This document shows positions 1-64,000 of a stretch of DNA of 64,000 bases, one piece after another. The stretch's first letter is position 1; every line of letters starts with the position of its first letter. Location of the stretch: assembly GCA_963778865.1 (NCBI GenBank), contig CAVZWF010000005.1, positions 144,233 to 208,232 of the forward strand, written 5' to 3'. This DNA is from an uncultured beta proteobacterium (GTDB taxonomy: Bacteria > Pseudomonadota > Gammaproteobacteria > Burkholderiales > SG8-41). The position numbers and the translations under genes were made by a program. The notes beneath the pieces are model-generated. The model was given only the letters and a program-made list of their open reading frames with translations, searched no databases and was not told where the DNA came from.

Positions 1-336
1 CTCGCCGCTGATCGACTGGGTTTGCAGGAACAGCCGTCCCGATGCGTCGCCGCCGTTGTGCGCGCGCAGCTCGATGCCGCTTTCGATGTCGTGCTCGCTG
101 CCGCTCACGATTTCGTCGAGAAAGCGGCTCGCCTGGCGCGCGTTGCGCGCGACTTCCGACATGCCTTTCTTGTTGCCGTCGAGTTCCTCGAGCGTGGCCA
201 TCGGAATGTAGATATCGTGTTCCTCGAAGCGGAACAGGCTGGTCGGATCGTGCATCAGCACGTTGGTGTCGAGCACGAAGAGCTTGACGCTGGCGGGTAG
301 GCGCGTGACTGCGGAAGCGGCTTTACGCTGGGTCAT
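1..336 (-). CDS. PhoH-like ATPase with N-terminal PIN domain (5' part only, continues past left edge)
   Basis: Minus-strand translation from ATG at 336 reads MTQRKAASAVTRLPASVKLFVLDTNVLMHDPTSLFRFEEHDIYIPMATLEELDGNKKG. This is the PIN-domain N-terminus typical of PhoH2/YlaK-like proteins. It is not in the ORF track because it runs off the window. Confidence 0.7.
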   Translation of the reverse strand, partial: MTQRKAASAVTRLPASVKLFVLDTNVLMHDPTSLFRFEEHDIYIPMATLEELDGNKKGMSEVARNARQASRFLDEIVSGSEHDIESGIELRAHNGGDASGRLFLQTQSISGE

Positions 337-795
337 TTAGAGCGTATTCGACGAATTCGAGGACTTCCTGGGCGTGGCCCGGCACCTTGACGCCGCGCCA
401 CTCGCGGCGCGAGCTGGCCGCGCGCATCGAACACGAACGTGCTGCGCTCGATGCCGCGCACCTGGCGGCCGTACATGTTTTTCATCTTGATGACGCCGAA
501 GAGCTTGCACGCGGTTTCCTCCGCGTCGGACAGGAGCTCGAACGGGAAAGTGCATTTTGGCCTTGAAGCCCTCGTGCGACTTCAGGCTGTCGCGCGACAC
601 GCCGAAGATCGCGCATTTCAGCTTCTGGAACTGCGGATAGAGGTCGCGGAAATTCTGGCCCTCGGTGGTGCAGCCCGGCGTGTTGTCCTTGGGGTAGAAG
701 TAGAGGACGACCGGGTGGCCGCGCTGCGCGGATAACGTGAAAGTCGTGTTGCTGGTGGCGGGAAGTTCGAAATCGGCAAACGGAAGCTTGGCCAT
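323..795 (-). CDS. bcp: Thiol peroxidase / peroxiredoxin Bcp (two frameshifts as given)
   Basis: ORF 337..795 gives VVLYFYPKDNTPGCTTEGQNFRDLYP (peroxiredoxin active site). After KAKMHFP the homologous text continues in a second frame (FELLSDAEETACKLFGVIKMK), then a third (QEVLEFVEYAL, stop 323..325). Confidence 0.85.
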
Positions 796-954
796 GGACG
801 CTGATAAAGATGAGACTGAGGGTGATTGTCGGGTAAATATCGCGGCTAGGCAAGTGCGCCCGCGCCGACTGTCATCATAATTTTGTAACGCCGGGAAGCA
901 ACCTCGCGGAACAGTCCCATCGGCGCCGCCGCGTGTCGCGGATCGCGCGCTTGC

Positions 955-1876
955 TCATGCCGCTGCATGAGCGAGAAATTCCTCGCCTTGCACCGCCAGC
1001 GTGCCGGAGCGGCCGGGCACTTCCGCGACGGTTACGACGTGACGCGGCAGCGACCGGACGTCCAGCGACGCGAAATAGTCCCCGAGCGAAACCAGTTCAT
1101 GCCCGGCGGCGCGCCAGCCTGCAATGAGACGCTCGAACACGGGCAGAAGCTTCATGCCTTCGAGTTCGGCGTGCAGCGTATAGACGTGGCCGGTCGGCAG
1201 GGGATCGCTGCTCAAGTGCAAGCAGGTGATCCGCCACATTGTCGGGCGTCAGGCCGTCGACGCCGATCAGTTCGTCGAGCGTCGGCAGCGTCGTCGGCAG
1301 TTGCGGGCACGCGATGATTTCCGCGCGGTAAATGGGAATGAACGGCTGGCTGCCGCGCGTGTCGGAGCAGTAATCGAAGCCCAGTTGCTGCGTGAGACGG
1401 TAAGCGTGGCGGTTCATCTGCCAGCCCGCCGCGCCGTGCACGTGCGCGCGCTCGCCGAAAATGTCCGCATAGCGGTCGCAGGCGAGTTGCATTTCGCGCG
1501 CGGTCCAGCGCGCGTCCGCCGCCGCGACATTGTCCTGCCATTTGACGTGGTCCCACGTGTGGATGCCGGTGTCGAAGCCGGCGTCGCGCACGTTGCGCAG
1601 AATATCGGCGCAGCGCCGGCCGATATCGGAGCCGGGCAGCGCCGTGCCGTAGAGCAGCGTCACGATGCCGTAATGCTCGAGCACGGACGTGCGCGAGACC
1701 TTTTTCATGAAGCCGGGCCGAAATATGCGCTTGATCGCGCGGCCGGTGTGATCGGGACCGAGGCTGAACAGGAAAGTCGCGCCCGCCGCGTATTTCTTCA
1801 GCAATTCGACGAGCCGCGGCACGCCGACGCGCGTGCCGCGATAGGTGTCGACGTCGATTTTGAGAGCGAATTTCAT
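955..1876 (-). CDS. arnD: 4-deoxy-4-formamido-L-arabinose-phosphoundecaprenol deformylase (polysaccharide deacetylase family), one frameshift near 1235
   Basis: ORFs 1097..1876 and 955..1239. MKFALKIDVDTYRGT...GIHTWDHVKW is NodB/ArnD-like. Sits at the end of the arn locus. Confidence 0.8.
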
Positions 1877-1882
1877 TAAGCG

Positions 1883-1984
1883 GTGATGAGTGAATGAGTG
1901 ATCGAGTGACGGGCGAAATCGTAACGCACGCGAGCTCTAGGCTTGTAATCGCCATTACCCATCACTCATTACTCATTACACGTC
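1883..1984. repeat. Intercistronic inverted repeat with heptamer-periodic arms (GTGATGA GTGAATGA GTGATCGA GTGAC ... CATCAC TCATTAC TCATTAC AC)
   Basis: Left arm 1883..1910 is imperfectly complementary to right arm about 1958..1984. Lies between the arnA-decarboxylase stop (1988) and the arnD start (1876). Confidence 0.6.
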
Positions 1985-1987
1985 AGC

Positions 1988-3032
1988 TCAGTCCACCAAT
2001 CGCCGCGCGTCGCCGACATGCGTGCGGTAGGCGTCGAATATGTGCTTCAACGCGGCCTGCATGGTCACGCGCGGTTTCCACTTGAGGTCAGTGCACGTGT
2101 TGGTGATTTTCGGCACGCGGTTCTGCACGTCCTGGTAGCCCTTGCCGTAGTACGCGGCGGCGGTCGTCTTGATCAGGCGCACTTTTTTGGCGCTCGTCCG
2201 GTATTCCGGGTAGGTCAGCGCGAGATCGAGCATCATCTGCGCGAGGTCCCTGACCGAAAAGTTGTTTTTCGGATTGCCGATGTTATAAATCTTGCCACCT
2301 GCAACGCCACCTGCGTTGTCGATGATTTTCATCAGCGCGTCGATGCCGTCGCTGATGTAGGTGAACGCGCGTTTCTGCGTGCCGCCGTCGACGAGCTTGA
2401 TGTTTTCGCCGCGCACGATGTGGCCGAGGAACTGGGTGATCACGCGCGAACTGCCTTCCTTCGCCGTGTGGATGCTGTCGAGCCCGGCGCCTATCCAGTT
2501 GAACGGGCGGAACAGCGTGAAGTCGAGCCTGCCTTCGGAGCCGTAGGCCCAGATCACGCGGTCCATCAGCTGCTTGCTGCACGAATAGATCCAGCGCTGT
2601 TTCGCGATCGGGCCCCAGCACGAGTTCCGAATTTTCGGAATCGAACTCGCCGTCGCGGCACATGCCGTAGACTTCGGAGGTCGACGGAAACAGGATGCGC
2701 TTGCCGTATTTGACGCACGAGCGCACGATCGGCAGGTTGGCTTCGAAATCCAGTTCGAATACGCGCAGCGGCTCCTTGACGTAAGTGGCGGGAGTCGCAA
2801 TCGCGACCAGCGGCAGCACCGTATCGCATTTGCGGATGTGGTATTCGATCCACTCGCGGTTGATCGTGATGTCGCCTTCGAAGAAATGAAAGCGCGGATG
2901 CTTGAGCAGGTCGGACACGCGCTCGTTCTGCATGTCCATGCCGTAGACTTCCCAGTCGGTGGTCTTGATGATGCGCTGCGACAGGTGATGGCCGATGAAG
3001 CCGTTGACGCCGAGTATCAGTATTTTTTTCAT
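1988..3032 (-). CDS. arnA: UDP-glucuronate decarboxylase/dehydrogenase (ArnA C-terminal-domain homologue as a separate gene), one frameshift near 2620
   Basis: ORFs 2283..3044 and 1988..2800. [17 protein letters not shown] Rossmann motif, STSEVYG, and [16 protein letters not shown] (SDR YxxxK). Confidence 0.85.
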
Positions 3033-3068
3033 GTTGTCTCGCAAACTGGAAGTGCCTGCAAATATACC

Positions 3069-3096
3069 CCCTCTCCCCGCGTTAGCGGGGAGAGGG
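3069..3096. repeat. REP-like perfect hairpin CCCTCTCCCCGC-gtta-GCGGGGAGAGGG followed by a GGGTGAGGGG tail
   Basis: 12-bp perfect stem seen directly. Overlaps the last codons of the formyltransferase ORF (the PSPQPSPR tail). Confidence 0.6.
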
Positions 3097-4041
3097 TTGG
3101 GGTGAGGGGATAGCTGAGGTGACTTCTATGGGTTTATCGCCGAAGCGCGCCAGAAAATCCGCCGCGCTGACGGGTTGTCCGTCGAGATCCATTTCAAGGA
3201 CGCGCAGTGTAACGCCATCCGCGCAGGTTGCATAACACGCGCCGCGCTCGACGTAGAGCTGCGGCCGCGGCGCACCCGGGCGCGGCCGCGCTTTCCACGC
3301 GCGTGCGCAGTATACGCAATGTCCTGCCGCCGATCTCGGTAAAGGCGCCGGGGTAGGGCGGCGCCACGCCGCGCACCAGATTGTGTATGCGCGCCGCCGG
3401 CAGGCGCCAGTCGATGCGCCCGTCTTCCGGCTTGCGTCCGCCGTAATATCCGCCCTGCGTGAGGTCCTGCGGCCTGCGCGGCGCATTGCCATTGATGAGC
3501 GCGGGCAGGCTGCGGTCGAGCACGCGCGCCGCCGCCGCGGTGACTTTGCGAAACACGTCCGCCGCGGTGTCGTCGGGCAGTATGGGGACCGCCTCCTGAT
3601 CCACGATATCGCCGGCATCCGGCTTGGCCGTCATGTAATGCAGCGTGGCGCCGGTTTCGCGTCTCGCCGTTGATCACCGCCCAGTTCACCGGCACGCGCC
3701 CGCGGTATTTCGGCAGCAGCGAGCCGTGCATGTTGAGCGCGCCGCGTTTCGGCACGGCGAGCAGCGGCGGCTTCAGCATGTTGCGGTAATAGAACGAAAA
3801 CAGGAAGTCCGGCGCCAGCGCGCGGATGCGATCGACGGTATCCGGCGCATTCGGATCGTCCGGCGCAATCGCCGGCAGGCCGCGGCTGGCGGCGAGCTCG
3901 CTTGACGCTGTCGAACCAGATCTTCTCGGCGGGGTTGTCGTCATGCGTGACGACCAGCGACACGTCGACGCCGTGGTTCAGCAATACCGAGAGACATTGG
4001 ACGCCGACGTTGTGATAGGCGAAGACGACGGCGGAGGTCAT
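3082..4041 (-). CDS. arnA: UDP-4-amino-4-deoxy-L-arabinose formyltransferase (ArnA N-terminal-domain homologue as a separate gene), at least three frameshifts
   Basis: Pieces in ORFs 3631..4164 ([17 protein letters not shown]), 3126..3944 ([14 protein letters not shown]...[25 protein letters not shown]), 3194..3634 and 3082..3618. Formyltransferase HxSLLPxxRG motif. Confidence 0.8.
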
Positions 4042-4043
4042 GG

Positions 4044-4204
4044 GTGAAACGTGAATCGTGAAACGTGAATCGTGAGTCGTGAGTCGAAAATGTGAAGGCA
4101 GCGAGTATTTTGTGGTGCCGGCGCAACCGCGCCAGCTCTTCGATTTTGACGACTCACGATTCACGATTCACCATTCACGGATTTATTCACCATTCACCAT
4201 TCAC
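4044..4204. repeat. Large inverted repeat built from tandem heptamers (6 x GTGA[A/G][A/T]C, about 64-bp spacer, then 6-7 x complementary [G/C]A[T/C]TCAC)
   Basis: GTGAAAC GTGAATC GTGAAAC GTGAATC GTGAGTC GTGAGTC at 4044..4085. GACTCAC GATTCAC GATTCAC CATTCAC ...CATTCAC CATTCAC at 4151..4204. Fills the arnC-to-formyltransferase spacer. Confidence 0.75.
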
Positions 4205-5155
4205 GCATCTGTCTTCTCAAGCACCGCCTGCATCAGATACCGCGGCCGGCTGCGCACCTGCTGGTAGATGCGGCCGATGTACTCGCCGAGCAGGCCCGAG
4301 ACCGAACAGGACGAGGCCCGTCAGAAAAAACTGCAGGATGTCGCGGTCCCACAGCGCCAGCAGCCCTTCGCGCATGCTGTCCGCCGCGATCCAGCGCTGC
4401 ACGATGACGCCGATGTATACCAGCACGGACACCACGGCGACGAACATGCCGAGCAGCGAAAACACCTGCAACGGCACGATGGAAAAGCCGGTCACGAGGT
4501 CGAAGTTGAGCCGGATCAGGCTGTAGAGCGAATATTTCGATTCGCCGGCGGCGCGTTCCTCGTGCGCGACCTCGACTTCGGTCGGGTTGCCCGCGTAGGT
4601 GTAGGCGAGCGCGGGAATGAAGGTATTGATCTCGCTGCTCGATTTGATGGCATCGACGATGCGCCGGTCGTACGCGCGCAGCATGCAGCCCTGATCGGTC
4701 ATGCGTATGCGGGTGATGCGCTCGCGTATCCAGTTCATGGTGCGCGAGGCATAGCGGCGGAACGCGGAATCCTGACGCTGCAGGCGCACGGTTCCGACGT
4801 AATCGTGACCGCTGGTCCATCGCCGCCAGCAGCTTGCCGATTTCCTCGGGCGGATTCTGCAGGTCGGCGTCGAGCGTGACGATGCGGCTGCCGCGGCAAT
4901 GCTCGAAGCCCGCCATGATCGCCATGTGCTGGCCGAAGTTGCCGTTGAACAGAATCACGCGCGTGACGTCGGGCCGCGCTCGAATTGTTCGCGCAACAGC
5001 GCCGCCGAGCGGTCGCGGCTGCCGTCGTTGATGAACACCACTTCGTAGCTCGCGCCCAGCGCGTCGAGCGCGGGATACAGGCGCGCGAACAGCAGCGGCA
5101 GCGCCTGCTCTTCGTTGTAAACCGGAATGATCACGGAAACGGTCGGTGCGGTCAT
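4201..5155 (-). CDS. arnC: Undecaprenyl-phosphate 4-deoxy-4-formamido-L-arabinose transferase (GT2), at least three frameshifts
   Basis: ORFs 4955..5155 ([11 protein letters not shown]), 4233..4958 ([20 protein letters not shown]...[13 protein letters not shown]) and 4217..4789. Final frame reads [30 protein letters not shown] with stop 4201..4203. Confidence 0.85.
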
Positions 5156-5230
5156 GATTTGGTTATCGATTTCATGCGCATGGTAACCGATGCACCGTGC
5201 ACGCGTCGACTGCGCGGGCAGCGTGTCATG

Positions 5231-5602
5231 TCACGAACGCGTCACCAGAACGACGCCGATGATGATGACGCCGATGCCGGCGAGCCGCATCGGCGTCACC
5301 GCTTCGCCGAAGAGATACCATGCGGCGATCGCATTGACCACGTAACCCACCGACAGCAGCGGATACGCGATGCTGACTTCGACGCGCGACAGCGCCATGA
5401 TCCACACGATCACGCTGATGACGTAGCAGCCGAGTCCGCCGACGATGTGCGGTTCGGTCGCGAGCTTCCAGCCGACCGGGAGGAGGTTGTCGCGGCTGAA
5501 TTCGAACACGCCGACGCTGTTGGTGCCGGCCTTGAGCAGGAGCTGTGCGCCGGCGTTGAGCAGTACGCCGGTCATCAGCAGGGAAAAACTGACTGCGTTC
5601 AT
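5231..5602 (-). CDS. Small four-TM SMR/EamA-like membrane protein, ArnE/ArnF-like flippase subunit candidate
   Basis: Intact 123-aa hydrophobic ORF between arnT and arnC. Assignment rests on size, topology and position. Only one such gene is present. Confidence 0.6.
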   Translation of the reverse strand: MNAVSFSLLMTGVLLNAGAQLLLKAGTNSVGVFEFSRDNLLPVGWKLATEPHIVGGLGCYVISVIVWIMALSRVEVSIAYPLLSVGYVVNAIAAWYLFGEAVTPMRLAGIGVIIIGVVLVTRS

Positions 5603-5620
5603 GGTGGATTCTCCGTCAAG

Positions 5621-7247
5621 TTAGCGCGCCACGGTGCGCACGAACACGCGCTCGGTATCGCGCGCAATCAACTGCATGGGAAGTTGCGCCTGCTGCAATT
5701 CAGCGAATACTTCAAGGCTCATGACCGCCAGCGCGTAATCGTCGCTGCGCCACCGGCGCTCGAATTCGGCGAGCGTCGGCACCCATAAGCGCGGGTTCCT
5801 GCTGCGAGGCCGTAGGCCATTTCGTCCTGGTAATCGACCAGCGTCACCGTGCGTTTGATATAAAACGGCAGCGTCTGTTCGTAGGTGCGCACGCTGTAAA
5901 TCGGCGCATCGGGCTTCAGGTAAGGTTTGAGTTCCTGCGCCAGATGATACGTCGAATGCGCGGGCGACAGCGCGTCTTCGCTCGCCACCAGCAATTGCGT
6001 CGTTGCGAGCCCCGCGAAGGCGCACGCGATGATCGCGGGCCTGACCTGCTGCCGCGCCACGGCGAAGACCATGGCGGCCAGCGTGCCCGCGAGCAACGTC
6101 GCGCCCGCGGCATAGAGCCAGGGAATTTGCGCGAGATACAGCGCGGCCGGAATTCCCTCCGAGGCGAGCCTGACCGTATAGGGCGCTGCGATCAACCCGG
6201 CCACCGCCAGCAGCGGCGACCGGCGCAAGTTGCAGCGCCAGCGCGCGTCCGCTGATGGTCGTCAGGCGCAGCCCGATGACGAGCGCCAGCGCGGGAAAGA
6301 CCGGCAGGATGTAGGAGGGCAGCTTGGAGCCGGATAGCGGAAAAGAACGCGAAAATAAAGCCGGCCCACAACAGCGTGAACAGCAGGGGATCGAAGTCGC
6401 GGCCTCCGGCGAGCCGCTTGCGCGCATTGATTAGCGCATCGATGAGCGTGACGAGCCACGGCAGGATGCCCGCCAGCAGGATCGGGAATGAAAAAATACC
6501 ACGGCTGGTAGCGCTGATGAATGGTCGAGGTGTAGCGCTGCAGGTGTTCGTGCACGAAAAAGAACCACGCGAACTCGGGATTTTCGAGCGATACCGCGAT
6601 GAACCACGGCGCCGTGATCGCCAGAAACAGGAGGCCGCACGATGACGAGATGCAATTTGCGCAGCAGCGAGAAATCGCGCTTGACCAGCATGTAGAGCAC
6701 CACGACCGCGCCCGGCAGGACGATGCCGATCAGGCCTTTGCTCAATACCGCCAGCGCGCAACCCGCGGCGGCGACGTGCATCCAGCGCCGGTTGGTGCGG
6801 GCATCCGCGCGCGGATCGAGTCCGAGCAGGATGCCCGCAAGCGCCACCGTCAGGAAAAATGCGAGCCCCATGTCGAGCGTGAGGATGTGGGCGAGCGCCG
6901 AGTAGAGCACGCTGCTGCGCGAGCACCAGCGCGGTATACAGGCCGGCGGTCGCGCCGTAGAGCCGCGCGCCGACAAAATACATCAGCAGCACGCCGAGCA
7001 ATCCGGTCAGCGCCGGCCACAGGCGCGCCGTCCAGTGGTGTTCGCCGAACACGCGGTAGGCGGCGGCGGTCGCCCAGTATTGCAGCGGCGGCTTCTCGAA
7101 ATACTTGATGCCGTTCAGGCGCGGCGTGAGCCAGTCGCCGCTTTGCGCCATGTAGCGCGGAATTTCGGAGTAGCGGCCTTCGTCGGAGAGCGACAGTTTG
7201 CGGTATTCGAGATTGCCGCACCAGATGACGACGGCGACAAGCAGCAT
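5621..7247 (-). CDS. arnT: 4-amino-4-deoxy-L-arabinose lipid A transferase (GT83/PMT-like), multiple frameshifts
   Basis: Pieces in ORFs 6192..7247 (DEGRYSEIPRYMAQSGDWLTPRLNGIKYFEKPPLQYW), 6431..6976, 6262..6555, 5719..6228 and 5621..6427. Confidence 0.8.
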
Positions 7248-7323
7248 CAGCCACCATCCGCGTGGCGCGGGCAGGGCCGTGCTCGACAGTGGACGATGCG
7301 GGTGAACTGCTCAAATGGGATGG

Positions 7324-7332
7324 AATTATAGC
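7324..7332 (-). promoter_or_regulatory. Candidate extended -10 element (TGCTATAAT on minus strand) upstream of arnT
   Basis: Reverse complement of ATTATAGCA at 7324..7332, about 75 nt upstream of the arnT ATG. No clear -35 was checked. Confidence 0.3.
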
Positions 7333-7409
7333 ACCCGCACCACTGGCGGTCAGCGCGCGGCTGCGTTGCCGCGCGCGACGTCTTCGCGGCAGCGCGCGCG
7401 CGAGCCGTG

Positions 7410-8441
7410 TCAAACACGCTGTCTTCGTTCGCGCTCACCGTGAGCGATGCGCCGTGCGCGAGGCCGCGGATAATGCTTGAGCGTCGAGCGCGTGTACGCG
7501 GGGTCGTAGTGCATTTCCAGCAGTTCGCGCACCAGCGCATCCCACGCGCCGTTGGCGGCGAGCGCTTTCCATGCCGCGATCTGCGCCTGTCCGTAATGCG
7601 CGGCGAGACAATCGAGCTGCGTGCCGAGCGCCGCGGCGTCGGCGACAAAATGGCGTATTCGTCTCTTCAGCATCTCGACGCGCAGCTCGATCGACGTCTC
7701 CAGCCTGACGCACGCGCTGTCCCACATCGCCGCGATCAGCGTCTGCGGCACGCGCAGGTTGCCGATCTTCTTGCTTTCCGCTTCGACGAATACGGGCTGC
7801 GCGCGATCGAATCCGCGCAAGGCCGACCACACCAGGCTTTCGAACATTTTCTGCGCGGGTTGCGGCTCGTCGGGCAGATTGCCGAGCACCGATCCGCGAT
7901 GCGCGGCCAGCGCTTCGAGATCGAGCACCTGCGCGCCCTGTTGCGCAAGCGCGCGCAACAGCCGGCTTTTGCCCGAGCCGGTGAGCCCGCATATGACGCG
8001 CCAGTCGTAGCGCTGCGGCAGGACTTCGAGGTCGTCGATGACCGCGCGCCGGTAGGTTTTGTAACCGCCGTCGAGCCGCGCCGCGCGCCAGCCGACCTGC
8101 TGCAGCACGTGCGTGAGCGCGGCGCTGCGGCTGCCGCCGCGCCAGCAGTAGACGAGCGGACGCCAGGTGCGCGGGCGCTGCGCGAAGGTGGCGTCGAGGT
8201 GGCTGGCGATATTGCGGCTGACGAGCGCCGCGCCGAGTTTCTTGGCGTCGAACGCGGACACCTGCTTGTAGATGGTGCCGACGCGCGCGCGCTCGGCGTC
8301 GTTCAGCACCGGGCAGTTGATCGCGCCGGGAATATGATCTTCGGCAAATTCGGATTCGGAGCGCGTGTCGATAATCTCGTCAAACTCGGCGAGTTGTGCT
8401 ACGGTGACCAGGTCGCCACTGCACGCGAATGCAGTACCCAA
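7410..8441 (-). CDS. selU: tRNA 2-selenouridine synthase (rhodanese + P-loop); C-terminal end uncertain (probable frameshift near 7470)
   Basis: ORF 7410..8441 has the CWRGGSRS rhodanese loop and the GLTGSGKS P-loop. The tail plausibly continues in ORF 7247..7648 (GLAHGASLTVS...). Confidence 0.85.
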   Translation of the reverse strand: MGTAFACSGDLVTVAQLAEFDEIIDTRSESEFAEDHIPGAINCPVLNDAERARVGTIYKQVSAFDAKKLGAALVSRNIASHLDATFAQRPRTWRPLVYCWRGGSRSAALTHVLQQVGWRAARLDGGYKTYRRAVIDDLEVLPQRYDWRVICGLTGSGKSRLLRALAQQGAQVLDLEALAAHRGSVLGNLPDEPQPAQKMFESLVWSALRGFDRAQPVFVEAESKKIGNLRVPQTLIAAMWDSACVRLETSIELRVEMLKRRIRHFVADAAALGTQLDCLAAHYGQAQIAAWKALAANGAWDALVRELLEMHYDPAYTRSTLKHYPRPRARRIAHGERERRQRV

Positions 8442-8470
8442 ATTAAGCCCCGATGAACAATCCGATGGAC

Positions 8471-9512
8471 ATGCAGAAAATCAAGCTGACCGCATTCTCA
8501 CACGGCGGCGGATGAGGCTGCAAACTACCGCCAGCGTTGCTGGGGGAATTGCTGTCGAAGATACCGCTCGCGCGCGCGTATCCGGATCTGCTCGTCGGCA
8601 CCGAGTCGAGCGACGATGCGGCGGTCTATCGCATCAACGACGAGCAGGCGATCGTCGCGACCACGGATTTTTTTCTGCCGATCGTCGACGATCCGTACGA
8701 TTTCGGCCGCATCGCCGCGACCAATGCGATTTCCGACATTTACGCGATGGGCGCGCAGCCGCTGTTCGCGCTGGCGTTGGTCGGCATGCCGGTCGGCAAG
8801 CTGCCGGTCGAGGCGATGCAGCAGATACTCGCGGGCGGGCACGCCGTGTGCGAGGCCGCGGGCATTCCGATTGCCGGCGGGCATTCGATCGACAATCCCG
8901 AGCCGATCTACGGGCTCGTCGCGCTCGGTCTCGTGCATCCGTCGCGCATCAAGCGCAACGACCGCGCGCAGGCCGGCGACGTGCTGATCCTGGGCAAGGC
9001 GCTGGGCGTCGGCATCCTGAGCGCGGCGCTGAAAAAAGGCGAGTTGCGCGACAAGGCCTACCAGCAAATGCTCGAGACGACGACGCAGCTCAATACCGCC
9101 GGCATCGCGCTCGCCGAACTCGCCGGCGTGCACGCGATGACCGACGTGACCGGCTTCGGCCTGCTCGGGCATCTGCACGAAATCTGCCGCGGCTCGAAAT
9201 TGCACGCGGACATCCGATTTCGACTCGTTGCCGATACTCTCGGCGGCGAAGCACCTCGCGCAGGACGGCTACGCGACCGGCGCGTCGGACCGCAACTGGG
9301 CGAGCGTCGAGCCGCACGTGACGTTGCCGCCGGGCATGCCGGACTGGCAGAAGAAGCTGCTGACCGATCCGCAGACGAGCGGCGGCCTGCTGGTCGCGTG
9401 CGATCGCGCGAGCGCGCCGCGCGTGCTGGAAATCTTCAGGCAGCAGGGTTTCAAATATGCGTGCGAGATCGGCGCGCTCGCGGCCGGGCCCGCGACGATA
9501 GGCGTGAGTTGA
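8471..9512 (+). CDS. selD: Selenide, water dikinase (selenophosphate synthetase) with in-frame TGA (putative Sec) at codon 15; one frameshift near 9221
   Basis: ATG 8471 gives MQKIKLTAFSHGGG-TGA-GCKLPPALLGELL, in frame with ORF 8537..9613. The C-terminus continues in ORF 9228..9512. The TGA (8513..8515) aligns with Cys17 of the E. coli SHGAGCGCK motif and the Sec of Haemophilus-type SelD. Confidence 0.85.
8520..8552 (+). promoter_or_regulatory. Candidate bacterial SECIS hairpin downstream of the selD TGA
   Basis: GCAA-ACUA-CCGCCAGC-GUU-GCUGGGGG-AA-UUGC. Lower 4-bp stem and an upper 8-bp stem with one mismatch. The apical loop lies about 23 nt after the UGA. Confidence 0.45.
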
Positions 9513-9621
9513 CGGAACCGGTTACAGCTGCGTGTTTCGCACCCCGCTTGTTTTTTCTGATTTTGCGTCGCACGTGCGAGGTGCACTCAAGAATAATGCA
9601 ATTTACTTGCTGATTTGTAAT

Positions 9622-10023
9622 TCACTCATGCGGCCAGCGCCCGATAGTAATATAGTATTTATCGCCCATCTTAGCGAGCACCGAGCAAATATTGTCCGTT
9701 TGCCCTTTAAAGACTTGCGCGCGACACAATTTACCGTCATCGGCGATTCGCCAGGTACCTGATAATGATCCTGCCCCGGGGAGATTAGGGTTTTTACCAA
9801 ACCCGACAAACGAACCGTCCTCGTTGAACTTGAGTTGGGTATCCCCGCCGGTATTGTTTTTCCAATAAAGCGTTGCACCTTTGACGAGTGCCCCTAATTC
9901 TTCCTTAGCCACTATTGCGCCTCCCTTAGACTGCAGTTCGCTAAGCGTCATATTCTGAGCATACCCCGCCACAGCGATTCCAGCCAAAACAAAGGCGATT
10001 GCGAATGCTTTTGGATTTTTCAT
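9622..10023 (-). CDS. Small secreted protein of unknown function (133 aa, signal peptide; DUF995-like by memory) in a low-GC islet
   Basis: MKNPKAFAIAFVLAGIAVAGYAQ signal peptide, with a GGAGG RBS 6 nt upstream of ATG 10023. Intact. The ORF track fuses it to tesA (9622..10785). Confidence 0.6.
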   Translation of the reverse strand: MKNPKAFAIAFVLAGIAVAGYAQNMTLSELQSKGGAIVAKEELGALVKGATLYWKNNTGGDTQLKFNEDGSFVGFGKNPNLPGAGSLSGTWRIADDGKLCRAQVFKGQTDNICSVLAKMGDKYYITIGRWPHE

Positions 10024-10151
10024 CTCGACCTCCCCGTTAGTATATTGAAATCCGTAGCACGGTGATCTAGCGACAGGACAGGCGACAGGACCGGCACGCG
10101 CCTGATAATAATACACCCGAGATGAGCTAGCGACGTAACTCGCTTTATCTG

Positions 10152-10785
10152 TCAATGTTTGGTACTGCCGGCCAGCAGCGGCCGCAGGTGCGGCCACACG
10201 TTGGCCAGCATTTTCGCCTGCGCCGCGCCGACTCGGATGGATGCCGTCGGACTGGAACATGCCGCGGTCGGCGGCGAAGCCTTCGAACAGAAACGGCGCC
10301 AGCGGCACGCGCTGCGTTTTCGCGAGCTCATCGAACATCAGGTGAAACTTCTTCTCGTAGTCGCTGCCATAGTTGGGCGGCACGCGCATGCCGACGAGCA
10401 GGACCCGGCTGCCGTGCTTGCGGCACTCGGCGATCATCGCGGCGAGATTGGCGCGTATGGTTTCGATGCGGGCGCCGCGCAATCCGTCGTTGCCCCCGAG
10501 TTCGAGGATGACGATGCGCGGTTGGTGCTGATTGAGCGTTGCGGCGAGGCGAAGTTTGCCGCCCACCGTCGTTTCGCCGGTCACGCTCGCGTTGACCACC
10601 GTATAATCGGCATGTTCGCGCGCGAGGCGCGCGCGCAGCAGATCGACCCAGCCCGTATCGCGCGGCAGGCCGTAGCCGGCGGATATGCTGTCGCCGAACA
10701 CCAGTATCGTGGCCGCGGCGTGCGCAATGCCGGCGGCGCCCGCCAGTAACAAGAAAAAGGAAAATTCGCAGCATGGCTGAAACAT
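10152..10785 (-). CDS. tesA: SGNH/GDSL arylesterase / acyl-CoA thioesterase I, one frameshift near 10225
   Basis: ILVFGDSISAGYG, LGGNDGLRG and SDGIHP blocks. True tail AQAKMLANVWPHLRPLLAGSTKH with stop at 10152..10154 in a shifted frame. Confidence 0.8.
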
Positions 10786-11465
10786 TCATCGCGCCCATTG
10801 TGCGGGCAAGCGGTCTCATCCAAGCAAGTCGATACCGGCAGCAGCCATCTCACCATACTCGACGACGTGAGTTTCGATATTGCCGAAGGCGAGGCGGTGG
10901 CCGTCCTCGGCGCATCGGGTTCCGGCAAGTCGACATTATTGGGATTGCTTGCAGGGCTCGATACGCCGAGCGCCGGCAGCGTCAGCATGGCGGGCACCGA
11001 CTTGTTCGCGCTCGATGAGGACGGACGCGCGGCGCTGCGCTCGCAACTCGTCGGTTTCGTGTTCCAGTCGTTTCAGTTGCTGCCGGCGTTGACGGCGCTT
11101 GAAAACGTGATGTTGCCGCTGGAACTGGCCGGTGCGCCGGCGCGCCGACAGCAAAGGCGCAGGCGATGCTCGAGCGCGTCGGGCTCGGCGCGCGCGTGCA
11201 GCATTACCCGAAGCAGTTGTCCGGCGGCGAGCAGCAGCGCGTCGCCATCGCGCGCGCCTTCGTGCGCGAGCCCAGATTGTTGTTTGCCGACGAGCCGACC
11301 GGCAATCTCGATTCGGCGACCGGCGCGCAGATCATCGACCTGATGTTCGAATTGAATCGCGAGCACGCGACCACGCTGATATTGGTGACGCACGACGAGG
11401 CGATTTCGCGCCGCTGCGGCCGCGCCTTGCGCCTGGCGGCGGGCCGGCTGCTGAACGGCGCCTAG
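10773..11465 (+). CDS. ybbA: ABC transporter ATP-binding protein (YbbA/LolD-like), at least two frameshifts
   Basis: ORFs 10773.., 10798..11343 (GASGSGKSTLLGLLAGLD) and 11166..11465 (LSGGEQQRVAIARAF...LLFADEPTGNLD). Divergent from tesA, as in E. coli. Confidence 0.8.
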
Positions 11466-11468
11466 TCG

Positions 11469-13976
11469 ATGACGCTCACTCGCAAATTTCGCTGGCGCTG
11501 CGCCTGTTGTGGCGCGACTGGCGCGCCGGTGAAGTCACGCTGTTGGCGGCGGCGATCGTGATTGCGGTCGGCAGCCTGACCACGGTCAGCTTTTTCACCG
11601 ACCGCGTGCAACTGGCGCTGACGCAGCAGTCGAATCAGTTGCTCGGCGCCGATCTTATCCATCGTGTCGGACCGGCCGTTTGCCGACGAGTTCGCGGCGG
11701 AGGCGCGCGCACGCGGACTGGCGGTGACGCGTTCGCATTGCGTTTTCCGAGCATGGCGAGCTATGGCGGCGAAAGCCTGCTTGTCCGATGTCAAAGTGGT
11801 TGCCGCCGGCTATCCGTTGCGCGGCGAGGTGCGGCTCGCCGACGAATTGTTCGGCGCGGAGCGCATCGCGCGCGACGTGCCCGCCGCGGGCACGGCGTGG
11901 GTGGACGATCGCTTGCTGACGCGTCTTAATGTGAAGTTCGGCGATACGCTGGCGGTGGGTCAGCTGCGCCTGCGGGTTGCCGCGCTGGTGACGCAGGAGC
12001 CCGACAGCGCGATCGGCTTTCTCAACAGCGCGCCGCGGCTGCTGATGAACGAAGCCGATATCGCCGCCAGCGGTCTCATCCAGACCGGCAGCCGCGTGCG
12101 CTACCGCTTGTACGTGGCAGGCGACACGCCGGCGGTCGACGCCTACCGGACGTGGGCGCAGACGCGCATCGGCGCCGGGCAGAGCATCGAAGGCATACGC
12201 GACGCGCGGCCGGAAATCCGCTCGGCGCTCGAGCGCGCCGAGCGCTTTCTCGGTCTCGCCGCGCTGGTCAGCGTGGTGCTGTCGGCGGTCGCGATTGCGC
12301 TCGCGGCGCGGCGTTTTCTGCGCCGCCATCTCGACGGTTGCGCGGTCATGCGGTGCATCGGCGCGCGGCCAGCCGAAATCGTGCGGCTTTATCTGCTGCA
12401 TTTCGTTGTGCTGGGGATGGTCGCGGGTGTCGCCGGGTGCGTGATCGGCTATGCGGCCCAATTCGTGCTGGCAACGTGGCTCGGCAGTTTTCTGGCGGTC
12501 GCGTTGCCGTGGCCCGGGCTGTCGCCGGCAGGTTACGGACTCGCGGCGGGCGTGCTCTTGTTGCTCGGTTTCGCGTTGCCGCCGCTGGTGAGTCTCGCGC
12601 AGGTGTCGACGCTGCGCGTATTGCGCCGCGATCTGGGCGTGCCGCGGGGCATGGGCGCCGCGGGTTACGCGCTGGGACTCGCGGTGATATGCGGCCTCGT
12701 GTTGTGGAAGGCGCAGGATTTGCGGCTGGGCGCGTACGTGCTGGGCGGCTTTCTCGCGCGCGGCCGCGGTGTCGGTTGTGCTGGTGCTCGCGGTATTGCG
12801 CGCTGCTCGCGCGCGTGCGCGGCTACCGGCGGCGTCAGCTTTCGCTACGGGCTTGCCAACCTGCAGGCGCCACGCGCTGGGCAATACGATACAGGTGGTC
12901 GCGCTCGCCCTGGGCATGATGGCGCTGTTGACGTTGACGCTGATACGCGGCGACCTCCTGCGCAGCTGGCAGGCGACGTTGCAGCCCGATGCGCCGAACC
13001 GCTTCGTGATCAGCATCCAGCCCGAACAGGTGCAACCGCTGAACGCTTTTTTTGCGGCGCACGGCATCGCGCAGCCCGCCGTGTTTCCGATGGTGCGCGG
13101 GCGGCTTGATCGCGATCAACGGCCGCGCGGTATCGTCGAACGATTACGCCGAAGACCGCGCCAAGCGGCTGATCGACCGCGAATTCAATTTGTCGTGGGC
13201 CGAGCACATGCAGCCCGACAACCGGCATCGTCGCGGGACGCTGGTGGGACGGCGGCGCCGGCCGCGCCGACCAGCTGTCGGTCGAAGAGGGCATTGCGGC
13301 CACGCTGGGACTCAAGCTCGGCGACCGGCTCACCTACGACGTGGCGGGCAGCCATTTCGACGCGACGATTACGAGCTTGCGCAAGGTCGAGTGGGACACG
13401 TTCCGCGCGAATTTTTTCGTGATCGCGCCGCCGCAGTTGCTGCAGGGTTTTCCGGTTTCCTACATGACCAGCTTGTTCGTGCCGCCGGGACAGGCCGCGA
13501 TGCTCAACGAGCTTGTACGCGAGTTTCCCAATCTGGTGGTGGTCGACGTCGCGCAAATCATGGCGCAGGTGCAGAAAATGATGGACCAGGTCGCGAGCGC
13601 GGTGCAGTTCGTGTTTCTGTTCACGCTCGCGGCGGGACTCATCGTGCTGTATGCGGCGATCGCGAGCACGCGCGACGAGCGCGAATACGAAGCCGCGGTG
13701 ATGCGCACGCTGGGCGCGACCCGCCGGCAGATCGCGGCGACCCAGTTTGCCGAGTTTGCCCTGATGGGCGCGCTCGCCGGGCTGCTCGCGGCCGGCGGCG
13801 CGAGCGCGTTGGGTTACGCGCTTGCGCTCAAGGTTTTGAACGTGCCGTATGCCGGCAGCGCATGGATCTGGCTGATCGGCCCCGGCGCGGGCAGCGCGGG
13901 CATTGCGGCGGCCGGCATGCTGGGCGCGCGGCGCGTGCTGGCGACCTCGCCGATCCGCGTTTTGCGCGAGGCGTGA
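11469..13976 (+). CDS. ybbP: FtsX-family ABC transporter permease (YbbP-like, about 830 aa), at least five frameshifts
   Basis: Pieces in ORFs 11132..11929, 11664..13109, 12769..13422, 13052..13996 and 13341..13976. Two FtsX-type permease modules. Confidence 0.8.
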
Positions 13977-14024
13977 AGCGACGAATCGCGGTGTAAAATA
14001 ACCGCATTCTCTCCGGGAAGCCGC

Positions 14025-15272
14025 ATGCTCGAACTCGCACTGGCGTTAATCGTTGTCGTAATCGCGTTGACTCGCGTGGCTTGCGCTGCGGCGTCATCGG
14101 CCTGCGCCGCGCGCTGGACGAATTGCCACCGGCGACGGGGCAGGGCCAGGAGGAACGCCATCGCGCGATGCTGGTCGACCTGCACGACGGGCTTACGAAA
14201 CAGGGCGACCGCCTGACCGCCGCGCTGACCGACAACACCGAGCGCCTGCGCGGCTCCACCGCCGAAGAACTCAAGCAAACGCGCGACACGCTGCATGCGC
14301 TGCAGCTGGCGCTCGCGCAGAACCTCGGCGAAAGCCGCGAGGCGATGGTGGCGAAGCTCGCCGAAACGACGCAGGCCCTGACCGGCAAAATCGACGAGCG
14401 TCTGGGCGAGATCAGCGGCAAGGTCAACGAACGGCTCGACGAGGGCTTCAAAAAGACCAACGAGACGTTCACCAACGTGATGACGCGGCTGGCGACCATC
14501 GACGAGGCGCAGAAGAAGATCGAGACCCTGACCGGCAGCGTGGTCAGCCTGCAGGAACTGCTCGGCGACAAGCGTTCGCGCGGCGCGTTCGGCGAGGTGC
14601 AGCTGGAAGCGATCGTGCGCAACGCGCTGCCGGAAACCGCGTTCGAGTTTCAATACACGTTTGCGCGCGGCGTGCGCGCCGACTGCGTGCTGAAGTTGCC
14701 CGAGCCGACCGGGCTAATCGCGATCGATTCCAAGTTTCCGCTCGAGAATTTCGAGCGCATGTTTGTCGACGGCGCCGAGCGCATTTCCGCCGCTGCGTTC
14801 AAGGTCGGACGTGCGCAAGCACATCGACGACATCGCGAACAAATACATCATCCCCGGCGAAACCAGCGACGGCGCGGTGATGTTCCTGCCGGCGGAAGCG
14901 GTGTTCGCGGAAATCCATGCGCGCCATCGCGATCTCGTCGAGTATGCGCAGAACAAACGCGTGTGGATCACGTCGCCGACCACGCTGATGGCGGTGCTGA
15001 CCACCGCCCAGTCGGTCATCCGCAGCGTGGAAACGCGCAAGCAGATCCACATCATCAAGGACGAACTCAACAAGCTCGGCGCCGACTTCGGCCGCTTTCA
15101 GTCGCGCATGGACAATCTTGCGCGGCATATCGAGCAGGCCAAGAACGACGTCGACGAGGTGCACGTCAGCAGCCGCAAGATCAGCGAGCGCTTCGCGCGG
15201 ATCGAGCGCGTGGAGCTGGAGGCCGCGGAGCCGCCGAAATTGCGCGCGGTGGACGCCGCCGCCGAGAAGTAA
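14025..15272 (+). CDS. rmuC: DNA recombination protein RmuC, two frameshifts
   Basis: ORFs 14025.., 14081..15733 (coiled-coil part) and 14763..15272 (DVRKHIDDIANKYIIPGETSDGAVMFLPAEAVF...WITSPTTLMAVL). Confidence 0.85.
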
Positions 15273-15280
15273 CGCGGCAC

Positions 15281-16049
15281 GTGTTCGGCGCCATCCGGCG
15301 CTGGTGGCGCCAGCGCATCATCGAGCGCGCGGCACTCGACGCCGCGCTGTGGCGGCAGACTCTGGACCGCCTGCCGTTTCTGCACGGACTGACGGATGAC
15401 GAGCGCGCGCGGTTGCGCGACACGGTGATCCTGTTTCTGCATCAAAAATCCATCCGCGGCGCGGCGGGTCTCGAACTCGATAGCGGGATGCAGCTCATGA
15501 TCGCGGCGCAGGCCTGCATCCTGATGCTCAATCTCGACATCGATTACTACCGCGGCTGGGTCGAAGTCATCGTGTATCCGGACGAGTTCGTGCCGACGAT
15601 CGAATACACGGATGACGACGGTGTGGTCCATACGCGAACGCGAGCCGCGGGCGGGGGAGGCGTGGCTGCAGGGCCCGGTGATCCTGTCGTGGGCGGACGT
15701 CGCGCCAACCGCCGGACGGCGTCAACGTCGTGATCCACGAATTCGCGCACAAGCTCGACATGTTGAACGGAGATGCCAACGGCTATCCGCCGCTGCACGG
15801 CGGCATGAGCGCGCGAAGCGTGGACGCGGCGCCTTTGCCGCGGCCTACGCGGATTTCTGCCGCCGCGTCGATGCCGGCGAAGAGTCGGCCATCGATCCTT
15901 ATGCGGCGGAGAGCCCGGCCGAGTTTTTTGCGGTCATGAGCGAGGCGTTTTTCGAAATTCCGCGCGCGGTTCTTGATTCCTATCCGGAAGTCTATGCGCA
16001 GCTCAAGGCGTTTTACCGCCAGGACCCGTCGACGCGCCTGCGGGTGTAA
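15281..16049 (+). CDS. mtfA: Zinc-dependent peptidase MtfA (M90 family), about three frameshifts
   Basis: GTG 15281 gives FGAIRRWWRQRIIERAALD. VVIHEFAHKLD HExxH motif in ORF 15730..15939. Tail in ORF 15612..16049. Confidence 0.75.
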
Positions 16050-16102
16050 TTCGACCGCATTATCGGTTAAGCTTAGGGGTAGATGCCATTGCCTATCCCG
16101 TC

Positions 16103-18502
16103 GTGCTAAAACCCCTGTCGTTGCCCGGATCCAAACGCGCGCTGGTCGCCGGATTCGGCGCATTGCTCGTGCTCGATCACCGTGGTCACGCTGGTCGGCA
16201 TCACGCGCATTCATTCCATCGATAAGCACATCGGCGATCTCATTCAGTGGGAAAATTCCCGCACCCAACTGCTGGCATCGCTGCTCGACCTGAACGACCG
16301 GCGGCAGCAAACGATCTACACGCTGTTTGCGGCGCGCAGCGCGGCCGAACGCGAGGCGGGCTACCGTAGTTACCAGGCGCTGGGCGCGGAGATCCTGACG
16401 ACGCGCGGCGCAGCTTGAAAAACTCGACATGTCCGAGCCCGAGCGCGCCGCCGTCAAGCAGATGCTCGACGGCGATGGTCGTCTCGGAAGAAGCGCACGA
16501 GCGCGTAGTGGCCCTGGTGATGCGCGGGGACGTTAGCGGCGCAACGGACCTGCTGCTGACGCAGGCCCTGCCCGCGCACGACCATTTCGAGATGTCGGTC
16601 AACCGCCTGATCGATTCCCGGCGCGAGGCGATGGTGGTCGCGATTGCGCAGGCCAGCGCGGATATGCGCCATGCGCTCATGCTGGTCGCAATCGCGGGCC
16701 TGCTGGTGCTGATTTTCGGCGCGGTGGTCGCCGTGCGCGTGGTCCGCCAGATCGTGAAGAGCGAAGACGCATTGCACCGCGAGAAGGAACTCGCCGAGGT
16801 GACGCTGCATTCGATCGCCGACGGCGTCATTACGCTCGATGCGGAACGGCAATATCGATTACATGAATCCGGTGGCGGAAGAATATACCGGCTGGAAAAA
16901 CCCGGAAGCCAGAGGCCAGCGCGCTCGATGAGGTATACCGGGTGGTCGACGAGCAGACCGGCAAGCCGGTTCCGCATCCGGGCGGCCATGCGGCAGGCGC
17001 GCGCGGGACGCCGGGCATGACCGTCAGATTGCTCGGGCGCACCGGCAACCTGTGCGCGATACGGGATTCATCGGCGCCGATCCACAGCAGCGACGGCAGC
17101 CTGGTCGGCTGGGTGGTCGTGTTTCACGACGTGAGCCAGATTCAGGAAATGGCGCAGCAACTCACCTGGCAGGCGAGCCATGACGCGCTGACCGGATTGT
17201 TCAACCGCCGCGAGTTCGAGCGCCGGCTCACCGGCCTGATCGAGGCGGCGCGCACGGACAACAAGCAGCATGCGCTCTTGTACATGGATCTCGACAATTT
17301 CAAGACCGTCAACGATACCTGCGGCCACGCCGCCGGCGACGAGTTGCTGCTGCAGTTGACCACCGTGATGCAGGCGCGCATGCGCGGCAGCGATACGCTG
17401 GCGCGGCTCGGCGGTGATGAGTTCGGCGTGCTGCTGGAGTCGTGCCCGCTCGATCAGGCGGTGCGCATCGCGAACGGCCTGCGCGAGGCGGTGCGCGATT
17501 TTCGCTTCATCTGGCAGGACAAGACTTTCGGCATCGGTGTCAGCGCCGGCCTGGTGGTGATCGACGGCGCGGAGAGCGTCAGCCGCGTGCTCGCGAGCGC
17601 CGATGCGACCTGCTACGACGCGAAAAGCAAGGGACGCGACCGCGTGCAGGTTCACCGCCCGCACCCCGAGCAGCCGGGCGCGCAGAATGCCGATCTGAAA
17701 ATGGTGTCGCAGATCAATCACGCGTTCGAGCTGGGCAGCTTCCGGCTTTACCGGCAGAAAATCATCGCGCTCAGTGCGGGCAGGGAAGACGAGCCGCACT
17801 ACGAGATACTCGTGCGCATGGTCGATCGCGGCGGCAATCTCATTGCGCCGAGCGGGTTCATGGCGGCGGCGGAGCGCTACAACCTGCTTGTCGTCGATCG
17901 AACGCTGGGTCATCAGCACGCTCGTCGAATTTCTGCACCGGCAGTGCGAAAGCGGCGCCATTCCGCGCGAGCCGTCGGCACTGACCGGCGCGTTTTACGC
18001 CGTCAACCTGTCGGGCGTGAGCATCAATGATGCGAGTTTCACGGATTTCATGCGCCAGCTGCTCAACCGGTTCCAGCTGCCGCGCGGGCTCTTGTGCTTT
18101 GAAGTCACCGAAACGACGGCGATTTCGAATCTCACCAAGGCGGCGCATCTGATGCACGAACTAAAGTCGCTGGGCTGCCGTTTCGCGCTCGACGATTTCG
18201 GCATCGGCATGTCGTCGTTCGCGTATCTCAAGTACCTGCCGGTCGATTACATCAAGATCGACGGCGTGTTCGTGCGCGACATGGCGGACGATCCCGATGG
18301 ACCAGGCGATCGTGGAAGCGATCAACCGCATTGCCCACATACTGGGCTTGAAGACGGTCGCCGAGTTCGTCGAGGACGCGGCCAACCTGGAACGGCTGCG
18401 CGCGATGGGCGTGGACTACGCGCAGGGTTATTTCGTCGCCAAACCCGAAGCGCTGGTGAAGATCCGCGGATACCGACGCCCGCGGTGCTCGAGTCGGCGT
18501 GA
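16103..18502 (+). CDS. Membrane sensor diguanylate cyclase/phosphodiesterase (4HB/HAMP-PAS-GGDEF-EAL), many frameshifts; start uncertain
   Basis: ORFs 16182.., 16415..17020, 16942..18030 ([11 protein letters not shown]), 17774..18502 ([24 protein letters not shown]) and 18297... Confidence 0.8.
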
Positions 18503-18512
18503 GGGAGGCGGC

Positions 18513-19523
18513 ATGGCGCTGACGTGTCGTATTGGTCGGGGACATCGGCGGCACCCGCTCGCTGCTCGAATTGCTGGTTGAAGAGGATGGCCGGCTGCGC
18601 GCGGCTCACGAGCAGTCCTATCGCAGCGAAGCGTTTGCCGGGCTGGACGCGCTGCTCGATGACTTTCTTGCGCTGGAGCCGGTCAGGCACGCCGCCGCGC
18701 GCGTCGATGCGGCATGTTTTTCGGTGGCCGGTCCGGTCGAGGGCGGTGCGTCGACGTTGACCAATCTCGGCTGGCGCATCGACGCGCAGGCGGTGAGCAC
18801 GCGCGTCGGCATACCGGACGTGCTGCTGATGAACGATTTTGCCGCGGTCGGTCACGGTATTGCGGAATTGGGCGAACACGATCTCGTGACGCTGCAGCGC
18901 GGGGAGGCGCAACCGCACGGTACGCGCGTGGTCGTCGGCGCCGGCACCGGGCTCGGCGTGTGCATGCTGACGTGGCAGGGCGACGGTTATGCGGTGCATC
19001 CGTCGGAAGGCGGGCACACCGATTTCGCGCCGATCAACGAGGCGCAGGACATACTGCTCGCGAGCATGCGCGGGGCGTTTGGTCGCGTGTCGTACGAGCG
19101 CGTGGTCTCGGGGCCGGGATTGCTGAGAATCTTCAGCGTTTTGCAGGACGGCGGCGTGGGCAGCCGTCGAAGCAATTGCGCGAAGCGATGCAGCGCCAGG
19201 ATGCGGCCGCGGCGATATCCGAATTCGCGATCAACAAGACCGACCCGCTGGCGGTGCACGCGCTCGATCTGTTCGTGGATATTTATGGCGCTTTCGCCGG
19301 CAACATGGCGCTGGCGACGCTCGCGCGCGGCGGCGTGTATATCGCAGGCGGCATCGCCCGCCAGATTGCGCACAAGCTCGCCGACGGCGGTTTCGTGCGC
19401 GCCTTCACCCACAAGGGCCGCTTCAGCGACTTGCTGCAGCGATATCCGCTCTATATCGTGACCGATCCGAAAGTCGGTCTCAAGGGGGCAGCGCGATTGC
19501 TGCGGAAGGAGTTGCGCTCCTAG
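18513..19523 (+). CDS. glk: Glucokinase, one or two frameshifts
   Basis: ORFs 18532..19461 (VGDIGGTRS, ROK/Glk ATP motif) and 18714..19523 tail. GAGGGAGG RBS before ATG 18513. Confidence 0.85.
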
Positions 19524-19529
19524 GCGCTC

Positions 19530-20116
19530 TTAGCCCGCATTTTCGAATGCTTTGAGTTCGTCCGGCGTGTTGATGTTGCTGAATGCGGCAGGCGCATCGT
19601 CGAACGCGACTTCGACCACGTTGAGCGTCGCGTACCAGGCGTCGATCTTGCGTCCGCCGCCGTGCAGAAACTGCGTCAGGTGCGGCAAGAAGATCGCGCC
19701 GGCACACGCAGAACACGGGATGCGGCTGCTCGCCGGTGCGGGCGACGGCAAGCTGCGCTTGCTGTGCGCGCAAGTGCCGCGTGCAGTCGCGCCACCAGAT
19801 CCGCCGGCAGAAACGGCGTGTCGCACGGCGCGGTTGCCACCAGCGCGTGGCGCGCCTCGCTCAAGCCGCGCTGCAGTCCGGCGAGCGGGCCGGCGAAGCC
19901 GCCGATTTCGTCGGGGATCACGCGATGGCCGAAGCGCGCGTAGACGTCCAGGTTCTGGTTGGCGTTGATCAGCACTTCGTCGACTTGCGGCGCGAAGCGC
20001 TCGAGCACCCACGCCACCATCGGTTTGCCGCGCAGTTCGCGCAAACCCTTGTCGACGCCGCCCATGCGCTGTCCCCGGCCGCCGGCGAGTATCACGCCGG
20101 TAATGCCGGCGCTCAT
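19530..20116 (-). CDS. mobA: Molybdenum cofactor guanylyltransferase, frameshifted near 19760
   Basis: ORF 19676..20116 (GVILAGGRGQRMGGVDKGL) and the tail of ORF 19530..20207 (LTQFLHGGGRKIDAWY...NINTPDELKAFE). Confidence 0.8.
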
Positions 20117-20925
20117 TTCCTGAACCGCTGTTGGCCGGTGAACAGCAGATAGTGTTTGCCGGTCGCGCGCCCGAGCATCGTGATGTCGACTTTTTGCGCG
20201 ACCTCATAGCCCATTTGCGTGAGTCCCGAGCGCGAGACGAGAAACGGTATGCCCATTTGCGCGCACTTGATCACCATCTCGGAGGTCAGCCGGCCGGTGG
20301 TGTAAAAAATCTTGTCGCCGCCGTCGATGCCGTCGAGCCACATCTGTCCCGCGATCGCGTCGACCGCATTGTGGCGGCCGACATCTTCGACGAACATCAG
20401 GATTTCAGCGTCCCTGGCGAGCGCGCAGCCGTGCACCGCGCCCGCTTGTTTGTAGACCGTCTCGTGGCGCCGCACGCTGTCGATCAGACCGTAAAACGTC
20501 GCTTCGGTGAGGATCGCGTCGGCGGGCAGCCTGATGGATTCGATTTCATCCATCAGCGCGCCGAATACCGTGCCCTGGCCGCAGCCGGTGGTGACGGTGC
20601 GTTTTTCCATGCGGCCGTCGAGATCCGCGATGCCGTTGCGCGTGGTCACCGCGACCGCATTGACGTCCCAGTCCACCTGCACCGCCAGAATTTCCTCGAG
20701 GCTGGCGACGAGGCGCTGATTGCGCAGATAGCCGATCGCGAGCGCTTCGGGCGCCGCGCCCAGCGTCATGAGCGTGACGATTTCGCGCTTGTCGACGTAG
20801 AGCGTCAGCGGATGCTCGCCCGCGATTTCGGTGGGCAGCGTTTCGCCGCGCTCGTTGCGCGCTTCGACCGTGAAAGTCAGCGGACGCGTCGCGTGGCTGA
20901 TTTGCGGACGGTAGCGTTGGTCCAT
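20113..20925 (-). CDS. fdhD: Formate dehydrogenase accessory sulfurtransferase FdhD (intact)
   Basis: ORF 20113..20988, most likely starting at MDQRYRPQ (ATG 20925). HNAVDAIAG and TSEMVIKCAQMGIP are family-typical. Confidence 0.9.
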   Translation of the reverse strand: MDQRYRPQISHATRPLTFTVEARNERGETLPTEIAGEHPLTLYVDKREIVTLMTLGAAPEALAIGYLRNQRLVASLEEILAVQVDWDVNAVAVTTRNGIADLDGRMEKRTVTTGCGQGTVFGALMDEIESIRLPADAILTEATFYGLIDSVRRHETVYKQAGAVHGCALARDAEILMFVEDVGRHNAVDAIAGQMWLDGIDGGDKIFYTTGRLTSEMVIKCAQMGIPFLVSRSGLTQMGYEVAQKVDITMLGRATGKHYLLFTGQQRFRK

Positions 20926-20928
20926 TTT

Positions 20929-21004
20929 GAGTGAGGAGTAAGGCGAGAGGATGAGGGGTAAGGGCTCTAAATCCATCTCACCCCTCACTCCTCACACCTC
21001 ACCC
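20929..21004. repeat. Intercistronic inverted repeat with heptamer-periodic purine arms (GTGAGGA GTAAGGC GAGAGGA TGAGGGG TAAGGG ... CATCTCA CCCCTCA CTCCTCA CACCTCA CCC)
   Basis: Seen directly between the moaA stop (20999..21001) and the fdhD start (20925). Arms are roughly two-thirds complementary. Confidence 0.5.
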
Positions 21005-22040
21005 GCCAATGTACGACATCTCAACTTTGTGCAGCTTGACCGTTTCCGCGGTGCGAATTTCCGAATAGCGGTCGTCGCGCTTGCGCCATACCGCGGCAAT
21101 CGCGGCGGAAATTTCGTCGTCGACGGCGCCGCCGCGCAAGAGCGGCTTGAGCGCGTGACCGGCGGTCGCAAAGAGACAGGTGTAGAGCCTGCCTTCGGTC
21201 GACAATCGCGCGCGCGTGCAGTCGCGGCAGAACGCCTGCGTGACCGAGGCGATCACGCCGATTTCGCCGCTGCCGTCGCGATAGCGCCAGCGCTCGGCAA
21301 CTTCGCCCCGATAGTTGGGGTCGCATTGTTCGAGCGGCGCCTCGGCGTTGATCAGGGCGACGATTTCTTTGGCGGTCACCACGTCGTCCATGCGCCAGCC
21401 GTTGGTGTGGCCGACGTCCATGTACTCGATGAAGCGCAGGATATGGCCGCTGCCGCGGAAGTGGCGCGCCATCGCGGCAACGCTCGCGTCATTGACGCCG
21501 CGCTTGACCACCATGTTGATTTTGATCGGCGCGAGACCGGCCGCCGCGGCGGCATCGATGCCGTCGAGTACCCGGCGTGACGGGGAAATCGACGTCGTTC
21601 ATTTTCATGAACACCGCGTCGTCGAGCGAATCGAGGCTCACGGTGATGCGTTTGAGTCCCGCCGCCTTGAGCGCGCGCGCTTTTTTGGCGAGCAGCGAGC
21701 CGTTGGTGGTCAGCGTCAGGTCGAGACCGGGGATCGCGGCCAGAAGCTCGATCAGGCGTTCGAGATTGCGGCGCACCAGCGGCTCGCCGCCGGTGAGACG
21801 GATTTTTTCGATGCCGTGGCGCGTGAAGATGCGCGCCAGCCGCGCGATTTCCTCGAACGTCAGGAGTTCCTTGTGTTCGAGGAACTGGTAGTCCTTGCCG
21901 AACACCTCCTTCGGCATGCAATAGACGCAGCGGAAGTTGCAGCGGTCGGTCACCGAGATGCGCAGATCGCGCAGCGGCCGGCCCCGCCGGTCGGCGACCT
22001 GGGGTGATTCGCTGCTGCCGGTAACTACCGGATCGTTCAA
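20999..22040 (-). CDS. moaA: GTP 3',8-cyclase (radical SAM), one frameshift near 21590
   Basis: ORFs 21489..22148 ([16 protein letters not shown]) and 20999..21514. Proposed TTG start at 22040, preceded by GGAG. Confidence 0.85.
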
Positions 22041-22055
22041 GGCTGCTCCGCGTAA

Positions 22056-22117
22056 GGTGGTGTAGCGCCCCTGCGCGCGCAGGGGAGACGGATTATGACA
22101 AAAGAACTCGCTCCACC
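22056..22117. promoter_or_regulatory. Structured element in the divergent moaA / FDH-operon leader (candidate Moco riboswitch, strand unresolved)
   Basis: GGTGG-tgt-AGCG pairs with CGCT-CCACC. This encloses a perfect 18-nt palindrome CCCCTGCGCGCGCAGGGG (22068..22085) and an A-rich single strand. Confidence 0.3.
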
Positions 22118-22204
22118 GCAAGGAAAACACTATTGATAAATCAACCATTTGGCCGGTGCGCGCGGATTGAATTCCCGCGCTTGCAGGCGCACAATCGCCA
22201 CCCT

Positions 22205-22708
22205 ATGGATGACCATCAATCCGACCGTCACCGTGCATGCCCGGTGGCGGTCATCATGGAATGCACGACGCTGGCCGACAACCGCTGGCAGACTGCGCAG
22301 TGGGAAGCCAGCGGGCGTAGTGCGCGACACGGCGCCGCGCGGCGCCGCCGAGCAAGTGATCGTACGCGACGAAAAGCGCACGCGGATCGTATTCTCCGGG
22401 GCATCAGATACGGCTGCTATCGCGACGAAGCGGAAGGCTATCTGCTCAACATCACCTCGCCGCAGCCCAAGGTCTTCGTGTTGTGGCGCATGGACGACGA
22501 GGTCGCGCGACCGCAGCGCGTGACCGTCAGTTATCACGAAGGCGCGCGCTGGATGGACAGCGACGAACGGGTGGACGGCGTGCCGCTGCCCGCGGAACTC
22601 GTGCCATGGATACGCGAATTCGCAACGCGGCATTACACGCCCGAGGTGAAGAAGGCGAAACGCTACGCGAGCAACAAGGACAAGGGCCGCATGGGCCGGT
22701 TCGAGTGA
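22205..22708 (+). CDS. DUF3305 family protein, two compensating frameshifts
   Basis: ORF 22133..22708, with the middle in ORF 22149..22523. AVIMECTTLADNRWQTAQWEASGV...YRDEAEGYLLNITSPQPKVFVLWRM resembles DUF3305 proteins found next to FDH genes (from memory). Confidence 0.7.
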   Translation: MDDHQSDRHRACPVAVIMECTTLADNRWQTAQWEASGRSARHGAARRRRASDRTRRKAHADRILRGIRYGCYRDEAEGYLLNITSPQPKVFVLWRMDDEVARPQRVTVSYHEGARWMDSDERVDGVPLPAELVPWIREFATRHYTPEVKKAKRYASNKDKGRMGRFE

Positions 22709-22712
22709 GCGC

Positions 22713-23282
22713 ATGGACGACGATCCGAAAAGAAATCCGCCGATAGCCGAGTTTCTGTCGCGCTGGTCGCGCCTGAAGCAGCAGGCGCGCGAAGAACCGC
22801 CGGTCGCGCAAGCCGGCGGTCGATGCGACGGCGCCGCTCCCCGGATTGCCGCCGGTCGACGAACTGACGCTGGAATCGGATTTCAGCGGATTTTTGCATC
22901 CCAAGGTGGACGCGGATCTGCGGCGCGCTGCGCTCAAGAAATTATTCAGCGACCCGCATTTCAATGTCATGGACGGCCTCGATACTTACGTGGACGATTA
23001 TTCGCAGCCGAACGTGCTGCCGGCGGCCGTCGCTCGCCGGCTTGCGGCAGGCGCAGAACATTCTCGCTTGGGCGAAAGAAACCAAAGAGGAAACTGCGGC
23101 GCGGTTCGCGCAGCCGCCGGTTGAGCACGCGGAATCCGCGCCAACGGATTCGGCGGCGCTGCCGGCAGGGCGAAACCGCGCAGCCGCCGGCGATCGAACC
23201 GGCCGCGGACGTCGCATCCGAAGAAAGCCGCGCAGCGGCGGACGTGACACCGGCGGCCGGCGCTGCCGAGCGGAAGTCATAG
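22713..23282 (+). CDS. DUF3306 family protein, about three frameshifts
   Basis: ORFs 22713.., 22846..23124 (LESDFSGFLHPKVDADLRRAALKKLFSDPHFNVMDGLDTYVDDYS) and 22964... Confidence 0.7.
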   Translation: MDDDPKRNPPIAEFLSRWSRLKQQAREEPPVAQAGGRCDGAAPRIAAGRRTDAGIGFQRIFASQGGRGSAARCAQEIIQRPAFQCHGRPRYLRGRLFAAERAAGGRRSPACGRRRTFSLGRKKPKRKLRRGSRSRRLSTRNPRQRIRRRCRQGETAQPPAIEPAADVASEESRAAADVTPAAGAAERKS

Positions 23283-23353
23283 CATCCACCGGACGATTTG
23301 GTTAGTATCGTCGCTCCTTAATCGCCGCGGCGTCTTTCGATCTCGCCTATTCC

Positions 23354-25436
23354 ATGACCGAGCCACGTCATAAACTGCTGTTGTGCAATTGCAACCGCAC
23401 CATGCAGTTCGACGGCAAATCCGTGGCCGGTGCGCTGGGACTTGGCGCCGGCCCGCATATTCACAGCGAACTATGCCGCCGGCACGTTGCCGCATTCGAA
23501 GCGGCGGCCAAAAGCGGCGACGACTTGCTCGTTGCCTGCACGCAGGAAGCGCCGCTTTTTCGCGAATTGCATGAACAATTCCAGGCCGCGGGCGGCATTC
23601 GTTTCGCCAATATCCGCGAGACCGCGGGCTGGTCTGCCGATAGCAGCCGCGGCCGCGCCGAAAATTGCAGCGTTGCTGGCGGTAGCGGATTTGCCGGCGC
23701 CCGAGCCGGTGCCGGTGGTGTCCTACCAGTCGCACGGTCAGCTGCTGATCATCGGCCAGGCGGAAGCCGCGCTGCAGTGGGCCGACAGTCTGGCCGGGCA
23801 ATTGCAGGTCAGCGTATTGATCGCAAGCGGCGGCGGCCGCGCCGATTTGCCGCTCGAGCGCCGCTATCCGGTGTATTCCGGACGCAACGTCAAGGCTCGC
23901 CGGTTATCTGGGCGCGTTCGAGGTCGCGTGGGAGCAGGACAATCCGATCGATCTCGAGGCCTGCACGCGCTGCAATGCGTGCATTACGGCGTGCCCCGAG
24001 CACGCGATCGATTACAGCTACCAGATCGATCTCGACAAATGCAAGGCGCACCGGCAATGCGTGAAGGCGTGCGGCGAGGTGCGCGCGATCGATTTCGAGC
24101 GCGGCGAGCGTGCGCGCAGCGAGCGGTTCGACCTGGTGCTCGACTTGTCCGCGGAACCGCTGATCAGGCTGCACCAGCCGCCGCAGGGCTATTTCGCGCC
24201 GGGGCGCGATCCGCTCGCGCAGGCCGAGGCCGCGCGCGAGCTCGCGGGCATGACCGGCGAATTCGAGAAGCCGAAATTCTTCGTCTACCGGGAAAAAATC
24301 TGCGCGCACAGCCGGTCGGAAATCACCGGCTGCACGCAATGCATCGATATCTGTTCGACGGCGGCGATCAGCGCCGACGGCGATTACGTCAAGGTCGAAC
24401 CGCATCTGTGCATGGGCTGCGGCGCGTGCGCCAGCGTGTGTCCGTCCGGCGCGATGACTTACGCGTATCCGCGCGTGGCCGACCTTGGGCATGCGCCTGA
24501 AAACGCTGCTGGGCACGTATACGAAGGCAGGCGGGAAGCAGGCCTGCGTGCTTTTTCACAACGCGACCGACGGCCGCGATCTCGTCATGCGGCTGGGCCG
24601 GCGCGGCAAGGGTTTGCCGGCGCGGGTCATCCCGCTCGAAACATTTCATGTTGCGTCGCTTGGCATCGACACCTTGCTGGGCGCAATCGCGTACGGCGCG
24701 GCGCAGGTGGTGGTGGTCAGTGCGGGAAGCGAGGCGCCGGAGTATCTGCTGTCGCTTCAGCGCGAAATCGGCTATGCGCAGCAAATCCTGACGGCGCTCG
24801 GCTATGGCGACCGTCATTTCACGCTGATCGAAGCCCGCGACAGTCCCGCGCTGGAAGCTGCAATCTGGGGGCTGGCTGCCGCGCCGCTGGCGCCGCCGGT
24901 TGCCGCGTTCAATCTGTCGAACGAAAAGCGCACGACGCTCGATTTTATTTTCGAGCACTTGCTTAAAGCGGCGCCAGCGCCGCAGGACGAGATCACGCTC
25001 GCGCCGGGCGCGCCTTTCGGCGAGGTCGTTGTCGACAACGACGAAGTGCACGTTGTGCATGGCGTGCGTTGGCGCGTGTCCGGAAGGCGCGTTGCTCGAT
25101 TCGAAAGAGCGGCCGCAGCTGAAGTTCATCGAACGCAATTGCGTGCAATGCGGGTTGTGCGCGAAAACCTGTCCGGAGGACGCGATCACGCTCAATCCGC
25201 GCTTGCTGCTCGCCAAGCAGGCCAAGGCGGAAACCGTGCTGAACGAGGCCGAAATATTCGCCTGCATCAAATGCGGCAAGCCGTTTGCGACCAAGCAGAT
25301 GATAGACAACATGCTGGGCCGGCTCAGCGCCCACTCCATGTTCAGCGAGGCGGGGGCGCTGGAGCGCCTGAAAATGTGCGCGGATTGCCGCGTGATCGAC
25401 CTTATGCAGCAATGCCGAACACGGCTCGATCCATGA
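23354..25436 (+). CDS. Large multi-cluster 4Fe-4S ferredoxin-domain protein (about 690 aa), at least four frameshifts
   Basis: ORFs 23354.., 23430.., 24061.., 24485.. and 24900..25436. Several CxxCxxCxxxCP motifs (CTRCNACITACP, CMGCGACASVCP, CTLCMACVGACP, CVQCGLCAKTCP). Confidence 0.8.
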
Positions 25437-25443
25437 TCTCAAA

Positions 25444-26091
25444 TGAGTGATGATGCGCCGCACCAAATCCCATGCTGACGTTGTGGATTTGACGTGATCC
25501 GGAGGAAAGCGCGCGCGCCGAAGTTTATGCGCTGCTCAGCAGCCTTTTTTATCGAGCCGCCTACGAAAGAATTGCTGCGCGTTATTGCAACCGGTTCCGT
25601 CATATGCAATGATGAACCAGTTTCCGACTTCTGCCGGGCGTGGCGTGCGTTGCAGCAAGCCGCCGCGCAGAGCAGACGCAGAGGCGGTGAAGGAGGAGTT
25701 CGATGCGGCGTTTATCGGGACGGGACGGCAACCGGTAATGTTGTATGGCTCGTTTTACGTAGGCGGGATTCTTGCACGAGAAGCCGCTGGCGATATTTGC
25801 GCGATGATCTCACGAAGATGGGATTTGCGCGGCGCGGCGACCGTCATGAATCGGAGGATCATGTGTCAGCGCTGTGCGATGTGATGCGCATCATGATTAC
25901 GGGCGACGGCGACACCTCGCCCGCCGCGCTTGAATTGCAGCGCGATTTTTTCCGCCGCCATATCGCGCCTTGGTACGCACAACTCTGTGCGGCCATCATC
26001 GGCGCCAACCAAACCGGTTTCTACAAGCACGTCGCGCATGTTCATGCGCGAATTTTTTGCCATCGAGAATGCAGCCTTTGAAATGACCTGA
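25444..26091 (+). CDS. TorD/DmsD-family redox-enzyme maturation chaperone, several frameshifts; start uncertain
   Basis: ORF 25494..26081 and shifted frames read EVYALLSSLFYRA...EDHVSALCDVMRIMI...FFRRHIAPWYAQLCAAI...FMREFFAIENAAFEMT (stop 26089..26091). Confidence 0.65.
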
Positions 26092-26110
26092 GTCGATCGA
26101 GGAGCGAGCC

Positions 26111-26305
26111 ATGACGACGAAACCCGGTTCCAGCCGCAGAAAATTTCTGGCCACGCTCGGCGTGGGCGGCGCCGCCGCCGCGACTGTTGCGCTTACCCGG
26201 CAGGGTGCCGAGCCCGCACGCGCGACCGAGGCCGCCGCGCCGCAGGGCAAGGGCTATCAGCTCACGGAACACGTGCGCAACTACTACCGTACCGCCAAAG
26301 TTTAA
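26111..26305 (+). CDS. Formate dehydrogenase region Tat-signal small protein (64 aa, intact)
   Basis: SRRKFLATLGVGGAAAA twin-arginine motif. Position immediately upstream of fdhA is typical of this small family. Confidence 0.75.
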   Translation: MTTKPGSSRRKFLATLGVGGAAAATVALTRQGAEPARATEAAAPQGKGYQLTEHVRNYYRTAKV

Positions 26306-26323
26306 TCCGCCGGAGACGCCATC

Positions 26324-29319
26324 ATGTTATTGACCAGAAAAGCGAGCACCGCCGCGACGCCTGCCAGCCGCTTGAGCCGCAATGTCGCGGGTTATCTCGG
26401 CAATACGCATAGACCGCCGCGCGTTCCTCAAACGCTCGGGTCTCGCGGTGGGCGCGGGTGCCGCGGTGAGCCAGCTGCCGTTCTCGATGATGGGCAAGGC
26501 GAAGGCGGCCGACAAGACGGAGGGCGCCAAACTCGAGGTCAAGCGCACGGTCTGCACGCATTGTTCGGTGGGCTGCGCGATCGACGCCGTGGTGCAGAAC
26601 GGCGTGTGGATACGCCAGGAGCCGGTGTTCGATTCGCCGATCAATCTCGGCGCGCACTGCGCCAAAGGCGCTTCCATACGCGAGCACGGCCACGGCGAGC
26701 ACCGCTTGAAATACCCGATGAAGCTCGTCGACGGCAAGTGGAAGACGCATCACCTGGGACGATGCGTTGAAAGAGGTCAGCGAAAAGCTGCTGGCGATCA
26801 AGAAGGAAAGCGGGCCGGACGCGACGTTCTGGATCGGTTCCAGCAAGCACAACAACGAGCAGTCGTATCTCTTCCGCAAGTTCGTGTCGTTCTTCGGCAC
26901 CAACAACATGGACCACCAGGCGCGCATCTGCCATTCGACGACGGTCGCGGGGGTTGCGAACACCTGGGGCTATGGCGCGATGACCAACTCGTACAACGAC
27001 GAGCAGAATTCGAAGTGCATCCTGTTCTTCGGCAGCAACGCGGCGGAAGCGCACCCGGTGTCGATGCTGCACACGCTGCATGCCAAGGAGAACGGCGCCA
27101 AGGTGATCTGTGTCGATCCGCGCTTCACGCGCACCGCGGCCAAGGCGGACAAGTACTACCGCATACGTTCGGGCGCTGACGTCGCGTTCCTGATGGGCAT
27201 GCTGCACCACATATTCAAGAACGGCTGGGAAGACAAGGATTACATCAAGGCCCGCGTTTACGGCATGGACAAGGTCAGGGACGAAGCCGCCAAGTGGACG
27301 CCCGACAAGGTCGAGGAAGTCACCGGCATGAAGGAAGCGGAAGTGCGCGACGTGGCGGAGACGATGGCCAAGAACCGTCCGAGCACCATCGTGTGGGCGA
27401 TGGGCCAGACGCAGCACACCAACGGCAACGCGATCGTGCGCGCGAGTTGCATTCTGCAGCTGGCGCTCGGCAATGTCGGCGTGGCGGGCGGCGGCTGCAA
27501 CATCTACCGCGGCCACGACAACGTGCAGGGCGCGACCGACGTCGGGCCCAATCCGGACTCGCTGCCGGGTTATTACGGCCTGCTGCCGGGATCGTGGGCG
27601 CACTTCGCGCGCGCGTGGGGTGTCGATCTCGACTGGATCAAGAAACAGTTCGCGACGCCGGCGATGATGGAAAAACCGGGCATTACGGTGTCGCGCTGGA
27701 TCGACGCCGTGCTCGAGAAAAACGAGAGCCTCGACCAGGATTCGAATCTGCGCGCGGTGGTGTACTGGGGGCACGCGCCCAACAGCCAGACACGCGGCGT
27801 GGAGATGCAGGCTGCGATGCACGCGCTCGATCTGCTCGTGGTGGTGGATCCGTATCCGTCGGCGACGGCGGCGATGACGGCGTTGCCGTTGAGCGAGCAG
27901 GCGCAGAAGATACTCAAGGACGCCGGCAAGGAGCCCGCCAAGAACCGCACCGTGTACCTGCTGCCGGCCGCGACCCAGCTCGAATGCGCGGGCTCGGTGA
28001 CCGCATCGAACCGCTCGATCCAGTGGCGCGAAAAAGTGATCGAGCCGATGTTCGAGTCGCGCACCGATCACATGATCATGTATCAACTGGCGCAGAAATT
28101 CGGTTTCGCCGACCAACTCGTCGGCAAGCAGGCCGACGGCAAGCAAAAGATCAAGCTCGTCAAGGGCAAGGGCGGGATGGACGAGCCCGACGTCGAGGAT
28201 GTGCTGCGCGAAATCAACCGCAGCGTGTGGACGATAGGCTACACCGGGCACTCGCCGGAGCGGCTGCAGGCGCACATGCGCAACATGCACGTGTTCGACA
28301 TCAAGACGCTGCGCGCCAAAGGCGGCAAGGACGCCAAGACCGGCTACGTGCTCGACGGCGATTACTTCGGCCTGCCGTGGCCGTGCTACGGCACGCCGGA
28401 ATTGAAGCATCCGGGTTCGCCGGTGCTCTACAACACGGAACTGAACATGATGGACGGCGGCGGAAATTTCCGCGCCAATTTCGGCGTCGAGCGCGAAGGC
28501 GTCAACCTGCTCGCGGAAGACGGCTCGTGTTCAAAGGGTGCGGACCTCGCGACCGGCTATCCGGAGTTCGACCACGTGCTGCTGAAAAAACTCGGCTGGT
28601 GGGACGAGTTGACCGAGGACGAGAAAAAGGCGGCCGAAGGCAAGAACTGGAAGACCGATTCGTCGGGCGGCATCATCCGCGTGGCGATGAAGAATCACGG
28701 CTGCCATCCGTTCGGCAACGCCAAGGCGCGCGCGCTGGTGTGGAATTTCCCGGATGCGGTGCCGTTGCATCGCGAGCCGCTGTTCAGCCCGCGGCCGGAT
28801 CTGGTGGAAAAATATCCGACGCACGACGATCAGAAAAACCGCTGGCGCATGCCGGTGTTGTTCAAGACCGTGCAGCAGGCGAACAAGGACGCAGTCAAGC
28901 AGTATCCGCTGATCATGACCAGCGGACGCCTGGTCGAGTACGAGGGCGGCGGCGAGGAGACGCGTTCCAACCCGTGGCTGGCCGAACTGCAGCAGGAAAT
29001 GTTCGTCGAGATCAATCCCAAGGACGCCAACGACCGCGGCCTGAAGAACGACGAATACGTGTGGGTCGAGACGCCGACCAAGGCGCGCCTCAAGGTCAAG
29101 ACGCAGGTGACCGAGCGTGTCGCCTCGGGCACGGTCTTCCTGCCGTTCCACTTTTCGGGGTGGTTCCAGGGCAAGGACCTGCTCGACCAATACCCGGAGG
29201 GCGCGGCGCCCATCGTGCGCGGCGAGGCGATCAATACCGCGACCACCTACGGTTACGACATCGTGACCATGATGCAGGAAACGAAGACCACGCTGTGCCA
29301 GATCAGCAAAGCGGCATAA
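26324..29319 (+). CDS. fdhA: Periplasmic formate dehydrogenase catalytic (Mo/W-bisPGD) subunit, Cys-type; two frameshifts near the 5' end
   Basis: ORFs 26324.., 26382..27179 (RRAFLKRSGL Tat signal; CTHCSVGC Fe-S motif) and 26767..29319 (850 aa intact; QARICHSTTVAG active-site Cys at 26929..26931). Confidence 0.9.
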
Positions 29320-29346
29320 CGATAACGAGAGCCGAGGAGTCTAGCC

Positions 29347-29970
29347 ATGGCAAGAATGAAATTCCTGTGTGACGCCGAGCGTTGTATCGAGTGCAATGGT
29401 TGCGTGACCGCCTGCAAGAGCGAGCATGACATACCGTGGGGCGTGAATCGCCGCCGCGTGGTGACGTTGAACGACGGCGTGCCCGGTGAGAAGTCGATTT
29501 CGGTCGCGTGCATGCACTGTTCGGACGCGCCGTGCATGGCCGTATGCCCGGTCGATTGCTTCTACAAGACCTCCGAGGGCGTGGTGCTGCACGACAAGGA
29601 CCTGTGCATCGGCTGCGGATATTGCTTCTACGCGTGCCCGTTCGGCGCGCCGCAGTTTCCGCAGGACGGTGCGTTCGGCCTGCGCGGCAAGATGGACAAG
29701 TGCACGTTCTGCGCCGGCGGTCCGGAGGCGGACAATTCGGAGGCGGAATACAAGAAATACGGACGCAACCGCCTCGCCGAAGGCAAACTGCCGGCGTGCG
29801 CCGAAATGTGCTCGACCAAGGCTTTGCTCGGCGGCGACGCCGACGTCATTTCGGACATTTACCGCAATCGCGTGTTGAAGCGCGGCAAGGGCTCGGAAAT
29901 CTGGGGCTGGGGCACGGCTTACGGCAAGCCCGACGACAAGCCCGCAGCGACGCCGGGAGCGAAATCATGA
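29347..29970 (+). CDS. fdhB: Formate dehydrogenase iron-sulfur subunit (intact)
   Basis: 207-aa ORF with CIECNGCVTAC, CMHCSDAPCMAVCP, CIGCGYCFYACP and CTFC motifs. Confidence 0.9.
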   Translation: MARMKFLCDAERCIECNGCVTACKSEHDIPWGVNRRRVVTLNDGVPGEKSISVACMHCSDAPCMAVCPVDCFYKTSEGVVLHDKDLCIGCGYCFYACPFGAPQFPQDGAFGLRGKMDKCTFCAGGPEADNSEAEYKKYGRNRLAEGKLPACAEMCSTKALLGGDADVISDIYRNRVLKRGKGSEIWGWGTAYGKPDDKPAATPGAKS

Positions 29971-30202
29971 CGGGCCGCCGCATCGCGTTGACGGTGGCGG
30001 GCTGCACGCTCGCGTTTTTGCTGTCGGCGTGCAGCGATAAACCCGTGGTCTACAAGCAGGGGCAATACCAGGGCAAGGAAGACTCTAAGCCGTGGAACAA
30101 CCGCCAGTTCAACGGCAACCAGGTCGAGTGGGAAAAAGCGATCAAGGCGCGCAATCAGGGCCAGGACGAGTATTCGCGCAGCGCTGGCGAGCGCGCAAAT
30201 AA
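29967..30202 (+). CDS. Small lipoprotein (lipobox LLSAC), end approximate
   Basis: MTGRRIALTVAGCTLAFLLSACSDKPVVYKQGQYQGKEDSKPWNN. Its ATG overlaps the fdhB TGA (ATGA). The likely stop TAA 30200..30202 requires a frame correction. Confidence 0.5.
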
Positions 30203-30216
30203 GGGGAACCGGACAC

Positions 30217-31288
30217 ATGACGCGATCAGTGATTGCGCGATAGTCCGCGTCGCTGGTGGCGATTGCTGCTGTCGGGCGTCGATGCTGGTGCCGCTCTGCG
30301 GCGCAGTCGCGGAAGCGCGGCGCAGGAGCAGGCGCAGCGGCAACTCACGCAGCCGGGCAACAACTGCGCCGGTGTGGCGCGAGGTGCGCAAGGGCGATAA
30401 TCCCTATCAAACCACGCAGGTGCGCGGCGTCGAAACCAACGTGCTGGTGCAGTCCGCGGGGCAGACATGGCGGCAGTTGCGGCCGCCGGTTGCGCTGGCG
30501 GGCGGATTGTTGATCGTGGCTGCATTGCTGGCCGTGTTTGCGTATTACGAGTGGCGTGGTCCGATCGGCGTGCACGAGCAGCCCACCGGCAAGCTGGTCA
30601 AGCGTTTTTCCGACGCCGAACGTTTGACGCATTGGACGGTGGCGATCAGCGTTTGCATTCTGGGCATCACGGGCCTGATCATTTCGTTCGGCAAATACGT
30701 CTTGTTGCCCATCATCGGCTACACGCTGTTCTCATGGGTCGCGATATTCGCCAAGAACCTGCACAATTTTGTCGCGCCGGTTTTCTTATGCGGCCTGCCG
30801 GTGATGATCGTGCTGTTCATACGCGACAATTTGCCCGAGACCGGCGATCTGAAATGGATGCTCGATTTCGGCGGATTGTTTTCGAAGAGCGAAGCGCGAG
30901 ACGCCGTCCGGCCGCTTTAACCTGGGCGAAAAAGTGCTGTTCTGGCTGGATGGCGTGCGTGCTCGGCATCGTGCTGTGCATGTCGGGCGCCGTCATGCTG
31001 TTCCCGAATTTCGAGCAGGGCCGCGAGCTCATGCAATTGGCGAATATCGTGCATATCGTGTGCGCAATGGTCATGATTTTCCTCGCGAGCTTTCATATTT
31101 ACCTCGGCACGATCGGGACCAAGGGCGCCTACGAGGGAATGCGCACCGGCTACGTGGACGAGACGTGGGCGAAGGAACACCACCAGCTTTGGTACGACGC
31201 GGTCAAAGCCGGCAAGGCGCGGCAGCAATTCGCCGATGACGCGCCCGCCGACGTGCGCTCGCAGGTCGCGCAGGGGCTTAAAGCCTAG
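30217..31288 (+). CDS. fdhC: Formate dehydrogenase cytochrome b (gamma) subunit, at least five frameshifts
   Basis: AAGGGGA RBS then ATG 30217 (MTRSVIAR). Homologous text in ORFs 29508..30920 (NPYQTTQVRGVETNVLVQSAGQTWRQLR...HWTVAISVCILGITG) and 30467..31288 (FHIYLGTIGTKGAYEGMRTGYVDETWAKEHH). Confidence 0.8.
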
Positions 31289-31308
31289 ATGAAGCGGAGG
31301 AGGGGACG

Positions 31309-31598
31309 ATGAAATTGAATAAAGCAATGTTGATTGCGGCACTGTGCGTGGTCGGCACCGGTGCGGTCTATGCCAAACTGCCCGCGCCGCAGTTGACCGA
31401 CGAGCAGAAAGCCAAGGCGGAGGAAACCAAGGCGAAGGCCGCGGAGGCGGCCAAGAAGGACGCCGAAGCGCTGACCAAATCGCAGGACCGTGTCGCCGAT
31501 CGTTACATCAAGGCGCAGAAGGCCAAGGGTATTACGGTCAAGCCCACGCCGATTGCCGCGGCTGCGCCGCGCCGCTCGCCGCGCCGGCCAAGAAATAG
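31309..31598 (+). CDS. Small secreted Lys/Ala-rich protein, one frameshift near 31565
   Basis: Signal peptide MKLNKAMLIAALCVVGTGAVYA, then KAKAEETKAKAAEAAKKDAEALTK. The tail probably follows the ORF 31344..31598 frame (PLAAPAKK stop). Confidence 0.5.
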
Positions 31599-31621
31599 CC
31601 GCTGCCATCGCCCGCATACTC

Positions 31622-31648
31622 GAGCCCGGCTGACGCCGGGCTTTTTTT
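31622..31648 (+). terminator. Rho-independent terminator
   Basis: AGCCCGGC-tgac-GCCGGGCT followed by TTTTTTT, directly after the FDH operon. Confidence 0.7.
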
Positions 31649-31765
31649 CGACTATCGCGCGCGGATTCCGTTAAAATACACCGCTTTGCCAGCAACTTCC
31701 GCGGTGCGCGCGCAGTCTTTCCGCAACGTCGTTTGGATTGTTTTACTCACGCTGATCCCTGTCCG

Positions 31766-32217
31766 ATGAAACCCCGCCACCAACGCATCGCCATCATCGC
31801 CGCGAGTCTCGCCGCACTGGGCGCGGCGAGCGCGCTCGTGTTGAATGCGTTTCAGAGCAATCTCGTGTTTTTCTTCAGCCCCAGCCAGGTGCTCGCCAAC
31901 GAGGCGCCGCGCGGCAAGGTGTTTCGCATCGGCGGGATGGTCGAGGCGGCGCAGTCTTAAGCGCGAAAGCGACGGGCTGACGGTGCAGTTCCGCGTGACG
32001 GACACCGTGCAAGACGATCACCGTCGTTTATACGGGCATCCTGCCCGATCTGTTCAAGGAGGGCAAAGGCGTCGTGGCGCAAGGCCGTCTTAACGCCGAC
32101 GGCGTATTTGCGGCGACCGAAGTGCTTGCCAAGCATGATGAAAACTACATGCCGCCCGATGCGGCGCACGCAATCGAGCAGGCGCAAAAAGCGCAAAAAA
32201 GCGTGATTACGAAATAA
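31766..32217 (+). CDS. ccmE: Cytochrome c maturation heme chaperone CcmE, two frameshifts
   Basis: [18 protein letters not shown] anchor. RIGGMVE...LTVQFRVTD...[17 protein letters not shown]...[10 protein letters not shown] (HxxxY heme site). Confidence 0.85.
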
Positions 32218-32228
32218 AGGGCGTCGAC

Positions 32229-34209
32229 ATGGTTCCGGAAATCGGCCAATTTGCATTGATACTCGCGCTGCTGCTCGCGTTCACGCAGGGCGTGCTGCCG
32301 ATCGTCGGTGCCGCGCGCGGCAATCGCCGCGTGGATGGCGCTGGCGCGTCCCGCGGCGCAGGGGCAGTTGACGTTCGTGGCGATTGCATTCGGTTGCCTC
32401 GCGTGGTCGTTCGTGCACAACGATTTTTCGGTGCTCAACGTCGCCACCAATTCCAACTCGCAATTGCCGCTGCATTACCGCTTCGCCGCGACGTGGGGGT
32501 CGCACGAGGGCTCGCTGCTGTTATGGGTGCTGATGCTCAATGTGTGGACCGTCGCGGTAACGGTGTTCAGCCGTCATTTGCCGACGCCGCTGGTCGCACG
32601 CGTGCTCGGCGTGATGGGGCTGGTCGGCGGTCGGTTTCATCCTGTTCATGCTGTTGACGTCGAATCCGTTCGAGCGCTTGTGGCCGGCGGCGGCCGATGG
32701 CCGCGATCTCAATCCCTTGTTGCAGGATCCCGGCATGGTGATCCATCCGCCGATGCTCTACATGGGCTACGTCGGTTTTTCCGTTGCGTTCGCGTTTGCG
32801 ATCGCGGCTCTGCTGGGCGGCCGGCTCGACGCGACGTGGGCGCGCTGGTCGCGCCCATGGACGACCGCCGCATGGTGCTTTCTTACCATTGGCATCATGC
32901 TCGGCAGCTGGTGGGCGTACTACGAACTCGGTTGGGGCGGCTGGTGGTTCTGGGACCCGGTCGAGAACGCGTCGTTCATGCCGTGGCTGGTCGGCACCGC
33001 GCTGATGCATTCGCTGGCGGTGACGGAGAAACGCGGCGGCTTCAAGAGCTGGACGGTATTGCTCGCGATCTGCGCGTTCAGCCTGAGTTTGCTCGGCACG
33101 TTCCTGGTGCGTTCCGGCGTGCTTACTTCGGTGCATGCGTTCGCGACCGACCCCAAGCGCGGCATCTTCATACTTGCGTTTCTGGCCATCGTGATCGGCG
33201 GCTCGCTGATACTGTTCGCCTGGCGCGCGCCGCGTGTCGGGCTCGGCGGCGGCTTTGGCGTGGTCTCGCGCGAATCGATGCTGCTCACCAACAACGTACT
33301 GTTGCTGGTGGCCGCGGGCGCGGTTTTGCTGGGCACGCTGTACCCGCTGTTTCTCGATGCGCTGGACCTCGGCAAGATATCCGTCGGGCCGCCGTATTTC
33401 GAGAGCGTGTTCGTGCCGCTGATGACGCCGGCCTTGTTCCTGATGGGAATAGGACCGCTCGCGCGCTGGAAAGAGGCTGACGCTGCCGGATCTGGTGGCG
33501 CGACTGAAGTGGGCGTTTGGCGTTAGCTTGGCGACTGCGCTGTTGTTGCCTTTTGTCATCGGCGATTGGTCGCCGCTCGTGAGCTTCGGCCTGCTGGTTG
33601 CAGCGTGGATCCTGGTCACGGCCGCCTTCAATTTGCGCGAGCGGCTCGCGCTAGCGCGCGGCGACTGGCTGGCGCGGATGCGCGAGTCAGCCGCGCGGCT
33701 ACTTTGGCATGCTGATCGCGCATTGCGGCGTTGCCGTGTTCGTCATCGGCGTGACGCTGGTGAAAGGTTATGAGACGGAGCGCGATCTGCGCATGGCGGT
33801 CGGCGACAGCGTCACGGTGGGCGGGTATGCGTTTCGTTTCGATGGCGCGGGGGACGCGCTAGGACCGAACTATCGCGCCGCGCGCGGCAACGTCACCGTC
33901 AGCCGCGACGGCGTGGTGCTCAAAGTGTTGCATCCGGAAAAGCGTCTGTATAACGCGCAGCAGATGACGATGACGGAAGCGGCAATCTCGTCAGGACTGT
34001 TCGGCGATATTTACGTATCGCTCGGCGAGCCGGTTGATAACGGCGCATGGAGTGTCCGCGTTTATCACAAGCCGTTCGTGACATGGATCTGGGGCGGCTG
34101 CCTCATCATGGCGCTCGGCGGGTTGGTCGCGCTGACAGACCGGCGCTATCGCCAGAGCGCGCGCAGCGCAGCGGAAGTAATGCCCGCTGCCGGCAAGGCC
34201 GTGGCGTGA
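32229..34209 (+). CDS. ccmF: Cytochrome c heme lyase subunit CcmF, four or five frameshifts
   Basis: ORFs 32229.., 32308.., 32648..33526 ([21 protein letters not shown] motif), 33495.. and 33709..34209. Confidence 0.9.
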
Positions 34210-34213
34210 AGGC

Positions 34214-34760
34214 ATGAGCCGCTATTTGATTCCATTTGCGCTGTTCGTCGCGCTGATCGTGTTTCTCGGCGTCGGCCTGGGACTCAATCCGCGCGAAGTG
34301 CCGTCGCCGCTCATCGGCAAGGCGGCGCCCGCGTTCCAACTCGCGCAATTGCATCATCCCGAGCGCACGTTTACGCATAAAGATATGCTCGGCGAGGTGT
34401 GGTTGCTTAACGTGTGGGCGTCGTGGTGCGTGTCGTGTCGCGAGGAACATCCGCTGTTGGTGGAACTCGCTAGGAGCAAGTCGGTGAGCATTCAAGGCCT
34501 TAACTACAAAGACAAGCGCGACGACGCGCTCGCCTGGCTCAGGCAGTTCGGCGATCCCTACAACCTTAGCATCAGCGACAGCGACGGACGGGTCGGCATC
34601 AACTATGGCGTTTACGGCGTGCCTGAAACATTTGTGATCGATAAGTTCGGAGTCATATGCTGACAAGATTATCGGCCCGGTCACCCGCGAAAAGCTCAAC
34701 GAAAAAATTCTTCCCCTGGTGCAGAAATTGCGGCAGACGGAGCGGCAATCGTGCGCCTGA
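34214..34760 (+). CDS. ccmG: Thiol:disulfide interchange protein CcmG/DsbE, one frameshift near 34655
   Basis: ORF 34214..34663 with WASWCVSCREEHP (CxxC). The tail IIGPVTREKLNEKILPLVQKLRQ is in a shifted frame. Confidence 0.85.
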
Positions 34761-35220
34761 TCGCGGCTTTCGTTTTGTGGCTGCCGCTTGCTGTCGGCGC
34801 GCAGACAGCGCAACCGACGCCGGACGACCCGGTGACCAACCGGCGCGCGGTGCAGCTTGCGGAGCAATTGCGCTGCCTCGTCTGCCAGAACCAGTCGATC
34901 GCGGATTCGCATGCTGAACTCGCGGTCGACCTGCGGGGCCAGATTCGCGAGCAGATCGCTGCAGGGCAAAATCCGACGCAGCCATCGTCGACTTACATGG
35001 TCGAGCGTTACGGCGAATTCGTGCTGTATCGTCCGCCGCTCAGGGCCGCCACCGCGCTCTTGTGGTTCGGGCCGCCGCTATTGCTGCTCGTGGGCTTCGT
35101 CCTGCTGATGCGCTATGTGCGTGCGCGGCGTACGCGCGTCGAGCGGCGAACCTTTGACCGATGAGCAGCGCCGCGCCGCGCGGGCGCTGCTTGTCCGGTG
35201 GCGAGGACGGTCAGCGATGA
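34751..35220 (+). CDS. ccmH: Cytochrome c maturation protein CcmH, C-terminal frameshift
   Basis: ORF 34751..35164 with the LRCLVCQNQSIADS motif. The tail LTDEQRRAARALL is in the ORF 35115 frame. Stop overlaps the ccmI ATG (ATGA at 35217). Confidence 0.8.
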
Positions 35221-36491
35221 CCGAGTTCCTGCTGGTCGCGGCGGTGCTGGCCGCCGTTGCCCTGGCGTGGGTGTTGCCGGTCTTGTGGCGTTCGCGCCAT
35301 GACGAACCGACTGCGCGAGCCGAGGCGTCCAATCTTGCGATACTGCAGGACGGCTTGACCGAACTCGAACGCGATCTCAAAAACGGCACGCTGTCGGCCG
35401 GCAGTACCAGCCGGCGCGCGAGGACCTCGAGCGGCGCGCGCTGGAAGAAGCAAGCGCCGCCAGCGCCGCGCGGCCGCAGTCACCCGCGCATACGCGCCGG
35501 ACGGTGGCAGTTCTGGCGCATGTCGATCCCGCTATGCGCGGCAGGACTTTACTGGCAATTGGGTAGTCCGGCAGCCGTAGGGTGGAGTACGCCCAGCCGC
35601 CGGCGGCGGCGACTTTTCGCACCAGCAGTTCGAAACCATGGTTGCGCAACTGGCGCAGCGGATGGAGAAGAATCCGGACGATGCCAACGGGTGGGCGCTG
35701 CTGGCGCGATCCTACGCCGCTCTTCAGCGCTACCCGGAAGCGGCGAACGCTTATGCGCGCGCGACGGCGCTAGTCAAGGACGACGCGGAGTCTCTTCGCG
35801 GATTATGCGGATGCTCTGGCGATGGCGCAAGACCGGCGTATCGACGCCAAGGTCATGCAGATCATCGAGCGGCATTGCGCATCGATCCGCAGCAGTGGAA
35901 GGCGCTCGCCCTGGCGGGTTCGGCCGCGTTCGAGCGCAAGGATTACAAGACGGCGATCGGTTACTGGCAGAAACTGCAAAGCCGCGCCGAACCGGGCTCC
36001 GAGCTGGCGCGCGAAGCGGCCGCGAATATCGAAGAGGCGCGCCAGCTGGGCGGAATCAAGGTGCTGGCCACGGCGCAGAGCGGCAGGCCGGACGCCAAGC
36101 CCCAGGTGCAGGCACGCAGATGCCAAGCCGCGCGCGCAGACGGCCAACGCAAGCGTGGACGGGCAGCGTGACGCTCAGTCAGAAGCTCGCCGGCAACGCA
36201 GCGCCGACCGATACCGTATTCGTGTTTGCGCGTGCGGCTGAAGGACCGCGCATGCCGCTCGCCATCCTGCGTTTTCAGGTCAAGGATCTGCCGGCGAAAT
36301 TTCATCTCGACGACAGCCTCGCCATGTCGCCCGCGATGAAACTGTCGAATTTCCCGGACGTGGTGATCGGCGCGCGGGTTTCGAAATCCGCCAACGCGAT
36401 GCCGCAAGCCGGCGATCTGCAGGGCAACAGCAAGCCGGTAAAGGTCGGCGCGACGGGAATCGCCGTCGTCATCGATCAAGTCGTGCCCTGA
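35217..36491 (+). CDS. ccmI: TPR-containing cytochrome c maturation protein CcmI, at least four frameshifts
   Basis: MTEFLLVAAVLAAVALAWVLPVLW anchor. TPR text in ORF 35638..36171 (NPDDANGWALLARSYAALQRYPEAANAY). C-terminal domain in the ORF 35115..36491 tail. Confidence 0.7.
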   Translation: MTEFLLVAAVLAAVALAWVLPVLWRSRHDEPTARAEASNLAILQDGLTELERDLKNGTLSAGSTSRRARTSSGARWKKQAPPAPRGRSHPRIRAGRWQFWRMSIPLCAAGLYWQLGSPAAVGWSTPSRRRRRLFAPAVRNHGCATGAADGEESGRCQRVGAAGAILRRSSALPGSGERLCARDGASQGRRGVSSRIMRMLWRWRKTGVSTPRSCRSSSGIAHRSAAVEGARPGGFGRVRAQGLQDGDRLLAETAKPRRTGLRAGARSGREYRRGAPAGRNQGAGHGAERQAGRQAPGAGTQMPSRARRRPTQAWTGSVTLSQKLAGNAAPTDTVFVFARAAEGPRMPLAILRFQVKDLPAKFHLDDSLAMSPAMKLSNFPDVVIGARVSKSANAMPQAGDLQGNSKPVKVGATGIAVVIDQVVP

Positions 36492-36552
36492 ACGAACTGC
36501 GTTCGCCGCGAGCTTGCGATCGCACGCACGTGCATGCGCACCGGGTGATTAA

Positions 36553-36768
36553 TCACCGCCGTCGCGCACGCGGATATGCTTGACGCAGGCCCAGGCTATT
36601 CCGCGCGCGACACGGGACCTCGCAGTGCGCGCAGCGCGGCGCGATGGCGCGCGGTCGAGCAGATACAATTTCAAGCGCGATGCACGCCGCCGTGACGCCA
36701 AACGATCCCCAGACGAAGCCCGCATAGCCGCCCATCGCGAGAAACGCCGATACGCTGCCCCAGTTCAC
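36553..36768 (-). CDS. ccmD: Heme exporter protein CcmD (end uncertain)
   Basis: GTG overlaps the ccmC stop (GTGA). VNWGSVSAFLAMGGYAGFVWGSFGVTAACIALEIV is a typical single-TM CcmD. Confidence 0.6.
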   Translation of the reverse strand: MNWGSVSAFLAMGGYAGFVWGSFGVTAACIALEIVSARPRAIAPRCAHCEVPCRARNSLGLRQAYPRARRR

Positions 36769-37506
36769 GGTTGCCGCTCCTTCAAGTCTTTCACCCATTC
36801 GCTGTTGCGCTCGCGCTCGAGAATGATGGAACGCAGGCGCATGAGCATCACGGCGATGCTGTACATCCAGAACGCGAGCGCCATCAGCAGCATGCCGACC
36901 AGCATGGTTTTGGCCATGGTCGGGCTCTTCGTGAGGCTGACGGACGCGCCCTGATGCAGCGTGTTCCACCACTTCACGGAGAAATAAATGATCGGCACGT
37001 TGATGACGCCGACCAGCGCGATCACCGCCCCCGCCTTGTCGGCGCGCCGCGGATCGTCGATCGCCGCCTGCAGCGACATGAAGCCGAAGTAGAGGAACAG
37101 CAGGATCAGTTCGGAGGTCAGGCGCGCGTCCCACACCCACCACGTGCCCCACATCGGCTTGCCCCACAGCGAACCGGTCCACAGCGCGACGAAAGTCATC
37201 ATGGCGCCGGTCGGCGCGAGCGCCGACGCCACCATCGACGAGAGGCGCGTGTTGAATGCAAGTCCGACGCCGGCCCAGAACGCCATGACGATGTAGATGA
37301 ACATCGACATCCATGCGGCGGGCACGTGGATGAAAATGATGCGGTAGGCCTCGCCTTGCTGGGCGTCGGTGGGCGCCACGAAAAAGCTGACGTAGGTTCC
37401 GCCAATCGCGAAGCAGCGCCGCGGCGGCGAAGAACCACGGCGTGAGCTTGCCCGCCAGCGGATAGAAGCTGGCCGGCGAAGAATACTTGAACCAGTTGAT
37501 CGTCAC
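36765..37506 (-). CDS. ccmC: Heme exporter protein CcmC, one frameshift near 37400
   Basis: ORFs 36553..37575 (VTINWFKYSSPASFYPLAGKLTPWFF) and 36765..37379 (WGKPMWGTWWVWDARLTSE WWD motif). Confidence 0.85.
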
Positions 37507-37535
37507 AGTTGTCTTTGCCCGAATCGTCTGTTTGT

Positions 37536-38219
37536 CTATTCGACTGCAATACGCAGGGAAACCGCCGTCGCCCACGGCGCGAATACCAATGCCGCCAGCA
37601 GAAACGCGCCGAGCAGCGACAAATGCGCCGCCGCACCCAGGCCCGCCGCGGTTGCTTCGACCGCGCCGGCGCCAAAAATCAGCACCGGCACGTACAGCGG
37701 CAGCACGAGCAGCGACAGCAGCGCGCCGCCGCCGCGGACCCCCAGCGTGAGCGCGGCGCCGACCGCGCCGATCAGGCTCAGCGTCGGCGTGCCCAGCAGC
37801 AGCGATGCTAGCAGAACCAGCAGCGCATCGGCATCGAGATCGAACTGCAGCCCCAGCAGCGGCGCGATCACGACCAGCGGCAGTCCCGTTGCGAGCCAGT
37901 GCGCGGCGATTTTCGCCAGCACGAGCAGCGACAGCGGGTGCGGCGCGAGCACCATCTGTTCGAGGGTGCCGTCGGCATAATCGCCGGCAAACAGGCGCGC
38001 GAGCGCAAGCATCGAGGCGAGCAGCGCCGCCACCCAGACCACACCGGGCCCGATCAGGCGCAACAGCGCGGCATCGGAACCGACGCCCAGCGGAAAGAGG
38101 CTCGTCACGATCACGAAGAAGATCAGCGTGGTCAGCAAGTCAGCGCGATGGCGCATTGCGCACAGCAGATCGCGGCGGGCGACGGCGCAAATCGCATCCC
38201 ACAGACGCGGCCGGCTCAT
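37536..38219 (-). CDS. ccmB: Heme exporter permease CcmB (intact)
   Basis: 227-aa intact ORF with typical CcmB text (FPLGVGSDAALLRLIGPGVVWVAALLA). Confidence 0.9.
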   Translation of the reverse strand: MSRPRLWDAICAVARRDLLCAMRHRADLLTTLIFFVIVTSLFPLGVGSDAALLRLIGPGVVWVAALLASMLALARLFAGDYADGTLEQMVLAPHPLSLLVLAKIAAHWLATGLPLVVIAPLLGLQFDLDADALLVLLASLLLGTPTLSLIGAVGAALTLGVRGGGALLSLLVLPLYVPVLIFGAGAVEATAAGLGAAAHLSLLGAFLLAALVFAPWATAVSLRIAVE

Positions 38220-38840
38220 GATCCGAGTTCCACGCGCCGCGCGACGCGGGCGGCAATCGGAACTTCCTGATGCGTGGTCAGCACCACCATGCCGCCTGCG
38301 TCGAGATGCGCTTCGAGCAATTCCCGCGTCAGCACCAGTGCGGCGGCGTCGAGCGCCGTGAACGGTTCATCGAGTATCCACAGCGCGCGCGCGGCGCACA
38401 GGCTTAACCGGGCCAGCGCGACGCGGCGGCGTTGTCCCTGCGACAGGGCCTTGCACGGCAAATGATGCAATTCACGAATGCCAAATTTGTGCAGCGCCGC
38501 ATCGATTTCGGCCGGCCCGTCGGGCAGGCCACCGGCGCAGCGCGGAGAACTGCAGATTCTCGCGCGGCGGTCAATTCGTCTTTTACCGCGCTTAAATGCC
38601 CCAGATAGGCGATGTGCGCGCGATATTCGTCGTCCAGCGCGCTGAATATCGCGGCCACACCAGCTGATGGTGCCGGCGGCGGGCGGCAGCAAACCGCACA
38701 GATTGCGCAGCAAGCTTGTTTTGCCGCTGCCATTGGGGCCGCGTACTTCCAGGAGCGTATGCGGCGCCACCGCGAAGTTCGAGATCGGTAAACAGCCGGC
38801 GTTCGCCGCGCACGCATTCCAGGTGAGCTATCTCAAGCAT
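38216..38840 (-). CDS. ccmA: Heme exporter ATP-binding protein CcmA, about three frameshifts
   Basis: ORFs 38592..38840, 38216..38770 (RGPNGSGKTSLLR; LSQGQRRRVALARL; WILDEPFTALD) and 38404..38817. Confidence 0.85.
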
Positions 38841-38936
38841 GTGGCCGCGCCCATCCGCGGGCTCAGGAGGTCATGGACAGCGCGCGATGATACCTTACTT
38901 GAGCGCGCGGCGTGTGCGGATGAATTTGATTGTCCT

Positions 38937-38950
38937 TGATGTAGATCAAC
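38937..38950. promoter_or_regulatory. Perfect FNR/CRP-family box TTGAT-GTAG-ATCAA
   Basis: Exact match to the E. coli FNR consensus TTGAT-N4-ATCAA. A TAGCAT -10-like hexamer at 38972..38977 places the box centre about 40 bp upstream of a predicted rightward start (class II geometry) for the malic enzyme operon. Confidence 0.55.
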
Positions 38951-39072
38951 CTGTCGCGATGGCGGTGTTTTAGCATGAACACCGATCAACGGCGCGCATT
39001 GCGGAACGTCAGACGCGTTCCCTATGCAGAGTCGGTGGTCACTGAATCGCCATCAGAGGAGATACCCAGATC

Positions 39073-40718
<1,646 letters not shown>

Positions 40719-40743
40719 CATGACGGTCATCCGGAGTACGGAC

Positions 40744-41331
40744 ATGATGTTCCAGGTGCGCATACACGGCAGGGGCGGACAGGGCGTGGTGTCGGCGGCT
40801 GAAATGCTGTCGATGGCGGCGTTCGACGAGGGCCGTTACGCGCAGGCGTTTCCGAGTTTCGGTTCGGAGCGCATGGGCGCGCCGGTCATGGCGTTCTGCC
40901 GCATCGACGACAAGGAGATCAGGCTGCGCGAGCCGGTGTTGAATCCCGACGCGCTGATCATCCAGGATCCGACGTTGCTGCATCAGGTCAATCTGTTCAG
41001 CGGCGTGCCGCAGGGCGGTTATATCCTGATCAATTCCACGCGCAGTTTCGACGAACTCGGCATCGGCGAATTCGTGCGCAATTTCGATCATCACCACCTG
41101 TGCACGGTGCCGGCGACCGAACTCGCGCTGAAGCATGTCGGGCGGGCGCTGCCGAACGCGGCGCTGCTCGGCGGATTTGCCGCCATCAGCGGGCAATTGC
41201 AATTCGATTCGGTCGCCAAGGCCATCCAGGCCAAGTTTCCGGGCAAGGTGGGCGCAGCCAACGTCGCGGCGGCGCGGGCGGCCTATGAATTCACGTTGTC
41301 CGCCATCAACGCAGGAGCAGCCCATGCTTAA
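40744..41331 (+). CDS. 2-oxoacid:ferredoxin oxidoreductase gamma subunit (intact)
   Basis: MMFQVRIHGRGGQGVVSAAEMLSMAAF...FPSFGSERMGAP is typical of Por/Vor/Kor gamma subunits. Confidence 0.8.
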   Translation: MMFQVRIHGRGGQGVVSAAEMLSMAAFDEGRYAQAFPSFGSERMGAPVMAFCRIDDKEIRLREPVLNPDALIIQDPTLLHQVNLFSGVPQGGYILINSTRSFDELGIGEFVRNFDHHHLCTVPATELALKHVGRALPNAALLGGFAAISGQLQFDSVAKAIQAKFPGKVGAANVAAARAAYEFTLSAINAGAAHA

Positions 41332-42579
41332 GCAAATGGAAGGCTCGCTCGCCGTCGCGCAAGCGGTCGCCTTGTGCCGGCCGGAAGTGATTTGCGCTTA
41401 TCCGATCACGCCGCAAACGCATATCGTCGAAGGCTTGGGCCAGATGGTGAAGAACGGCGAGCTCGAGAATTGCGAGTTCATCAACGTCGAATCCGAATTT
41501 GCCGCGCTGTCGGTGGCCATCGGCGCATCGGCCGCCGGCGCGCGCAGCTACACCGCCACCGCGAGCCAGGGCATCCTGTTCATGGCGGAAGCGGTCTATA
41601 ACGCGGCGGGCCTCGGGCTGCCTATCGTCATGACCATCGGCAACCGCGCGATCGGCGCGCCGATCAACATCTGGAACGATCATTCCGACAGCATGGCGAT
41701 GCGCGACGCGGGCTGGATCCAGCTGTACGCCGAAACCAACCAGGAAGCGGCGGACCTGCACATCCAGGCGTTCCGGCTGGCCGAGGAGTTGTCGTGCCCG
41801 GTGATGGTGTGCGTCGACGGCTTCATCCTGACCCACGCTTACGATCGCGTGGACATGCCGGACCAAGCGCAGGTCGACGCCTATCTGCCGCCGTTCGAGC
41901 CGGTGCAGGTGCTCGATTGCAACGATCCCGTGTCGATCGGCGCGATGGTCGGGCCCGATGCATTTTTCGAGGTGCGTTATCTGCAACATCACAAACAGCA
42001 ACGCGCGCTTGAGTTGATACCGCAGCTGGCGGCGCGAATTCAAGGCGCAGTTCGGGCGCGACTCGGGCGGGCTCATACGCAGCTTACCGCTGCGAAGACG
42101 CGGAAACGATCGTGGTCGCGCTGGGCTCGCTCGTCGGCACGATCAAGGACGCCGTCGACGAAGCGCGCGCGGGCGGGCATCGCATCGGCGTGGTGTCGAT
42201 TTGCTCGTTCCGGCCGTTTCCGCTGGCGGAGGTGCGCGCGGCGCTGGCGTGGGCGAAGCGCGTCGTCGTGCTCGAAAAATGCCTTGCCGTCGGCATCGGC
42301 GGCATCGTCTCCGACGGCGTGCGCAAGGCGCTGTCGGGAATCCAGCTGAATGGCTACACCGTGATCGCGGGACTCGGCGGCCGTGCGATCACCAAGCAAT
42401 CGCTGCTCAACCTGTTCGGGCGCGCATCGCGCGACGAGCTCGAACAGCTGAATTTCCTCGACTTGAACTGGGACGTCGTCAAGCGCGAACTCGCGCGCGG
42501 CAGGCAGCAGCGCCGCGCCGGTCCGAGCGCCGAAAACATTTTGCGCGACCTGGGTCAGGCCGCGGCGCGCATTGCTTAG
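41324..42579 (+). CDS. 2-oxoacid:ferredoxin oxidoreductase alpha subunit, two frameshifts (about 42034 and 42084)
   Basis: AGGAG RBS then ATG 41324. MLKQMEGSLAVAQAVALCRPEVICAYPITPQTHIVE. ORFs 41135..42349 and 42112..42579. Confidence 0.85.
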
Positions 42580-42588
42580 GAATCGATC

Positions 42589-43581
42589 ATGCCAGTACAA
42601 CCCGTCAAGTTTTATCAGACCGGCACCTTTACCGTCGGCAACCGGCTGCTCGCCGACGCCGAGCGCACCGTGCAGGCCAACATGCGCCGCACCAACTCGC
42701 TCAATTCCGGCCATCGCGCGTGCCAGGGTTGCGGCGAGGCGCTCGGCGCGCGCTACGCGATAGACGCCGCGATGCAGGCCACGGGCAATCAGGTCATGGC
42801 CGTCAATGCGACGGGCTGCCTCGAAGTCTTCTCGACGCCTTATCCCGAAACGTCGTGGCAGATTCCGTGGCTGCATTCACTGTTCGGCAATGCGGCAGCG
42901 GTCGCATCGGGCGTGGCGGCGGCGTTGCGGGTGAAGGGCCGCGCCGGCGTCAAGGTCATTGCGCAGGGCGGCGACGGCGGCACCACCGATATCGGCTTCG
43001 GTTGCCTGTCGGGTATGTTCGAGCGCAACGACGACGTGCTCTACATCTGTTACGACAACGAGGCGTACATGAATACCGGCGTGCAGCGCTCGAGCGCAAC
43101 ACCGCCGGCGGCGCGCACGGCGACCACGATGGCGGTGGGCCAGAATCCCGGCAACGTGTTCGGCACCGGGAAAAACGTGCCGCTGATCGCGATGGCGCAT
43201 CACATTCCGTACGTCGCCACCGCATCGGTGGCGAACCTGCGCGATCTCGAGGTCGAAGGTCATGCGCGCGATGGGCATCGGCGGGTCGCGCTACATACAC
43301 ATTCACGTGCCGTGCCCGCTCGGCTGGGGTTCGGCGCCGGCCGATACGATCAAGATCGCGCGCCTTGCCGTCGAATCCGGATTGTTCCCGTTGTTCGAGG
43401 CCGAAAGCGGCGAGATCACCGGGCGCTACAAGCTGCGCCGGCGCGTGCCGGTCGAGGAATATCTGCAAGCCGCAGCGGCGCTTTGCTCATTTGTTCGGCA
43501 AGCACGCCGGACGTGCATACGATCGCGTCGATTCAGGCCATCGCCGACCGCAACGTGCGCACGTTCGGGCTGGCGGAGTAG
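42589..43581 (+). CDS. 2-oxoacid:ferredoxin oxidoreductase beta (TPP-binding) subunit, two frameshifts
   Basis: ORF 42589..43581 with pieces in 43262... HRACQGCGE and GDGGTTDIGF...CYDNEAYMNTG TPP motif. Confidence 0.85.
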   Translation: MPVQPVKFYQTGTFTVGNRLLADAERTVQANMRRTNSLNSGHRACQGCGEALGARYAIDAAMQATGNQVMAVNATGCLEVFSTPYPETSWQIPWLHSLFGNAAAVASGVAAALRVKGRAGVKVIAQGGDGGTTDIGFGCLSGMFERNDDVLYICYDNEAYMNTGVQRSSATPPAARTATTMAVGQNPGNVFGTGKNVPLIAMAHHIPYVATASVANLRDLEVEGHARDGHRRVALHTHSRAVPARLGFGAGRYDQDRAPCRRIRIVPVVRGRKRRDHRALQAAPARAGRGISASRSGALLICSASTPDVHTIASIQAIADRNVRTFGLAE

Positions 43582-43590
43582 AGGCGCCGC

Positions 43591-45218
43591 ATGAAAAAAC
43601 CATTCGCGATTACGCTCGATCCCGGCTCCAGCCTCGCCAACCATACCGGCACCTGGCGCAACAACCGGCCCGTCTATGTCGACCGGCTGCCGCCGTGCAA
43701 CAACGCATGCCCGGCCGGCGAGGATATCCAGGGCTGGCTCTATTACGCGGAAAGCGGCGAATACGAGCGCGCGTGGCGCGAACTGGTAAAGAACAATCCG
43801 ATGCCTGCGCTGATGGGACGCGTGTGCTATCACCCCTGCGAAAACGCCTGCAACCGCGCGAGCCTCGATGAGGCGGTCAGCATACATGCCGTCGAGCGCT
43901 TTCTCGGCGACGAGGCGTCGCAAGCAGGGCTGGAAATTCGAAATCACCGCGCAGCCGTCGGGCAAGCACGTGCTGGTGGTCGGCGGCGGGCCGTCGGGAT
44001 TGTCGGCCGCGTATCATCTCGCGCGGCTCGGGTCACCAGGTCACGATACACGAGGCGGGGCCGCTGGCGGGCGGCATGATGCGCTTCGGCATTCCGAAGT
44101 ACCGGCTGCCGCGCGACGTTCTCGACGCGGAAGTGCAGCGCATACTCGACATGGGCATTACGTTCAAGCTCAATACGCGCGTCGACAATATTCTCGACAC
44201 GATGAAAGCGGGCGGTTTCGATGCGGCGTTTCTGGCGGTCGGTGCGCATGTCGCGAAACGCACGGATATTCCGGCGCGCGACGCCACCCGCATACTCGAT
44301 GCCGTCAGCGTGCTGCGCGGCATGGAAACCGATGCGCGACCCCAGCTCGGACGCCGCGTGGTCGTCTATGGCGGCGGCAATACGGCGCTCGACGTCGCGC
44401 GCACCGCCAAGCGCCTCGGCGCAAGCGAAGCGGTGATCGTCTACCGGCGTACGCGCGAGCAAATGCCGGCGCACGACTTCGAACTGCAGGAGGCGCTCGA
44501 CGAAGGCATCATGGTGAAGTGGTTGAATACCATCACGCGCGTCGAGGACACCACCTTTACCGTCGAAAAAATGGTGCTCGACGACAAGGGCTTTCCGCAG
44601 CCCACCGGCGAGTTCGAGACGATAGAGGCCGACACCCTGATACTCGCGCTCGGGCAGGACGTGGATCTGTCGTTGCTCGACAAAGTGCCGGGGCTCGCCA
44701 TCGAAAAAGGCACGGTCAAGGTCGACCGCAACATGATGACCGGCTACGCGGGCATTTTCGCCGGCGGCGACATGGTGCCGTCGGAACGCACCGTGACGGT
44801 CGCCATCGGGCACGGCAAAAAGGCCGCGCGCAATATCGACGCGTGGCTGCGCGGCAGCATCTACAAGGCGCCGCAGAAGCACGAGGTGGCGCGCTTCGAT
44901 CTGCTCAATACCTGGTATTACACGGACGCGCCCAAGACCGTGCAGCCGGTGCTCGACATCATCCGCCGCCAGTCGAGCTTCGACGAGGTGCTGGGCGGGC
45001 TCGATGAATCCAACGCGTTGTTCGAAGCGCGTCGCTGCCTGTCGTGCGGCAACTGCTTCGAATGCGACAACTGCTACGGCGTGTGCCCCGACAATGCCGT
45101 CATCAAGCTCGGTCCCGGCAAGCGGTTCGAATTCAATTACGACTACTGCAAAGGTTGCGGCATGTGCGCGGCCGAATGCCCGTGCGGCGCGATTACGATG
45201 GTTCCGGAAACGATCTGA
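43591..45218 (+). CDS. GltD-like NAD(P)H-dependent FAD oxidoreductase fused to a 2x[4Fe-4S] ferredoxin domain, two or three frameshifts
   Basis: ORFs 43591.., 43868.. and 44076..45218. CNNACPAGEDIQ...CYHPCENACNR; VVGGGPSGLSAAYHLARLG; C-terminal CLSCGNCFECDNCYGVCP...CKGCGMCAAECP. Confidence 0.8.
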
Positions 45219-45285
45219 CCGCAGATATTCCAGTCGGGGCGGGCATTGCGCCGCGTGCGAATGTCCGCCGTAAATGCGGCGCACG

Positions 45286-46051
45286 CTACATCATCACGCG
45301 GCCGCCGTTGACGTCAAGCACCACGCCGTTGATGTAGGCCGCCGCATCCGAGGCGAGGAACAGCATGGCGTTCGAGTGGTCTTCCGACACGGCGAGCCGT
45401 TTCAACGGCACTTGCGCGGCGATGCGCGCGATGTCTTCCTCGGTGCGCAGCGCTTTGACGCGCGGCGTCAGCGTCGTGATCGGCGCGATGGCATTGGCAG
45501 TGATGCCGTCGGGGCCGAGTTGCTGGGCAAGAAAGCGCGTGAGCTGAATGACCGCGGCCTTGGCCGAACCGTAGGCGGGTGACGACGCCGCGGTCACGGT
45601 GCGGCCCGAGATCGACGCCACGCTGATGATGCGGCCGGCTTTCGATTTCTTCAAATGCGGAATGGCGGCGCGCGACATCAGAAAGACGCTGCGCAGATTG
45701 AGCGCGATGGTCTTGTCCCATTCATCGAGCGGCATGTCTTCGACGGTGGCGAGCCTGCCGTAGCCGCCCGCGCAATTGATCAGCACGTCGAGGCCGCCGA
45801 ATTCGGCCACGGTCGCGGCGATCGCGGCGGCCACGGATTTTTCGTCGGTGACATCGGTGCGCACCGACCAGCGCGCGGCCGCCGGCGGCGACGATTTCCG
45901 CGGCGATCGCGTTGGCGCCGGCTTCGTCGATGTCGAGCAGCGCAACGCGCGCGCGCTCCTTGGCAAACGCACGCGCAGTGACCGCGCCTATGCCTTGCGC
46001 GGCGCCGGTAATGGCAACGATGCGTCCGGCGAATTCAGGATATGACGGCAT
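45286..46051 (-). CDS. Short-chain dehydrogenase/reductase (FabG-like), one frameshift near 45900
   Basis: ORFs 45722..46123 (RIVAITGAAQGIG) and 45286..45972 (YGSAKAAVIQLTR, the YxxxK motif). Confidence 0.8.
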
Positions 46052-46135
46052 GACGGAAATCTCGCGGTGAAAAAGCGATTGAAAATCAAATCGGAGAAGC
46101 GGAACGCAGGATCGTGCTTGCACGTCGGCGCGGCG

Positions 46136-47413
46136 TCACACGACGCCTTCCATGACCTGAACTTCGACCAGCGTGCCGGCCGTAACATTGCCCTGATCGG
46201 TCGGCAGGATGATGAAGCAATTGGCTTCCGTCATCGAGCGCAGTATGCCCGAGCCCTGTTCGCCGGTGACGCGCACGCTCCAGGCGCCCGCCGCATCCTG
46301 CGTCAGTACGCCGCGCTGAAATTCGGTGCGGCCCGGCGCTTTCTTCAGCGCGCTCGTGCACGGCACTTTGAACGTCGGCAGCGGCGGCAGCGGATCGCGG
46401 CCGGAGAGTTTCAGCAGCGCGTCGCGCACGAATTGATAGAACGTCACCATCACCGACACCGGATTGCCGGGCAGGCCGAAGAAATGCGCGCCGCCGATGC
46501 GGCCGTAGGCGAGCGGACGCCCGGGCTTCATGGCGATTTTCCAGAACACGACTTCGCCGAGGCGCTCGAGCAGTTCCTTCACGAAATCGGCTTCGCCGAC
46601 CGACACGCCGCCGCTGGTGATGACCACGTCGGCACAGCGCGCCGCCTCGCCGAACGCCTGTTCAAGCAACTTCGGATCGTCGCGCACTACGCCCATGTCG
46701 ATCACTTCGCAGCCCAGCCGCGTCAGCATGCCGTGGATGGTGTAGCGGTTGCTGTCGTAAATTTGTCCGGCGCCAAGCGGCGTGCCGATCGAGCGCAGCT
46801 CGTCGCCGGTCGAGAAAAACGCGACGCGCAGCTTGCGGTAGACGGCGATTTCGCCGATACCGAGCGACGCGATGAGGCCGATTTCCGCCGGGCGCAGCAA
46901 TTCGCCGCGCTTCAACGCAACTTGTCCGGTTTTCAGGTCTTCGCCGGCGCGGCGCAGGTGCTGGTTTAGACGATGCCCGCCGCCGACCGTCACGCTGTCG
47001 CCGGCGGCTTTAACGTGCTCCTGCATGACGATGGTGTCGCAGCCGTCGGGCACTACGCCGCCGGTCATGATGCGCACGCAGGCGCCGGCTTTGACCGCGC
47101 CCTGGAACGGCACGCCCGCAAACGCAGTGCCGGCGATCTTCAGCGTGACTTCGCCGTCGGCCTTGAGGTCGGCAAAGCGAACGGCGTAGCCGTCCATCGC
47201 GGAGTTGTCGTGCGATGGAACGTCGAGCGGTGAAATCACGTCTTCGGCCAGCACGCGGCCAAGCGCGGCGCGGATATGCAAACGTTCAACGACTGCGACC
47301 GGCGACAGAAAGCGCGCGATGAATTCGCGCGCCTTGGCGACCGGCATCGAGTTCGGATCGTAATCGTCGGCGCAACTGGCGGCGCGGATGGATTTATTAA
47401 CTGGATCGTTCAT
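46136..47413 (-). CDS. moeA: Molybdopterin molybdenumtransferase (intact)
   Basis: ORF 46136..47500, starting at MNDPVNKS (ATG 47413). SAMDGYAV, TGGVSVGEADF and GLPGNPVS motifs. Confidence 0.9.
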   Translation of the reverse strand: MNDPVNKSIRAASCADDYDPNSMPVAKAREFIARFLSPVAVVERLHIRAALGRVLAEDVISPLDVPSHDNSAMDGYAVRFADLKADGEVTLKIAGTAFAGVPFQGAVKAGACVRIMTGGVVPDGCDTIVMQEHVKAAGDSVTVGGGHRLNQHLRRAGEDLKTGQVALKRGELLRPAEIGLIASLGIGEIAVYRKLRVAFFSTGDELRSIGTPLGAGQIYDSNRYTIHGMLTRLGCEVIDMGVVRDDPKLLEQAFGEAARCADVVITSGGVSVGEADFVKELLERLGEVVFWKIAMKPGRPLAYGRIGGAHFFGLPGNPVSVMVTFYQFVRDALLKLSGRDPLPPLPTFKVPCTSALKKAPGRTEFQRGVLTQDAAGAWSVRVTGEQGSGILRSMTEANCFIILPTDQGNVTAGTLVEVQVMEGVV

Positions 47414-47532
47414 CGGGAGCCCTGAGAGTCGCGTCGCGGAAACGCGAAATGTTACCGCAATATCGGCAGGGCGGAGCGCGGATCGATATCTGCCTGCCAA
47501 TCGGACGCCGCGTAACCGAACGAACCGGCAGT

Positions 47533-48040
47533 TTAGTCGGCTTGCCTTACATCAATGCGCCTGATCTGCCTGACCCAGCGCGCATGACGTTTTTCCGTGG
47601 GAATCACCAGCCGCAGCGGCCCCTCATCCGCGGACAATGGTTTCGCATCCTTCAGATAGCACAGCAAAATCAGCCGGTCCGAAAACGTGGGATCTGTTTC
47701 GGCCAACGCGAATACGGCCTGGTAGCCGTCGGCGGCCTGGACCAGGACATATTGCCTGAGCGCCGCGCCGCGCACTTCCTTCTCGGTCGGCGCCCCGGCC
47801 GCCTTGAGCACCTCGTGCAGCGCCACGCCCTGGTATTCTGCAAATACGCCGGGCGACTCTTCTACCTTCGCATTTTTCTGAGGTAGCCGTTTCAGATCAT
47901 CGATGGTGAAGTCGAGCGAGCGGCCGGACGGGACTTTGATCTGAAGCGCGGGCTCCGCCGCTTGACAGATTCCCGTCGCGGCAAGCGCTATCGCTGATGT
48001 CAAAATCCAGAACTGCAGCTATCCATCGTTGAACGATCAT
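47533..48040 (-). CDS. Small secreted protein with oxidoreductase-molybdopterin-binding-like domain, one frameshift near 48000
   Basis: ORF 47533..48003 plus N-terminus [11 protein letters not shown] from ORF 47897..48091. GPLRLVIPTEKRHARWVRQIRRIDV resembles the sulfite-oxidase-fold Moco domain. Confidence 0.6.
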
Positions 48041-48094
48041 TGCCTGCCTCGCTTTGAATAAGGAAGAGACATCCGTGTGAACTGGCCTCATCGA

Positions 48095-49186
48095 TCATTT
48101 TGCATGCTCACGCAATATTTGCCGGGTGCGGTGCGCACTGAGCAATGAATCGTCACCTGAGTGAGTTGCGTCGTAACCGGGCAATGCCGCGCAAATTGCG
48201 CGAAATTCCGCGCTCTTCAAGAATGTGATGAGGCGGGATATATGCCCGGCGTCGGGACGTTCTTCACGGCAGGCCAGATAGTAGGTTTCGCGTTCAAGCG
48301 GCACGAACGGCAGCCCGAACTGGACAGCCGCGGCACGGATGCCGAAACCCGCGTCGGCGCCGCCGCCGGCAATGGTTGCAGCGACTGCCAGATGCGTAAA
48401 CTCCTCGTCCTGATAGCCGCGTATGTCGACGGCGCGCAGATTTTCTTCTTTGAGCAGCCGGTCAAACAGCGTGCGCGTGCCCGAGCCGCGCTGACGGTTG
48501 ACGAAACGGGCGCCGGAGCGTGCCACATCGGCTATCGAGTTAATTTTTGTTTCAGTGCCTGAGCGCAGCATCAATCCCTGTTCGCGTTTGGCGAATTCGA
48601 TCAATCGGATGGGACGGTCGGGACTGCGCCCGAGTGAATCACGCAGCCGCACTTCGGGGGATTCGTCGCCGGCAAGATGAAAACCCGCGATGTTGCAGCG
48701 TCTACGGGCCAGCGCGTCGAGACAATCGTCGCTGCCGTGGGTCTGGAGGTCGAGCTCGACGCCGCATGCGTGGCTGAGGGACTCGCGCGCATTCAACAAC
48801 GCGAGGTCATGACTCGCAAATACACGCCAGCGGCGGGCGATGGCCGGCGCCGGGGAACTGAGTTCGTGCGCGAGATCCTGCGCAATTCGCGCGAGTTCCG
48901 GTGCGAGGTGTGATTCTATGTGCGACCGCGCGGCGAGCAACGCACTGCCGAGTGGCGCCAGTTGCGATCCGCGCCCGCGGCTTAATTCCGCGAGCGGCTT
49001 GCCCAGCACTGTTGCCGATGCAGTGAGCAGTCCCCAAGCATGACGATAGGAAACTCCGGCGCGTCGGCAGGCCTTTTGTAGTGACCCTGTTTCCTGGATT
49101 CCGGCAAGCAGCGCGAACAGCGAGTCATCGAGCGGCGCAGCCGCGTCGATGCCCAGGTTCCAGCGTAAATTCAGCTCGACTTTCAT
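48095..49186 (-). CDS. ModE-type HTH regulator fused to a periplasmic-binding-protein-like (COG1910-type) domain; TunR-like Mo/W-responsive regulator (intact)
   Basis: N-terminus LLAGIQETGSLQKACRRAGVSYRHAWGLL is ModE-N-like. The C-terminal roughly 230 aa are PBP-like (FVNRQRGSGTR). Likely starts at ATG 49186 (MKVELNLRW). Confidence 0.7.
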   Translation of the reverse strand: MKVELNLRWNLGIDAAAPLDDSLFALLAGIQETGSLQKACRRAGVSYRHAWGLLTASATVLGKPLAELSRGRGSQLAPLGSALLAARSHIESHLAPELARIAQDLAHELSSPAPAIARRWRVFASHDLALLNARESLSHACGVELDLQTHGSDDCLDALARRRCNIAGFHLAGDESPEVRLRDSLGRSPDRPIRLIEFAKREQGLMLRSGTETKINSIADVARSGARFVNRQRGSGTRTLFDRLLKEENLRAVDIRGYQDEEFTHLAVAATIAGGGADAGFGIRAAAVQFGLPFVPLERETYYLACREERPDAGHISRLITFLKSAEFRAICAALPGYDATHSGDDSLLSAHRTRQILREHAK

Positions 49187-49278
49187 AATATGCAATAAAA
49201 TGCATATTGCCTAATAAATAACAATGATATTAAGCTTTATTCCAGATAATTGCATTATGATAAAATTGCATATTAGGC
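49184..49278. promoter_or_regulatory. AT-rich divergent promoter region dense in ATGCAAT/ATTGCAT dyads (candidate operator)
   Basis: CATAATATGCAAT (49184..49196) versus ATTGCATTATG (49249..49259). TGCATATT direct repeat (49201.. and 49267..). GCCTAAT (49209..) versus ATTAGGC (49272..). Confidence 0.35.
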
Positions 49279-49289
49279 ACACCGACAGA

Positions 49290-50101
49290 ATGTTGGCGGA
49301 ATCGAAATGGGCACGGATATGGCTGTGCAGATGTGTCGCATTTTGGCTGGCGATGGGAGTGCTGATGCCGGTTCCGACTCGCGCCGCCGATAACAGGATT
49401 TTTGCGGCCGGCAGCTTGCGCCAGGCGCTGAACGACATCATCAGCGCGTATCAACAAAGCGGCGGGCAGCGTTACATTCCAACTTACGGGCCGTCCGGAA
49501 AACTCCGGCAGGAAATCGAGAAGGGCAACGTGCCTGAGGTATTCGCGTCGGCTTCAATCGAGCACACCGAAGCGCTATTCAAAGCGGGCAGGCTGCGCTC
49601 GAACCTGGTGCTGACGCGCAATCAGTTGTGCCTGATGGCTGCGCCCGGGATCGCGCTCTCAGCGGGCAAACTCGTCGATATCATTCTCGATCCGGCGCTC
49701 AAGCTCGGCACGTCAACCCCCAAGGCCGACCCTCAGGCGATTATGCGTGGGAGCTGTTCAGGAATATCGACAAGTTGCGCCCGGGTGCGTACGCAAAACT
49801 CGATGCCAAAGCCTTGAAGCTGGTTGGCGGCGAATTGAACCCTGCGGTGACCGAGTCTGCTTATCCGGCGATATTCAAGGACAGGAAGGCGGACGTATTC
49901 ATCACGTACTGCACGAACGCTGTCGACACTGCCGCCCTGATTCCCGGCCTGACGTGGCTGCGCTTCACGGACGGGATCAATGTCGCGGCGGTTTACGGTA
50001 TCGGTGTTTCCGTGAACGCCCCAAAGGAAGCAGATGCGTTCGTCGCATTCGCGACGGGTCCGGAAGGCCGCAGGATTTTTGACCGCTATGGTTTCAAGTA
50101 A
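49290..50101 (+). CDS. ModA-like periplasmic oxyanion-binding protein, one frameshift near 49735
   Basis: ORFs 49224..49817 and 49628..50101. Signal peptide, then IFAAGSLRQALNDIISAY...YGPSGKLRQEIEKG, typical of the ModA fold. Confidence 0.7.
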
Positions 50102-50142
50102 GCCAGAGCGAGCGAATCGAACATTAACGAGGAGAACGTAAC

Positions 50143-50951
50143 GTGAAATCGTACATGGGAAAAATCGGCGCCGGCCTGCTGGCATTGTTGTTTGCCGTAA
50201 CGGCATGGTCTGCGGAAGACATACGTATGGCCACGACGACGAGCACCGAGAACTCGGGCTTGCTGAAAGTGATATTGCCGGTGTTCGAGGCCAAGTACGG
50301 CGGCAAGGTCAGGGTCGTGTCGGTCGGCACGGGTGCGGCGCTGAAACTCGGCGAGAACGGCGACGCCGACGTCGTGCTGGTGCACGCGCGCGCGCTCGAG
50401 GACAAATTCATGGCGGCGGGTTTCGGCTCGGTGCGCAAGGACGTGATGTACAACGACTTCATCATCGTCGGGCCCAAAAACGATCCGGCCGGCGTGCGCG
50501 GCATGCAAAGACGTGATCGCGGCGATGAAGAAAATCAGCGCGAGCGGAGCCAAATTCGTGTCGCGCGGCGACGAGTCCGGCACGCACCAGATGGAAAAGG
50601 ATTACTGGAAAAGCGCCGGCGTCGATCCCAAAGGCGCGTGGTACGTGTCCGCCGGACAGGGCATGGGGCAGGTGCTGACGATGGCGGGGCAATTCGAAGG
50701 CTATACTCTGACCGACCGCGCGACGTATGCCGCATACAAGGACAAGACCGGGCTCGAGACGCTGGTCGAAGGCGATCCGAAAATGTTCAATCCGTATGGC
50801 GTGATCGCGGTCAATCCGCAAAAGCATCCCGGCATCAACAATCAGGGTGCGATGGCGTTCGTGAACTGGATTACCTCCGCCGAGGGCCAAAAAGTCGTCG
50901 CCGATTTCAAGATCAACGGCGTGCAGATGTTTTTCCCGACTGCGCAAATAG
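50143..50951 (+). CDS. tupA: Tungstate ABC transporter substrate-binding protein, one frameshift near 50505; 3' end approximate
   Basis: ORFs 50143.. and 50513..50998. MATTTSTENSGLL (TTTS motif), VSRGDESGTH, FNPYGVIAVNP. Confidence 0.8.
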
Positions 50952-51653
50952 ATGGAGTTTTTCGGCCCGACCCGCGCACGCGTTCGGGCTGCTGCTGAGC
51001 CGGCGACGCCGAGCTCTGGCGCATCATATTCACGTCGCTCGCGTGCTCGCTGATCGCGCTTGCTGCTGATTTCCCCGCCGTCAATCGCGCTCGGATTCCT
51101 GATCGCAAAAGTGACGTTTCCCGGCCGCCGCGCGCTCGTGGTGCTCGTGCAGGCACTGCTGTCGTTTCCGACGGTCGTGGTCGGGCTCGTGATTTACATG
51201 CTGCTGTCGCGCCAGGGGCCGCTCGGCTTTCTGAAACTGCTGTTTACGCCGGAAGCGATCATCATCGGCTACATGGTGATCGCGTTTCCGGTGCTGGTGG
51301 TTTTCACGCTGTCGGCGGTGCAGGGCGCCGATCCGCGCATCTACGAGACGGCGCGCAGCCTGGGCGCGAGTCGCTGGCGGGCCGCGCTGACCACGCTGTT
51401 CGAAGTGCGCTTCGGCGTCATGGCGGCGGTATTCAACGGTTTCGGCCGGGTGGTGTCCGAAGTCGGTTGCGCGATCATGGTCGGCGGCAATATCGCAGGA
51501 CTGACGCGCAACATCCCGACCGCTATCGCGCTGGAGACCAGTCAAGGGCGAGTTCGCGCAGGGCATCGCGCTGGGCTTCGTGCTGATCGTCGGTCGCGAT
51601 CGGCATCAACGTCGCGCTCGCCTGGTTGCAGGGGCAGGGGAGGGCTCGATTGA
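50952..51653 (+). CDS. tupB: Tungstate ABC transporter permease, several frameshifts
   Basis: ATG 50952. AFGLLLSGDAELWRIIFTSLA across three frames, then ORF 51060..51653 (ETARSLGASRWRA EAA-loop-like). Confidence 0.75.
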
Positions 51654-52341
51654 GCGCGCCGCTCTTTTCGATCGAGGCGCTCGACAAGCGCTTCGGGAGC
51701 GCGTGCTGTTTGAAGACACGCGGCTCGAGCTGGAGGCCGGCAGCGGTTACGTATTGACCGGCCCCAACGGCAGCGGCAAGACTACGTTGCTGCGCATCGC
51801 GGCAGGGCTCGAGCCGGCGGAAGCGCGGGCGGCTTGAGTTTCGCGGCGAGGCGTCAGACAACAGCGGACATACCCGGAGGCGTGGCGGCGCGACATCGTG
51901 TACGTTCATCAGCAGCCTTATTTGTTTCACACCAGCATCGAAAAAAACCTCGAATACGGTCTCGCGCGGCGCGGGACGCCGCCGGCCGAGCGCAGCGCGC
52001 GCGTGCGCGACGCGCTGGAATGGGCGGGCCTGAGCGACAGGCGCGACGTGCCGCCGCACAAACTTTCCGGTGGCGAGAAGCAGCGCGTGGCGCTGGCGCG
52101 CGCCAAGGTGCTCAATCCGACGCTGTTGTTGCTCGACGAGCCGACGGCGAATCTGGACGGTGAGGCACGCAAGCAGGTGCTCGAACTCGTCACCGCGCTG
52201 TGCATCGAGAACCACACGGTGGTGGTCGCGAGCCACGATCCGGAAATCATGCGGCTGGCGATCCTGAACCGGCTCGTGTATCCGACCGGCGCATTAAGCT
52301 CGATGATTGACACGGCGGCTGGTAGAATCGCGTGCCGATGA
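51650..52341 (+). CDS. tupC: Tungstate ABC transporter ATP-binding protein, two or three frameshifts (one behaves as a deletion)
   Basis: LFSIEALDKRFG; ORF 51580..51837 (GPNGSGKTTLLR); ORF 51898..52341 (LSGGEKQRVALARA...LLLLDEPTANLD). Confidence 0.75.
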
Positions 52342-52830
52342 AGATATTCGGCATTGCGGGCTATTCGGGCTCGGGCAAGACCACGCTGATCGAGAAGCTG
52401 ATTCCGCTGTTTACCGCGCGCGGCCTGAAGGTTTCGCTCATCAAGCACGCCCACCACACGTTTGACGTCGATCAGCCGGGCAAGGATTCCTACCGCCATC
52501 GCCACGCGGGCTGCCACGAGGTGCTGGTGACGTCGAGCCGCCGCTGGGCGCTGATGCACGAGCTGCGCGGCGCGCCGGAGCCGACGCTGCAGGAACTGAT
52601 CAGGCATGTCGCCGCCTGCGATCTCTTGCTGATCGAAGGTTTCAAGCACGAGCCCATTCCCAAGCTCGAGGTCTACCGCGGCGTGGTCGGCGAATCGCTG
52701 TTGCATCCGCAGGACGCGCACATCGTCGCGGTGGCGAGCGATCAGCATGTCGATACGCGTTTGCCGCAATTCAGGCTCGATGACGCGTCGCAGATCGCCG
52801 CAGTTCATCCTGCAGCATGTCGCGCTGTAG
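52338..52830 (+). CDS. mobB: Molybdopterin-guanine dinucleotide biosynthesis adapter MobB, one frameshift near 52800
   Basis: MKIFGIAGYSGSGKTTLIEKL. ATG overlaps the tupC TGA. Tail QFILQHVAL with stop 52828..52830. Confidence 0.85.
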
Positions 52831-52934
52831 CGCGAATTCAGCGCCGGCGCATATTCAGTTCATGTCAACCGACGTTCGACGCGAAGATACGATCCGCGAC
52901 GCGGTTTGCCGGTTAACCCGGTGCGCCTGGCGCG

Positions 52935-53191
52935 ATGATCACGATTTTATATTTTGCACGGTTGCGCGAAGCGCTTGGCACGGCGTCGGAACAGATTGCG
53001 TTGCCCGCGGACGTGGGCGACCTCGAGGGCGTTGCGTGTACTGCTGCGCCAGCGCGGCGGCGCGTGGGCCGAGGAGATGGCCGACGGGAAAACAGTTGCG
53101 CGCAGCGGTCAATCAGGACATTGCGCAGGGCGACACGCCTGTCAAGGATGGCGATGAAGTCGCATTTTTCCCGCCGGTGACCGGAGGCTGA
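52935..53191 (+). CDS. moaD: Molybdopterin synthase sulfur-carrier subunit, two frameshifts
   Basis: MITILYFARLREALG. Ends DGDEVAFFPPVTGG (C-terminal GG) in ORF 52817..53191. Confidence 0.8.
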
Positions 53192-53192
53192 G

Positions 53193-53653
53193 ATGACCGT
53201 ACGCATTCAGACCGAGGATTTCGACGCGGGCCGCGAAATCGCGTTGCTGCGGCAGGGCAATCCGCAGATCGGCGCGGTGGCGGCGTTTATCGGCGTGGTC
53301 CGCGACATGAATGACGGCAAAGCGGTTGCCGAGATGACGCTCGAGCATTATCCCGGCATGACCGAAAAGTCGATCGACGAAATCATCGAGCAGGCGCAAG
53401 TCGCGCTGGAACATTTTCGACGCGCTGGTCGTGCATCGCATCGGCCAGCTTGAAGCCGCTCGACCAGATCGTGCTGGTGGTGGTGACCGGCGCGCATCGC
53501 GGCGATGCGTTCGCGGCGTGCGAGTTCATCATGGATTACCTCAAGACGCGCGCGCCGTTCTGGAAAAAGGAGCAGACTCCCGATGGCGCGCGCTGGGTCG
53601 AGTCGCGCGCCAGCGACGACGTGGCCGCCGAACGCTGGCGGTTGAAAGGTTGA
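53193..53653 (+). CDS. moaE: Molybdopterin synthase catalytic subunit, one frameshift near 53410
   Basis: ORFs 53193..53453 and 53450..53653 (VVVTGAHRGDAFAACEFIMDYLKTRAPFWKKE). Confidence 0.85.
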
Positions 53654-53658
53654 TCCGG

Positions 53659-54033
53659 ATGGGACACGTAAAGGCCCGGGCCAGAATTCGCGTGCAGTTG
53701 GGGTCCGCATTTGCCATCGGTCCCGGCAAGGCGGACTTGTTGCAGGCGATAGCAGAAACCGGCTCGATTTCGGCGGCCGCCCGCCAGATGGATATGTCTT
53801 ACCGTCGCGCGTGGCTGCTGATCGATACCATGAACCGGTGTTTTCGCGAGCCGGTGGTCGACACCGCTACCGGCGGCAAAGGCGGCGGTGGCGCGCAGAT
53901 AACGTCGTTCGGCAGGACGGTATTGAAATGCTATCGCACGATGGAAGCGCGCGCCACGGCGTCGATCGCGAAACTGATGCCGGAATTTTCCAGGCTGCTG
54001 CGCAAGACGCCGCCCACCGGCAAGATATACTGA
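53659..54033 (+). CDS. ModE N-terminal-domain-only winged-helix regulator (124 aa, no Mop/TOBE domains)
   Basis: GPGKADLLQAIAETGSISAAARQMDMSYRRAWLLIDTMN is the ModE-type HTH. The ORF is intact and stops at 54033. Confidence 0.75.
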   Translation: MGHVKARARIRVQLGSAFAIGPGKADLLQAIAETGSISAAARQMDMSYRRAWLLIDTMNRCFREPVVDTATGGKGGGGAQITSFGRTVLKCYRTMEARATASIAKLMPEFSRLLRKTPPTGKIY

Positions 54034-54157
54034 CTCCGCGCACGAACCATTAGTCGCAGCCGCGCGTACTGATTTCCTGTCGAACCGGTGATTTGACTTG
54101 GTGGCGATTTTCGTTATATTTTACCGTATATATCGAATAATCGACGGGAAGATTCAT

Positions 54158-54969
54158 ATGTCGTGGAAGTGGAGCGACGCTGCGCCGCATGGTTGCCGGA
54201 ATTATCTTTGCGGTCTTTGTTGCGTTGACTGCGCAGGCGCAGGTGGCCAGCGCGCAGGACGTGCCCAATATCGCGGCGGCTTCGGACCTGAAGTTTGCAT
54301 TGGAGGAAACCGCTGCCATGTTCCGTGAGCGCAGCGGCCGCGATGTAAAGCTGACCTTCGGCTCTTCGGGGAATTTTTTTCAGCAAATCGCGCAAGGCGC
54401 GCCGTTTCAGATGTTTCTTTCCGCGGATGAGGATTTCGTCTTTAAACTTGCCGGACAGAACCGAACGCCGGACCGGGAGTGCTATACGCGATTGGGCGCA
54501 TTGTGTTGTTTGCGCCCCACGGCTCGCCGCTGAAGCCCGACGCCGAATCTGCGGGATTTGAAGGCGGCGTTGGCAGACGGTCGCATAAAGCGATTTGCGA
54601 TCGCCAATCCCGAACACGCGCCTTACGGGAGGGCGGCCGAGCAGGCCCTCAAGTCTCGTGGAATGTGGGAGTCGGTCAGACCGACGCTGGTGACTGGGCG
54701 AAAATGTATCACAAGCGGCGCAATTTGCAACGCAGCGGCTCGGCACAAGGCGGTATTTTTGCTTATTCGCTCGCGCTTTCAACGGAGATTTCCAAGTTGG
54801 GGCAACTTTGCGCTGATCCCTGCAGATTGGCACCAGCCATTGCGGCAGCGTATGGTGCTGGTAGGGAACGCGGGGGCAACAGCAAAAGCGTTTTTCGATT
54901 TTGTGCAGGAACCCTGCCGCGCGGAAAATATTCAGGCGATACGGATTCGTTTTGCCCGGGGAAGGTTGA
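54158..54969 (+). CDS. modA: Molybdate ABC transporter substrate-binding protein, about four frameshifts
   Basis: ORFs 54098.., 54189..54533 (AAASDLKFALEE...LTFGSSGNFFQQIAQGAPFQMFLSADE), 54479.. and 54558... Confidence 0.8.
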
Positions 54970-54975
54970 TTTGTC

Positions 54976-55646
54976 ATGGACTGGCCTGCGTTCCTGCTCT
55001 CGTTGCGCTTGTCGGCCTGGACGCTGGCGATTCTGCTTCCGGTCGGGATTGTGCTCGGCCGCTGGCTCGCGTGGAACGACAGTTCCGGGCAAGCCGCTGA
55101 TCGAAGCGGCTTTCGCGTTGCCGCTGGTATTGCCGCCAACGGTCCTCGGCTACTACTTATTGGTCGCGCTTGGGAGGCAATTCGCCGATGGGCCGCGCGT
55201 ACGAATCGTTGTTCGGCCACCCGTTGATATTTACCTTCCAAGGGTTGCTGTTGGCTTCGGTATTGTTCAACCTCCCATTCGCGATCCAGCCCATACAGCG
55301 AGCGTTCGAAGCGATCGCGCCTGAAATCCGCGAAGCAGCCGAGTGCTGCGGGCTGACGCCGTGGCGGGTTTTTTGGCGTATCGAATTGCCGCTGGCGTGG
55401 CCTGGGCTGCTGTCGGCTCTGGTACTCGTTTTTGCCCACACGTTAGGCGAGTTTGGCGTAGTGCTGATGGTCGGTGGCAGTATTCCCGGTGAAACGAAGA
55501 CGATCGCCATTGCAATCTATGATCGGGTACAGGGATTCGATCAGACGGCAGCGGGGGTCATGTCGGCTGTGCTGCTCCTGGTCTCGCTGACGGCGATCAG
55601 CTTCGCGTACCTGACATCGAGCAGCGTCGGACGCCGGCGTGGCTGA
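54976..55646 (+). CDS. modB: Molybdate ABC transporter permease, two frameshifts
   Basis: ORFs 54976.. and 55170..55646 (EAAECCGLTPWRVFWRIELPLAWPG EAA loop). Confidence 0.85.
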
Positions 55647-56750
55647 GAAGAGCGTAGGGCTGGAGATGTTGTTGCGAGGGTCGAAGCCTATTGCTCTCGA
55701 TGTCGCGCTAAGTTGCCCGCCGGGCGAACTCCTCGCGTTGGTTGGTCCATCCGGCAGCGGCAAATCCACGATACTTCGCGCTATCGCAGGACTGATTGAT
55801 CCCGACGAGGGCCACGTTCGCTGCATGGGGGAAACGTGGTACTCGTCGGCGCAAGGACTGAGTTATAGCGCACGCGAGCGTCATGTCGGCATTGTTTTTC
55901 AGAGTTACGCGTTATTTCCACACCTCACTGCGCTGGAAAATGTGATGGAGGCGCTAACCGAATATCCGCGTCCGGAACGCGAACGCCGCGCGCGCAATCT
56001 GCTGGCGCGGATGCATCTCGCCGGCTTGGAAGACTCGCAAGCCGGCGATGCTTTCCGGCGGGCAACAGCAAAGGGTCGCGGTGGCTAGTGCGCTTGCTCG
56101 GGAGCCGAAGGTAATGTTGCTGGATGAACCGTTTTCCGCTGTCGACCGTGCGACACGCGAGCGGCTTTACCAGGAACTGGCGGAATTGCGGCGCGACCTG
56201 GCGATGCCCGTCATTCTCGTCACGCATGACTTCGATGAGGCATTACTACTTGCAGACCGCATGTGTGTTCTTTTCCACGGCAAAACCCTGCAGGTCGGCG
56301 TCCCTCACGAAGTGACAACCCGGCCGAACTCCGTGCAGGTCGCGCGCTTGGTGGGATTGAAGAATGTTTTTCGGGCGGGTGTCATTGAGCATATCCCAGA
56401 TCGAAATGTTACGGTTATCGAATGGCGCAAGCACCGGCTGGAGGCGCATCTGCAACCTGAATTTCCCCCGGGCACCCAGGTAGCGTGGGTGATTCCGCAG
56501 GGACAGATGGTTTTGCACGGACGGCGAGGAGACTTCCCGTGGTGAATCGGAGAATCAGATTTCCGGCGTAGTCGCCAGCTTGGTGCGTTTGGGTGATAAC
56601 GCAATTCTTTCGATTTATGTTGACGGACCGGATAGGCCGCCCCTATTTTTGTCGGTGCCGGTTCATGTCGCGCGGCGCGACAGGATTGAAATGGGAATCA
56701 GCGTCACGTTTTCATTGCTCAGGGAAGGCATACTCGATGCCGACCGATAA
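55639..56750 (+). CDS. modC: Molybdate ABC transporter ATP-binding protein with C-terminal TOBE domain, two frameshifts
   Basis: ORFs 55639..56088 (GPSGSGKSTILR) and 56048..56545 (LSGGQQQRVAVASAL...MLLDEPFSAVD). TOBE-like tail SGVVASLVRLGDNAILSIYVDG...GISVTFSLLREGI up to TAA 56748..56750. Confidence 0.8.
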
Positions 56751-56934
56751 GCGTCTGGCCGCAGATTTGGTCATGACCTTATAAGCGAGCTTCGCGCAAT
56801 TGCAGCAGGGCGCGACGTCTACGCGCTGATCAAGGCGATTTCACTGGATCGTTGAAATGCTTGCCTGAAGTCGTCCGGCTGGCGGGCGGTTGCCGGTTTC
56901 GCGAAGCAGCAGGGCGGCCGCATGTTCATGATGT

Positions 56935-56951
56935 AGTGCAATTATTGCACT
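56935..56951. promoter_or_regulatory. Perfect palindrome AGTGCAAT-T-ATTGCACT upstream of the sulfite dehydrogenase genes
   Basis: 8-bp arms seen directly. Shares the TGCAAT/ATTGCA half-site with the 49184..49278 region. Confidence 0.35.
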
Positions 56952-57253
56952 GCACATGGCGCGGGACGGCCATTGGCATCCGAATACGCACGGCGATGCC
57001 ACGCGTTGCCTAAATGGCAGTTATGGCGTGATAATAAATTCTGATATCGATATCGCGGCTAATTTGCTATAACCGCCACTATAAGAAACCATGTAGCCGG
57101 GCAGGAGGGGCCGCAATTGTCACTACTCATCAGGTCGCCGCGATTTTGTTCCCGCGCCCATGCTCTCCGGTGCACGCTTCGTGCATTCCATTTAAGCCGC
57201 GCGTCCACCGTACCGTCGATCGCAGTTCTCGTACTTCAAGGAGGAGTTAGAAC

Positions 57254-58585
57254 ATGACCACGCCAACTCGCGTTAAGTTGGAAGACGACAATCAGGACGC
57301 GTATCCGCGCTCGCGACGCCGACTACCGCAATCTCAGGAGCGCCGGCATTTTCTGCGCCAAGGCGCCGCCATGGCCGGCACGGCACTGGCGACGGGCGCG
57401 GTTGGCACATCGGTCGCGCGTGCCGCGCCACTGACGATTCCGCCGTCGTCGCAGGAAATGGGCCGGCCGATTCCGGCGGCGATGTACGGCATGCCCTCGA
57501 AGTTCGAAAGCCAGGTTGCACGGCGGCGCACGGATGTTTTCGTCAACCGGCAGAACTGGTCCGACTGGAGCATGACGCCGATCCAGCAGCCAGCAGGGAA
57601 TCGTCACGCCGAACGGGCTGGTTTTCGAGCGCCACCATGCGGGCACGCCCGACATCGACCCGAAAACGCACAAGCTCGTCGATCCATGGCATGTTGAAGC
57701 AGCCGCTGGTGTTTACGATGGACGATCTGATGCGGTATCCGTCGGTTTCAAAATTTTACTTTCTCGAATGCTCGGGCAACACGCTTACCGACTGGGTGAA
57801 GAACGCCTCCACCACGGTTCAGCAGTCGCATGGACTGCTGTCGTGCAGCCAGTGGACCGGCGTGCCGCTGTCGTGGCTGCTCGACGAGGCAGGCGTATCG
57901 CCCGAAGCCAAGTGGGTCGCCTTCGAGGGCGCGGACGGCTCGAACCACACGCGGTCGGTGCCGCTCAAGAAGGCGCTGGATGACGTGCTCATCGTCTACG
58001 GACAGGGCGGCGAGATGCTGCGTCCCGAGCAGGGCTATCCGTTGCGCGCGTTCGTTCCGGGCTGGGAAGGCAACGTGAGCGTGAAGTGGCTGCACCGCAT
58101 CAAGGTGGGCGACCAGCCGTGGCATTTCCGCAGCGAGACTGCACGCTACACCGATCCGATGCCGAACGGCAAGTGGCGCCAGTTCAGCTTCGATATGGAG
58201 TGCAAATCCGTAATCACCAGCCCGTCGGGCGGCATGAAATTACGCGGGCCCGGCCTCGTACGAGATCGTCGGTTTTGCGTGGTCCGGCAACGGCAAGATC
58301 ACCGCGGTCGACGTATCGGTGGACGGCGGGAAGAACTGGCAGGTGGCGGCGCTCGAAGAGCCGGTGCTCGACAAATGTCTGACCCGTTTCCGCTACCGCT
58401 GGAATTGGGCCGGAGGACCGGCGCTGATCGAGAGCCGCGCCGTCGACAGCACCGGCTACGTGCAGCCGACGGTGCAGGAAATCGGCGCTTACCGCGGGCT
58501 CTATGGGTTTTTCACGCAACATCACAACGGTATTTTTCCGTGGTCGGTCAATGCAAACGGGGAGGTGAAAAATGCGATCGCTTAA
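57254..58585 (+). CDS. soxC: Sulfite dehydrogenase molybdopterin subunit (SoxC/SorA family), two frameshifts
   Basis: Tat signal RRHFLRQGAAMAG. ORFs 57254.., 57637..58602 (FLECSGNTLTDW; VPGWEGNVSVKWL) and 58319..58585. AGGAG RBS before ATG 57254. Confidence 0.85.
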
Positions 58586-59160
58586 ATTCGTTGCCGGAGT
58601 GACGGCCGCGCTTGCGGTCGTTGCGTGCGCGACACAGCAGTCAGCGCAGCCAGTACCCGGCCCCGGCGTCGGCTACGGCAAGCCGATCAGCGAGGCGGAC
58701 ATCGCGCCATGGAACATCGACATTCGCACGCCTGACGGCGCCGGCCTGCCGGCGGGCCGCGGCACGGTCGCGGACGGCAAAAAGATCTATGAGGCCAAGT
58801 GCATCGCGTGCCACGGTGCGGACGCCAAGGGCGGCTCGGTCTACGGTACCATGGTCGGCGGCATCGGCTCGATGACTGCGCCGGCGCGGGTGCTGACGCC
58901 GGGCAGCATGTATCCCGTATGCGCCGATACTGTTCGACTATATCCGCCGCGCCATGCCGATGGACAAGCCGCTGACGCTTTCCGCCGCTGAAACGTACGC
59001 GCTGTCGGCGTATATCCTGAACCTCAACGGCCTGATTGCCGCCGACGCGGTAATGGATCAGAACACGCTGCCGAAGGTGAAAATGCCGAACGCGGGCAAT
59101 TTCGTTGTCGACGACCGCCCGGATACCAAGGCCGTGCGCTGCATGACCAACTGCAAATAG
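58572..59160 (+). CDS. Monoheme c-type cytochrome subunit (SoxD/SorB-like), lipoprotein-type signal, one frameshift near 58920
   Basis: MRSLKFVAGVTAALAVVACATQQ; CIACH heme motif. Tail in ORF 58954..59160. Overlaps the soxC end. Confidence 0.75.
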
Positions 59161-59190
59161 TTTTCTTCGGCTTCGGCAGCGGCAGGAACT

Positions 59191-59228
59191 CGCGCGTGGC
59201 GTTACGCGCGGTCTGATACTCATCAGAC
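59191..59228. terminator. Two adjacent hairpins between convergent genes (possible bidirectional terminator)
   Basis: CGCGCGT-ggcgtt-ACGCGCG (59191..59210) and GTCTGAT-actc-ATCAGAC (59211..59228). No U-tract. Confidence 0.3.
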
Positions 59229-59347
59229 TATCGGGGCGGATTCGCTTGCTCTCCGCAAGGCGCAATCGCGGCTACGGCATCGATCGCGCGCCTTTTATAC
59301 CCTATCGGCTGCCTCTCGCCTTGCGTCGGCCCGAGTCTGACGCGCGG

Positions 59348-60929
59348 CTATTGCGGGAAGAAAAACTGCGCCAGCGAGCGCTCGTCGGTGCGCGCCTGGA
59401 ACGTGATTGTTTTTTTCATCGCCCACGTCACGATCTGGTGATACAGCGGAATGATGCCGACGTCCGCCGGCAACCGCGGCGCCGGCTTCGCGCGCCAGCG
59501 CTTCGCGTTTCTTTTCGTCCACGGTGTCGAGCGCCTGTTCGATCAACTTGTCGACCTTGGGGTTCGAATAGCGCCCCCAGTTCCACGCGCCGTTGCCCTT
59601 GTCGACATTCGGGCGTCATCAGCAGCGCGCGCAGCGCGAGATCGGCCGCGTACGAGCCCCAGCCCAGCATGGCGAAGCTGAACTGCTGGTCGCGCGCTTT
59701 CGTCAGATAGACGTTGAACGGCATGGCTTCGACCGCGCAGCGGATGCCGATGCGCGAGAGCATTTGCGCCACCGCCTGCGCCACCTGGTCGTCGTTGACG
59801 TAGCGATCGTTCGGCGCCGACACCGTGATCGCGAACCCGCTGGGATAGCCGGCTTCGGCCAGCAGTTTTTTCGCGCCCTCGGGGTCAAAGGCCTCCGGCT
59901 TCAGGTCGGCGTTATAACCGAAGATCTGCGGCGATACCACGTTGGATGCCGGCACCGCGACATTTTCCATCGCGCGCTCGACCAGCGCTTTGCGATTGAT
60001 CGCTTTTGAGAATCGCGCGCCGCACGCGTACATCCATGAACGGGTTTTTGGCCAGCGGCTTGCCGTCGAGATCGGTGACGAACGGCGGCTGCGCGCGGTA
60101 CTGGTCCATGTGAAAGAATATCGTGCGCCACGAAACCGTTTGTTCGAGCTGCAGGTTCGGATTGGCGCGCATGCGCGCGAGATCGGCGGGCGGCACGTTT
60201 TCGATGACGTCGACCGCGCCCGACAGCAGCGCCGCCGTGCGCGCCGGATCGTTCGACATCATGCGGAACGTGACTTTGTCCCACGCGGGCCGCTTGTCCC
60301 AATAGCCGTCGAAGCGCGCGAGTTCGACGCGGTCGCCGCGCGCCCAGCGCACGAACTTGTAGGGGCCGCTGCCGATCATCGCGCGGCCGCTGTCGAAATC
60401 CGCGGGCGTCGCATTCAAGGCGGCCTTCTTGGATACGATCATGATCGAATTCAGGTCCTGCGGCATCGCGCCGTACGGCGTTGCCGTCTTCAGCCGTATC
60501 GTATAGGGGTCGACGATCTGCTTGGACACGATGCGGCGGACGTAGACCGCGAATCCGCCGGGACTGCCGGCGATCGCCAGCGGGCGCACCAGCGAGTAAG
60601 CGACGTCGTCGGCGGTGAAGTTCGCTGCCGTCATGAAACTTGACGCCCTTGCGCAGTTTGAATTCCCAGGTCGTCGGATCGATCGCGCGCCACGAGGTGG
60701 CGATGCCGGGTATGATGCGCGCGCGTTCGTCGACCCGCGTCAACGCGTCGAATACGTGCCAGCCGATGACGACGTTGTGCTGGACGGCGACGTAATGCGG
60801 ATCGAGCGACGTCACGTCGGCGCTGATTCCTATCGTCAGCTCCGCGGACGAAGCGGCTGCCGCATACATGAGGACGCCCGCGATGCTGCACACGATGCGA
60901 TATGAGGCGAGGGCAATCCAGACTTTCAT
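59348..60929 (-). CDS. ABC transporter substrate-binding protein, family 5 (DppA/OppA-like), three or four frameshifts
   Basis: ORFs 59901..60968, 59912..60634, 59428..60033 and 59295..59546. SGPYKFVRWARGDRVELARFDGYW is family-typical. Confidence 0.8.
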
Positions 60930-61017
60930 CAACATTCCCATTACGGCCGCCAACGATCGCGGCAACATGGATTTTACTTGGAAACGCGGCTAGCTTAAAC
61001 GGCGGCAGCAAGGTCCG

Positions 61018-61182
61018 CTACGGCGTCTTGACATGAACGAAATCTCCAGATCGCGATACAGTTACTTCGTCCTGCTCGCGCGCGGCCTTCAGCGCTTCGT
61101 CACCCCACGGATACCAGTCGACCGGATTGTCGGCGTGCTGCTTGAGATACGGGCTGGTTTCCCGTGCGAGGCGGTTACCCAT
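61018..61182 (-). pseudogene. 5' remnant of a DUF255/thioredoxin-domain (YyaL-like) gene
   Basis: Minus-strand ATG 61182 gives [38 protein letters not shown], then unrelated text and a stop after 54 codons. Full-length homologues are several hundred aa. Confidence 0.6.
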
Positions 61183-61322
61183 GACGACCGAGAGAAATCA
61201 AAAAATCAGTATAGCATCGCGGTTGCAGCGCCGCGGGCGTCGCGGCCGCCGCGACGGGCGCGCGCTGTGCGCGCCGTAAATCCCTGCTATTCTTGCGCTA
61301 TGAGTTGCAGGGTGGATCGACG

Positions 61323-61707
61323 ATGACCGTTTATGGTTTTCTGGCTGTCGGCATGGGTGCGGCGCTCGGTGCGTGGCTGCGCTGGGTGTTCGGCATCGTA
61401 TTGAATCCGCTTTTTTCCGAGCATGCTGCTCGGCACGCTGGCGGCCAATCTGATCGGCGGGTATCTGATCGGCGTGGCGGTCGAGTATTTCGTGCATCAC
61501 GACAGCGTGCCGCCGGAATTGCGGCTCTTCGTGATCGTGGGCTTTCTCGGCGGCCTCACGACGTTCTCGTCGTTTTCCGCCGAGGCGGTCGAACTCCTGG
61601 CGGATCGCGAACTCGGCTGGACGTTCGTCCTGGTCGCGGCGCATCTCATCGGTTCGCTGCTCATGACGTGGCTGGGAATACTCACCGTAAGGTGGGCGCA
61701 TGTCTAG
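61323..61707 (+). CDS. crcB: Fluoride channel CrcB/FluC, one frameshift near 61415
   Basis: MTVYGFLAVGMGAALGAWLRW, then ORF 61423..61707 (LGTLAANLIGGYLIG...GFLGGLTTFSSF). Confidence 0.85.
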
Positions 61708-61715
61708 GCTCGCGC

Positions 61716-62693
61716 ATGACGATGCCGGCTGCGCTTTGCATGCTGGCCGCGTTGTGCGCGCCGCTGCGGGCAAGGCGCAGACGCGCACCGATTACCCGAA
61801 CCGTCCGGTGCGCATCATCGTGCCGCAGGCGGCCGGTTCGGGCGTCGATCTGACGGCGCGCGTCGTCGCGCAAAAGCTGACCGATGCGTGGGGCCAGCAG
61901 TTCGTCGTCGATAACCGGCCCGGCGCCAACGGCATCATCGGACTGGAAGCGGGGGCGAAGGCGAAGCCCGACGGTTACACGCTGTCGCTGGGCGTGCCGA
62001 GTTCGCTGACGATGAATCCTTACGTTTACAAAACGCTGCCGTACGACACGCTGCGCGATTTCGCGCCCATCACGCAGACCGCGAGCAATACCTTCGGCCT
62101 CGTGATCAATCCGGCGCTGCCGGTCAAGAGCGTCAGGGATCTCGTCGCGCTGGCGCGATCGCGGCCGGGCGAACTGAGCTACGGTTCGTTCGGCATCGGC
62201 AACCAGACGCATCTCGGCGGCGAGTTGTTCTCGTCGCAGATCGGTATCCGCATGCTGCACGTGCCGTATAAAGGCGAAACGCCGGCGGTGGTCGATCTAT
62301 CTGAGCGGACAGATCGCGCTGATTTTCACGCCGATGCAGGGTGTCGTGCCGCACATCAAGGCCGGCAAGCTGAAATTGCTCGCGACGTGCGGTGTCGCGC
62401 GCGCGCCTGCGTTTCCCGACGCGCCGAGCATGACCGAGGCAGGCTACAAGACCGTGGTGATCACGGGCTGGACCGGGTTGCTGGCGCCGGCCGGCACGCC
62501 GCGCGACATCATCGAGCGGCTGCAGAAGGAAATCGCCGCGCGCCTGCTCGCGCCCGAAACGCGGGAGAGCATGAGCAAGCAGGGCGCCGAACCGGTCGCC
62601 AGCACGCCCGATCAATTCGCGGCGTTTATCCGCGCGGAAATGACGAAGTGGTCGGCGGTGATCAAGGCCGCGGGACTCGAGGCGAGCCAGTAA
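61716..62693 (+). CDS. Bug-family (TctC-like) tripartite tricarboxylate transporter substrate-binding protein, two or three frameshifts
   Basis: ORFs 61700..62701 (YPNRPVRIIVPQAAGSGVDLTARV) and 62334..62693. Confidence 0.8.
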
Positions 62694-62697
62694 GCAG

Positions 62698-64000
62698 TTA
62701 ACTGCCGCCGGTTTGCGCTTGATTGAACAACCTGCGCGCTGCGGCAATGCACTCGCTCGCGGTGATGCCGATCTGCCCTTGAGTCGGCGGCAAGCGCATC
62801 GCCGGCCGCGCCATGCAAATGCACGCCGGCGAGCAATGCGCTCTTGCGCGTCCGGCACCTTGCGCGAGCAGGGCGGCGATGAGTCCGGTCAGCACGTCGC
62901 CCATGCCGGCGCTTGCCATGCCGGGATTGCCGCTCGTATTGATGAACCATGTCCCGTCCGGCAACGCGCAGACGCTGCCGGCGCCTTTCAGAACGACCGT
63001 GCCGTGATAGCGCGCGGCGATTTCGCATGCGGCGGCGATGCGGTCGGCCTGCACGGCTGCAGTATCGCGCCCCAGTAAGCGCGCCGCCTCGGCGGGATGC
63101 GGCGTCAGCAGCGTGGGTGCTGCGCGTTGACCGGCGACTTGCTGCAGGGTCGCTGTCGGCGGCGATCAGGTTCAAGGCATCGGCGTCGATCACCATCGGC
63201 ACGTCGAGCTTGCAGCGCCGCAGCCACGAGCCGATGTGCGTCCGGCGACAGTCCGAGTCCGGGGCCGATGGCGAGGCAGTTGAGATGGTCGAGCTGCAGG
63301 ATTTCATGCGCCGGGCGCAGCATCAATTCAGGTTGCCCGGGGTCATAACCAGGACCCTCATCGCCGAGCAGTGCCGACGTACACGCGGCCCGTTCCGAGT
63401 TGCAATGCCGCGCGGCCGGCGAGGAGCGCCGCTCCCGCCATTCCGCGCGCACCGCCTATGATACCGACGCTGCCGTAGTCGCCTTTGTGGCTGTTGGCGC
63501 GCCGCGCGCGTAGCACCGACCCGATAATTTCGCTGCCGATGACCGCACCGCGTACTGCAGGGGCGGCCGACGCATCCACATCGAGCGTGCACAGATGAAT
63601 ATTCGCCGCAATGGTCCGGTCCGTCCAGCGTCAGCAAGCCGGGTTTCAATCCAATAAACGTCGCGGTGTGATCGGCGCGCACCGCGCAGCCGTGCACGCG
63701 CCCGGTGTCCGCGTCGATTCCGCTCGGTACGTCGAGCGCGAGCACCGTAGCATCGAGCCGGTTTAGCGTCGCGACGAGGGCGGCGTACTCATCACTCAAA
63801 TCGCGCTGCAGGCCGATGCCGAACAGTCCGTCGATTACAAGATCCCAGTGTTGGTTTGACGGAACGCGTTCAAGCGTGAGGCCGCCGCCCGCGCGCCAGG
63901 CGGCAAGTGCTGCTTGTGCGTCAGCGGCCAGCCGCGCCGCGTCGCCCGTGAACACGACATCAACCTCGAACGACCACGCCTTCAGATGGCGGGCAACGAC
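62698..64000 (-). CDS. nnr: Bifunctional NAD(P)H-hydrate repair enzyme (epimerase + ADP-dependent dehydratase), many frameshifts; continues past right edge
   Basis: ORFs 63323..63955 (YjeF-N: VIDGLFGIGLQR...ALDVPSGIDADTG), 63358..63579 (HKGDYGSVGIIGG) and 62698..63054 (NPGMASAGMGDVLTGLIAALLAQG). Confidence 0.8.

What the first reader, a model, noticed from the sequence alone, without database searches (positions are those of the whole stretch)
4044..4204. Large intercistronic inverted repeat whose arms are tandem GTGANNC heptamers
Six in-phase heptamers (GTGAAAC GTGAATC GTGAAAC GTGAATC GTGAGTC GTGAGTC, 4044..4085) face six to seven complementary heptamers (GACTCAC GATTCAC GATTCAC CATTCAC ... 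CATTCAC CATTCAC, 4151..4204). The arms are separated by an unrelated spacer of about 64 bp.

The element exactly fills the gap between the arnC stop (4201) and the formyltransferase start (4041), so it is transcribed within the arn mRNA and could fold into a stem of about 40 bp.

It generates the spurious HDSRFTIHDSRFT ORFs on both strands. Heptamer periodicity inside the arms is not a property of ordinary REP hairpins. It suggests expansion by slippage, or recognition by a repeat-reading protein.
Basis: seen in the sequence. Interest (0 to 1): 0.65.

Follow-up and report, generated by a model that had tools for sequence, protein, structure and literature searches.

The report
Heptamer-repeat hairpin at an operon junction
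The gap between two genes of a lipid A-modification (arn) operon is filled by a real inverted repeat whose arms are tandem 7-base units that gain and lose copies by slippage; similar elements have been described in Xanthomonas and Geobacter, and their function is still unknown.

Summary
Six GTGANNC units (4044-4085) face seven complementary units (4151-4204) across a 65-nt spacer. The arnC stop codon (4203-4201) lies in the outermost unit of one arm. The formyltransferase start (4041-4039) lies 2 nt beyond the other arm.

It is not a one-off. The window holds two more such elements (1883-1981; 20931-21004). Related uncultured Betaproteobacteria carry them at the same three gene junctions, with different units. 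Other relatives have an empty site, usually an ATGA or GTGA stop/start overlap.

Unit number is polymorphic. Three assemblies identical over 10.8 kb differ only by two units.

Nearly all units fit GTRA+NNN, in register with the upstream stop codon.

The best reading is a slippage-driven heptanucleotide-repeat hairpin that grows at a stop/start junction and is probably co-transcribed with the operon. I found no sign of selection on the mRNA strand, no terminator and no Rfam match. A MITE-like origin is not excluded.

The kind is already described: paired GGGAATC repeats in Xanthomonas, paired tandem-repeat sites in Geobacter, and the hmw heptamer hairpin in Haemophilus. This is a new member, of moderate interest.

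The parts
4149..4206 (-). Arm A, the 5' arm on the coding (minus) strand. On that strand it reads GTGAATG GTGAATG GTGAATA [AATCC] GTGAATG GTGAATC GTGAATC GTGAGTC. The outermost unit contains the arnC stop codon.
4201..4203 (-). arnC stop codon TGA, inside unit 4198-4204.
   Evidence: Reading frame reconstructed from the sequence. ArnC C-terminus LEKTDA* aligned with relatives.
4086..4150 (.). Spacer or core of 65 nt, with a small inner hairpin GGCGC-AACC-GCGCC at 4120-4133. It is unique: no second copy in the window or in 1.78 Mb of related loci.
4044..4085 (-). Arm B, the 3' arm on the coding strand: six NNNTCAC units (GACTCAC GACTCAC GATTCAC GTTTCAC GATTCAC GTTTCAC), ending 2 nt before the formyltransferase ATG. 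It aligns with the (CGTTCAC)n arm of L081-L083.
4039..4041 (-). Start codon ATG of the ArnA-type formyltransferase gene (N-terminus [14 protein letters not shown]). No Shine-Dalgarno-like sequence precedes it.
4204..5160 (-). arnC (undecaprenyl-phosphate 4-deoxy-4-formamido-L-arabinose transferase). It is broken by single-base insertions in this assembly and intact in relatives. The upstream end is approximate.
3100..4038 (-). Formyltransferase gene (ArnA N-terminal domain homologue; Formyl_trans_N/C in relatives). It is frameshifted in this assembly. The downstream end is approximate.
1883..1981 (-). Second element of the same class (E1), between the ArnA-type dehydrogenase gene and arnD. On the coding strand it reads GTAATGA GTAATGA GTGATGG GTAATGG ... 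CGTCACT CGATCACT CATTCACT CATCACC.
20931..21004 (-). Third element (E3), between moaA and fdhD. The units are GGGTGAG-type. The moaA stop TGA (21001-20999) lies in the first unit, and the fdhD ATG is at 20925-20923.

Best explanation
The element is one member of a lineage-wide class of hypervariable hairpins with heptanucleotide-repeat arms. These hairpins sit at gene ends, here at an operon junction that was ancestrally a stop/start overlap.

Shown:
- The arms are tandem 7-nt units that change in number by replication slippage.
- The unit is in register with the upstream stop codon.
- The element occupies the whole distance from stop to start.
- Close relatives have either an empty, overlapping junction or an element with other units at the same place.

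Inferred:
- A short stem or inverted repeat at the junction grew outward. Units such as GTGA, ATGA or TRATG plus a few bases were duplicated independently on each arm.
- Such duplications survive at these sites because they keep a stop for the upstream gene and a start for the downstream gene.
- The element is co-transcribed in the arn mRNA, where it would form an imperfect stem of about 45-60 bp that holds the arnC stop and the formyltransferase start together at its base.
- Its likely effect is modulatory rather than essential: a double-stranded RNA target for RNase III-type processing and/or a change in translational coupling, tunable by unit number.
For: Real and non-random.

A class, not a one-off:
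- Two more elements occur in the window.
- Period-7 arrays number 11 in 237 kb of the window, L001-L010 and L011, against 1 in 1.0 Mb of more distant ArnC loci.
- Eight of 39 inverted repeats in the clade have period-7 arms, against 0 of 283 elsewhere.

Slippage:
- The only difference in 10,824 nt among three assemblies is a 14-nt indel in an arm.
- A second case shows one extra unit at 99.66% identity.

Empty sites in close relatives:
- arnC/formyltransferase: L086 (92% ArnC identity, GACGAATGACTTCC), L087 and L007.
- dehydrogenase/arnD: L096, L093 and L089.
- moaA/fdhD: L165 and L166 (95% FdhD identity).
- Sources.

Same site, different units across relatives.

Units tied to the junction:
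- 18 of 21 unit families contain TGA, against 15% expected; none contains TAG.
- 73 of 81 units begin with GTGA or GTAA.
- The stop codon lies in the first unit in E2, E3, L168 and L171.
- In L004 and L081 the 5' array starts with the native K-D-E codons seen in the empty L086.

Internal pattern of E2: the inner GTGAGTC units are mirrored in both arms, while the outer units differ (GTGAATG against GTGAAAC). This fits independent outward growth of each arm.

Geometry: stop and start lie at the base of the predicted stem in 12 of 16 junction elements.

Experimental precedent: in H. influenzae hmw, a transcribed heptamer repeat forms a long hairpin that RNase III cuts, and unit-number change needs transcription, the hairpin and RNase III.
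Against: - How the inverted (complementary) arm first arises is not explained by slippage alone.
- The same unit families recur at different loci and in different genomes: GTRATGR at three junctions, ATCCTGA in L011, L088 and Geobacter, GTGAATC in Halomonas, other metagenomes and phages. This could mean dispersal or a recognised motif rather than local seeding.
- L011 has two copies sharing a 180-nt core.
- Short direct repeats flank several elements, including 8 bp in L087.
- There is no evidence of selection on the mRNA strand.
- In L004 and L081 the arnC stop lies inside the element, and in L003 arnC reads through the whole element, so the stop-at-the-base geometry is not universal.
- Transcription and processing are untested.
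Confidence: 0.55

Rival explanations
1. It is a MITE-like or REP-like non-autonomous mobile element whose terminal inverted repeats are made of tandem sub-repeats. It inserted at the TGA of the stop/start overlap with a short target duplication, and its arms then drifted by slippage.
For: - L011 carries three elements with identical AGGATTC/GAATCCT arms. Two share about 180 nt of core, and the 42-nt inner palindrome recurs alone at a fourth junction.
- CACAGAG-type arms with 9-10-nt units occur at different loci in L001, L002, L087, L021 and L051.
- Direct repeats flank elements: TGA (E2), TAATGA (E1), TAATGG (L168), TGAAA (L081), TGAAGCTC (L087).
- Presence or absence is clean among close relatives.
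- The same GTGAATC architecture occurs in unrelated contigs.
Against: - The cores of E2, E1 and E3 are unique in the window plus 1.78 Mb of relatives.
- The three elements in the window have three different units.
- Flanking repeats vary from 3 to 8 nt, so there is no fixed target duplication. They are also what any surviving insertion in an overlap must have in order to keep both stop and start.
- The 5' arrays are continuous with native codons.
- No transposase is linked to the elements.
Confidence: 0.25
2. It is an array of binding sites for a protein that reads GTRA at 7-nt spacing on single-stranded RNA or DNA, or on a cruciform. Candidates are a global regulator, a nucleoid protein or an oligomeric RNA-binding protein. 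The hairpin or paired arrangement would be the functional unit.
For: - Four positions are nearly invariant (G .99, T .93, R, A .99) while three vary, across loci and species.
- Similar units recur across phyla: NN+GAATC in this window, in Xanthomonas (GGGAATC) and in L011/Geobacter (CTGAATC).
- The authors of the Geobacter genome paper proposed global-regulator or IHF/HU sites for their paired tandem repeats.
Against: - No candidate protein was identified.
- The register for the logo was chosen on G-N-R-A, so the result is partly circular.
- Unit number is polymorphic between near-identical genomes, and close relatives do without the element.
- A 7-bp spacing does not keep sites on one face of duplex DNA.
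- Conservation of TGA but not TAG is explained more simply by the stop codon.
Confidence: 0.12
3. It is a transcription terminator or attenuator inside the operon, or a known structured RNA.
For: It is a very stable hairpin between two genes. One related element lies between convergent genes, where a bidirectional terminator would be expected (L001 15638-15693).
Against: - No U-tract follows the stem on either strand, and the terminator scan finds nothing at the element.
- Rfam gives no match at the gathering score or at E<=1.
- The downstream genes belong to the same pathway and are contiguous in all relatives.
Confidence: 0.05

Closest known systems
Paired GGGAATC heptameric repeats of Xanthomonas campestris and X. 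axonopodis (Rehm et al. 2015, PMC4692102)
   Same: - Tandem heptamers of 2 to 26 units, about 90% intergenic.
- They lie close to the 3' end of the upstream ORF (28 nt on average).
- 70-75 cases per genome are convergent pairs on opposite strands, that is, inverted repeats.
- Four or five unit positions are conserved and the rest vary.
- Lengths are not conserved between related species.
- The unit differs by one base (GGGAATC against GTGAATC).
   Different: - The Xanthomonas unit has a G-tract, and a G-quadruplex role was proposed. GTGANNC has no G-tract.
- Xanthomonas has one genome-wide unit family. The three elements in this window have three different units.
- A link to stop/start overlaps was not reported there.
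Paired tandem-repeat sites of Geobacter metallireducens, classes 1-3 (Aklujkar et al. 2009, PMC2700814)
   Same: - Pairs of sites on opposite strands at variable distance, each made of 3-5 tandem units of 7-9 nt.
- Class 3 is MTYCTGA x5, with one pair between proB and proA, that is, between two genes of one operon.
- The unit contains TGA.
- ATCCTGA is the unit of the L011 and L088 elements found here.
   Different: - They were defined as multicopy families matched by BLAST within one genome. The core and arms of E2 have no second copy in the data held.
- They were interpreted as binding sites for global regulators, without tests.
Haemophilus influenzae hmw1A 5'-UTR (ATCTTTC)n hairpin (Rapun-Araiz et al. 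2025, PMC12721329)
   Same: - A transcribed heptamer repeat forms one arm of a long RNA hairpin.
- Unit number is polymorphic and tunes expression.
- RNase III cuts the stem.
- Transcription and the hairpin are needed for changes in unit number.
   Different: - It lies in a 5'-UTR, not between cistrons.
- Only the left arm is repetitive; the right arm is a G-rich tract.
- It serves phase variation of an adhesin in a host-adapted pathogen.
- Nothing has been tested experimentally for the element studied here.
REP / REPIN elements mobilised by RAYT transposases, and bacterial MITEs
   Same: They are intergenic, hairpin-forming, often sit just after stop codons, and are present or absent between relatives.
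   Different: REPs share one sequence in tens to hundreds of copies and carry a GTAG or CGTC tag. MITEs have fixed ends and fixed target duplications. The arms here are locus-specific tandem arrays with none of these features, apart from the L011 family.
Direct heptamer arrays: cyanobacterial STRR sequences and TAACTGA repeats of Beggiatoaceae (MacGregor 2015, PMC4679880); heptanucleotide long SSRs in Burkholderia, Xanthomonas and cyanobacteria (Mrazek et al. 2007, as cited in PMC4679880)
   Same: Period 7, intergenic, often abutting a start codon, units containing TGA, and an origin by slippage was proposed.
   Different: They are mostly direct arrays without a complementary partner: one inverted case among 170 sets in the Beggiatoa-like genome.

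Membership tests
Paired heptanucleotide SSRs (Xanthomonas type) | Tandem array of at least two 7-nt units | tested here: met
   6 and 7 units; TRF period 7
Paired heptanucleotide SSRs (Xanthomonas type) | Two arrays close together in convergent orientation on opposite strands | tested here: met
   31-nt arms, 94% complementary, 65-nt spacer
Paired heptanucleotide SSRs (Xanthomonas type) | Intergenic, next to the 3' end of the upstream ORF | tested here: met
   The arnC stop lies inside the outermost unit
Paired heptanucleotide SSRs (Xanthomonas type) | G-tract unit (GGGANTN) able to form a G-quadruplex | tested here: not met
   The units are GTGAATC, GTGAGTC, GTGAAAC and GTGAATG, with no run of three G
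Paired heptanucleotide SSRs (Xanthomonas type) | One unit family in about a hundred or more sites per genome | tested here: inconclusive
   Only 64 kb of a contig of at least 440 kb is held. It contains three elements with three different units.
Geobacter paired tandem-repeat sites | Multicopy family recognisable by nucleotide BLAST within the genome | tested here: not met
   E2 matches only itself in the window and in 1.78 Mb of relatives. The whole genome was not available.
REP / REPIN | The same 20-40-nt palindrome repeated many times | tested here: not met
   No second copy
REP / REPIN | GTAG or CGTC tetranucleotide tag at one end | tested here: not met
   The arms begin with GTGA and end with TCAC. 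No GTAG or CGTC tag lies at either end.
REP / REPIN | RAYT (TnpA-REP) gene in the genome | not tested
   The genome is not available, and the window ORFs were not screened for Y1 transposases.
MITE | Terminal inverted repeats | tested here: met
   The arms themselves
MITE | Target-site duplication of fixed length | tested here: inconclusive
   TGA flanks E2. Other elements have flanking repeats of 3-8 nt. Keeping both stop and start would produce the same pattern.
MITE | Several copies with a shared internal sequence | tested here: not met
   Not met for E2, E1 and E3. Met for the L011 family in another genome.
Intrinsic terminator | GC-rich stem followed by a U-tract | tested here: not met
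   No site at the element. On the coding strand the stem is followed by CCATGACCTCC.
Any Rfam family | Covariance-model match | tested here: not met
   No match at the gathering score in the window or at E<=1 in 3950-4300
hmw-type SSR RNA hairpin | Long hairpin that includes the transcribed repeats | tested here: met
   Predicted only: -81.6 kcal/mol, z -6.9 on the coding strand
hmw-type SSR RNA hairpin | RNase III cleavage, and expression dependent on unit number | not testable with these tools
   Needs RNA end mapping and reporter assays

The most novel reading that the evidence does not exclude
The hairpins could be evolvable coupling devices. The stem places the upstream stop codon and the downstream start codon, which has no Shine-Dalgarno sequence, side by side. 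A ribosome terminating on arnC would melt the base of the stem and re-initiate across 160 nt, a bacterial counterpart of ribosome shunting. Slippage in the arms would then tune the expression ratio of neighbouring cistrons, alone or together with RNase III cleavage. The units are stop/start overlap motifs (GTGA, ATGA, TRATG), which would make the operon junction itself the seed of the device.
Probability: 0.12. Interest if true: 0.7.

Novelty: new member of a known kind. Interest (0 to 1): 0.45.

Why it matters
Paired heptamer repeats have been reported in a few genomes, but only the Haemophilus hmw case has been studied experimentally.

This locus adds comparative facts that make the question testable:
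- The elements sit where stop and start codons once overlapped.
- Their unit is in register with the stop codon.
- Unit number is the fastest-changing character between near-identical genomes.
- Close relatives provide natural empty-site controls.

If the stems affect coupling or processing, they would be a simple, mutable way of adjusting gene ratios inside operons. If they do not, they are a clear example of neutral repeat growth in one of the few places where a 7-nt duplication is harmless.

In practice they create spurious ORFs and false extensions of real genes in annotation.

Tried and rejected
- Rfam at the gathering score and at E<=1: nothing.
- tRNA and tmRNA scan: none.
- Promoter and terminator scan: nothing at the element.
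- BLAST of the cores and full elements of E2, E1 and E3 against the window and all loci: only self-matches, so no evidence that E2 is dispersed.
- Strand test for an RNA-level function in 18 elements: 69 G-U pairs of 798 on the coding strand against 98 of 855 on the non-coding strand, and the non-coding strand is more stable in 11 of 18. No support for mRNA-specific selection.
- Covariation analysis was not possible. Orthologous elements do not align, apart from 33 nt of arm B with L081-L083.
- Looking up the source contig through the SelU ORF: not on record. A later search showed that the source contig is 440 kb, but only the window can be read.
- Mrazek et al. 2007 is not held, so it is cited only through PMC4679880.
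- A literature search for the bare motif GTGAATC gave only primers.
- A search with the peptide DSRFTIH x6, a proxy for GATTCAC arrays: only 15 called proteins. Such arrays exist in Halomonas and other metagenomes, but ORF calls are a poor proxy for them.
- Ideas considered and dropped because only some units fit or the arrangement is wrong: GANTC methylation sites, parS half-sites, CsrA GGA sites, GNRA loops and the IS608 TTAC target.
- Burkholderia leaf-nodule symbiont pseudogenes as the cause of the frameshifts: rejected in favour of assembly error.

Full report
OBSERVATION

The sequence is as described. On the + strand, six units lie in phase at 4044-4085: GTGAAAC, GTGAATC, GTGAAAC, GTGAATC, GTGAGTC, GTGAGTC. 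Seven complementary units lie at 4151-4204: GACTCAC, GATTCAC, GATTCAC, CATTCAC, then TATTCAC, CATTCAC, CATTCAC. A 5-nt interruption (GGATT, 4179-4183) splits this second arm. A 65-nt spacer separates the arms.

- The repeat finder reports 31-nt arms that are 94% complementary.
- TRF reports period 7 for both arms.
- A three-unit pattern matches 7 times against 0.00 expected in shuffles.
- Period 7 is the only period between 5 and 14 with arrays in the whole window.
- Predicted folds are far more stable than shuffled controls. RNA of the coding strand gives -81.6 kcal/mol (z -6.9). RNA of the other strand gives -87.2 (z -8.2). DNA gives -50.2 (z -7.9).

GENE CONTEXT

The genes are on the minus strand. 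In order they are arnT, arnE/F, arnC, the element, an ArnA-type formyltransferase gene, an ArnA-type dehydrogenase gene, a second element, arnD and a peroxiredoxin gene. I established this by synteny with intact relatives whose genes carry the expected Pfam domains.

The peptide TTHDSRFTIH does appear in spurious ORFs on both strands.

Almost every gene in the window looks frameshifted. Against L081, the differences are mostly single-base insertions at arbitrary positions, about 1%. The same genes are intact in relatives. I therefore read the frameshifts as assembly error in an uncorrected long-read contig, not as pseudogenes.

IT IS A CLASS, NOT A ONE-OFF

The window has two more inverted repeats with heptamer arms.
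- E1 (1883-1981) lies between the dehydrogenase gene and arnD.
- E3 (20931-21004) lies between moaA and fdhD.

The nearest relatives by ArnC are unclassified Betaproteobacteria MAGs at 84-94% identity, not Burkholderia.

- Period-7 arrays number 11 in 237 kb of the window, L001-L010 and L011, against 1 in 1.0 Mb of more distant ArnC loci. No other period is enriched.
- In an independent scan for inverted repeats, 8 of 39 in the clade have period-7 arms, against 0 of 283 elsewhere.
- Some relatives have the same architecture with units of 8, 9 or 10 nt: GAGTGATT, AACACAGAG, ACACAGATAA.

THE SAME JUNCTIONS IN RELATIVES

arnC / formyltransferase, 99 loci:
- Most have an ATGA or GTGA overlap.
- Close relatives L086 (92% identity), L087 and L007 are empty.
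- L004, L081-L084, L008, L009, L011, L001-L003 and the window are filled, each with its own units.

Dehydrogenase / arnD, 46 loci: the same pattern holds.

moaA / fdhD:
- L165 and L166 (95% FdhD identity) are empty.
- L167 carries TGAGGCG units.
- L168-L170 carry GTAATGG/GTGATGG units.
- The window carries GGGTGAG units.

E2 does not align with any relative, except that 33 nt of arm B align with the (CGTTCAC)n arm of L081-L083. E1 is orthologous to the L004 element: they share the flank and similar units.

SLIPPAGE IS SHOWN DIRECTLY

- L081, L082 and L083 come from three different assemblies. They are identical over 10,824 nt except for one 14-nt gap, which is two units in an arm of the arnC/formyltransferase element.
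- L169 has one more CACCCAT unit than L168, at 99.66% identity over 7 kb.
- A family of related phage contigs carries 3, 4 or 5 GTGAATC units at one site.

REGULARITIES OF THE UNITS

- Eighteen of 21 consensus units contain TGA on one strand, against 15% expected from composition. None contains TAG.
- When 81 units of the window's clade are written in the sense of the 5' arm, 73 begin with GTGA or GTAA. Position 5 is never C. The register was chosen on G-N-R-A, so this result is partly circular.
- About a third of the units are GTRATGR, which is the TGATG/TAATG stop/start overlap. Others contain ATGA or GTGA.
- In E2, E3, L168 and an unrelated contig (L171), the upstream stop codon is the TGA or TAA of the first unit.
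- In L004 and L081 the 5' array begins with the K-D-E codons that end arnC in the empty relative L086.

Taken together, this points to units derived from the junction itself. Such sites are among the few places where a 7-nt duplication destroys no reading frame.

Inside E2, the inner GTGAGTC units are mirrored in both arms, while the outer units differ (GTGAATG against GTGAAAC/GTGAATC). That pattern is what independent outward growth of each arm from an older paired stem would give.

WHAT IT DOES

This part is inference.

Points consistent with a role for a stem in the mRNA:
- The element lies inside an operon whose genes are contiguous in all relatives, so co-transcription is likely.
- A stem of more than 40 bp is a natural RNase III substrate.
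- In 12 of 16 junction elements the predicted stem starts within a few nucleotides of the stop and ends within 0-13 nt of the start. None of the downstream starts has a Shine-Dalgarno-like sequence.
- An experimental precedent exists. In H. influenzae hmw1A a transcribed heptamer repeat forms a long hairpin that RNase III processes, and transcription, the hairpin and RNase III are all needed for the repeat to change length.

Points against a selected mRNA structure:
- The non-coding strand folds as well or better, and G-U pairs are not enriched on the coding strand.
- Close relatives lack the element.
- In L004 and L081 the arnC stop lies inside the element, and in L003 arnC reads through the whole element and keeps its ATGA overlap.
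- There is no terminator signature and no Rfam match.

RIVAL: A MOBILE ELEMENT

For:
- L011 has three elements with identical arms. Two share a 180-nt core, and the 42-nt inner palindrome occurs alone at a fourth junction.
- CACAGAG-type arms recur in several genomes.
- Short direct repeats flank many elements, up to 8 bp in L087.
- The GTGAATC architecture recurs in unrelated organisms and phages.

Against:
- The E2 core is unique in all the data held.
- Units differ between the three elements of one genome.
- Flanking repeats vary in length, and they are in any case required to keep both stop and start.

I cannot exclude this reading without the whole genome. I give it about one chance in four.

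COMPARISON WITH WHAT IS KNOWN

- Rehm et al. 2015 described 186 GGGAATC arrays in X. campestris. Seventy cases are convergent pairs. About 90% of arrays are intergenic and they lie on average 28 nt from the upstream ORF.
- Aklujkar et al. 2009 described paired sites on opposite strands built of tandem 7-9-nt units in G. metallireducens. These include MTYCTGA x5 between proB and proA. ATCCTGA is the unit of L011.
- Mrazek et al. 2007, as cited in PMC4679880, found heptanucleotide repeats to be the commonest long SSR class, with Burkholderia, Xanthomonas and cyanobacteria richest.
- MacGregor 2015 described direct TAACTGA arrays abutting start codons.

The element meets the structural definition of the Xanthomonas and Geobacter pairs. 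It does not meet the G-tract criterion or, in the data held, the multicopy criterion. It fails the REP tests and is inconclusive as a MITE.

VERDICT

The feature is real, and the slippage reading is supported. It is a new member of a kind that has been described but is poorly understood.

New here are the link to former stop/start overlaps, the register with the stop codon, and natural empty-site and copy-number variants. Interest is moderate.

Noticed in passing
window 1-64000 (examples at 6917, 6639, 6487, 4813, 4298, 3662, 2616, 552): Nearly every gene is broken by frameshifts. Against the intact relative L081, the cause is mostly single-base insertions at arbitrary positions, about 1%, and not in homopolymers. 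This looks like an uncorrected long-read assembly rather than pseudogenes. Unit boundaries inside the repeats may carry such errors too.
   Followed up: partly
window 1883-1981: A second heptamer-armed inverted repeat lies between the ArnA-type dehydrogenase gene and arnD (GTAATGA/GTGATGG units). It is orthologous to the element in L004 and flanked by the direct repeat TAATGA.
   Followed up: yes
window 20931-21004: A third heptamer-armed inverted repeat lies between moaA and fdhD (GGGTGAG units). The conserved C-terminal GG of MoaA and its stop form the first unit. The stop-free 3' arm led a gene caller to extend FdhD by 17 residues (287 aa against 270 aa, P0121).
   Followed up: yes
L011 4586-4625, 5662-5703, 6940-6980: A 42-nt REP-like palindrome (CTCTTTTCGTGCAGTTGCAAGCA.CTGCACGAAAAGAG) sits at three junctions of the arn operon in this MAG. 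At two of them it is flanked by AGGATTC/GAATCCT heptamer arms, and at the third it stands alone.
   Followed up: partly
L087 6520-6642; L002 8542-8666; L001 2749-2852; L021 17062-17134; L051 17058-17126; L020 1039-1102 and 4905-5014; L028 19944-20053; L050 13837-13931; L114 1907-1972: These inverted repeats have arms made of tandem 8-10-nt units (CACAGAGAA, ACACAGATAA, GAGACGCA, CACGAAGRR, GAACGCAGAT). They occur in several Betaproteobacteria MAGs and resemble Geobacter class 2 (TCTCCGTS). The L087 copy is flanked by an 8-bp direct repeat, TGAAGCTC.
   Followed up: partly
L003 10549-10645 (also L089); L004 798-850; L081 3299-3360: Repeat arms are translated as C-terminal extensions of ArnC. 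In L003 the whole 96-nt element is read in frame and the ATGA overlap with the next gene is kept. In L004 and L081 the array encodes KDEGGRMKAEG... This explains why ArnC lengths range from 314 to 328 aa among close relatives.
   Followed up: partly
L171 3001-3170; L172 3140-3202; L183 and L189 (phage contigs); L184; L188: The same GTGAATC/GATTCAC unit occurs in unrelated sequences. It forms an inverted pair between a histidine kinase gene and the next gene, with the stop in the first unit (L171, GC 52%). It forms a perfect array of at least 9 units at a contig end in Halomonas (L172). It forms an inverted pair in one phage family, and it lies next to TTCTCTGTG arrays in L184. The units GT-, GG- and CT-GAATC (this window, Xanthomonas, L011/Geobacter) share GAATC. 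I have no explanation for this.
   Followed up: partly
window 7410-9613: A tRNA 2-selenouridine synthase-like ORF (7410-8441, minus) lies next to a selD-like gene (8537-9613, plus; AIRS domains in relatives). The neighbourhood at 14-30 kb is rich in formate dehydrogenase and molybdopterin genes. This is ordinary gene content, noted only for orientation.
   Followed up: no

Follow-up and report, generated by a model that had tools for sequence, protein, structure and literature searches.

No selenoproteins of bacteria are more widespread than SelD and FdhA, and selD genes are often paired with ybbB/mnmH (PMC1794560). In the survey of Zhang, Romero, Salinas, and Gladyshev (2006; PMC1794560), a single selenoprotein family was recorded for the Betaproteobacteria (their Table 2), and SelD was encountered as the only selenoprotein of species that contain YbbB. 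It was proposed there that such a Sec-SelD keeps the Sec trait for selenouridine synthesis (PMC1794560). Large surveys now take Sec-type SelD into account as a matter of routine (PMC12013277). The combination of a Sec-type SelD with a SECIS element is a well-known arrangement, and the locus described here leaves the understanding of its mechanism unchanged. New are the membership of a large clade of uncultured Betaproteobacteria, the systematic mis-annotation of its selD genes in truncated form, a predicted SECIS sequence of its own, and an apparent Cys revertant nested within the clade.

Compared with the Sec-type enzymes of Haemophilus influenzae, Aquifex aeolicus, many Deltaproteobacteria, and Clostridia, the selD gene of the window (the whole 64-kb stretch of DNA that was analysed) would place Sec in the same N-terminal Gly-rich loop, at the position of Cys17 of Escherichia coli SelD. 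As in other Sec-type SelD proteins (TIGR00476/NF002098), the predicted SECIS lies in the coding region just past the UGA, and the enzyme would be self-dependent. Unlike these, the window gene has its own stem, CC-G-CCAGC GUU GCUGG-G-GG, and the motif HGGG-U-GCKL[PT]PALL. The Sec-type SelD of its clade belongs to uncultured Betaproteobacteria/Burkholderiales, with selA/selB unlinked and with database entries that are truncated and lack the U. The Cys17-type SelD of E. coli (3u0o) is a member of the same family with the same SHG-G-x-GCK loop, including an equivalent of Lys20, and carries Cys where the window gene has UGA. Taken together, the comparisons set out below make it very probable that the window selD is a selenoprotein gene, in which the UGA at 8513-8515 serves as a Sec codon accompanied by a bacterial SECIS hairpin (Table 1).

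Table 1. Features of the selD region, in window coordinates
Feature	Position	Strand	Remarks
mnmH/selU (ybbB), tRNA 2-selenouridine synthase	7410..8441	-	NF008752, 494 bits (cutoff 266)
selD (selenide, water dikinase / selenophosphate synthetase)	8453..9512	+	352 codons including the predicted Sec codon
In-frame TGA, predicted selenocysteine codon, residue 21 (SHGGG-U-GCK)	8513..8515	+	aligns with E. coli SelD Cys17
bSECIS-like two-tier hairpin	8520..8552	+	lower helix GCAA 8520-8523 / UUGC 8549-8552 around the upper stem-loop
Predicted SECIS upper stem-loop	8528..8546	+	apical loop GUU 8536-8538
Extra C frameshifting selD (…HADIRF / DSLPIL…)	9221..9221	+	single 1-nt gap versus L001 (blastn)

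The identity of the gene is clear from its product. With the frame repaired and C in place of U, SelD reaches 513 bits with NF002098 (cutoff 299) and 435 bits with TIGR00476 (cutoff 125), and it is aligned with E. coli SelD 3u0o by phmmer at E=1e-91. In this alignment SHGGG-[U]-GCK stands over SHGAG-C17-GC-K20, the Lys that follows the TGA being the counterpart of Lys20. The initial annotation had read the gene from ATG 8471, giving MQKIKLTAFSHGGG-TGA-GCKLPPALL in the same frame as the ORF listed from TTG 8537, and had equated the TGA with the first Cys of the E. coli loop. Translation confirms that the TGA is in frame with selD, and the alignment to 3u0o indeed places it on Cys17. The frame thus stands as proposed, whereas the start has to be moved upstream: ATG 8453 (M-N-x-P...) is the start kept in 15/15 relatives compared, and relatives have CTC, ATC, GTG, or CAA in place of the ATGs at 8465 and 8471, neither of which is conserved. 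Since selD starts at ATG 8453, Sec would be residue 21 of 352.

At its other end the gene closes with the TGA at 9510-9512, and the conserved C-terminus of SelD is encoded in the frame 9228-9512. The listed ORF (8537-9613) runs past this true end on account of the additional C, a 1-nt insertion at 9221 that breaks the selD reading frame of the window contig relative to L001. As genes near selD are fragmented in this contig as well, the frameshift is probably an assembly indel; given the frameshift, selD of the window genome could also be a recent pseudogene. Upstream of selD and divergent to it lies mnmH/selU, which adjoins selD in nearly all clade members (recognised by the Pfam domains Rhodanese and AAA_SelU). 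The order ArnT-SelU-SelD-lipase-ABC was observed in 6/6 contigs inspected (13-233 kb).

The TGA is not a peculiarity of one contig. Among the 80 loci retrieved by a genome scan with a single genome for each species, TGA stands at the homologous codon in 10 metagenome-assembled genomes of Betaproteobacteria/Burkholderiales, and TGC or TGT in 69. Metagenomes were scanned with the degenerate pattern CAYGGNGGNGGNTGAGGNTGYAAR, which leaves the downstream hairpin unconstrained, and 111 of the 120 contigs retrieved represent a true selD with TGA. In total, 127 other loci or contigs from different samples and assemblers carry TGA at this codon, 83 of them together with the downstream core of the window, CC[AG]GCG[TG]TGCTG. 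These numbers bear on the idea that sequencing or assembly turned a TGC or TGT into the TGA, to which the error-prone nature of the contig, with its indel at 9221 and fragmented neighbouring genes, lends some colour. Such an error is extremely unlikely. The errors of the window contig are indels and not substitutions, and the 127 other contigs show TGA, with the same clade-specific sequence downstream. A substitution error, which had initially been considered less likely, is excluded, because TGA stands at the same codon in all these loci.

Of the 120 database proteins most similar to the window SelD (72-94% identity), 118 are called only 306-325 aa long and cover just 88-94% of the query, as happens when a gene caller restarts past an in-frame stop; the upstream TGA was present in 5/5 of the truncated entries for which the DNA was checked. 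The selD gene of the window, like that of at least 118 of the 120 nearest entries, has been called from a downstream TTG or GTG, with loss of the catalytic loop, and reading through the UGA restores a complete SelD enzyme. The correction covers a whole, apparently abundant clade of uncultured soil and freshwater Betaproteobacteria.

The annotated short forms might nevertheless be taken at face value, the TGA being a true stop that ends a 20-residue peptide or no peptide at all, and SelD being made from TTG 8537 or the gene being a decaying pseudogene. The starts chosen by gene callers for 118/120 homologues agree with this, as does codon +8, for which most clade members have TTG or GTG, and the frameshift at 9221 would suit a pseudogene. 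The region upstream of the TGA argues against a stop. In 11 TGA-type genome sequences the residues L, T, H, G, G, and G are invariant, their codons vary synonymously (0.4-1.35 bits), and a conserved ATG stands 20 codons before the TGA. Because the peptide is invariant with synonymous change and the ATG is kept, the upstream segment is taken to be translated in the same frame as the rest of selD, and its 20 codons are under purifying selection. The possibility that close relatives start downstream of the codon, raised at the outset, is met by the same observation: they keep both the TGA and the conserved, translated segment ahead of it. A protein started at 8537 would, moreover, be devoid of the loop residues that match Cys17 and Lys20, and mutagenesis has established that both are essential for the activity of E. 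coli SelD. No Shine-Dalgarno sequence is present ahead of 8537, and codon +8 in other TGA-type lineages is GAC, GCG, or GTC, none of them a start codon. Decay of the gene is at odds with the strong conservation of selD downstream of the TGA (66-94% identity across the clade) and with a frameshift that is private to the window contig. Termination at 8513-8515 is therefore regarded as highly unlikely.

A further reading of the in-frame TGA is a genome-wide reassignment of UGA, as in genetic codes 4 or 25, which would turn it into an ordinary sense codon. TGA terminates selD itself, mnmH, and 4/5 other confident ORFs of the window, so UGA is not reassigned; the Betaproteobacteria/Burkholderiales lineage uses the standard code, and no points in favour of a reassignment were found. 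The probability of this reading is vanishingly small.

Directly 3' of the UGA, the hairpin that had been proposed for positions 8520-8552 (GCAA / CCGCCAGC-GUU-GCUGGGGG / UUGC) coincides with the predicted minimum free energy (MFE) fold. Its upper stem is composed of CC 8528-8529 paired with GG 8545-8546 and of CCAGC 8531-8535 paired with GCUGG 8539-8543, with G8530 and G8544 mismatched in between; the register of the lower helix varies by subclade (GCAAGC/GCUUGC in others, by inspection). The MFE amounts to -15.5 kcal/mol for 8513-8555 and -18.5 kcal/mol for 8510-8565, and reaches up to -18.8 kcal/mol depending on the segment. In a shuffle test, z-scores of -1.5 and -1.8 were obtained, and 19/200 and 8/200 shuffles folded equally well. 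Taken alone, the window hairpin is not beyond chance and proves nothing; its significance derives from the recurrence of TGA and hairpin together in more than 100 independent contigs. A search of the whole window against Rfam at gathering thresholds gave no match, and a local search at E<=10 yielded only a spurious Gurken match on the opposite strand.

The consensus model of bacterial SECIS elements (bSECIS) by Zhang and Gladyshev, taken from Fig. 2 of PMC13188914, asks for an apical loop of 3-9 nt on an upper stem of 4-16 bp, for an MFE of -7.5 kcal/mol or lower, for a G at loop position 1 or 2, as a rule with G or U after it, and for a distance of 16-37 nt between UGA and loop (PMC13188914). 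The window hairpin agrees with the model in 4/4 of these points. It has a 3-nt loop on a stem of 5 bp, with 2 bp past the G·G mismatch, and an MFE of -15.5 kcal/mol or lower. The loop is GUU (GGU and GGC in clade variants; GUC, GGC, GGA, and GGUC in other TGA-type lineages). The spacing between UGA and loop is 20 nt (8516-8535), and it is 17-20 nt in nearly all of 102 distinct TGA-type sequences.

The experimentally defined bacterial SECIS elements are those of E. coli fdhF and fdnG. The fdhF element has a bulged U on its 5' side and a GGUC-type apical loop, is recognised by E. coli SelB, and its upper stem-loop begins about 11 nt past the UGA. The window hairpin resembles the fdhF/fdnG elements in its position directly 3' of the UGA within the ORF, in a variable lower helix, in a G followed by U that opens a small apical loop, and in an unpaired nucleotide in the upper stem, which begins about 12 nt past the UGA. 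Unlike fdhF, this predicted SECIS combines a GUU triloop with a G·G mismatch and a stem of unrelated sequence, and other clade members carry a bulged A or G on the 3' side; the combination of bulged U and GGUC loop typical of fdhF is not found in the window hairpin.

The evidence for a function of the hairpin is comparative. Codons +5..+10 after the TGA show a synonymous entropy of about 0 in TGA-type genes versus 1.07-1.95 bits in 69 Cys-type genes. The codons fixed there are ACG/CCG, CCA (10/11), GCG, TTG, CTG, and AGC/GGG, among them CCA and TTG, which are rare codons at 63% GC and yet are fixed in TGA-type selD. Beyond the hairpin, TGA-type genes show normal synonymous variation, and the constraint, which by this measure acts on the RNA, is confined to the hairpin region. 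Cys-type selD genes of Betaproteobacteria, in contrast, vary freely at synonymous sites downstream of the codon, with no sign of a SECIS constraint. Within the clade the stem is well preserved. In the register with a bulged A, the stem is 100% paired in 40 distinct sequences, with A-U to G·U as the sole change; the only frequent stem substitution is A to G at column 21, where the pair is kept as G·U. In the register of the window (16 sequences), 90.6% of the cells pair, a value reached by 2/500 shuffles, and the pair 18-32 occurs as C-G (6), G-C (3), U·G (1), and purine mismatch (6). Covariation within the clade is thin, with a double-sided change at one pair, and the stem is mostly conserved instead.

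In unrelated TGA-type selD lineages, stems of entirely different sequence occur at the same offset, and their loops begin with G. Examples are GCACC-GUC-GGUGC, GGUCC-GGC-GGACC, and CCCAAG-GUC-CUUGGG; another TGA-type lineage has the stem-loop GCCCCCGC-CGUGUU-GCGGGGGC. This recurrence across lineages is stronger evidence than the pairing within the clade. The whole bSECIS model was passed by 106 of 114 distinct TGA-type sequences versus 18 of 70 Cys-type sequences (OR 38, p=7e-22), about 26% of the Cys-type controls thus satisfying the model as well. The median MFE was -15.8 kcal/mol for TGA-type and -13.2 kcal/mol for Cys-type sequences (p=3e-5), although the TGA set is lower in GC. A stricter definition (perfect contiguous stem of at least 5 bp, hairpin-only dG of -7.5 kcal/mol or lower) was passed by 20/114 versus 3/70 sequences and was discarded as too harsh; the 5-bp core of the window folds by itself at -5.5 kcal/mol, and the MFE-based model was used in place of the strict one. 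RNAalifold, applied to 11 sequences, returned an alternative, weaker fold in which GGCUGC pairs with GCCAGC. It was rejected as the functional fold: GGC-TGC is just as conserved in Cys-type genes, and the pairing is absent in the other lineages, in which a hairpin does occur at the SECIS offset.

In a neighbour-joining tree built from 152 distinct SelD proteins (distance-based, without support values, and with a sampling of TGA-type sequences biased by the search pattern), the window falls into a clade of 50 leaves, 49 of them TGA-type and a single one Cys-type (L207 = P0039). L207 shows the synteny described above, its sequence after the codon has diverged, and it folds at only -11.1 kcal/mol. 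This fits an in-place Sec-to-Cys reversion in which the hairpin was lost. Sec-to-Cys is the sole direction of change reported for SelD (PMC1794560).

The following course of events would account for these observations. The selD mRNA would be translated from AUG 8453, and at the UGA the downstream stem-loop would work as a bacterial SECIS: SelB·GTP·Sec-tRNA(Sec) would bind it and bring Sec to the codon, where it would be inserted into the Gly-rich loop in the place that the catalytic Cys17 occupies in E. coli SelD. The lower helix, variable by subclade, would melt as the ribosome nears, and translation would run on to the ordinary, hairpin-less UGA terminator at 9510-9512. Selenophosphate from SelD would then feed the adjacent MnmH, an enzyme that consumes this product in the formation of 2-selenouridine in tRNA. 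It would also feed the synthesis of the Sec that SelD itself contains, closing a self-dependent loop. The part of this scheme that the comparisons demonstrate at the sequence level comprises a UGA conserved at the catalytic position, one frame running across it, and selection at the RNA level for a hairpin located at the canonical SECIS offset. The self-dependent selenoprotein SelD suggested by the initial annotation accordingly gains support from the conserved TGA, from the translation of both flanks in one frame, and from the constraint on the hairpin.

Sec insertion by this route depends on further genes, which would be encoded elsewhere in the genome. ARAGORN was run on the window, on 10 TGA-type genome loci, and on 9 syntenic loci (13-21 kb) and detected no tRNA in any of them; tblastn with E. 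coli SelA and SelB as queries gave no match either in the window or in the flanks of the clade members. In the approximately 236 kb made up of the window and the nine syntenic loci, neither selA nor selB nor tRNA-Sec was found, and the same holds for the clade metagenome contigs; on six contigs of 13-233 kb, no Sec genes occur within 10 kb of selD. SelA/SelB matches were obtained only beside some Cys-type selD genes and in contig L133, which belongs to a distant lineage. There, a TGA-type selD, selA, selB, and tRNA-SeC(tca) occur together. L133 is the only contig in which a tRNA-SeC was detected, and it serves as a positive control for the HGGG-TGA-GCK architecture. The alpha subunit of formate dehydrogenase encoded in the window (~26.1-29.3 kb) reads ARI-C-HSTTVAG, versus ARV-Sec140-HGPSVAG in E. 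coli FdhF. Judged from this alignment, the sole formate dehydrogenase alpha subunit of the window is of the Cys type, and for this reason the window offers no second selenoprotein that would corroborate Sec decoding. As a separate observation, a scan of the window for other TGAs with coding-like flanks returned only 5231(-), 40678(+), and 51835(+), none of which was convincing as a further recoding site.

The UGA might also be recoded by a route other than the classical one, for example by insertion of Cys or by hairpin-stimulated near-cognate read-through with Trp, Cys, or Gly, if the genomes are devoid of selA/selB/selC. Mukai and colleagues reportedly described Cys insertion by a tRNA-Sec-like tRNA(Cys) together with SelB in some bacteria. 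Such a route would be in line with the Sec machinery not being found in any clade DNA examined and with the Cys-type formate dehydrogenase of the window. It is very unlikely all the same: the DNA examined is a small part of each genome, the loop content and the spacing of the hairpin fit the SelB-dependent bSECIS model, and L133 has the same HGGG-TGA-GCK architecture on one contig with selA-selB-tRNA-SeC. A sole Sec-SelD beside YbbB is, in addition, known from Sec-decoding organisms (PMC1794560). That the clade genomes lack selA, selB, and tRNA-Sec altogether, with the UGA and its hairpin being decoded by a SelB-independent or non-Sec mechanism, is of similarly low probability; if so, a functional SelD would be made for selenouridine only, and a new programmed UGA recoding would exist in Betaproteobacteria. 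A case in which the full Sec machinery is kept solely for SelD, as the only selenoprotein, is more likely than this non-Sec version, is an idea that goes back to 2006, and can be put forward tentatively as a possible, if rather doubtful, special form of Sec decoding.

With Sec insertion at 8513-8515 as the preferred reading, the organisms of the clade are probably selenocysteine users, and their selenium metabolism appears to be centred on tRNA selenouridine, as suggested by the selD-mnmH pair and the Cys-type formate dehydrogenase. A Sec-type selD beside ybbB/mnmH, with an FdhA that is Cys-type in the window, resembles the constellation described by Zhang et al. (2006), and fits the idea that a Sec-SelD alone can maintain the Sec-decoding trait. 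The clade also provides about 100 distinct TGA-type sequences with SECIS-like hairpins, a possible training set for selenoprotein predictors, and with L207 it offers what seems to be a natural Sec-to-Cys revertant whose hairpin has decayed.

Among the 120 nearest database SelD proteins (P0001-P0120), 118 are N-terminally truncated gene calls of 306-325 aa that start just past the selenocysteine (Sec) codon. A TGA was found upstream of the truncated call in all five cases in which the DNA was checked, and the truncation looks like a systematic annotation error spanning NCBI, ENA, JGI and Logan predictions. A contig from a MAG labelled 'uncultured Streptomycetaceae' (CAZFRR010000101.1) is probably mis-binned: its selD belongs to the betaproteobacterial TGA clade, with 72% identity and the same hairpin.

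One Cys-type selD (TGT; L207) is nested inside the TGA clade. Its synteny is identical and its hairpin has decayed, which makes it a candidate for a recent Sec-to-Cys reversion. A single TGA-type selD (GCKLAPGVL, hairpin GCACC-GGG-GGUGC), on a 14.8 kb contig (L179), is placed by the NJ tree within a betaproteobacterial cluster that is otherwise Cys-type. It may belong to a Sec lineage of its own or have arisen by a change from Cys to Sec. In a distant lineage, a 7.9 kb contig of the SAMEA5043665 coassembly (L133) is a compact, complete Sec cluster, with selA, selB, tRNA-SeC and a TGA-type selD (hairpin CCCAAG-GUC-CUUGGG) encoded together.

Compared with L001, selD in the window is frameshifted by one additional C at 9221. 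Since an ArnT-like gene (6192-7247) and the N-terminal part of the formate dehydrogenase (Fdh) alpha subunit, whose upstream portion is interrupted by frameshifts, are fragmented as well, the data suggest an indel-prone assembly. In another clade member (L131), a 1-nt deletion around position 1368 within the SECIS region (…GCTGGGGAATTACTGG…) disrupts the frame; the copy is either decaying or wrongly assembled.

The Fdh alpha subunit shows the active-site motif ARI-C-HSTTVAG, with Cys at the position of Sec140 in E. coli FdhF, and is therefore Cys-type. In relatives, genes for the accessory proteins MobA and FdhD, followed by a MoaA-like radical-SAM gene, are located downstream of the selD neighborhood, which links this region to molybdenum-cofactor and Fdh maturation.

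Coordinates of features in the window and in other selD-bearing loci
Feature	Locus	Position	Strand	Remark
Fdh alpha subunit (molybdopterin)	window	26100-29319	+	best PDB match FdhA 9vap, E=2e-123
MobA/FdhD/MoaA-like region	window	about 17-21 kb		
MobA/FdhD/MoaA-like region	L086	20309-20975		
MobA/FdhD/MoaA-like region	L210	15565-17305		
Cys-type (TGT) selD	L207	3840-4892		ENA ERZ1079235 k127_473725
tRNA-SeC	L133	2514-2605		orientation placing selD match on + strand
tRNA-Lys(CTT)	L105	3044-3119		
tRNA-Lys(CTT)	L184	3092-3167		

Upstream, mnmH starts at TTG 8441 on the minus strand and selD, divergently, at ATG 8453, so that only about 11 nt lie between the two start codons in the window, and about 24 nt in L083. 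Given this narrow gap, the promoters of both genes must each lie within the coding region of the partner, or else the mnmH start is mis-placed. In two clade members, a tRNA-Lys(CTT) gene precedes the start of selD by approximately 100 nt.

Further in-frame TGAs with coding-like composition on either flank occur in the window at 5231(-), 40678(+) and 51835(+). These resemble gene junctions or frameshift artefacts more than Sec codons.

Follow-up and report, generated by a model that had tools for sequence, protein, structure and literature searches.

A predicted class II FNR site at the 5' end of a malic enzyme and 2-oxoacid oxidoreductase operon in an uncultured betaproteobacterium

The window analysed here, a stretch of 64,000 nucleotides (G000:C5:144233-208232), belongs to the genome of an uncultured betaproteobacterium that was assembled as 3.98 Mb in 15 contigs with about 63% G+C. 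It carries five consecutive genes on the plus strand, beginning with maeA and continuing through porG, porA and porB to a gene in which a GltD-like flavoprotein is fused to a PorD-type delta domain (Table 1). The fusion protein matches Pfam Fer4_20, Pyr_redox_2 and Fer4, as well as NCBIfam PRK12771 (521 bits) and PorD_KorD. Intergenic gaps within the cluster are minimal, the next gene (45286..45972) is convergent, and we infer that the five genes are co-transcribed. The longest porG reading frame begins at 40702, before the end of maeA at 40718; the likely start, judging from the MFQVRIHG of relatives, is the MMFQVRIHG encoded from ATG 40744 or 40747, with a GGAG ahead of it at 40733. On the opposite strand ccmA diverges from maeA, and the 232 bp of intergenic DNA between the two genes contain a 14-bp palindrome of the FNR type, TTGATGTAGATCAA. 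The start codons of maeA (39073) and of ccmA (38840, minus strand) lie where the initial annotation had placed them.

Table 1. Features of the maeA-por locus and of its divergent neighbour (window positions)
Feature	Position	Strand	Basis or remark
ccmA, divergent neighbour	38216..38840	-	start codon 102.5 bp from box centre
Possible ccmA -10, TATCAT	38887..38892	-	sequence reading; box then at about -62.5, class I-like; speculative
Candidate FNR box, TTGAT-GTAG-ATCAA	38936..38949		palindromic consensus, perfect; centre 38942.5
-10-like hexamer TAGCAT	38971..38976	+	21 nt 3' of box; predicted transcription start at about 38983
Shine-Dalgarno-like GAGGAG	39056..39061	+	11 nt 5' of maeA ATG; sequence reading
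maeA, NAD-dependent malic enzyme, first gene	39073..40718	+	Pfam malic, Malic_M; NCBIfam NF010052
porG (PorC), gamma subunit, pyruvate-type 2-oxoacid oxidoreductase	40744..41331	+	Pfam POR; NCBIfam PorC
porA, alpha subunit, in two frames	41327..42579	+	profile matches
porB, beta (TPP-binding) subunit	42589..43581	+	C-terminal part apparently out of frame
GltD-like NAD(P)-binding flavoprotein fused to PorD-type 2x[4Fe-4S] delta domain, last gene	43591..45218	+	two frames

Several of these genes are interrupted in the assembly. Compared with the intact 546-amino-acid gene at the closest orthologous locus, L008, which comes from a Betaproteobacteria MAG, maeA contains five single-base insertions (at about 39142, 39512, 39629, 40633 and 40676), none of them in a homopolymer, and ccmA, porA, porB, the gltD-like gene and the fnr gene described below are likewise split across frames. 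CheckM puts the completeness of this 4-Mb genome at 64%. The pattern resembles that of a long-read assembly left unpolished more than that of decaying genes. If the frameshifts in fnr and in the operon were real and not errors of assembly, the system would be a decaying one. No such insertion accounts for the spacing between the box and the -10-like hexamer, because the comparison with L008 shows no gap at that point.

The palindrome agrees with the TTGAT-N4-ATCAA consensus at 10 of the 10 specified positions, as the initial annotation had reported, and TAGCAT does follow it, with both elements lying one nucleotide upstream of the positions given there (38937..38950 and 38972..38977) and 21 nt apart. 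The text of the window at this point reads ...gtccTTGATGTAGATCAAcctgtcgcgatggcggtgtttTAGCATgaac..., and the box centre is 130.5 bp from the maeA start codon. The class II geometry near -40.5 that the initial annotation proposed is also what the hexamer predicts if the transcription start is placed 7 nt past TAGCAT, and the same spacing is found in relatives. TAGCAT is itself a weak -10 hexamer from which the start is deduced. A promoter scan of 38700..39200 found no sigma-70 -35/-10 pair, which points to a weak or absent -35 element, as expected of an activator-dependent promoter, and an Rfam search of 38750..39150 gave no match at E<=1 to a riboswitch or other leader RNA family. A terminator-like hairpin at 38951..38965, between the box and the -10-like hexamer, was treated as a chance match. 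There is also an additional TTGAT half-site at 38926..38930, exactly 10 bp 5' of the left half-site of the box, for which the L008 equivalent is TTGCT.

The box is no chance match. Two perfect boxes occur in the window, compared with an expectation of 0.02, and none of 100 dinucleotide shuffles reached two; genome-wide there are 27, where mononucleotide composition predicts 0.53. TTGAT-N4-ATCAA ranks first of 80 half-site palindromes matched for composition, the next best having nine occurrences and the median being zero. The context of open reading frames, together with inspection, places about 21 of the 27 between genes and about six within coding sequence. The second box of the window, TTGATCGCGATCAA at 13106..13119, is one that lies in coding sequence, inside a large gene for an FtsX-type ABC permease (...RLIAING...), and is probably not a promoter element. 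When one mismatch was allowed, a single further site appeared in the window, at 22206, which is not above chance.

The genes that follow the perfect boxes elsewhere in the genome were called by GC3, a crude procedure here because of the frameshifts, so that targets are named only where Pfam confirmed them. They include a HemN gene (box at C11:269158), a gene for a NarK-like MFS transporter (C11:310701) and a hemerythrin gene (C11:392606), together with genes for a nitronate monooxygenase, NuoA and an OmpA-like barrel. The CcoN/COX1 gene, which is divergent to a gene for a Crp/Fnr paralogue, L002, is preceded by a pair of perfect boxes at a distance of 46 bp from each other (C11:321705 and C11:321751). 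A TAnnnT hexamer is found 21-22 nt past the boxes of the ccoN, narK-like, ABC binding-protein and histidine-kinase genes of this genome, and near-matches stand at that distance before hemN (GATACT) and the nitronate monooxygenase gene (AAGAAT). Over-represented boxes in front of low-oxygen genes are the signature of what is, by prediction, a working FNR-type regulon.

A regulator fitting such a regulon was looked for in the genome, a check suggested at the outset, and an Fnr orthologue was found at C11:~271.7-272.5 kb. Against NCBIfam NF008365 ('fumarate/nitrate reduction transcriptional regulator Fnr'; full-length cut-off 228) the 193-amino-acid fragment encoded there reaches 216 bits, and against the structure of Aliivibrio (A. 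fischeri) FNR (5cvr) it reaches 171 bits. Its ETVSR recognition helix, of the type that reads TTGAT, aligns with ETISR of 5cvr, and its VCEIPF aligns at the equivalent of Cys122. The DNA upstream of the fragment encodes ...CQTCGLRELCLPAGLSP..., in which CQTCGLRELC supplies a Cx2Cx5C cluster that is read only across assembly frameshifts. All four predicted cysteine ligands of a [4Fe-4S] cluster are thereby present, and the Fnr orthologue is the most likely binder of the box.

Comparison with orthologous operons provides the strongest indication of which genes the box serves. GTDB representative genomes were scanned with the C-terminal part of the malic enzyme, giving 80 loci. At L008, where the proteins are 89-96% identical and the arrangement is syntenic (ccmB-ccmA divergent from maeA-porG-porA-porB-gltD-like), the box is TTGATTTGGATCAA and is followed after 21 nt by TACGAT; taken by itself the pair of window and L008 is weak footprinting evidence, because identity is 76% over the whole intergenic region. 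Among more distant maeA loci, perfect boxes stand before maeA in a Betaproteobacteria MAG (L014, TTGATCTGAATCAA) and a Rhodocyclaceae MAG (L020, TTGATTATTATCAA), and boxes with one mismatch in a Gammaproteobacteria-labelled MAG (L010), a Bradyrhizobium MAG (L015, TTGATCTCTGTCAA) and a Burkholderiales MAG (L032). None of these five loci has ccm or por neighbours, and the box is at an equal distance from maeA, with a -10-like hexamer 21-22 nt past it that is clearest in L010 and L020. Within the 290 nt before maeA a box with at most one mismatch was found at 8 of the 74 loci that had enough upstream sequence, where the remainder of those loci would predict 0.77.

In four further loci (L012, L023, L026 and L041) the gene order is porG-porA-porB-gltD-maeA, and here the box is found in front of porG, 100-120 nt 5' of the FQVRIHG motif at the porG start, in all four of the corresponding upstream regions (L114, L116, L117 and L115, respectively). 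That of a Usitatibacteraceae MAG, L114, has TTGATGTGCATCAA with an identical TAGCAT 21 nt on; L116 has the perfect box TTGATTTCGATCAA, L117 a box with one mismatch, and L115 TTGACCTGCGTCAA, with two. Boxes with one mismatch also precede porG at L094, L099 and L103, which belong to a separate sample from the same GTDB order. Altogether 9 of 19 por-first loci carry a box with at most two mismatches within 220 nt, where about 0.1 would be expected per locus. Conservation is patchy, a near-consensus box being absent at 66 of the 74 maeA loci and at about half of the por-first loci. Since the box stands before maeA or porG, whichever comes first, it follows the 5' end of the operon, and this tracking is the best available argument that the box would regulate the maeA-por operon.

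The arrangement may be compared with promoters that have been characterized elsewhere. Of 23 directly activated E. coli promoters whose transcription start is known, 19 have an FNR site at -41.5 +/-4, a range that takes in the -40.5 predicted here; a site at -40.5 is listed for focA-pflB, for yfiD and for the nickel transporter operon (PMC3688515). As at the class II promoters of narG, dmsA and nirB (-41.5) and of focA-pflB and yfiD (-40.5), a 14-bp TTGAT-N4-ATCAA covers the -35 region, its centre about 40.5-41.5 nt before the predicted start of a weak promoter that has no -35 element, and as with pflB and yfiD the target is an operon of anaerobic pyruvate metabolism. The regulator, too, resembles E. 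coli FNR in its four cysteine ligands and its E--SR helix (PMC3688515). Unlike the E. coli system, the host is an uncultured betaproteobacterium with a MAG-grade assembly, and the promoter is a predicted one. By these features the site would be expected to act as a textbook case of class II activation by FNR.

Of the promoters tested in betaproteobacteria, the closest analogue is the cld promoter of Ideonella dechloratans, which is class II and FNR-activated. Its box matches at 9/10 positions, has its centre 105.5 bp upstream of the ATG and is accompanied by the weak -10 element GAAGAT; reporter fusions in fnr+ and delta-fnr strains of E. coli showed that the promoter depends on fnr (PMC7349173). 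The Ideonella FNR has four cysteines and ETxSR, and in the class II model the transcription start was set 41.5 nt past the box (PMC7349173). The two promoters belong to the same bacterial class and share a weak -10 (TAGCAT in the window) and a box centred somewhat more than 100 bp from the start codon, at about 105 bp in cld and 130.5 bp in maeA. They differ in the target gene, and the maeA promoter is a prediction whereas that of cld is reporter-tested. A CRP/FNR-family motif before an NAD-malic enzyme gene also has a precedent in a Nitrospira MAG, where the site was predicted for NnrR and anoxic induction had metatranscriptome support (PMC8510549). That case is from another phylum, was assigned to another regulator and makes no mention of por genes, while the present one is a sequence prediction. 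Finally, the TTGA..TCAA half-sites are of the type seen in Bradyrhizobium FixK2 boxes (structure 4i2o), and the Bradyrhizobium locus L015 has its box at the equivalent position. FixK2 was the second-best structural relative of the Fnr fragment. It lacks an Fe-S cluster and is under FixLJ control, whereas the Fnr orthologue has the FNR set of cysteines.

Together these findings favour, with a probability of roughly 0.7, the reading that the 14-bp palindrome is a functional binding site for an FNR-type dimer that would activate the maeA-por operon in class II fashion. The interpretation offered in the initial annotation, an FNR-type box for the maeA operon, is thus supported by the presence of an Fnr orthologue, by canonical targets that carry the same box, by the lack of a sigma-70 promoter in the scanned region and by the relatives. 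Under low oxygen holo-FNR would dimerise and bind the box. The promoter would be a weak one, with TAGCAT as its -10 and with the box overlapping the place of the missing -35 element. From about -40.5/-41.5 the bound dimer would recruit RNA polymerase, and transcription would proceed from about 38983 through maeA-porG-porA-porB and the gltD-like/porD fusion gene to 45218. The products are predicted to convert malate to pyruvate, from which a 2-oxoacid oxidoreductase of the pyruvate type, oxygen-labile and equipped with its own NAD(P) module, would form acetyl-CoA. We infer activation, as opposed to repression, and a response to oxygen. The 2-oxoacid:ferredoxin oxidoreductases are oxygen-labile enzymes, which makes anaerobic activation of the operon sensible.

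It is also conceivable, if unlikely, that a functional box is occupied chiefly by a different Crp/Fnr paralogue whose recognition helix is likewise E--SR, namely the FixK/FtrB/Dnr-like L002. The signal would in that case be NO or a FixK-type cascade, not direct sensing of O2. Six loci of the genome score above the HTH_Crp_2 cut-off. L002, which adjoins ccoN at C11:~322 kb, has a PEYFSR helix, has its best NCBIfam matches in FtrB and FixK, and has no N-terminal cysteine cluster in the frames printed. Additionally, the motifs of FNR, DNR and NnrR are nearly indistinguishable, and the malic enzyme precedent was assigned to NnrR (PMC8510549). Against this assignment are the true Fnr orthologue with its four predicted ligands, the co-occurrence of a perfect palindrome with hemN, ccoN and narK targets, which fits an Fnr regulon, and the fact that the maeA box is indistinguishable from the boxes at canonical Fnr targets. 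The two perfect boxes at ccoN are situated 5' of L002's own gene as well, which suggests a cascade from Fnr to the paralogue with autoregulation.

Still less probable is that the FNR dimer also, or instead, serves the divergent ccmABCD genes as a class I activator, about -62.5 from the TATCAT hexamer. The ccmA ATG is 102.5 bp from the box centre, on the minus strand the hexamer stands 43 nt away from the box in a GATGATACC context that is kept in L008, and the ccmA side has no -35 element either; a few FNR-activated promoters of E. coli have their sites near -60.5/-61.5 (PMC3688515). Class I FNR promoters are rare, however, and at loci that have no ccm neighbour the box goes with maeA or porG. 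The suggestion that ccmA might also be affected found little support when 28 other ccmA loci of the order were compared, as a box with at most one mismatch within 400 nt upstream recurred at only two of them, for which reason ccmA is unlikely to be the main target and was rejected as such. A combined model, in which one FNR dimer at the shared site would drive both units, as class II activator (about -40.5) of the malate-to-acetyl-CoA operon and as class I activator (about -62.5) of ccmABCD, is similarly doubtful. If it were true, cytochrome c maturation would be tied to the anaerobic switch in carbon metabolism, and betaproteobacterial FNR regulons would count the maeA/por/NAD(P)-module operon among their conserved core members, as one not listed before, with the box moving along with the operon 5' end.

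That the box is a non-functional match, is bound by FNR to no effect, or is a repressor site appears very improbable. The six or so perfect boxes within coding sequence, that at 13106..13119 included, do indicate that perfect boxes are not always promoters, and some bound FNR sites in E. coli do not regulate transcription (PMC3688515). The maeA box, however, lies between genes, at class II spacing from a -10 hexamer and without a competing promoter. Several lineages repeat both box and spacing at the start of the orthologous operon, with differing spacers and even with another first gene. A sigma-54 promoter overlapping the proposed -10, with the FNR box incidental, is barely credible and was rejected: the sequence TGGCGG-N5-TAGCA (38960..38975) does read as a GG-N10-GC pattern with exact -24/-12 spacing (GG at 38961-62, GC at 38973-74), but the GC is lost in L008 (TACGA) and L114 has no GG at the required distance, while both keep the TAnnnT hexamer 21-22 nt past the box, and neither a gene for an enhancer-binding protein nor an upstream activator site was recognised in the vicinity.

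In the literature searched, no report was found of the maeA-por-NAD(P) module as an FNR target, and for E. coli maeA nothing relevant to its control by FNR came to light; neither maeA nor ydbK occurs in the text of the FNR ChIP-seq paper on that species (PMC3688515). The site would tie a widespread but biochemically uncharacterised set of enzymes, namely an NAD-malic enzyme and a pyruvate-type oxidoreductase whose delta subunit has an NAD(P) flavoprotein module, to the predicted low-oxygen FNR regulon of uncultured betaproteobacteria. It leads to the prediction that in these organisms pyruvate dehydrogenase is replaced by an oxygen-labile, NAD(P)-linked route once oxygen runs out. Knowledge of how FNR works is unchanged by the box, which is an ordinary predicted regulatory site, useful for annotation of the operon and as a simple handle for finding the same module in other genomes. 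Elsewhere in the genome, the perfect box at C3:35431, which lies about 120-150 bp 5' of nuoA of the NADH dehydrogenase I operon and 3' of secG, may reflect FNR control of complex I.
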